Source: Catajapyx aquilonaris (taxonomy: Eukaryota). From it: 33,970 nt of DNA. The notes under the pieces were generated by a model. The model did not search any database. It was not told the origin of the DNA and was given only the letters and a program-made list of their open reading frames with translations. Where the stretch lies: positions 124,001 to 157,970 of the forward strand of contig KZ538018.1 of the NCBI GenBank assembly GCA_000934665.2. The letters run 5' to 3'. This document shows positions 1 through 33,970 of the stretch, one piece after another. Each line of letters starts with the position of its first letter. Within the stretch, counting starts at the first letter, position 1. A program made the translations under genes and the position numbers.

Positions 1-3000
1 GCATTAAAGTTATACTGTACTTGCAATAATACGTACTTTATTATGTGTACAGTACAGTACAATGAAGTGTAGACTGTATAAAATAAGCGCAACCATTTTA
101 TGCCAGGTCCTATACACTAACTAAGTCAATACTTTAAAAATACACCTGCAGGACTCATCGGAAACTCGTACGTTGCAAAAGTGTGTAGTTTGCTCACGAC
201 GCGACGTTTTCCTGTCATACATAACTTGGAAAACTTTCAGTAACGAAACCTGTGCTTATATGACGTAACAGCCACACCTGCGCAGACACAATAATTTTAC
301 AACTTGCGACAAAATCTTTGATGCTGCAGTTTCCAAGTGCCGCCCAGAATCAGCAATAATATCCCTTACATAACCGACCAGATGACTCGAGTGATTTATG
401 TGTAATGCCCCGCACATTTAAAGAGCCGTTTATTGAACAACTCGGCGGCAACCTTTGCAGCATCTTCTTTGCAAGTCCTTGAAGCAATGACATCATCAAT
501 TTCAACGAATAAATAACTCGATTAGGGTATTACCGTACTTTTGATTCCAGACTCGAAGTCTCTTGCACCCAATTTGCGGTTTGACAGACGTGCAAAAATA
601 AAGATCACACCTCGGCCGCAAACACTTCCTGCACATGAATCTTGACCTTGTATCCACTTGTTTTTGTTGTTGTTACGACTTGCCCTTTTATCGGAGCCGG
701 TTTTTCGTCCCAGTCGGAGTCTGAATGGGCGGCGGTCACTGGGTCGCCTTAAGGGTCACAGAATTCCAGGCACTGATTTTTCTCATGCTCTTCAATCGAC
801 CTTGCTTTCGACCCTAAATAAAAGCAGGGTCGACCTTGCGGACCAATTTAATGCAGCCTGGGTGCAATTCAGAAGCATTGTCAACCGTTTCTTTATGGGC
901 CAGTGATCGTGCCGGATGAGTTTGAAATTGTTTCCGTTGCTTGGCGCCTATCCAGAACTGGCCTGGCCTGATGCTATGGGGTCAGCACCATTTATCGTTT
1001 GAAAATTTTTATGGCGACGGTGTCATCAGCAGGCCAACTCCTCGATAACCCATGCCATTGGGTGAATATGTTTTAAAAGCGTGGGAACAAAAATATTGCA
1101 CGATTGTTTTGCTCAAGGTTATGAAGAAAGTTGGGTACAATATGTAATCTACGAGCAAAAGGGAAAATGAAGGACGTGTAATTTTCAACGTAATCCCGTG
1201 TCGTGCATTGGTGCAAATCGGTTTGCGCAAGGACACCGTGTGAGAATAGAAGGAAATGATATACACTGTCCAGGAAGTGAACCTCCCAGAGAGACACAGC
1301 TATTTTTACGGGCGTAATAACCTGTCAGCACTATTTAAACTTTGGACATGTCCCGACACGAAACTTTAAGCCTACCTCACATAAGCAGCTTATTAGTGGA
1401 CCACGTGATTTTTTGGGCGGGTAAAACTTACTCAATTTAATGCGTGAGCCTCGGGGGTCTAAAATGTAATTGCTGTTTGCAAAATCCTATTAACCAATTG
1501 TGCATGGTTTTTAAAAAATGTGGGCGAAATTCAATAACCTGTGGTGGTTGGTAATTATGGGATAATTACTCCCAGCAATATAGTGTTATTGAAAGGGGGT
1601 AAGCGATATGTTAACATTGTCGATGTACTTACATATTTGTTCGGGGCTGGAGTTCATGTAACGGATTATTACCGGGTTGTCACATTTGCATATTTTTTGA
1701 CGCACAATTACAATGTCAATGCTGAAATTATTCAATGTATTACATTCATTGGATCATATTACTATGTTTGTGATGTATTTTGGTGAATTATTGTTTATGT
1801 TCAATTGTTGACAAGTGTCCTAGTTGCAGAAGATGCTGCAGGACCAGGCCTGGGTTAGATTTCCTCTCTCTGTAGCTATGTTAGTAAAAATCGATTGGGT
1901 TTGAACCTGGGGAAAAACCGTTGCGCAGGTCGTTCCAAGGTTACTGGGAGAGAGTGGGCGTGATGAGGAAGGATGAGGTGGCGTTGCCTGAGAAATGGGT
2001 GATGTTAAGCCAAATTCTTTGCCCGTTACTGTCACCTCGAGAAATGTCATTTTTGCACCCTACTGCCTCTCGAGTATTCCTCAAGGTCAGGTTCAAGAAT
2101 TTTTGCTCTATGTGACCCGTAAAAAAAATCATGACTCAAAAAGGGTATTGCATAACCACTAGTTTATTTGCGAGTTTTTCACATATTTGTGCAGTACATC
2201 ATAATTATGAAAATATTGCATACAGTGAACACCTTTTTCTTAGTAACGGAAAATGGGCAGGTGTGTGAAGGTGTGAAGTGATTTGGAGATAAAAATTGCA
2301 CAAGGTCTTCCGCTACGTTTGGTAAACATAAATTTCAAATTCCAACCAGGTTTTGCTACACACTTACAAAAAAAATTGCAGGAGTTGGTTGCACCCTTTT
2401 TTTTCATTTTTTTTTTCTTCAACAACGTGTGAGCTTCCGGAGGCTAAAATACGAAAATTCCTGCCATGGTCACGCGGTTCCATGATTGGTCATGGATTCT
2501 TACACTCTGGCCTCTTTTCCTTTCCCTAAACTTTTTTGCAGTCCATCTCACCCAGTTTAGAAAAATGCTACTTTTCGAGGCATCCCCCCTGTGATCATGT
2601 GGTTCAGCTCCCAAAATGCCAAGGCAGGGTCCCCCCCTTTAAAAAAAAGGGCAAAATCCTAAGGGTCACCTGAAAAGATGTGTGGCTGGGGAGCTTTTGA
2701 AAAAAGGCCGAGGGATTTTGGTCTTATTCAACGTGAATGACCTTTTTGGAGCCAGGTTTTTAAAAGAGGAAATATTTACAGTCCCCAGCATACCGATACG
2801 GTGTGTTGCATCCGACCAAATATTCTTCACACGGCAATATCTGCGTCCTGTGTTGACACTAGTGATAACCACAGGATATCCGCCCAATGCAGATGATTAT
2901 TCCTCATCCGGATTTTAGCCAATCCTATACATTTTTCATATAAATGTCCTTGATATATATTTTTTTGCTGTATACAAATTTTGCGGCCACAACATCCGTT

Positions 3001-4636
3001 TGGAGCATCCCTAAATTTTGCATGGTGGCTTCAAAAGTGTTGTTCCCAGGCTTTCTAAAATATTTTCCAGATAGTTATTTAGAGCATGGGGTGTGATAAG
3101 CCTCTTAGCTCGAGTAGCATTGGGCAGATATCATTAGAGCAAACTTTTCAAGCTTTGGCGACGGAATTTGTATAGAGCATCAGAGTTGTGTTTTTTTGCG
3201 AAATTTCACGCACCTGATGACCGGATTACCTCAATGAAAGCGACTCTGTTTGACACGCCGACATGCTAAAGTAGTCGGCCTTTAATTACGATCTGAAAAC
3301 ATTTGCATGATCATTGAGCGATGTTAATTTATTAATTACGACCGTTTCTCTCTGGGTAATTGCCTTGTTTGTTACGTCTTATGACGCACGACATGGCGCC
3401 GAAAATATTATTTTTCGCATGGAGCCCACGACTAAAAAAAAAAAAAGATACAAAACCTGGTTGGGGTCAGACACAGACGGTTCGTTTCTAAGTGTGTTTA
3501 TCTGGAAAAAAGATCTTGTTTTGGGGTTGTCGGTGTTTTGAAGAGTCGCTGCCACCCATTAAGTTAGCTTCGGTTAGAATCTTTCTTTCTCTCTCTCTGT
3601 CTGACAAGCTGACTTTTCGGGGGCTCTATGAAGGACAGGAGAAGGGCAGGGCCATGGCAGCAAAAGCATGGGCAGGTCTTCAAAAATCTCAAGTGTCGGA
3701 AGTCAGTAAAGCACCTTTTTCGTGACCTCACTTTATTCCGAGGCTTCTGAGCGCCGGACTATAGAACCATCAGAGAAGGAAGGAAAAGGGGCGGGAAATG
3801 AACAAGCTTCATTGTTGAGCACGTCAGGGATGGGAGCCATGACGTGTGTGTCTGAATCGCGCCCGATCAGGGTTGAACTATTTGAATAAAATTTTTAATA
3901 ATGAAATAACCACAATAATCAAACAGTAAATAGCGTAACATCCTAATTGTTATGAAAATTATTGGAGTACATTTGGCGTAATATTATGCCAAAAATAAAT
4001 AATGGCGCATTATTATCACATCGCCATAAATAATACTCTACAGAATGAAAGTTAATAAATGCGAAAACTTTCCATATAAAATGTGAAATGTAATATTTGG
4101 GGCATGGAGCTTATTTTAGGCTCCGTTTTTTTTTCTAGACTTTTTTTTCGGGACGGTGCGGTGTGGAAGCGTTACATGCACCTTTTTGTACCGTGGTCTA
4201 ATTTCGGTGTCATCTCATAGAAGAACCACGCCTCCTCTCAGGAGAGCTTTTGAAAGAGCGGGATCTCATCTGGTGTGTATAAAGGAAGTGGCAATCATGA
4301 ACTGGAAGCATAATGAGAGCGAGGCGGGCTTATTGATGTCGGAAATTGTGGCTTTAAATATATAACATGACCGCATTTTGCATAGATAGTGCCAGATATG
4401 TAAAGGCCTGAAATCACAGATTGCCAAGGTCACGAAAAGTGTGACTCCAGCTTCTTGTGATCATTAAGCCAATTACGTGTCGTCTTCCGCATTTTTTTTT
4501 CATTGAACGGGACTGTTTCCGAGCACTGATGTCATGTCAACAAAAACAATACTGAGAAACATCCTGAGTTCGACCTGAGGTCACGCACTTTTTTTTCCAG
4601 CTAGTGTCTGACGTTCCTCTCTTGCGTATTTTGCAG

Positions 4637-4887
4637 ATAGAGAATATCAGCTGGTGCCTGAGCTTCCTGAATGGACTCGGGGTGACCGTGGATGGCCTGC
4701 ATGCCAAAGACATCAGAGATGGGAACCTAAAGGCCATCCTAGGTCTCTTCTTCGCTCTGAGCCGTCACAAGCAGTACCAGAAGCAACAGCAGCTTCAGTA
4801 CCAGGAACGAGAGAAGATGAGACAACAGCACCAGCAGATACAACAGCATCAGTACCAACATGCAGTGACGCACGGAGACATGTCAAA
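4637..4887 (+). CDS. sick: NAV/sickie coding exon: C-terminal half of calponin-homology domain plus Gln-rich linker
   Basis: Acceptor ttttgcag|ATAGAG (phase 0), donor TCAAA|gtaagt (phase 2). Translates IENISWCLSFLNGLGVTVDGLHAKDIRDGNLKAILGLFFALSRHKQYQKQQQ...HGDMS(K). Confidence 0.95.
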
Positions 4888-5503
4888 GTAAGTCGGATGC
4901 TGTTGCAGGATAATTAGTGGTTTAGGAGGGGTATTGCAAATCCCCGTTATTTTTTGCGGGAGGTCAAGTGCGAGTTGAAGTAGGTCGTGATCATCTGTTG
5001 GAGGGCACAAGTGTTTTGCCCATGGGATATACCGACCTTGCAATTATTACGGTTTCAGAACCCCGTCGGGTTTATTAATCACGTAGGAAGCATGCATAAG
5101 GCGGACAGTGGATGACCGCTCAGAAATTACGTTTCATATACACTCAGCATCCGTGATCAGCCAATTACATTTCCTTGTAATTACAGCCGATAATTTAATT
5201 TGCTACATGTGCGTTATAAAATCATCTGTAGGACGACATAATTATGTGTTGTCTGGACTCGCAATGATTTGGCACCCTAATTGTAAAGCTAGGCGTCTCT
5301 TTATTTTCTTTAAATCAATTTTGTCGGTATGGTATGATACACAGGTGTACTGTACATATCCTGTGTAGCCTACTAGACTGCAAAATATCTACGTAAAAAT
5401 GCATAGATCTACTTGGCAGATAGTAGCAAATCTGAGAGTCATTGAGCTCACGAGAGGCAAAAAAAAAATGCACATGAGAGGTGCATTTACATCCACGCAT
5501 GCA

Positions 5504-5533
5504 TTCGACGTATGCACGCGTGCATACGTCGAA
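5504..5533. repeat. Perfect 30-bp palindrome
   Basis: TTCGACGTATGCACG|CGTGCATACGTCGAA, with no spacer and no mismatch. Confidence 0.95.
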
Positions 5534-8500
5534 ACTAGATGGTGGTTGTGATTAGCAGGCAATGTTTAGGTGTGCAGGTAAACTGTACGGATGATGTGAA
5601 TGGCGACAGAAGGTTTAGTTTCTGCGGTAGGTTCATCATCACGGTGCATGCAATGAAGAGCAATTTGCCTGCATGTAAAGAGTGGCGAATTAAGTGATGA
5701 ATTTACGCCATCAGTAACTGACGTCAAACATAAAGGCTTGTGACGTCTAAGTCTGAATGCATTACACGTTGGATTTTAATTTCAAATGCACATAAATTTT
5801 AAAATCATAACCTTATGACGTATGTCAGTACGACAGAAAATTATCAAAATTCCTCGCAAGACACATTACTAATCTGACCTTATCATGAACCCTTAAGTTA
5901 CGAAGAAACGAGATGTGACAATCATCATCTGGCCATACACACACTGGCTACGCGGTATACATGTGGGGAGTGTTTCCAACCATTGTCATCAATCCCAATT
6001 ATTCGACGTCAGTCCCAATTATGCTATTGTTTTCAATTATTGCAGCTTTACTGCTGCCTTTTCTAAGTGCTTGAATGGCCTGCTGGCATGTTTTGACCCT
6101 GTACGTGCATCACATCCCAGAGCGAGTATTTGTTCAAGTTCAGTAAATGAATGGTGATCCTCAGTAATCAGCATATTAATCATCAGACCACTAATCGTGG
6201 CTGTGACGGGTGTCAAGACATTGCGAATAATATTATGATTGCTCTGAACTACGAGTTGATGCAACGAAAAATATGACGCTGTTTGTGCCGGAATTTACCA
6301 GGAATTATTTCGAAACTACCAGGTGGTGCACGACCTGACGTAAATAATGTTTATTCATCACTCAACTCTTGAGCTTCACCAACCAGAACATTATACGTAA
6401 CTTCCAGCTTTTTTTTTTGTTCACTAATATAAGTTGCTTACTCACTACGCCACTGTCCACTTCCTCCCCAGACCAAGTGGGTTTGGACAAAAAAAGCACA
6501 CAATGAGTCATGATGTTTTACACCTGTCCACTGTTCATTAAACAAAGGCTGTGTTAGCTAAGGCCGGTTTTACTTTTAGTTGCGGACTTGCGGTGCAGAA
6601 TATGACAACACAGCACTTTATTTATTCAGGTGAAATATGACACCATGCCCATTAGTGAAGCTGTAACTGATATTACTGCGAACTTGTGTGCTCTAGTATC
6701 CTTGTGGGTAAAATGCATAGAATAATTGCTAATTGGCACAAAAAAAAACATTTCTTGCTAATTGTGTTAGCAATAATTGCTCACTAGATTCACAGAAAAG
6801 CTGATGAGGCATTTAAGTGCATTGCTGTACTTAAATAATTTCTATTATGCCCAATCACCTGCGCAATTGTTACTAATTGTTGAATATTGCAATAATCGGA
6901 TTTGTTGGCCAAATGTGAACATCACGAAACGGCAACTGCCACGCCATCTCTCGTCCTCGTCCACAAATCGCTCCAACCAAAATCCAACACTGCTCAAAGC
7001 GCCGACCTAGCGTCAGATCTCAGCACCACTGACCTTTTGGGCGGTCGATGCAAACCCTTAATATATATTTTTTTCCATTTCCACCCCCTCTCCGTAATTG
7101 CTGATACTTGCTACGTCCCCGGAAGCTTCTCTCATTACCCTGCCGCGGTAATAATTTGCTTCCATTTAAAACAGGGGCCTGGCAGAGATATAATTTCGCG
7201 GGGGTCTGACCGTCCACAACTTCCAGGCGAATTGGGTTGGGTCAGTTATTTTACACGCGGCTTGAAGCGCAAATTACAGTGAGGGTAAATGAGATATTTT
7301 GCCTGCCAGTAAATGAGCAACTCAGGATTTACGCTGGTGGGGGAAATGGTTTATTGCAGCATCGATGTTGCCATAATCTTAGTATGGAATGAAGTTGATA
7401 AATTTTAAATTGCACGCGAAACACTTTTACGTACACATGCTAAAATTGAGCCAAAAGCACCACTGGTTTTGTGTAAAAACCTTCACAACTTTTGTGCACA
7501 TACAGACTTGATGGCTCTGGTCCAGCGAAAGACTAGTTGAGTCATCATGTCGTCAGAGCGGAAATTCCCAAAATTTCTTTCCCCCTTTTTTTTGGTGGAG
7601 TTTGTTAAAAAAAATTGGCGAAATGTGCCAACATTTTTTGATCAATAAAGAGGCTTCGCGACTCTCTGACGCTGGATTTTCGGGGAAATCTCTGCCATTT
7701 GCCAGCTTCATAGGGCAGGATGCCATTGGGACCTCTTTGAGACCAAAGACCTCTTGATGTTTCCAAGGAACTTTTGTGGCCAAACTTGGACCTGATCAGA
7801 GTTATTGTTCTGGGCGGGTTGTTTTTTTTTTCTCTTGTGGATTTATATAGGGACTCGGGTTCCTTATGCATGAAGCTGGGGTGACGATGACGGGTGAGTT
7901 GGACAGAAGAATGCTCCGATGAAATATTCATCGACTCATTCATCAATTGGGGGAGAACTTGCTAGGGTGAGAGTCTTGCAAGCTGCCGTCTTTTTCCTCC
8001 TTTGTCCTCAGAGGAAACCTGCTGAGAAAAGTACTCTCCATCGATATTCAGCGATTTTCAACTAAATCCATTTCAAACCTGTATTATTCCATAGTTTCAG
8101 CGCAAATATTTGCGGCGCGGTCGTTAATGTTTCAGGCGGCAGCAATCGTCATGAATAATCCAAGCCCCGAAATGAAATTACCGGAGCAATAATGAGATTT
8201 AGTCTGGCCGCGAATTTCAAGTACAATAACTTACTAAGCGTGGAGCCTGAGTCTGCAGCAGATGTTAAGCCAGGACTTAGTTGACTAATCTGCGCAATTT
8301 GTCGCTTTGAAATGGGGCTGGGTGTCTTGGACAATGTAATGAAACCCACAGGTCCAAGAATGTTGAGGAAAGCCAAGCCAGTACCATGTGGGTTCATGCC
8401 GATACCTCGCGTGTGAAACCGCCTTTTTTTATTATGGCGATAAACTCCTGATTGTTATTTATAAGCCCGTGATTAAAACTGCTGGGTTTGTTGAAATGCG

Positions 8501-10279
8501 TGTGTAATTAAAGGGGCAGTGCGTATAAGTCAGAAAGTGACATGATAGGTCATGCACGTGTCAGGTGCTCAAACTTCTCGTGGGATAATAAGCTCTCTCG
8601 GTATAACTTCACATGTCACTCTGTTTTTTTAGGATTTTTGATATGACTGTGACCATTTCTTAAAGTCAATTACACCCCCAGTACGCTCCAAATACGCCCC
8701 AGAAAAGTCGATTCGGAAATTCCACTCCTTCTGAAAAAAAAATCCGGTTAGCGATAGGAGACTATCGCTACCAATTCCGCTAGACTGAACCTCAATAACA
8801 TCTGCTCCACTGGATTTTTATTCAACTGAATGTCACTCCAGGCTCCGAAATAGTTGAATTTTTCTGCAGCCTATCCTTATAGGAGCGTGGCTGCCTCTAA
8901 TTAAACTCTTCACAAAAGGTGCTTACATTTCTAGAGGGCATATTCGTGTACAGCTCCCCGCCACTTTGATTGGATAAAAAAAAAGAGGCAGACCAGGTGC
9001 AAGCACCTTGTAAACTGCTACCTGTTTTTCGTGCATGCTCCGTTACGGATTTAGAACCGCGATAGGGACGCCCGGTTCATAGAATCTGTAGGATCACAGC
9101 TTCACGCACGTTCAAAGAGCGTTTTCTAGTAAATCCGGAGGTCAGGCGAACAGAGAAGGGAAGGTTTGGTCTTTGAAGAGGAAACTGGGTGTGAAAGGAA
9201 GGCTCTTCGTGATGGAGGCTCGTTGCCATCCCCCCCTCCTCATCCCTCCGGAGATTTCCTGTCAAAGCCAGGAAAAGGCAGACAGCTGGCAACCTCATGA
9301 GGAATGAAGGCTTCAGTAACGAGAGATTAGCTGGCTGAGCCTTTTCGATCATCCATTTTCCGGAATATTTGGTGATTATTTTATAAGCCGTCTATATCCT
9401 AGAAAGTCGACTCTGCGAGACCGGTGCGGTCACTCCAAGGCCATACAGATGCTACCAACTGTACAAAAAAAGGCGGTCAATTCGACTATGATGCAAAACT
9501 TCAATAACTTGGCTGCTTATCCAGATGGAGAGTGCTCTGCAAGCGCGGTTTTCATTTTCAACTCGTTTCTCGTATTTGGCAATCTGTGGAGCATACCGGC
9601 TCTGCACAAATCCTTGGCTTCTGTAACCTTTTGCACAGTCATACTAATGTAGATATTAATTATTTGACGGCCTACTGCACGAATGAATTTGCAAACATTT
9701 CGGAGCGAATGAAAAATGCCTGGAAGCGGGCCTATTTCCGCACAAATGACATTGCAATGTTTCAAATCTCTTTGTTGTGCCGTACCTGCAAAACGAACCA
9801 TTCAGCTTGGTGATAAAACAAGCACAGGGGATTTTTTAAAAGGCATCTACACATTTACATGAAGTCGATTCAACCCTGGACAGCCCGAGGTGAAATATGG
9901 CTAATATGCAATTAGAAAGTCCAATAATACCAACGCCATACCTCATTGCAAAAGCTAGCCTCTGTGGGCATAACAGTTGGCGTGCGAACAAAGGGACAGC
10001 TGTGACCCGGATGAGGGTCCGCATAAAATACAAAAAAATAAAAGGAAGAAGGGGGGGAAAGAAAGGAAGGGGTCCATGAATAGTTCCCTCCTCGACAAGG
10101 GCAAAACAGGTTGGCCAGGTGATCCTCTGCAAGAAGAAGGGAGCGCTTGAAGTGCTCTCAGAAAAATTGGGCCATTTAATTTTCCACCGTGTGTCTGTGT
10201 GGTAGTAACGGGTGCCAAGAAATACGACCTAGACATGGTTTGAGGGCTGGACGCAGATTGGGTGTCCCTTATACACCCA

Positions 10280-10365
10280 GAGCGTGACGTGAGCACGTGT
10301 GGCTCACGTTCCTTTCCCGCTCACTTCAGTTCGTTCCAAGCTGGAGCCACGTGCGAGTCGCGTTT
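10280..10365 (+). promoter_or_regulatory. Putative internal core promoter for exon A
   Basis: TCAGTT at 10326-10331 matches the arthropod Inr consensus TCAKTY. AGTCG (DPE-like RGWYV) at 10356-10360 is one base off canonical spacing. CACGTG and TGACGT motifs cluster nearby. Confidence 0.45.
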
Positions 10366-10447
10366 TGTTCTCGGTTGGGGCTGGATCACTCACTCAGAGC
10401 ATCAATCTGTCGGATGTCTGTTTCGGTTTAAAGCCCCGTGTGCACAA

Positions 10448-10512
10448 ATGGGGAATAGCAATTCTTCAGGGGAAATCAGGAGCCAGCCTACATCTCCATC
10501 TGATCTCAGAAG
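10448..10512 (+). CDS. sick: Candidate alternative first coding exon A (MGNSNSSGEIRSQPTSPSDLR-R), N-myristoylation consensus
   Basis: ATG at 10448, 65 nt (21 codons + 2), donor AGAAG|gtaaca. Phase 2 matches the acceptor at 11139. TCAGTT initiator-like motif about 120 nt upstream. Confidence 0.65.
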
Positions 10513-10564
10513 GTAACATTGAGTTCATTAATTTAATAACAAATCCCTCTGAGGAAATATATAG

Positions 10565-10605
10565 GTTGGTTGCCAGCATGCCAGGATACCAATGTGTCCA
10601 CCCTG
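10565..10605. mobile_element. Truncated relative of the 17396 MITE (right-end remnant)
   Basis: GTTGGTTGCCAGCA...GATACCAAT matches the MITE interior at 17451-17477 and is followed by GTGTC-CACCCTG-TA. Confidence 0.6.
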
Positions 10606-11138
10606 TACAGTACAACACAATGGTCAGTGTGACGGTTTTGCATTTCGCGTCTTGTTTATTTTTTTGTGACGAGAACAACTGGGTGTGTCTGACTGCAAAA
10701 ATATTCGTTGCAATTGCCTGGAGTTCATTGCCAGTAAAAATTTTACTGGCAAGGAAAGGATATTGCCGGAAGCTCGTTGGCGGAGTTATTGCTTGAAGGA
10801 GCCTGTAAGAACCAGTAGTAAGACGTTATACGTCTTCGTATATAAGTTATTATTGGGGTAGAGGGGCGTGAGATCTGGGGGAAAAAAAGGATATGCCACC
10901 AAGTTTGACAAAAGAGTGTGACCAAAATAACATCGTATAGGGACGTGTTGAAGCAGATTTTTTTTTGGTTCTCAAACTTGGTCTGTTTTCCAACAATTTT
11001 TTGGGGGGTAGGGTAATTAGAGACCAGCTATTTCCTCGAGTGATGGATATTGAAGGGTAATATGATATATGTCCTTGTGAATGTTATTGCCATGTTTCTG
11101 AACTAATTTTCCTGTTTTTGTTTACTCTTTTTTTTAAG

Positions 11139-11266
11139 GTTACCAGCCCCGTTCAACAAGCATGGAGCCACCAGCATCCCCATGCCTTCTGGAAACGCCT
11201 CGAAACGCTCAAGTCTGGATAAGACCAAGCTGGCATCATCGATTACCAACACCCCTTCCTATCAAG
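11139..11266 (+). CDS. sick: NAV/sickie coding exon (LPAPFNKHGATSIPMPSG...TPSYQ)
   Basis: Long polypyrimidine tract then taag|G, donor CAAG|gtattt. 128 nt, phase 2 in and phase 1 out, open frame. The junction gives MSKLPAP, resembling the segment after the CH domain in NAV proteins. Absent from the ORF track. Confidence 0.88.
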
Positions 11267-14200
11267 GTATTTATTTTGGGCAACATCTCATGTAATGAAA
11301 CTCGCATCTCGTTTGTCGCCGATTTGTGAACCGCTACAGATAACAGCTTCCCCCCCTCATTGTCCTCACCTACATGGGTTTTTAGTACATATGCGTGCAC
11401 ATCCCCCTCTCTGCACTTCATTAAAGCTGTTCATGGACATCCAATTTGGCTGGGGCGAAATTGAAATCCGGGTACGGGAGAGAGGAATACTAACGAGCAT
11501 GCCTGCCATGCTTATGTCGACATGTTATGAACACCGAGGGGAAAAAATCGCAATTTTTTTGCATATTCATCTGACACTGTCTTAGATTTTGAAGAGGACT
11601 TGAATAATGCCAAATAATTCGTGGAAAGCGCCGAATTATTCATGGAATAAATGAGCATATTTTATCATCAATTATGCATCCGGATCCTGAATTATTTTGC
11701 GAATAATGTCTAGGTACACGCAGGCCGAAAAGACGATTTCAGTTGAGATTTTTTGGGGGACAGTCCACTGTGTACATGTTACAACTGTCAAATTTTTTTA
11801 TTTGGGACTTTTCGGCGAATTTCCCTGGAGTTTTTCTATATCTAGCCAAATATGTGGCCACCTCTCATAAAATTGTTCAATTACCTCTCACAATTATGCC
11901 ACCGCCAAAGCCATTGTTTTCATCCTTCAAGAGCACAGTGATCAACACGGAAGGAGACTTTGAGGGTCCGGTAATCACGTCGGAAATCTCTAGGTCTCAT
12001 TAGAGCACATCCCCAGAATGAGCTCTAGGGAGGGAAGAAAATAATCCCTTGCTTTGGCCATGGTCCGCTGTTTGACAATTCTAATGCCATCTACCAAGGG
12101 CGGAGGAGGGGGCCAACAACCTCGTCAGCTGCTCCTCTTTTTTGGAGGGGGTATACATAGAGAGTGGGGGAGTCCCTACTAACTATAGGATACAGGCTGA
12201 TAACGCCCACTCAGCACCATCCCTTTTCCGCCACTGTCAACACTGTCGAGCTTAGTTTGCTCTCCGGATTACATTCGCGCACCTGATAGACTGCTGGGCG
12301 GCGATAGTACTTTTCCCTGGTGGCTAGCCTGGGGGAGGCTTTTGTTTAATCATGGAGGTTGACAGTGGCTGGCAGGATGCAGGTGGATCTATGATGGTCT
12401 AGTTTGGGAGGGTATATGATTATTGGAGTGTTGGCAACGCTGGCTTACATTTTCCTTTTGAAAGATTTTTTCTTTTGGGTCGAACTGGGGTGGGGATGGG
12501 GGAATAATTGCGAAGGGGGACGCCGATGGCAGACGGCGTGGCGCCATCGCCAGTAAGAGGGGGAAGCCCCCCTAAATTGAACTAGCCAAGGTTGACGATA
12601 CTTCCTTCGGTTTTTTTTAACAGAAAAAAAAGAAGTTCACGACACTCCTTACTCTCAGGAGATGTTGTGAACCCATAATGTTCTCGGATTAACTTGACTC
12701 TCTTGCTTCGACAAATTCTCAAAGCTTCCTTTGTCGTCTTAATTAAGGCTGATCCTCCTCGTTACCCTGTCTTTATGCAGTGGCACAGCCACGCCATTTG
12801 CGAGTCAAGTTTCTCCCGGTAATTTCTGTAAACTGCAAAGGACGTGGTGAGAGCATCACTGGTAGCAGACTTTGAGGTGAAACATCAAGGGACCTGTGGT
12901 GGGGGGAACTAGACGAAAAGATGAGGAATCCGTGTTCCGCGATGTCAAACCTATCAGTTTACTCTATCAAAGTTGATGCTAGACTGATCAAACTATGGAA
13001 CCCAGCGGCTATGAGAGGATTGATGGACAGCATGAGTTTATAATATCAAGCAGCCATACTATATGAATTTAAAATTACTTTCTCCCGATAGGTCGTGACA
13101 TCTTATATGAAACGTGATTGAAATTTGGACACTTTTCATGTAGTAAACAAGCTGGCTTTGAAGTTTAGTATTCGCCACCTGCTAAAATCTATGCGGGATA
13201 TATAGAGATGTCAAAAGCTCTTTGGGTGAGGATCGCATTAATCTAGGCTTCTGATAAGCCCTTTTGCATGTGCAAAGGCTTCCGTAATTAACACAACCTA
13301 GGCGTTCGGTCCCTGACTCGTAATTAGTACGTGCTCGATATTTAAGAGAACAACAACTCCAGCAATCATTCATAGGATTATCGACTGTGAAATTGAGCCA
13401 CGTCACACCCACGATGATTCTAAGCTTAATTACACGTTTTTGGCATAATGTAAGAAGCTTCCAGTCGTAAATTATCAATTCAGATGCACCTCTTGAGACA
13501 GCCAACAGTGATTAAAATTCATGCGCTGCTGCTGCTTACTATTAAGACAATTTCCAACCCCTTCGAAGAAAACCTGGTGTAACATGGAATATGTTCCTTA
13601 TTGGAGCCAATATAGTTTAATTAAGAGTGGAACAGCTGAGGGGACATCAGGAGAGGCGTTTATTGGACGCCACCTTGGCACTAGAGGTGCTTTTTTTTCT
13701 CCCTCCCCCAACCATTTTGCTTTTTGCATTTTCCCCCCCTTTGTCCTGTCTTGCAGAGAAGGGGACCCCGGAATTTAATTTCCTACCATCACTGACCCAG
13801 CTACCGGAGAAGGGAGATCCTTTTATTGGATTTTTCAGAACCAGGGAGGGAGATAGAACCGAAACAGAAGGTTAAAAAAGAAAATATCGACATGGCCGAC
13901 TTTTTATGCTGCAATTTGTGCTCTTTCTGGAGGGGGGGGGGGGTTCAGGAATATTGGCTTGACACTTATTAGTTTCTGCAAGTGGGGGAACATCCATGTG
14001 GGTGTAACATCTAGGAGATATTGTCCCAAAAAAAATCCATTTGGAACAACTGGCTCAGTAATGCAATTAGCACATTTTTAAATATAAAAATTGACAAAAA
14101 ATTTGAATCAGTTTGAAAAAATTTGACCCAAACTTCAGCTGAATTTTTTGAGAGGTTGGATTATTATTCAAAAGTTGGATAGAATTTTTTGGGAAAAATC

Positions 14201-14870
14201 GACAGATTGTTTTTGGGGTGAGTCCAAATTGCTTTTGAAAAGGTGAAGGAGAAAAATAATGTAATTAGAGCTTTCACCTTCTCACTTCTCGTCTTGGTCT
14301 TTCTCTGGCTGGCTTCCAAATTTTGTCGTTCTGTCACCACACAGTTTCTTCCCCCATACACTTTTCCTTTGGTTGGCTCCTGGGAAATCCTCCCCAGGCC
14401 TGAATAAATGACAGAAAGGCTGATGAAAACACCAAGCAAATTCAAGGGACCCCAATTAGATTTCACGGAGGGAGAGAAAAACAAGGCTTTCTGCTTAAAA
14501 TAAGAGTTTGTTAGTGTAACTCGCTTATACGCTTGTTAAGCTTTGAAAGGAAAAGAAAATTAGCAAATCGTAATGATCAATATACATTTGCGACTTTTTT
14601 TTGTTGCTATTATATCATTTTAACTGTAGTGTAACGAGGCCCAAACTTGTAAAAGGAAAATCATTCGATTATGCATTATGAAGGTTATATACATAATTGG
14701 TAAATTTTCTGATGGATCACTGGTCAGTAATGAATAATTGCTGTTTTGTGTACGCCCCGGTATGATGGTCCCCATTTTTTTGCTAAACTTCTGGACATCA
14801 TTAGTTCCAATTATTATGCAAAATTTACCACCCAGCTGTGTTTTACACTGTATCAATTGGAGTTTCTATA

Positions 14871-15083
14871 CAGGGTGTTACAATTTGTCAGTGGTTTGCA
14901 ATTTTTGGTGCTAAGCTGCTTATTTTTACACAATTTAGAAGTTATCAGAAATATTAGCTGGTACATTAGATTTGATGGATAACTTATTTGACGTGTTTTG
15001 TTACTATAACTAATTTTTTGATAACCATCAACAGTATATCTGCTTGGAAATAAGCGGCTTATCATTTCAATCGAAGCACCCTG
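14871..15083. mobile_element. 213-bp degenerate MITE with CAGGGTG ends
   Basis: TATA-CAGGGTG...CACCCTG-TATA, with imperfect inverted similarity over about 15 bp and an AT-rich interior. Confidence 0.6.
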
Positions 15084-16229
15084 TATATACGGTATATTGG
15101 CCCATATCAGTCCTAGTGCATTTTAAGTGGCATTAATTTCTCATTATTGGCACCATCGGCGCGGTTAATGAGTTCAGTAAAATACAATTGCGGCCTGTTG
15201 CCGGAGCCTTTAATCACTAGTATGCCAATAATAATTGCTTGGTTACGACTACAACTTATAGGAGTGCTATTAGTTCTGCTTGTCATTGCGATGTGGTTTA
15301 ATATTCCTCGGCGTCTCAAGCAGCGATTCGGATGGGATTAATTTGAAGAGCACTTTAATCAGTAGGGTATTGATTAATATGGGGTTTTTTAAAAAACCCT
15401 CATTTCGAACCCTAATTACGAACATGGCAGGAGAATTAATTGGGGTCCGACTTTCCTCGAAATTCCGAGAGTCTCACCCACAAAATTATTGCACCTTCCC
15501 CCCAGCCCTATACATTATACGAGGTTTGCAGAGGATAAACCGGTGGAATTATTGCTGTGCAGAACTCTGTTGACACTTATTATTTTGGCAAGGAGGGCGC
15601 TACCTCGCTGTGTTACTATACAGTAATTAGTTACTTGGGCATAAATAGAGAATCCCTCTTTGGCGCTAATCGATCCAGGTTCCATTGTGGGGCTTTGCTC
15701 GTTCAACTTGGAGGAGAACTATATAGCTGAAGGAAATGGCGAGGGTTAACCTGCATCGGATGGGATCCACGCGTTTATTCGATGCTCTCTCAAGCCATTT
15801 GATTTCCCTGAATTCCTGGGATTTCAATTCGTCACAGGGTGATTCGGTTGGTTTTCTTAAAGAACTCTTTTATGTTGTGTACACGTGCGGAAATTCAACA
15901 CTGCGATATTCAAAATGGGACCTAGTTCAAACCTCATTTGCAAATTAATGACCGGTTGTATCCATATGGTGCTGGTTTCTTCTTTCAAAAGAAGCGCCGG
16001 TTGTGGCGCCGTGTCAAAAAACTCATAAAAATATGTCCAAAAAAGTGTCAGGTTACAGAAATAGAACCTCACGGAAATGGGCGATGACCAAATGAACCCG
16101 CGGATAATTTTCGGTTCAGCATATGGCGCCCTTATCGCTTCCAACTGTAATAAAGCCTGCTTTTTATTTCCTGGAGAGTTATATATTTTCCACGTCCACT
16201 CAACCAGGTTTTTTTTTTTAAAAAAACGG

Positions 16230-16510
16230 CCAAAAAATCTGTGAGCGCGTGCGAATAGGAAACGTGGACAGTTTTCTTCGGCGTCGCTCGTTGGGCTGGC
16301 AGACAAATGGGTCTGCGCACCATGTTATTCTTCGGCCTCCAGCAGAGTTCACGCGTCCGTCTATCGAAGCGGGACACTTTTCACGTGCCTGCGAAGTTCT
16401 ATAGAGGTGCTATAGAGTTGAGGTCAACAACCACTACCTGTTGAGAGTGGATGCGACACCCTCTCACGTCGTGTCAGTCTCTGACAGGTATTAAGTGTGT
16501 CCGCGACACT
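16230..16510 (+). promoter_or_regulatory. Putative internal promoter region for exon B
   Basis: Locally CpG-rich stretch with Inr-like TCAGTC at 16474-16479, about 300 nt upstream of the exon B ATG. Confidence 0.35.
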
Positions 16511-16773
16511 TTTTTTTTCTTCCGAACCCAAAGTTCCTGTCACACAAGAACAGTTCTCTTCTTCTCTTCTCCCGCCATTTGGAGTGTAGCATAGGATCAA
16601 TTCCGAGACTGGGATTGATCGGTCGATCCCCGCACACCCCACAACCATCCGGCCAGACCTAAAACCGACAAACCCACACACACATTCGCGGGGAGTCTCG
16701 GTTCGAGACTGGGCCTCTCTCTGGCGCTTGGTATCCTCTACATGCTGGCAGTGTAGTATGGACGGTGTTGATT

Positions 16774-16891
16774 ATGTTTTGTGTCAAACTGTTCGGGTGG
16801 GGGACACCTTCGAAGGCGGTCAAGAGCGCCAGTCGGAGTCAAGAGGACGGGGCCACTTGGGAGGACAGCTGGAGGAATAACCAAGATGGGG
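16774..16891 (+). CDS. sick: Candidate alternative first coding exon B (MFCVKLFGWGTPSKAVKSASRSQEDGATWEDSWRNNQDG-G)
   Basis: ATG at 16774 is the first in-frame ATG after the stop at 16660. 118 nt (39 codons + 1), strong donor GGG|gtgagt. Phase 1 matches the acceptor at 26600. CpG-rich upstream region with TCAGTC at 16474. Confidence 0.55.
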
Positions 16892-17395
16892 GTGAGTCTG
16901 TCTGGACCAGTTGAGGCTGTGGTTGAGTGGTTGTATAGTTAGGAGGATCATAAACCTATATAACCAGCATGACAGTAACAATTAAACAACTGAGATTGCC
17001 CTCCGATTCACCACGCAGTACTATCCTTCACGCATAGATGGCGCACGCTGCCTGTGCACACTCCTGCCATCGTGCGAGAGATAGCGATACTATCAGGTCG
17101 GACAAACATCAGACAGGGATAATAACCCTATTAAGTGCACAAAAATGTGTTCTCCATAAGATTTATTAGATGATTTGGTCCACTCAACCTGTTACTGGCA
17201 GCTAATGCTCTACGTATCTTCTAAAAGTAGCTGCTTAAAAATAAGCAGCATAATGGGACACACTCCATATAATTGAGTTAGTTCCATCCCATGTCCAGTA
17301 ATGTTATTAAAGAAATTCATTTGTGCCAATTATGGACATGAATTGTTTACCCCCATCAATAACCGGACTTGTTGCTGGGGTGAACAATCAATGTA

Positions 17396-17539
17396 CAGGG
17401 TGACCTAAAAGTCAGGACACGTAGGGAATAATATTACGGTAACTTATCTTGTTGGTTGCCAGCAGCATGATACCAATTGTCAATCAATAATAGAATATTA
17501 TTACTTACACATACGTGTCCAAACTTTTGGGCCACCCTG
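17396..17539. mobile_element. 144-bp MITE of Tc1/mariner type
   Basis: 28-bp terminal inverted repeats, CAGGGTGACCTAAAAGTCAGGACACGTA versus reverse complement CAGGGTGGCCCAAAAGTTTGGACACGTA (4 mismatches). Flanked by TA at 17394-95 and 17540-41. Confidence 0.85.
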
Positions 17540-20500
17540 TATACGAAGGCGGTATACACCAGCCTGTATATGAACGAGTACGTTCACCTCCTTTTGTCCA
17601 TTAAAGTTTATTAAAGAAAAGTTGTGTACCAACTGGGAGAGAAACGGTTTATTCCTGTAGCCAGTTGCCACTTGCACTTGCTCTGGAGAATTTGCTTCCG
17701 CAATTTTGGTTTAATAATTATTATTATGCAAAGGAATGGTCATGTTTTTCTCTATCCCTTCCAGTCTGCCTGCTAGAGAGAGATTGCCGATGCCAATCGA
17801 TTGTTACGGGGGGTTCAAACACATTACATCTGATTATGTTGACTCGCTAATAAGATAATCATCGGACCGCAGGGGAAAATGTAAACAGTTTTTTTTTGTT
17901 ATTACAAAATCAGTGTTTTGCCATCACTCTTAATAATTGTAGCTTCTGGCTAATTTTTTTTTCAACAAATTTCTGCGTCTGTAGATTACTAACAGCTTCT
18001 TCTAGCAAAAAAGGACTAAGATGGACTTGTAAACGACACACTAGTGAAGGCAACACCGCCCCTGTTTGGACCCCTCGCGAAGTGGCCTTTTTCACAAGTC
18101 ACTTCAAGCGGAAATATGGCTTCCCAAAAAAAAACACAGAATCACTCGGACACCCCCCATCCAACTCTTGCAAATGGAAAATCCTGGAGAGAAGACCTCT
18201 CTCCTGAGGGACTTTAGGAAGCATCACTCCGCCTAATGTGGTCTATCTCTCTCTCTCTTTCGGACTATTCGGAAAGAATGGAACCTTTTGTAGGCCTGGT
18301 AGTCCAAAAACCCTGGGGTTGAAAAATCGCTTCTGACTTGTTCATTAGTAGTGGAAAAGTGCTGGAGTGGACTGGACAGGGGTAGGGTGAGAAAATGGAA
18401 AGCCCTCCTGGGGGAGACCCTTTTTCCGAGGGCAAGTTGGGCAAACAAAAGGACGCGTGCCGGCGCCTGGGGACGCCCAGGACGCAGGGGGACGGAGCCA
18501 TCTTTGTCTGGACTGGGACGCTCCCCAATTTTTTCCACGTTGTTTAGACTAGGGACTGGCCAATAGGAGGCTGCCGAATAAGCGATAATCTCTTGCCTAA
18601 TATTTCTGACCAGAATTTTGGAGGGGGAAGCTCCACATACACAATGTGCTAATCAAATAGAGGGGGGGGCCTAGGCCCAGATTGAAACGTGATCTAGGCT
18701 CGTTTTGGGCACAATGGTTCATTAGATTGGGCTGGGAGTGATTAGGGTGATATTACTGCATATTCGAAACCATTGAATTATATTGACAACTCGCAATTTT
18801 GGGGAACAGGCCTCGGGCTAATGTCTGCATATTTTGGGGAAGAAACAATGTGCAACTTGATATGGTAATGATTTTCAGCATCGACTATGCTGGTAACTGA
18901 TATAAGTGTTGGAATTCAAAATGCTCTTTGGGTAGTGCCCATTACTAGGATGCCTGAAGCTACCCTAATTAAATGCATTTCCCCATAATACCCATGCACT
19001 GATGTATACAGTACAACTCTGAACCATTAGCAAAAACTAGGGGGGTAATTATACGGGCTAATTACTTACCTAATCTGCCATAAAACACATCGGATTTATT
19101 TTAACCTTTCAGTTTAGTGCAAAAAAGCGGTAAAATGGGACACTTGCACACACGCCATGCACTGTAACCTAGAATGAGATTTCGCAATGTATACTGCTAG
19201 AACTGGAAAGAGCCATTATTTGCTCACTATATAGTTACTGGCGAAATTGCGAGCGAAATTGACTTCTAAATTCTAGAGCTGATGTTTTCATTTTGGTATC
19301 AAAAATTATTGAGGCGACTCATGCTGACCTGCGTGATCTAAAAATGACTTTATATTACTGGCACAGAAGAGGAAAAAAAGAGTCGTTGACTCTAAGGGGG
19401 AAACCCCCTGTGAAAACCGTATCATGCATCAAAAGTTCATCGCCGGGCAGAAAATAACTTCCTTGTGTGACCGACCGGCTCACCTTCTGTGACTGACCTA
19501 CAATAATGGGCCTCCCCAACATCATATCACACTGTAAATAATAAAGAAAAGAAACGAGTGATCAATATGCTAGGCCGTGTCCCCTTAACATGGGTTTTCG
19601 TGCCGGCCCACCTGATTGACAAGAGCAAATTGATGTGGACTTTTGCGGAACCCGCTTTGCGTGAGACCGGTCTAGCCTGCTCTATATATGTATACAGGGT
19701 GAGCCAACAATATGGAGGAGAAATGCTTCAAAAATTCTGATGTAATCCGTCTGTGTTGTTTGTCCGAGCAGATAGTACCGCTACCGCTCGCTGAGTGGCA
19801 GGAGTGTACAAAGGGAGTGCGCGCCATCTGTGAATACCGTATGGTACTACATGGAAAATCCCGGAAAGTTTTGCCACTATTCATCCTGTGGGCGGACAGG
19901 ATTCAGGTATATGACTGGAAAGCCCCATTTTTGGATACTGTTATGAAACTATCTGATGAAGCAACATTGCAGGAAGGGGAATGATAAGCCTGTAAACCCC
20001 CCACAGATCATTAGAATGCTGGTGACGTTTTAAGGGGGATGGACCCATGATGGAAAGGTCGATTGGGGAAGAAGACTCCGGGAGATATCTCCCACCTTGT
20101 GTCTCTCGACATCGATTAAGTGCCTTCGTGCCATTGGATGATGGGGAGCCCAGGCACGTGGGATGGGTTGGGAAAATCTTTCTGAGGCTCCTGTGGAAGT
20201 GTGTCAGGAGGGATTCCAGAGTCTAGGACTATAAGTGAATATAACAGGTAACAGGTTGTATTTTCTAGAAGGGGAGTTCCCAGAGAAGGACTGATACAGG
20301 GGGGAGTATAGTCATTTTCTCAAATGAGATTAATGATGTCGAGGGCCAATCACCCGTGGAGCGTTAATTAATTAGGGGGGGTCCATTACACTTCGGAGCC
20401 GTAATTAAGTTTGGCGTTTGCGGATGAGTGCTCTGCTGTGTTGTAAAGTTCGGTTAAGTCAATTAGTCCAAAAGTGTACGGGGTGTCAGATGTATTTTTT

Positions 20501-23500
20501 TCATCCTTTTAGCCAGACTACACGTATACATTGCATGTACAAGTACATTCATGCATCTATGGGTGGTTAATGGGTTTAATATATTGGAATGTGCGTGCAT
20601 GTAACGCACCCAATGCGTATCCAATACGTGCCCAAACAGGTCCACCAAATGCGGGCAGGTTATTGCTTTGTAATTGGAGTTGCGGTGACATGTGGTACAA
20701 TTAGCTGGCGGTGCTAAACAAGTTACGAGAGTGAAAATAATATTATCGAAATAATGTTTTGTATGTGATAATAATTGATGAGAGTAAATTCATTTCACAC
20801 TAGATGCTTTTGACTTCTCTTGACATCATGATGTACTTGTATGAACTGTACTGTAAGAGAGAAGGCCGCTTCCTTTAAGTCCGGAAGTTCCCTAGAGTGA
20901 TGCAAATTTCCACTCTCAAAAACCCGTTTGCAACCGTTATTACGCGGCAGCACTTTCCGTGTGTAGGTGGTGCCGCATGCTGTTAGAATATTTCCTCTCC
21001 AAAAAAAAAATCACCATGCACCAGTTCGTATATCAAAGAAAGCCACCTTCCTAAGTGCAGAGTTTCTCAAGTGCATAGCTCATTACATATTTTTTTTACC
21101 CCTCGAATTTTTCAAGTCCATAATTGCGCACTTCATGTATTTTCCCGAGCTACATAAAGGAAGAGAGGCCCCTGCTTTGGCAGAGGAAAGGAAAATTAAA
21201 TTCCCTAAATGCGTTGAGGGGGAGAGAGGGGTGTAATTGGCTGTCTCTTTCATTTACATATTACATCGAAGCCTGTGCCTCTCCTTCCGCCATCTTGCTC
21301 TACACAAATACCCTACTCAATAGCATCAATTTGGAAATGTAATGAGCCGAAAGTGAGTTACCATCCTTATTGGCCCTATCTTTGCAGATAGGGATTTAAA
21401 AAGAGGTGAGTCACACCTTTTTTGGGGGGACGAAATTGGCCTGGATTGCTGGTGGCCATGGGGATTAATGGAGGATGACAAACTAAGGAGCCAATCGGGC
21501 TGTCCGACGGTGTGTTAATCAAGTTTAGTCCTTTTCCTGTCAAACAGACTAATGCCATCAACAGCTCAGGCTGTGATGTCCTGTAAAAGCCTGGTCTAAT
21601 CGGGATGCCGATGGAAAGTGCCGGAGATCAAAGGAATATTATTTAAGAGTGTAAGTCCCTTATAGAAGAAGGGGTTGGGCGTCAGGCTTCAGGGCAGAAG
21701 GAAATTAGTTCTGGCTACGGGAAATGAAAATGTCACTTCCTGATGTTCAAAAAGTTCAGCACTGTACTTTGAGAAATTACCTATGAAAATTTGGATTGCA
21801 CTGTATACTCATGATGGATTTTTTTTTTTTGGCGGGGAAAGAGATGAAGCCACAAGGTATTCTCGAGAGTGCAAAATCGCACTGTTTTCCGCGAATGACT
21901 TGAGGAACTTCGCATGAAAGCCCAAAAGCTGGAGGGGGCTTCCAACTCTATATAGTGATCCAAACGTTGTAGAGAGGAAAAGCGAAAATGGCTGGCAGTC
22001 AAATCAGTACCGAACTTTGCTGTTAGTTTCACCGGGAATAGTCTCTTTTCCATTGCCGCAGAAGTGCTTCATGCTCGGTTTTCCCGGTGTGCAATTGAAA
22101 TGCTCTTTCAAGTGTGCGGCCATTAGGCAGGAGATTTAGTTGCCTCCAGAGATAAATTTCGGTTCGCAGAAAAGGGACTCTAACTTGCATTTTTGCTAGA
22201 AAGTAGGTTTTTGCGTTTTAAAAGTATAAGCGTAAATGTCATCGTATTTTAGAATCATTTCCGGACGGAGTGTTTCTTTCAGGAAAATTAGCATGATTTA
22301 CAAACAAGAGCTTAACATTTTCTACATGCCATATTTTTAACGTTGTCAAGTAGGCTACCGGCTCTGGCGAATTAGAAGATGGCCATGGAAATATTTATTA
22401 GATGAGCAAATCATTTGATGAAAATAACTAGTAACTAGTAAATACACTTACAAGGAAGATTTTAAAAATTGACAGATAATTGAAGATAAATAAAATTTCA
22501 CCTTACGCTGCTATTCTTAATAAGCTACTTATAGGTTATTATTTTAAAATGTTATGTTCATTGAATGTCATTTGTGTCGTGCATTTAACCCTGCTTTTGT
22601 CCTTCATTGCTGACTACTTTCACATGGAAATGTCGTGATGTTATTGTTGTAATCAGCTTACAGCCCTGTAAGTAACCTTTCTAATAGCACACGATTTATT
22701 TTTGCACCGTTTATTTGCGTTTACCCTGTAATCCTATAATTGACGTGCGCAGACACACATCCCATCGCATTATCTCGCCGGTTGAGCATTGACCAACCCT
22801 TTTGGCAACAGTTCTGGCTCCGCATTTGTCAGTGTTTATTGGACAAGAATGGGCCGTGAAGAGAAAGGGTCTGTTCCCCCCATCGCTATGCAGTGTTGCA
22901 TCACAATGATCAATCCTGCATCGATCAAACAGCCAAATTCTTACGCAAATCTGGCAGTGAATGAAGCGATTTACTGCCAACCAACAATGAGTATAGATAC
23001 AGTTGAAGGAAGGGAATTTAAAACAATGGTTTATTACTACAAGTGAACCGTTATTTGAGAGCCGCCTCTTTGCACTTCCCTGTGAGCAAATCACATGTAT
23101 TGTTGCTCATTTTTTTGGGCAATATTCAACGAGCGGCGCAATTACTTTTTTTTTAAATACTGTACCGAGCATATGTGAGGTCCCAAAATTTTAAGCCCTG
23201 TAGCTGAGTAGAAAGTGGAGTGCTCATCAGTGCAAGTCAGACCACTGCTGCAGTAAGCCGACCGTGTCCATCATGTTATGCGATTTTATGCAAGCCTCGA
23301 GCTCTTGGGTCTTTTTTTTCGCACGGATCATGCTCTCTTGCAACGGGAACCCTCCAAAAATATTAGAGCATTTAGGACCATGACATCGGGTTAAAAAATG
23401 GAGGTGATTTCAAGGATGACAAAGTAGACTGCAGATATGAAGCCAATAATGCTCCAGACATTTGTCACTGGAACGCACACATTGCGATGTCAACTGCATT

Positions 23501-23857
23501 GTTGGCTTCTGAATAATTCCTCTGCTGCTGTCAGGCAACTAATGCAAACCCATAAGTGTAGCCTGTACATTATTACGATCGCAATCATCCTCCCCCATCC
23601 AACCTCATCTGCCCTGGAGTCATTAACATGGGAAATTAATTTTTCTGGTTGAAATTGCAGCTGGGTGTTGCTTCGTGCTAGGGAAAAGTAATTCTTCTGG
23701 TCTTCCCCTCCCTCTCTCTCCCAAAAGTTACACAGAAGGAGGGTGGTTTTTGGGAGAGAGGGTGGGGGGGAAAGATGGCACAGCCAGTTTCTCGCACCCT
23801 CCTGATGGATGTACCGCCATTTAGAGAGCAAATGGGAAGGAACCATTGTTGGCAAGG

Positions 23858-23881
23858 GAAGAAGAAGAAGAAGAAGAAGAA
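23858..23881. repeat. (GAA)8 microsatellite
   Basis: Directly visible in the sequence. Confidence 0.9.
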
Positions 23882-24233
23882 GCGTACGTGTTTTGTTTCG
23901 GAGATGCTTCCACTCTCTCGACAGGGGGAAGCCCGATTTATAAGGAACAATATTGTGTGGGGGCGAGGGGCGGACAAACTTCGACTGAGATTTCAACCAG
24001 TGGCATTCCCTTCTTGGATTTATTCAGTCCTTGCCAGTTTATTCAACCGGATTGTAATGAAGTGCGCACCACAGTTCGCGCAGAGTGCACTGTTGGCAAT
24101 ATCAATGATAGCTAGTTGGTGAGCGCTCTGTGTAGTGCGCTTATTTCCAACGCTACGCTTGGGGGAAGGAAAATGGCCGACGTTTGCGACGTTGCCAAAG
24201 CTCTAGAACGAACCTGAGAGGCTAGAGGTTGGT

Positions 24234-24388
24234 CCCAGGTTGGTTGGGTTAGGTTGGGTTAGGTTGGGTTAGGTTAGGTTAGGTTAGGTTAGGTTAAATA
24301 ATACCTTACTTCCCAAGGGTTGGTTAGGTTATAGGGTATGTTAATTAAAACCTAACCTAACCTAACCTAACCAACCCCTGGGAAGTAA
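24234..24388. repeat. Interstitial TTAGG/TTGGG tract facing a CCTAA tract, with a 26-bp inverted repeat
   Basis: TTGGG/TTAGG units at about 24244-24295 and (CCTAA)4 at 24351-24370. Arms 24306-24331 and 24363-24388 are reverse complements with one mismatch. Confidence 0.9.
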
Positions 24389-26599
24389 CTATGTTGTCAG
24401 AACAATGGAGCTGCGCGAATGTGGGTGCGCACTCGTTTTTGCAGCAAATACCATGAAATGTGTGAATATTTTTCTCCTTTTTTGAGAGAGCCTTGCAATT
24501 TAGAACAAAGTGCTGAAAATCCGATGAATCCCACGCCTTTTGGGAGTGTTTGTCTGAGACACACCTCCCCACCTGACTTGACATCTCCCTTTCCCGCACA
24601 TTCATTTGCCAAAATGCAGATCGATTCCCACGAATTCATTTCCACCGAGGGAATAATTCATCCGTCCCCTAGAGGCTTCCGAAGGAAAGAGACGAATCGA
24701 GTTATTCCCCCTCCACCCACTCACCCAAAGGATCCTTTTAAAAGGGGTGCCTTAATATTGAGCTTCATTGCGCATGCGGAAATCCTGTGGAGGTGAAAGT
24801 AACGGTGACTTTGAAACATGTTTTTTCCTTTCCATGTGCTTTTTGTCCCGTTTTGAACAGACACGTGTGTTTTTAGGTGTGTGTGTTGTAGTATGGATAG
24901 AGAATGGTGGCCCATCCCTTGTCCCTTTGGTGGGAGTGAAAATTTAGAGGGCGGAACGGAACGCAAAAGGGGCTGGAGAGAAGCAGACACATTTCAGCTG
25001 TGGTTAGAGTAGGGCGCATAAGGTTTGGTCCTGGCTGCTTTGGAGGAGAAAAGATAAGACATCTTATCCAGGGTGAATAGGGGGAATGGGAAGGTCTCAG
25101 AAGCAGACACCCGGGTGCATTATGGTGGGGGGACTTAATTTTCTGAGGGAGAGAGAGGAGAGGATCCAGTTTTAGTGTGAGGGGTTCAGACTATACCGGA
25201 AGCGGTCGCTGGGGACATCAACAGGTTGCTGGCTCGAGTTATGTAAGTTGGAAGTTTCGATAGTTCAACCTGAAGTTTATAGGCTTGTGTTGTAAACAAA
25301 AAGAGTCACACAGACAGGTCATCCAAAATAATTGGGTTAATTGAATATCAGAAAACATTTTGTAACCAAAAGTATTTTAGTGCAATTTCTATCACTGTGC
25401 AAAGTTTCAGTACTCTCAGTAGTCTAGAAGTGTGTTAGGTAGCCCGTACAAACTTATGTACAAACTTTCTTGTCTGTACTATGAGAGATATGTGCAATTT
25501 GCGTTGGTGATCGGTCATATCCGGTGATATTTTCGGTTCAATCTAGACTTAGATGTTCCGTATAGCATGTACTTGGTAACTGCATAAACTAGCAAATAGT
25601 TAGCGGTATTTAAGAGTGCAATGACAGGGATTAGGGCTCCAAGGCTACGTGGGTTAATCCGACAGGAAGTGGTCGCAAATTGCAAGCTATGCAGCTAATT
25701 AAGCGTGATTGTCATAAATATGTCCTTGAAAACTTTTAACTTATTTAGAGCGAGACATATTGAGAGAAAAAAATGAGGGTGTAATCAATCATCGTAACAA
25801 TGCAAATATCTCATCATTGTACAGGTCGTTTCCGCATCCGTTTTCAAGGTAATCTCGCTTAATTAGCCAATTACTCTTAGGTTAGTAATGAATCCTGTCC
25901 CTTAGCCGGTTTATGTGTAGCAACACAAGATGCATTAATTTTAAACTTCGTATAAACAAGTTTCGGATTATTTTAGATCCGGCGCGCGGCGTCTCTGAGG
26001 TGTGTTTAGCTTAAAATTTTGTCAGTTCTAGGTGGGGCTATAAAAGCTGTAAATTTTTTTGGAGGGGGCGTAAATTGTGGTAATCCTTGCATCTGATTAA
26101 AGAGAGTGTCGTGGGAAACGAAATGAAATTGCAGAAATGTGTGGAAGGGTCGAAGTGCCTCCTTCCTGTCTTTGTCTTCCTTTTTTTTGTGTGTGTGCAC
26201 ATTTATATTTTTGCGCTAATGAATGGTGTAGCCTTAACCTCCAGGGTATGACCGAGGTTATACTCTTTTTTTTAAAGGTGTACGCAGGCGTGGAATTTGC
26301 TGCCGAGTGAGGGCCAAAAACTTTTTGTGTTTACGGTCGGATAATATTGACTTTCAGTAAAGTAAATAGTCTCAAATTGGAGGAGATTGTTGACTGACAT
26401 TTGATAACCTGCTTGTTCGATGGGGGTCTAATCGACAGGGCAAACAGAAATCACTTGGCTGTATTGTACTGTAATTAACGAATAATTAGCCCCCCCATAA
26501 TAAGTTTGCTTTAAGGCAGTTTTATCCCAAATATGTATCACTGTCCTTCACTTAAAAAAAAGGTGACCCTGCAGCTAATAATTGTGTTGTTTGTTTCAG

Positions 26600-26732
26600 G
26601 TCCCCAGTTGAAAACTACGTCAGCAAGTAGCTCCAGGTCAACAAGTCCAGCCAATGGTGGTGCCCAGTCCTTGATTCCGGCGCCCAGAAGCGGCGCCAGA
26701 ACTTCGCTCAACGAAAAACACATTGGTTCCAG
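26600..26732 (+). CDS. sick: NAV/sickie coding exon (GPQLKTTSASSSRSTSP...QSLIPAPRSG...IGSR)
   Basis: Acceptor ttgtttcag|GT, donor CCAG|gtaata. 133 nt, phase 1 in and phase 2 out. Ser-rich with an SLIP motif. Confidence 0.88.
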
Positions 26733-28864
26733 GTAATATTTCCCATCATCAATATTTATTTTTAAATATTTTTAAAAGCTTCGCACGCTTTTGTAGAATA
26801 AAAGGGGGGGTTCTAAAGCTCCAAAGGCGAGNGGGCAATATAGGGGATGGTTTGGATATGGCAGGGTCGTATGTACAAATGGACTGTTTTAGGATGGGTG
26901 TATTGTAGGAAGGGAGAGCAAGTGCTGGGGTAACGGAATACCGTTACACTTCCCACTCGCATGCTCCAATTTGGAATGATTTGGTCCAATCAAGCGCTTG
27001 TGATTGGCACGAACTCTCCAATGGAACTAGGAGGACTAATGGGATTTGTTTTGAAGCCTGTTCTAGTCGATCGGGGGACGAATTTTTCACGCTTGACTTA
27101 TTCGCGCGAGTTGCACTTCTCTCTCCATCGGATTTTTAATTTATCGCTTGTTTTTTTCACGTCCAATAAATCAATACTACATCATGCGTGAATTTTTCAA
27201 AAAAACAAAACTGTTATGAACTGCTGATGTAACATTTTCCCACTTTCGACAGTAGTTGTTACATAAAAAAAATTAAAGGAAATCTGTCATAGCAATTATC
27301 TTCGTGTGGATTGACAATTGGAAAACATTTTAACAAGAGTCTAATAATAAATTCATACCGTAGGCTATATTGTTTGAGACAAGTCCAGCTTGATGAACAA
27401 GGCAGGCATATTGTTATTGATGACAAAGTTGAGCCTATTAATTAGTGACACGAAGAGGTGATGAGTGTCATGAAAGAATGAAACAGGAGGGATGGATATA
27501 AATGACACAAACATGTCTATTATCCACGCATCAATTAACACCGGGAATTTAATACACCAATAAGCGTTGTTTACAGCTCGGCCTGTCTGTTGTTCAGGGT
27601 CGCTGACCTTTTGGGATAAAAATTTAAGCCCTTATTCATCACATGGAACCGCAACGATATTAAGAGCGAAACGCAATTTTTTGGTCGTAAATTCCTGCAA
27701 GATTTTTGTAGTACAGGGTGCTACAGGGAGTACTAATTAATATTGTTCAACCACTACTTTGAAGCAATCAGTTTCATACTTAATCAAAAATATTAGCTTT
27801 AAACATGAGATGTAATGATATTAATTGCATGGATTTCGAACAGTGCACCATCATGTATAGACAGGCTTAATTGCATCAATTGTGGATGGTATGCACTGTA
27901 CGGCTTGTTACTTTAGAGAAACGTGTTCACCCAGCCGCATACCCGGAATCTGCTGCATTATGCACTGTAACCTCAAGGAACTAAGCGCATTGCACTTCCA
28001 TCACTGTACAATCGTCAAGCAAGCAAGCTTGACGACATGAAACCTCTCAGCTAAAGTGACTGCAGAGATTCTGCAAAAAAAAAACTAAACAAAATCGTTA
28101 AAGCCGACATCGTGAATTCAAATTGTCTATTTCGCCATCCGGGAAGAGAGTGCGGACCTTTGCAAAAAAAAAATTTGAATATTCGGGAACTTGGATTCAT
28201 GCTAATAACAAAGCAGGAAGTATTTCACCGCGAGTTTTGAACCGTATCAGCAAAGTAGGAAATTCCGCAGAAAATTAATTACGGCAAAGTTTGTGGAGGT
28301 ATACCGAACATTCAGCGAACGGCGAGCAGGAAGATAAAATGACCTGACTCTGCAAGATAATTGTAATATCGATTTTAGCAAATTACGAAAATTGCGTTGT
28401 GGAATTTCAGCAGGAATGTTAATTGGTAGAGGACACAACTCTATAGGATAGGCGCGTTAGAAATGAACTTTTAAGAGTTATTACTGAAATGTATATATTG
28501 AAGGCCAACATTTTTAAAGAGGCCTATGAGAGCAGTTAGGCTCCAACGGTTCGTAATTTACCAAAAAAAAAGAGCGATAAAAGTGAATGTGAATGAGCAT
28601 GTCTTTCGCCTGACTAGAGTAAGTGCTCTCATTTGAAGTTTTAAAAGCGAGATCCGTGGCGCCACAGCTTTCAATAGCTTTGCCTTGATGACGCCATGTG
28701 ATGAGAGAAATGCCCAATTTCTTCGGGCTCTTATCACCGGAAATCTACAGGGTGGCCCAAGGGTGGGCTTAAAAGTTTGTTCACCTCAGCAACCACTTTA
28801 AATAGGCATTAATTTCTTCTTCTTTTAAAATTGATGAACTTAATGGATGTTTTATTGTCGACAG

Positions 28865-29043
28865 GAACATTAGTGGTCAGCAAACGACTGGCAGGACATC
28901 ACTCAGGGCACCGGGGTCGGCGCAGGTGAATTCTGGTATTACATATGCGCCTGCAGCTCCTGGTCAACAAGGTGGGAAGAATTCTATGCTGGACAAGTTC
29001 AAGTTCTTCAACGCCAAGGACAAAGGAGAGCGGAACAAAAGTG
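28865..29043 (+). CDS. sick: NAV/sickie coding exon containing SMLDKFKFFN
   Basis: Acceptor tttattgtcgacag|G (phase 2), in frame with ORF 28926, donor AGTG|gtgaga (phase 1). SMLDKFKFFN resembles the conserved SMLEKLKLFN segment of vertebrate NAVs. Confidence 0.88.
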
Positions 29044-29109
29044 GTGAGATATCCCATAACAACCTAAAGAAAATGACACGGAATATTAACTCGACTCTTT
29101 CCTATACAG

Positions 29110-30101
29110 GTTCGGGTGTGTCGAAACGTACCTCCAGTTCCAGCGGGTTCAGCTCGGCTCGCTCGGAAAGAAGTGATTCGTCGACAAGCCTGTGCAGCGA
29201 GAGCAAGCCGGCGGTGGTAGAGACAAAGACTGAACCTGTTCAGACGGTGGTGAACGACAACCTGAACGTCCACAACGGTCCAAAGCCATCCTCAGGGACA
29301 AGGTCGCTTCGAAGCAAGGTCGGAAAAGTGTCCAATGCCCGCGACTCGAAGCAGAACTCTCCCAAGTCGTCCAGGAAGGAAGAGAGCAGCAGGCATTCGT
29401 CCAAGAGCACAGGAACCATGAAGGAGGCAAAGCACGCAAAGGACGAGAAGAACAAGGCCAGCGAGGACAGCCCGAAGAAGAAGCACGAGAAGATCTCATA
29501 CAACCCGCCTCTGGAGGTGGACGCCCCGGTGAAGCAGTCCAAGATATCCAGCCTCTCAACCAGACAGCATCAACGAAACAGTGTGATCGAGGAACCGTCT
29601 GTGTCGCCTCCTCCTCCAGCACCTGGGTCGGGCATACCCAAACCGACGGCTGCAGTCAAAGGAACAAGCCAGGCGCCTAAGGCGTCGTCGGTGCCGCCGG
29701 TGTCCAAGGAGGAATCGGAGTCGGACACTAACAGGATGGCCATGTCGTCCAGGGGCAGCAGCAGTGCGTCGCTACCCAGGGTGCAGAAGCAGCTGGGGCG
29801 GCCCAGGGGCGAGGAGGCCATCAGCGTGGCCATGGTGTCGCCGATGCCCAAGGAGAAGGGCGAGTGTGTGGCGCCCAGTGAGAGCGGGTCCAACATAAGT
29901 GAGTCCAGCCACTCCAACTCCAACGGACCATCCAACTCCAACTCCTCTGAGAGCAGCGTTATATACAAACCGGGTTCTGAGAGCAGTGCCAGTGATATAT
30001 GCAAGCCCCTCTTAGAGAAAGTGGGCTCCACCAAAGTTGGAGAAGGTGTCACCACTACGCCTACTAGAAGGGACAGTGGCACTCCTGATCAGTCAGAAAA
30101 G
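29110..30101 (+). CDS. sick: Large Ser/Lys/Pro-rich NAV/sickie coding exon (KRTSSSSGFSSARSE, SGIPKPTAAVKG, VAMVSPMP)
   Basis: Acceptor ctttcctatacag|GT. 992-nt open frame with GC-rich third positions. Best phase-0 donor is AAG|gtcaat at 30102, which matches the phase-0 acceptor at 31176. The 3' boundary is less certain because this donor is weak. Confidence 0.88.
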
Positions 30102-30104
30102 GTC

Positions 30105-30173
<69 letters not shown>
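30105..30173. repeat. (AAT)23 microsatellite at the 5' end of the intron
   Basis: 69 nt of perfect AAT repeats starting at intron position +4. Confidence 0.97.
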
Positions 30174-30174
<1 letters not shown>

Positions 30175-30558
30175 GGCTAAAATTTTGTGAAAATACATTA
30201 TGGAGAGAGGTTCAATATGGACAGATTTCAAGCATTTTCCAATGTCTCATATTACGTTATAATGCCAGGAGTTGCTACTCTGTGAAAGCTAAGTGCTGTT
30301 ATTTCTATGGATAGCAGGCTACTGGAAAACTATCCAAATGGACCTACTGTTAAAAATAATAGGTCAAAATGCATTTGTGTAGGATAAAATTGTGACTGTC
30401 CTTATTATGCATTGACTTTCTCCTTTGTATTTAATGAAAATCCACATTCATTGAATTAACATCAAGATTTTCTCATTGATATTCTCAGAAGTCTTTGTAG
30501 TATAGCCTACCAAACGAGGACAACTTTAAAAAAAAATTATATGATTTTATTGCACTCA

Positions 30559-30612
30559 CAGTAAAATTAACAAGAATAAATCCTACAGTAAAAATGACGA
30601 GAATAAATCCTA
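30559..30612. repeat. 27-bp tandem duplication, each copy containing AATAAA
   Basis: CAGTAAAATTAACAAGAATAAATCCTA and CAGTAAAAATGACGAGAATAAATCCTA differ at 3 positions. Confidence 0.85.
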
Positions 30613-31175
30613 GGTCTGTCCTAATCACTTCTACTTGGGAGGGCTTCACTTTTTACTCGTTAGTATTCAGGAGAGAGTTGCCTGTGACGTTTGCAAATGG
30701 CCTGTCATTACATAAGATCAAACCGCAGAGATATTTGGCCAAGAGACACCAATTCTATGTGCGATGTCAACAAATCATCGCATGATGCAAAGGGATCTCA
30801 AAAGAAGATGCTTGTCTATTGGTTACAAGGGTGGTCAGTTGAAAGACATCTGCCCCAAAAAATGGCGACGCGCAATTTTAATTGACAATGCCGATGCTTT
30901 TTTTTTGCCAATTTAAAAGTTTGGAAGAAGTTTCGTGTCGCCTGTCATTTTGTGACGTGCGGTGTAACTCGACCCATCAGTCAACCTTTGATTTAAATCA
31001 GTGTCTGGCATTCACACTGAAGATGTCTGCTTGAGATTGCAGCACTTTCTCCATTTCACAATAGTGGTCGTATCGGCTGTGGAATTTGCATTCTTGAATA
31101 ACTTGCCATTTCTAAGTATAATCACAACAGTGTTATGTTTTTAATTAATAACATTTATTGTTTTTTTCCATTCAG

Positions 31176-31350
31176 ATTTTGAATCAGGATATACCAAATG
31201 TGAATGGGAAAGAGGCTGGAGAGGAGGATGACCTGGTGATGAACGTGAAGCCAATGCAGCCAATCCTGTACGCCTCACCATACGGATACCTCAGGGGTCT
31301 TGGTCTCTCACCCAAGAATACACCGCCAAGTGTTCACATGACTCGCATGA
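31176..31350 (+). CDS. sick: NAV/sickie coding exon (ILNQDIP...MNVKPMQPILYASPYGYLRG...MTRM)
   Basis: Acceptor ttttttccattcag|ATT, donor ATGA|gtaagt. 175 nt, phase 0 in and phase 1 out. Confidence 0.9.
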
Positions 31351-31424
31351 GTAAGTACGATGAATAACTCCTTTTGCCAAAACGGGGAGCTGGTGTGTGA
31401 CACATGCTAATTTCTCCTTTCCAG

Positions 31425-31583
31425 GTTATCATGCGGAAAATCAAGGCAGTCCCAAATTCGTGGCATCCAACAGGACATTGTACTCATCTCCTCATGATCC
31501 ATACCGTTTCCTTCACAATATGAAGATCCGAAGTGCTGTCGATCCAGACTACAGCGACATTGAAAGCATGGACTTTGCCACAG
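31425..31583 (+). CDS. sick: NAV/sickie coding exon (YHAENQGSP...DPDYSDIESMDFAT)
   Basis: Follows a 74-nt intron with branch-like gctaa and acceptor ctttccag|GT. Donor ACAG|gtgcga. 159 nt, phase 1 on both sides. Confidence 0.9.
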
Positions 31584-32092
31584 GTGCGACACATTAATTT
31601 GGAAAGATAACTCATTAGACCCAGTGGAGAGTAATTTGAAAAACTCAGCGGGTGCTTTAATAATTATAACCCAGGAAAGGAGAGCTCTGCAAAGTTACAT
31701 TTTAGAGGAAGTTTGCTGCTTCCCAATTCTCTGCATTTAGAAGCCTCCGAAAGAGAGATGGGTGGGTTGAAAGAGGGTGAGCGGAATAATTATCATGTCA
31801 TGGGCATCCCTCGGCTGGGAAGCTGTGTGTGTGAACGGAATTGCAGATTGCAAAGAAAATCTCATTTGCACAAAAAAATGGGGTAGGAAAACTCTGATGT
31901 CAAGAATACTCGGTGCAATCCAATTACATCTGGAGTACTCTCCACTTAATTTCATGAGGAGAAAAATATGATTGTTGGTTTAACCAAGAGCGTTTAACTA
32001 ATGCCCACAATAATTTTTAGCAGAGTTTTCTGATGGGGTGTCCAATTATTAATAACTATAATACTGATGTTGTTATTCATTTCATTGTTTAG

Positions 32093-32273
32093 GTTACATG
32101 TCTGATGGTGATGTCCTGAAAGGAGGTGGGATCCTTCGACCTGCATTGAACGATTCCCATGATGGTTACCTCTCAGAAGGAGGTGCTTCTCTGTATGCAA
32201 GACGGATGCAAGCCCGCTTTCGAGAGGCCATGCAAGCGACCAAGGAAGGAAAGGGATTAATCACAGATGATAG
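32093..32273 (+). CDS. sick: NAV/sickie coding exon with GYMSDGDVL and GYLSEGGASLYARR motifs
   Basis: Acceptor ttgtttag|GT, donor GATAG|gtgagt. 181 nt, phase 1 in and phase 2 out. Translates GYMSDGDVLKGGGILRPALNDSHDGYLSEGGASLYARRMQARFREAMQATKEGKGLITDD. Absent from the ORF track. Confidence 0.94.
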
Positions 32274-33970
32274 GTGAGTAGCTATACTCAGCTGGACACT
32301 TTTTGATCGCTGTCACTGGTGTCATACCTATCTGATGGGGGCACTTTTAAGTCTCTAAACATGGCAACTCGTGCGCAATAATTAAACAAATTTTTAGCCA
32401 CAACTTCAGGGATATCCGTCATAATCCAAATGGCATGTCGCTGTCAGCCAAAGTGACGTAAGTGCTAAAGTTGCTCGCTGCGGGCAAGGTAACTCAAAAC
32501 CGCATAAGCTCATTTGGCTAATTGCAAAGTGCCAGTAACTTGCATTTGATTTCCGTGTCGCCAGGGACAAATTCCAGCCATCGGCTATTGCTTGCCCTAG
32601 GTGCCGAATTTGTGTGGCCTTTTTTTTTTTTAAAGCAATGCAGATATCCTAGCTGCTAACCTCTCCTGTGTCGCGGGAGAGTCTATCAATCAGGATGCAG
32701 GAAAATATTTCCGCGACACATTCAGCATAATTTGACTGCCTCAATTAATATATCTGGCCAAATGAAATCCTGGCTTTAGTTGAATCTGTGTGGAAAAAGA
32801 ATGTATAATTCATCAGGTGCTGAGTTTTTGTTCCGAGAGATGGCAGTGGATTTCCTGTGTGCAGACGACTCTCTCTCACACAGAGAAAGTTCTTGATTAT
32901 ACATTTATGAACATTTGGAGAGCTTTCCGTGCGGTGCTCGACCAAGTGGAAACTATAGTTTCTGGGCTTTTGACTCGGGGTTTTTCAGAAAAGCCTGTAC
33001 TTTGTGCTTGAAGTTGAGATGGAAGGTGTTGGATGGGAGCCTCTCAAAAGAAAGGAAAAAAAAAGTTTCAGATCGGGTTTAATAGGCTAGTTCCAAAATC
33101 ATGTCGGATTACATGTCTAGCCGTGCAGTCAAATTTTTTTTTAAAGAGGCAATGTTCCGCAAATAATGTAACTAGATTTGGCACTAGTTTTAGTACATTA
33201 CACACAACTTGTAACGAAGCTTTGTGCCCCATTGTTTGGGAAGTACCGCTTTTCAACAGTTAATGAAGTAAAGCACTGTACAGTACACAGTTCACCTACT
33301 AAGTCCACATTTCTATGGAGAGCCTACGGATTGTTTGTCAGCTACTGTTCGAGAGGAAAATAAGCATGCGTGCATGCCAACTGAAAGAGCATGTTACACA
33401 ATTTCTAATCAGTTCTGGATGTATTTTAGCAAATCATTTTAAAATGTCATTTATTCCTTTTCCGTCACTTTGTAACTGCTACAGCCCAGCACCATTGTTA
33501 ACTTGTGGACTTGCGCAGTCTGTAACGTAGATAGGTAATATCCTCAATATTACAGACAATACGCCTCCAGTTTGCACATTTCACCCGGGTCATATAGATT
33601 GCATACAGTTCCATGTTCCGCAACCCGTATAGAACTAGACCTCAAATGTGCGGCAGGTGCTTTTTTGGGGCAACAACAAAAGAGGGGAGGTGTGAGTTGT
33701 AAATGGAAATGTTATTGTTGTAGTCTACACCATATCTGGCTGGCAGATCGATGCCCACCGGTGCGGTTGAGGGTGAAGTTCGCTGAAGTTCGCGATTTGC
33801 CTAATGGCCCCCCCTTTTATACCTCCAAGCATACCATTTTGGGGGGGGAAGCCTAGGGTCATTCATTCCTGATCCTTTTCCTCTTTTATATATATACGCC
33901 CGTAACGAAGTGCCCCTGACATAAACGCGGTACGTGCAAAATCGAACCCAATGGCCTCTTTCTCATGGGG

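Follow-up and report, generated by a model that had tools for sequence, protein, structure and literature searches.

By sequence comparison, the short open reading frame at 10448-10512 of the 33,970-nucleotide stretch of DNA analysed here (the window) is conserved coding sequence and a genuine exon of a navigator/sickie gene. We consider it likely that this mini-exon serves as an alternative first exon and yields a navigator that lacks the CH domain and carries a predicted myristoylated N-terminus. Expression in this species, the transcription start, the lipidation and a role at membranes are the parts of this explanation that we infer. A first-pass annotation had proposed the same exon from an initiator-like TCAGTT, the ATG at 10448, the phase-2 donor AG/GTAACA, a 626-nt intron and the acceptor at 11139, and each of these elements lies where it was placed. 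What carries the case further is the recurrence of the exon in insect proteins, its relation to the CH-containing models of the same insects and the pattern of constraint in its first residues.

A navigator/sickie gene in the window

Several exons place the window within a sickie/navigator orthologue that, judging from its protein matches, is crustacean-like and closest to decapod crustaceans. The large Ser-rich exon matches 22 proteins at E ≤ 0.001, the named ones being sickie, SICK or hypothetical, with the best matches in Cherax quadricarinatus (5.2e-20) and Portunus trituberculatus (2.3e-16); a second search with the same exon gave 32 representatives at E ≤ 0.001. The exons and the intron discussed below are as follows.

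4637..4887, plus strand: last CH-domain exon of the long isoforms; probable acceptor 4636/4637, donor AAA/GTAAGT in phase 2
10448..10512, plus strand: coding part of the proposed alternative first exon (mini-exon), aligning as an orthologue with the N-terminal 22-32 residues of sickie/NAV proteins from insects (27 distinct sequences)
10513..11138, plus strand: intron, from GTAACA to a pyrimidine tract and AAG
11139..11268, plus strand: exon 2, common, LPAPFNK...TSIPMP...KRSSLDK; acceptor in phase 2, donor G/GTATTT in phase 1
26600..26732, plus strand: exon 3, SSSRSTSP...SLIPAPR
28865..30101, plus strand: large Ser-rich exon, boundaries probable; acceptor GACAG/G, donor AAG/GTCAAT

The Pfam CH family is matched in the reading frame 4568-4891 over profile positions 58-108, the second half of the domain, with an E value of 9.6e-5. 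The score of 23 bits lies below the 26-bit cut-off because only these profile positions fall within the exon at 4637-4887. In its sequence, DGNLKAILGLFFALSRHKQ, this exon corresponds to the CH-domain end of Artemia and insect proteins, and a motif scan of the window did not locate an exon coding for the domain's first half. Exon 3 shares 61% identity with a Cherax quadricarinatus protein and matches an ant protein at 50% across 18 residues.

As read directly from the window, the ATG of the mini-exon (10448-10450) stands in the context ACAA-ATG-G and opens a frame of 21 codons, MGNSNSSGEIRSQPTSPSDLR. These are followed by AG (10511-10512), the first two bases of a split Arg codon, and then by GTAACA, which sets the donor at 10512/10513 in phase 2. 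The intron of 626 nt runs to a strong acceptor at 11138/11139, composed of a long pyrimidine tract with AAG; the initial G of the next exon completes the AGG (Arg) codon, after which the frame continues as LPAPFNKHGATSIPMPSG... to the donor at 11268/11269. The CH exon (ending at 4887) and the mini-exon (ending at 10512) both close in phase 2, so either can splice to 11139. Upstream of the ATG, the frame of the mini-exon is open for 68 codons (10244-10447, within the reading frame 10244-10516), and no second in-frame ATG occurs between the stop at 10241-10243 and position 10448. Neither a Pfam family in the four reading frames that overlap or adjoin the mini-exon and its intron nor an Rfam family within 9500-11600 was detected.

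Downstream of the mini-exon, exon 2 has TSIP and exon 3 has SLIP, with PR after it, both in agreement with the four-residue SxIP pattern. In the sections of a 2023 review drawn on here (PMC9877351), the criteria for such motifs, which mediate EB-dependent tracking of microtubule tips, are [ST]-x-[IL]-P, a basic and non-acidic context and a disordered region. The nearest Lys to the TSIP of exon 2 lies 6 residues upstream, and the 9-residue basic-context rule may therefore fail there. T-[SA]-I-P-[LM]-P is the most conserved core of exon 2, and it may represent a putative EB-binding-like SxIP-type core, which we regard as a lead.

Three further observations concern the region around exon 3 and the large exon. 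The SLIP-A-P-R motif of exon 3 adjoins SSSRSTSP and has the counterpart SFIP in Cherax and insect proteins. An (AAT)n run at 30105-30175, directly after the probable donor at 30101/30102, reads as poly-Asn and is probably an intronic microsatellite. At least one N base at about 26780-26900, in the intron 3' of exon 3, appears as X in reading frames on both strands.

Conservation of the mini-exon

Four of the 22 large-exon matches begin MGNSGSS... or MGNTNSG..., continue with RSLP[NT]SPE and then run into a stretch that resembles exon 2 and carries TSIPLPA, preceded in two ants among the four by LPSPYNK. An insect N-terminal profile was built from these four N-termini and used to score 7999 candidates, of which 76 proteins matched at E ≤ 10. 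Thirty of the 76 begin M-G-N-[STAN]-x-[ST] and then carry the core RS.P[NT]SP, while the remaining 46 are CH-containing isoforms, partial models beginning within exon 2 or close to it, or genomic fragments. The 30 MGN proteins comprise 25 from named species and 5 genomic reading frames. We take the named species to represent four insect orders, with 13 Diptera, 5 Lepidoptera, 4 Coleoptera and 3 Hymenoptera. The Diptera with this start include four Drosophila species, Anopheles, Bradysia and Megaselia.

All 30 MGN proteins run into the orthologue of the exon at 11139. When the window exons are conceptually spliced, they align end to end with the insect MGN proteins through the blocks M-G-N-[ST]-x-S, R-S-[LQ]-P-[TN]-S-P, the junction Arg, LP[AS]P[FY]NK and T-S-I-P-[LM]-P. 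Outside the first six residues, RS.P[NT]SP is the most conserved block of the mini-exon peptide. Furthermore, six ant-like genomic reading frames (P0062, P0064, P0068, P0070, P0071 and P0072) read past the end of the exon as Arg-Tyr, which fits an AG/GTAY donor at the same place and in the same phase as that of the window's mini-exon.

Compared with the insect MGN isoforms, the window's exon has the same M-G-N-[STAN]-x-[ST] start and RS.P[NT]SP core, likewise lacks an N-terminal CH domain and ends at the junction to an exon of the form LP.P[FY].K...T[SA]IP[LM]P. Its length of 21 residues is similar to that of the beetle forms (22-23). It differs in a single substitution within the core, which reads R-S-Q-P-T-S-P against R-S-L-P-[NT]-S-P in insects (Gln for the Leu of RSLP), in having no basic RK.R cluster, and in one additional residue ahead of the junction. 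The gene itself is crustacean-like, its best named matches being decapods, whereas the named models found here with an MGN start are those of insects.

The match was weighed against the rest of the window. Among 470 ATG-started, stop-free 22-codon peptides taken from both strands and scored against the 27 distinct insect N-termini, the peptide at 10448 ranks first, with a mean global BLOSUM62 score of 48.5 against 25.6 for the next; the remaining peptides average 7.1 (sd 4.0), which gives a z of 10.4. None of 2000 composition-preserving shuffles of the peptide reaches its score (maximum 39.7). In a blind scan with an insect-only exon-2 HMM, the reading frame 11107-11292 ranks first of 1490 segments (E 3.3e-5). 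A search with exon 2 alone against proteins of 77-2000 aa yielded 7 candidates, none of which scored.

By local-alignment statistics, this short and Ser-rich peptide scores weakly. The blind HMMER scan with an exon-1 profile placed the mini-exon third among 1490 reading-frame segments (E 1.8, with an N-terminal match of 6 bits), behind two short unrelated frames that outscore it over 7 profile positions. BLASTP of the peptide against Anoplophora X2 left the N-terminal match unreported and returned only an unrelated internal SQPTSP (E 0.073). The case thus rests on the full-length, position-anchored match together with the neighbouring exon 2.

An MGN start was not found in Artemia X1-X4, in four Cherax models or in Portunus, nor in 30 further large-exon representatives that include Frankliniella (thrips), Meganyctiphanes, Halocaridina and a Penaeus cluster. 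Beyond these models, the survey for this start covered Holometabola, to which all named species with an MGN start belong. The first-pass annotation had suggested looking in related arthropods for a conserved MGNxxS mini-exon; this start occurs in annotated proteins of 25 insect species and is missing from the crustacean models examined. That annotation had also named a lack of conservation of the ATG-Gly, Ser6 and the donor as evidence against it; in insects, the ATG-Gly, Ser6 (Thr in one insect peptide) and the place of the donor are conserved.

The silence of the crustacean models, the loss of the basic cluster and the weak local scores in HMMER and BLASTP could also be read as signs of a relic or a chance look-alike that is no longer expressed in this species. 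Such a reading has to contend with an ATG, Gly2, Asn3, Ser6, RS.PTSP core and open frame that are all intact, with a GT donor at the homologous place and in the right phase, and with the first rank of the peptide among the 470. It must also explain why the mini-exon occupies the intron in which it would be expected, immediately 5' of the orthologous exon 2, and we give this reading hardly any credence. The absence of the MGN start from crustacean models may instead reflect incomplete models, and those of Artemia, Cherax and Portunus probably miss the MGN isoform.

A probable alternative first coding exon and its 5' end

In insects, the relation between the MGN peptide and the CH domain can be followed within single genes. 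Eight CH models that carry the motif YTDWAN (five from Bradysia, two from Megaselia and one from Vollenhovia) join the same exon-2 sequence as the MGN isoforms, and none of the eight contains the MGN peptide. Each MGN isoform of these three insects is the same as its CH siblings from the first residues of exon 2 onward. Anoplophora X1 has no YTDWAN but retains the end of the CH domain, LFFALSRHKQ, and it also runs into exon 2 with no MGN peptide. The peptide is likewise missing from the CH proteins of Pogonomyrmex and Fopius, where ...KQLQDMP leads directly into RLPSPYNK. Since CH models lack the MGN peptide and all 30 MGN proteins begin at its Met, the mini-exon behaves as an alternative first coding exon. 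From these models, we conclude that this is probably its role in the window as well, with a 5' end somewhere upstream of 10448. The CH-less isoform of the first-pass annotation agrees with the insect models, in which the mini-exon replaces the N-terminal CH sequence and does not occur together with it.

Taken alone, the letters of the window would also allow a cassette, since the stretch 10330-10512 is in frame, has an acceptor-like site and lies in a frame that is open from 10244. An internal cassette exon between the CH exon and exon 2 would place MGN inside the protein, where it would never be lipidated. A pyrimidine tract and CAG at 10329/10330 speak for this arrangement, as does the length of 183 nt, a multiple of three that preserves the frame between 4887 and 11139. 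The insect models argue the other way: the peptide is in none of the eight CH-motif models of three species, nor in Anoplophora X1, Pogonomyrmex or Fopius, and 30 of 30 MGN proteins begin at Met. Moreover, the 39 residues that a cassette would add 5' of the Met are rich in Trp, Cys and Phe and resemble nothing in the insect proteins. The ant-like genomic reading frame P0062 is likewise open for 97 residues upstream of MGN, in a sequence unrelated to that of the window, which indicates that open upstream frames occur without being coding. We regard a cassette as very unlikely.

For an alternative first exon, the 5' end has to be sought in the intron, where two features had a place in the proposed transcript.

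10326..10331, plus strand: Inr-like TCAGTT, proposed transcript start; the same bases are acceptor-like (pyrimidine tract and CAG/TT, 10329/10330)
10414..10431, plus strand: upstream out-of-frame ATG with a 5-codon reading frame, MSVSV, then a stop, in the proposed 5' UTR

The choice of TCAGTT as initiator finds no support, as the motif TCAGTY is present at 29 places in the window where 35 would be expected, which is chance level. By eye, there is no TATA near -30 of the proposed start, and a DPE-like AGTCG begins at +29 and not at +28, one base off register. The first-pass idea of a promoter that exchanges the CH domain for a lipid anchor thus stands in one respect, a first exon in place of the CH sequence in the insect models, and falls short in the other, the Inr motif being at chance.

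For a transcript starting at 10328, the upstream ATG at 10414 would reduce translation from the ATG at 10448. Two CACGTG E-boxes, at 10294-10299 and 10348-10353 and 54 bp apart, flank the Inr-like motif; CACGTG occurs 8 times in the window against 4.5 expected, a count that 5 of 100 shuffles reach. Either chance or a regulatory role in an internal promoter could account for the E-boxes.

The exon had been called hidden, a description that does not fit the insect record, in which the same start is publicly annotated in 25 named species, RefSeq isoforms included. Examples are sickie X5 of Bradysia coprophila (XP_037047958.1), sickie-like X2 of Vollenhovia emeryi (XP_011869325.1), neuron navigator 3 X2 of Anoplophora glabripennis (XP_018575253.1) and sickie X8 of Hyposmocoma kahamanoa (XP_026324177.1). 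Full-length insect MGN isoforms span 1558-1998 residues. According to precomputed annotations, Bradysia X5 (1822 aa) and the Megaselia isoform (1930 aa) contain AAA PF00004 together with PF23092 and PF25408, and Hyposmocoma X8 (1998 aa) contains only PF23092 and PF25408. Full-length MGN isoforms with these C-terminal families point to a complete navigator without the CH domain and not to a fragment.

Bradysia and Megaselia also annotate CH-less isoforms that begin 3-5 residues before exon 2 (MTNRQLP and MLTQNRQIP; P0151, P0164 and P0165). Such models take an internal Met at the end of the CH exon as their start, and they represent a second CH-less start, one without Gly2.

The predicted lipid signal and known systems

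N-myristoyltransferase substrates are described by the PROSITE-type pattern G-{EDRKHPFYW}-x(2)-[STAGCN]-{P}. Met-Gly-Asn starts are found in classical N-myristoylated proteins such as recoverin-type calcium sensors, Arf GTPases and calcineurin B, and Met-Gly-Asn-Ser-x-Ser starts are typical of proven substrates, for example the recoverin-type calcium sensors. The 28 mini-exon peptides (27 from insects and that of the window) all fit this pattern. Positions 1-3 are M-G-N throughout, which makes G2 and N3 invariant; Ser occupies position 6 in 27 of 28, with Thr in one, and positions 4, 5, 7 and 8 vary. The N-terminus of the window peptide, Met-Gly-Asn-Ser-Asn-Ser-Ser, accords with the M-G-x-x-x-S consensus that the first-pass annotation had recognized. 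Such a pattern of constraint matches a co-translational substrate of N-myristoyltransferase, and lipidation is predicted on this basis.

The residues that follow differ between insects and the window. The 27 insect peptides contain 4-8 Lys or Arg and 1-2 Asp or Glu, with a basic cluster R-K-x-R ahead of the core, and in Diptera and one moth also a Cys within RKCRS, which ants and beetles lack. The 4-8 basic residues of the insect peptides could provide an electrostatic membrane signal in addition to the lipid. With 2 Lys or Arg against 2 Asp or Glu, the window peptide has no net positive charge, and it has neither the basic cluster nor a Cys; it thus carries no second membrane signal in the form of a polybasic patch or a palmitoylatable Cys. 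Without the basic cluster, stable membrane tethering appears less secure in this species.

In the explanation that we favour, transcription would start in the intron between 4887 and 11139, and 10512 would be spliced to 11139 to give a navigator without the CH domain. The initiator Met would be removed and Gly2 myristoylated co-translationally by N-myristoyltransferase. The lipid would then sit about 30 residues ahead of the T-S-I-P core of exon 2, which is SxIP-type and EB-binding-like, and a fraction of the protein would be biased towards membranes. The core RS.P[NT]SP, which is rich in Ser and Pro and phospho-acceptor-like, would lie between the lipid site and the junction. A basic cluster precedes this core in insects, which would make a lipid-plus-charge switch plausible there; in the window its absence would leave membrane binding weaker or dependent on another partner.

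The mini-exon could also be used as a first exon while Gly2 stays unmyristoylated, or while the lipid has no role at membranes, with MGN...Ser kept for other purposes. Such purposes might be degradation through recognition of the N-terminal glycine, processing of the N-terminus, or a function of the phospho-acceptor-like RS.P[NT]SP, possibly as a site of the 14-3-3 type. This would sit well with a window peptide that has neither basic cluster nor Cys, with RS.P[NT]SP as the most conserved block past the first six residues and with the 14-3-3 family proteins that are named as navigator partners in the sections of PMC9877351 drawn on here. It is harder to reconcile with the fact that all 28 peptides have G2, N3 and a Ser or Thr at position 6, exactly what N-myristoyltransferase needs, while residues 4, 5, 7 and 8 are free to vary. 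The resemblance to the Met-Gly-Asn-Ser-x-Ser starts typical of proven substrates likewise tells against it, and we consider this alternative improbable.

A wider proposal is that the lipid-anchored navigator constitutes an ancient conserved isoform of Pancrustacea, common to four holometabolous insect orders and the crustacean-like genome, in which an internal promoter would exchange the actin-binding CH domain for a myristoyl-Gly, and the conserved phospho-acceptor core would act as a lipid-plus-charge switch between this lipid and the SxIP-type motif. We put this forward tentatively, as a reading that the sequence comparisons make possible and that we hold more doubtful than not. If true, the plasma membrane or presynaptic active zones would serve as the anchor for growing microtubule ends or for the C-terminal AAA+ module. 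This would account for those membrane-linked roles of navigators that the CH-containing isoforms examined to date leave unexplained.

Under the sickie gene number CG43720, only an unrelated paper came up. No paper that joins sickie and myristoylation was found, and neuron navigator or unc-53 appears with myristoylation only in co-occurrences that seem incidental from their titles and abstracts. The first-pass annotation had known of no described myristoylated navigator, and within this literature on sickie, neuron navigator and unc-53 (the latter two at the level of titles and abstracts) none was found. The terms myristoyl, palmitoyl and lipid have 0 occurrences in the 2023 review PMC9877351, as have isoform and myristoyl in PMC9499536. 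In the sections of the review that concern us here, only the CH-containing Sickie isoforms B and J are compared (PMC9877351). What is new is the MGN exon in a crustacean-like navigator gene; the same start is already annotated in insects and seems to have gone undiscussed in papers.

During cell migration and axon growth, navigators connect microtubule tips with actin and membrane dynamics, and how they meet the membrane is presented as an open question in the sections of PMC9877351 used here. A CH-less isoform that keeps an invariant predicted N-myristoylation signal in a crustacean-like genome as well as in flies, beetles, moths and ants would offer a simple and testable route to the membrane. 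Because Drosophila species carry the MGN start, such tests are possible in the fly.

Navigators without a CH domain exist elsewhere, namely vertebrate NAV1 and a shorter Nav2 transcript that stays intact in a hypomorphic mouse, as described in the parts of PMC9877351 consulted. Like the MGN isoforms, these lack the N-terminal CH domain and keep the SxIP-bearing disordered region, and the C-terminal module is present in full-length insect isoforms. They differ in that no lipid signal is described at their N-termini in those parts of the review (PMC9877351). NAV1, furthermore, lost the CH domain as a gene and not through an alternative promoter. With recoverin-type calcium sensors, Arf GTPases and calcineurin B, the mini-exon peptide has in common Gly2, an uncharged position 3, Ser6 and no Pro7. 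Those myristoylated proteins are small and folded, and their lipid is often sequestered and released by a switch, whereas the predicted signal of the navigator would stand at the head of a long disordered region in a large cytoskeletal protein.
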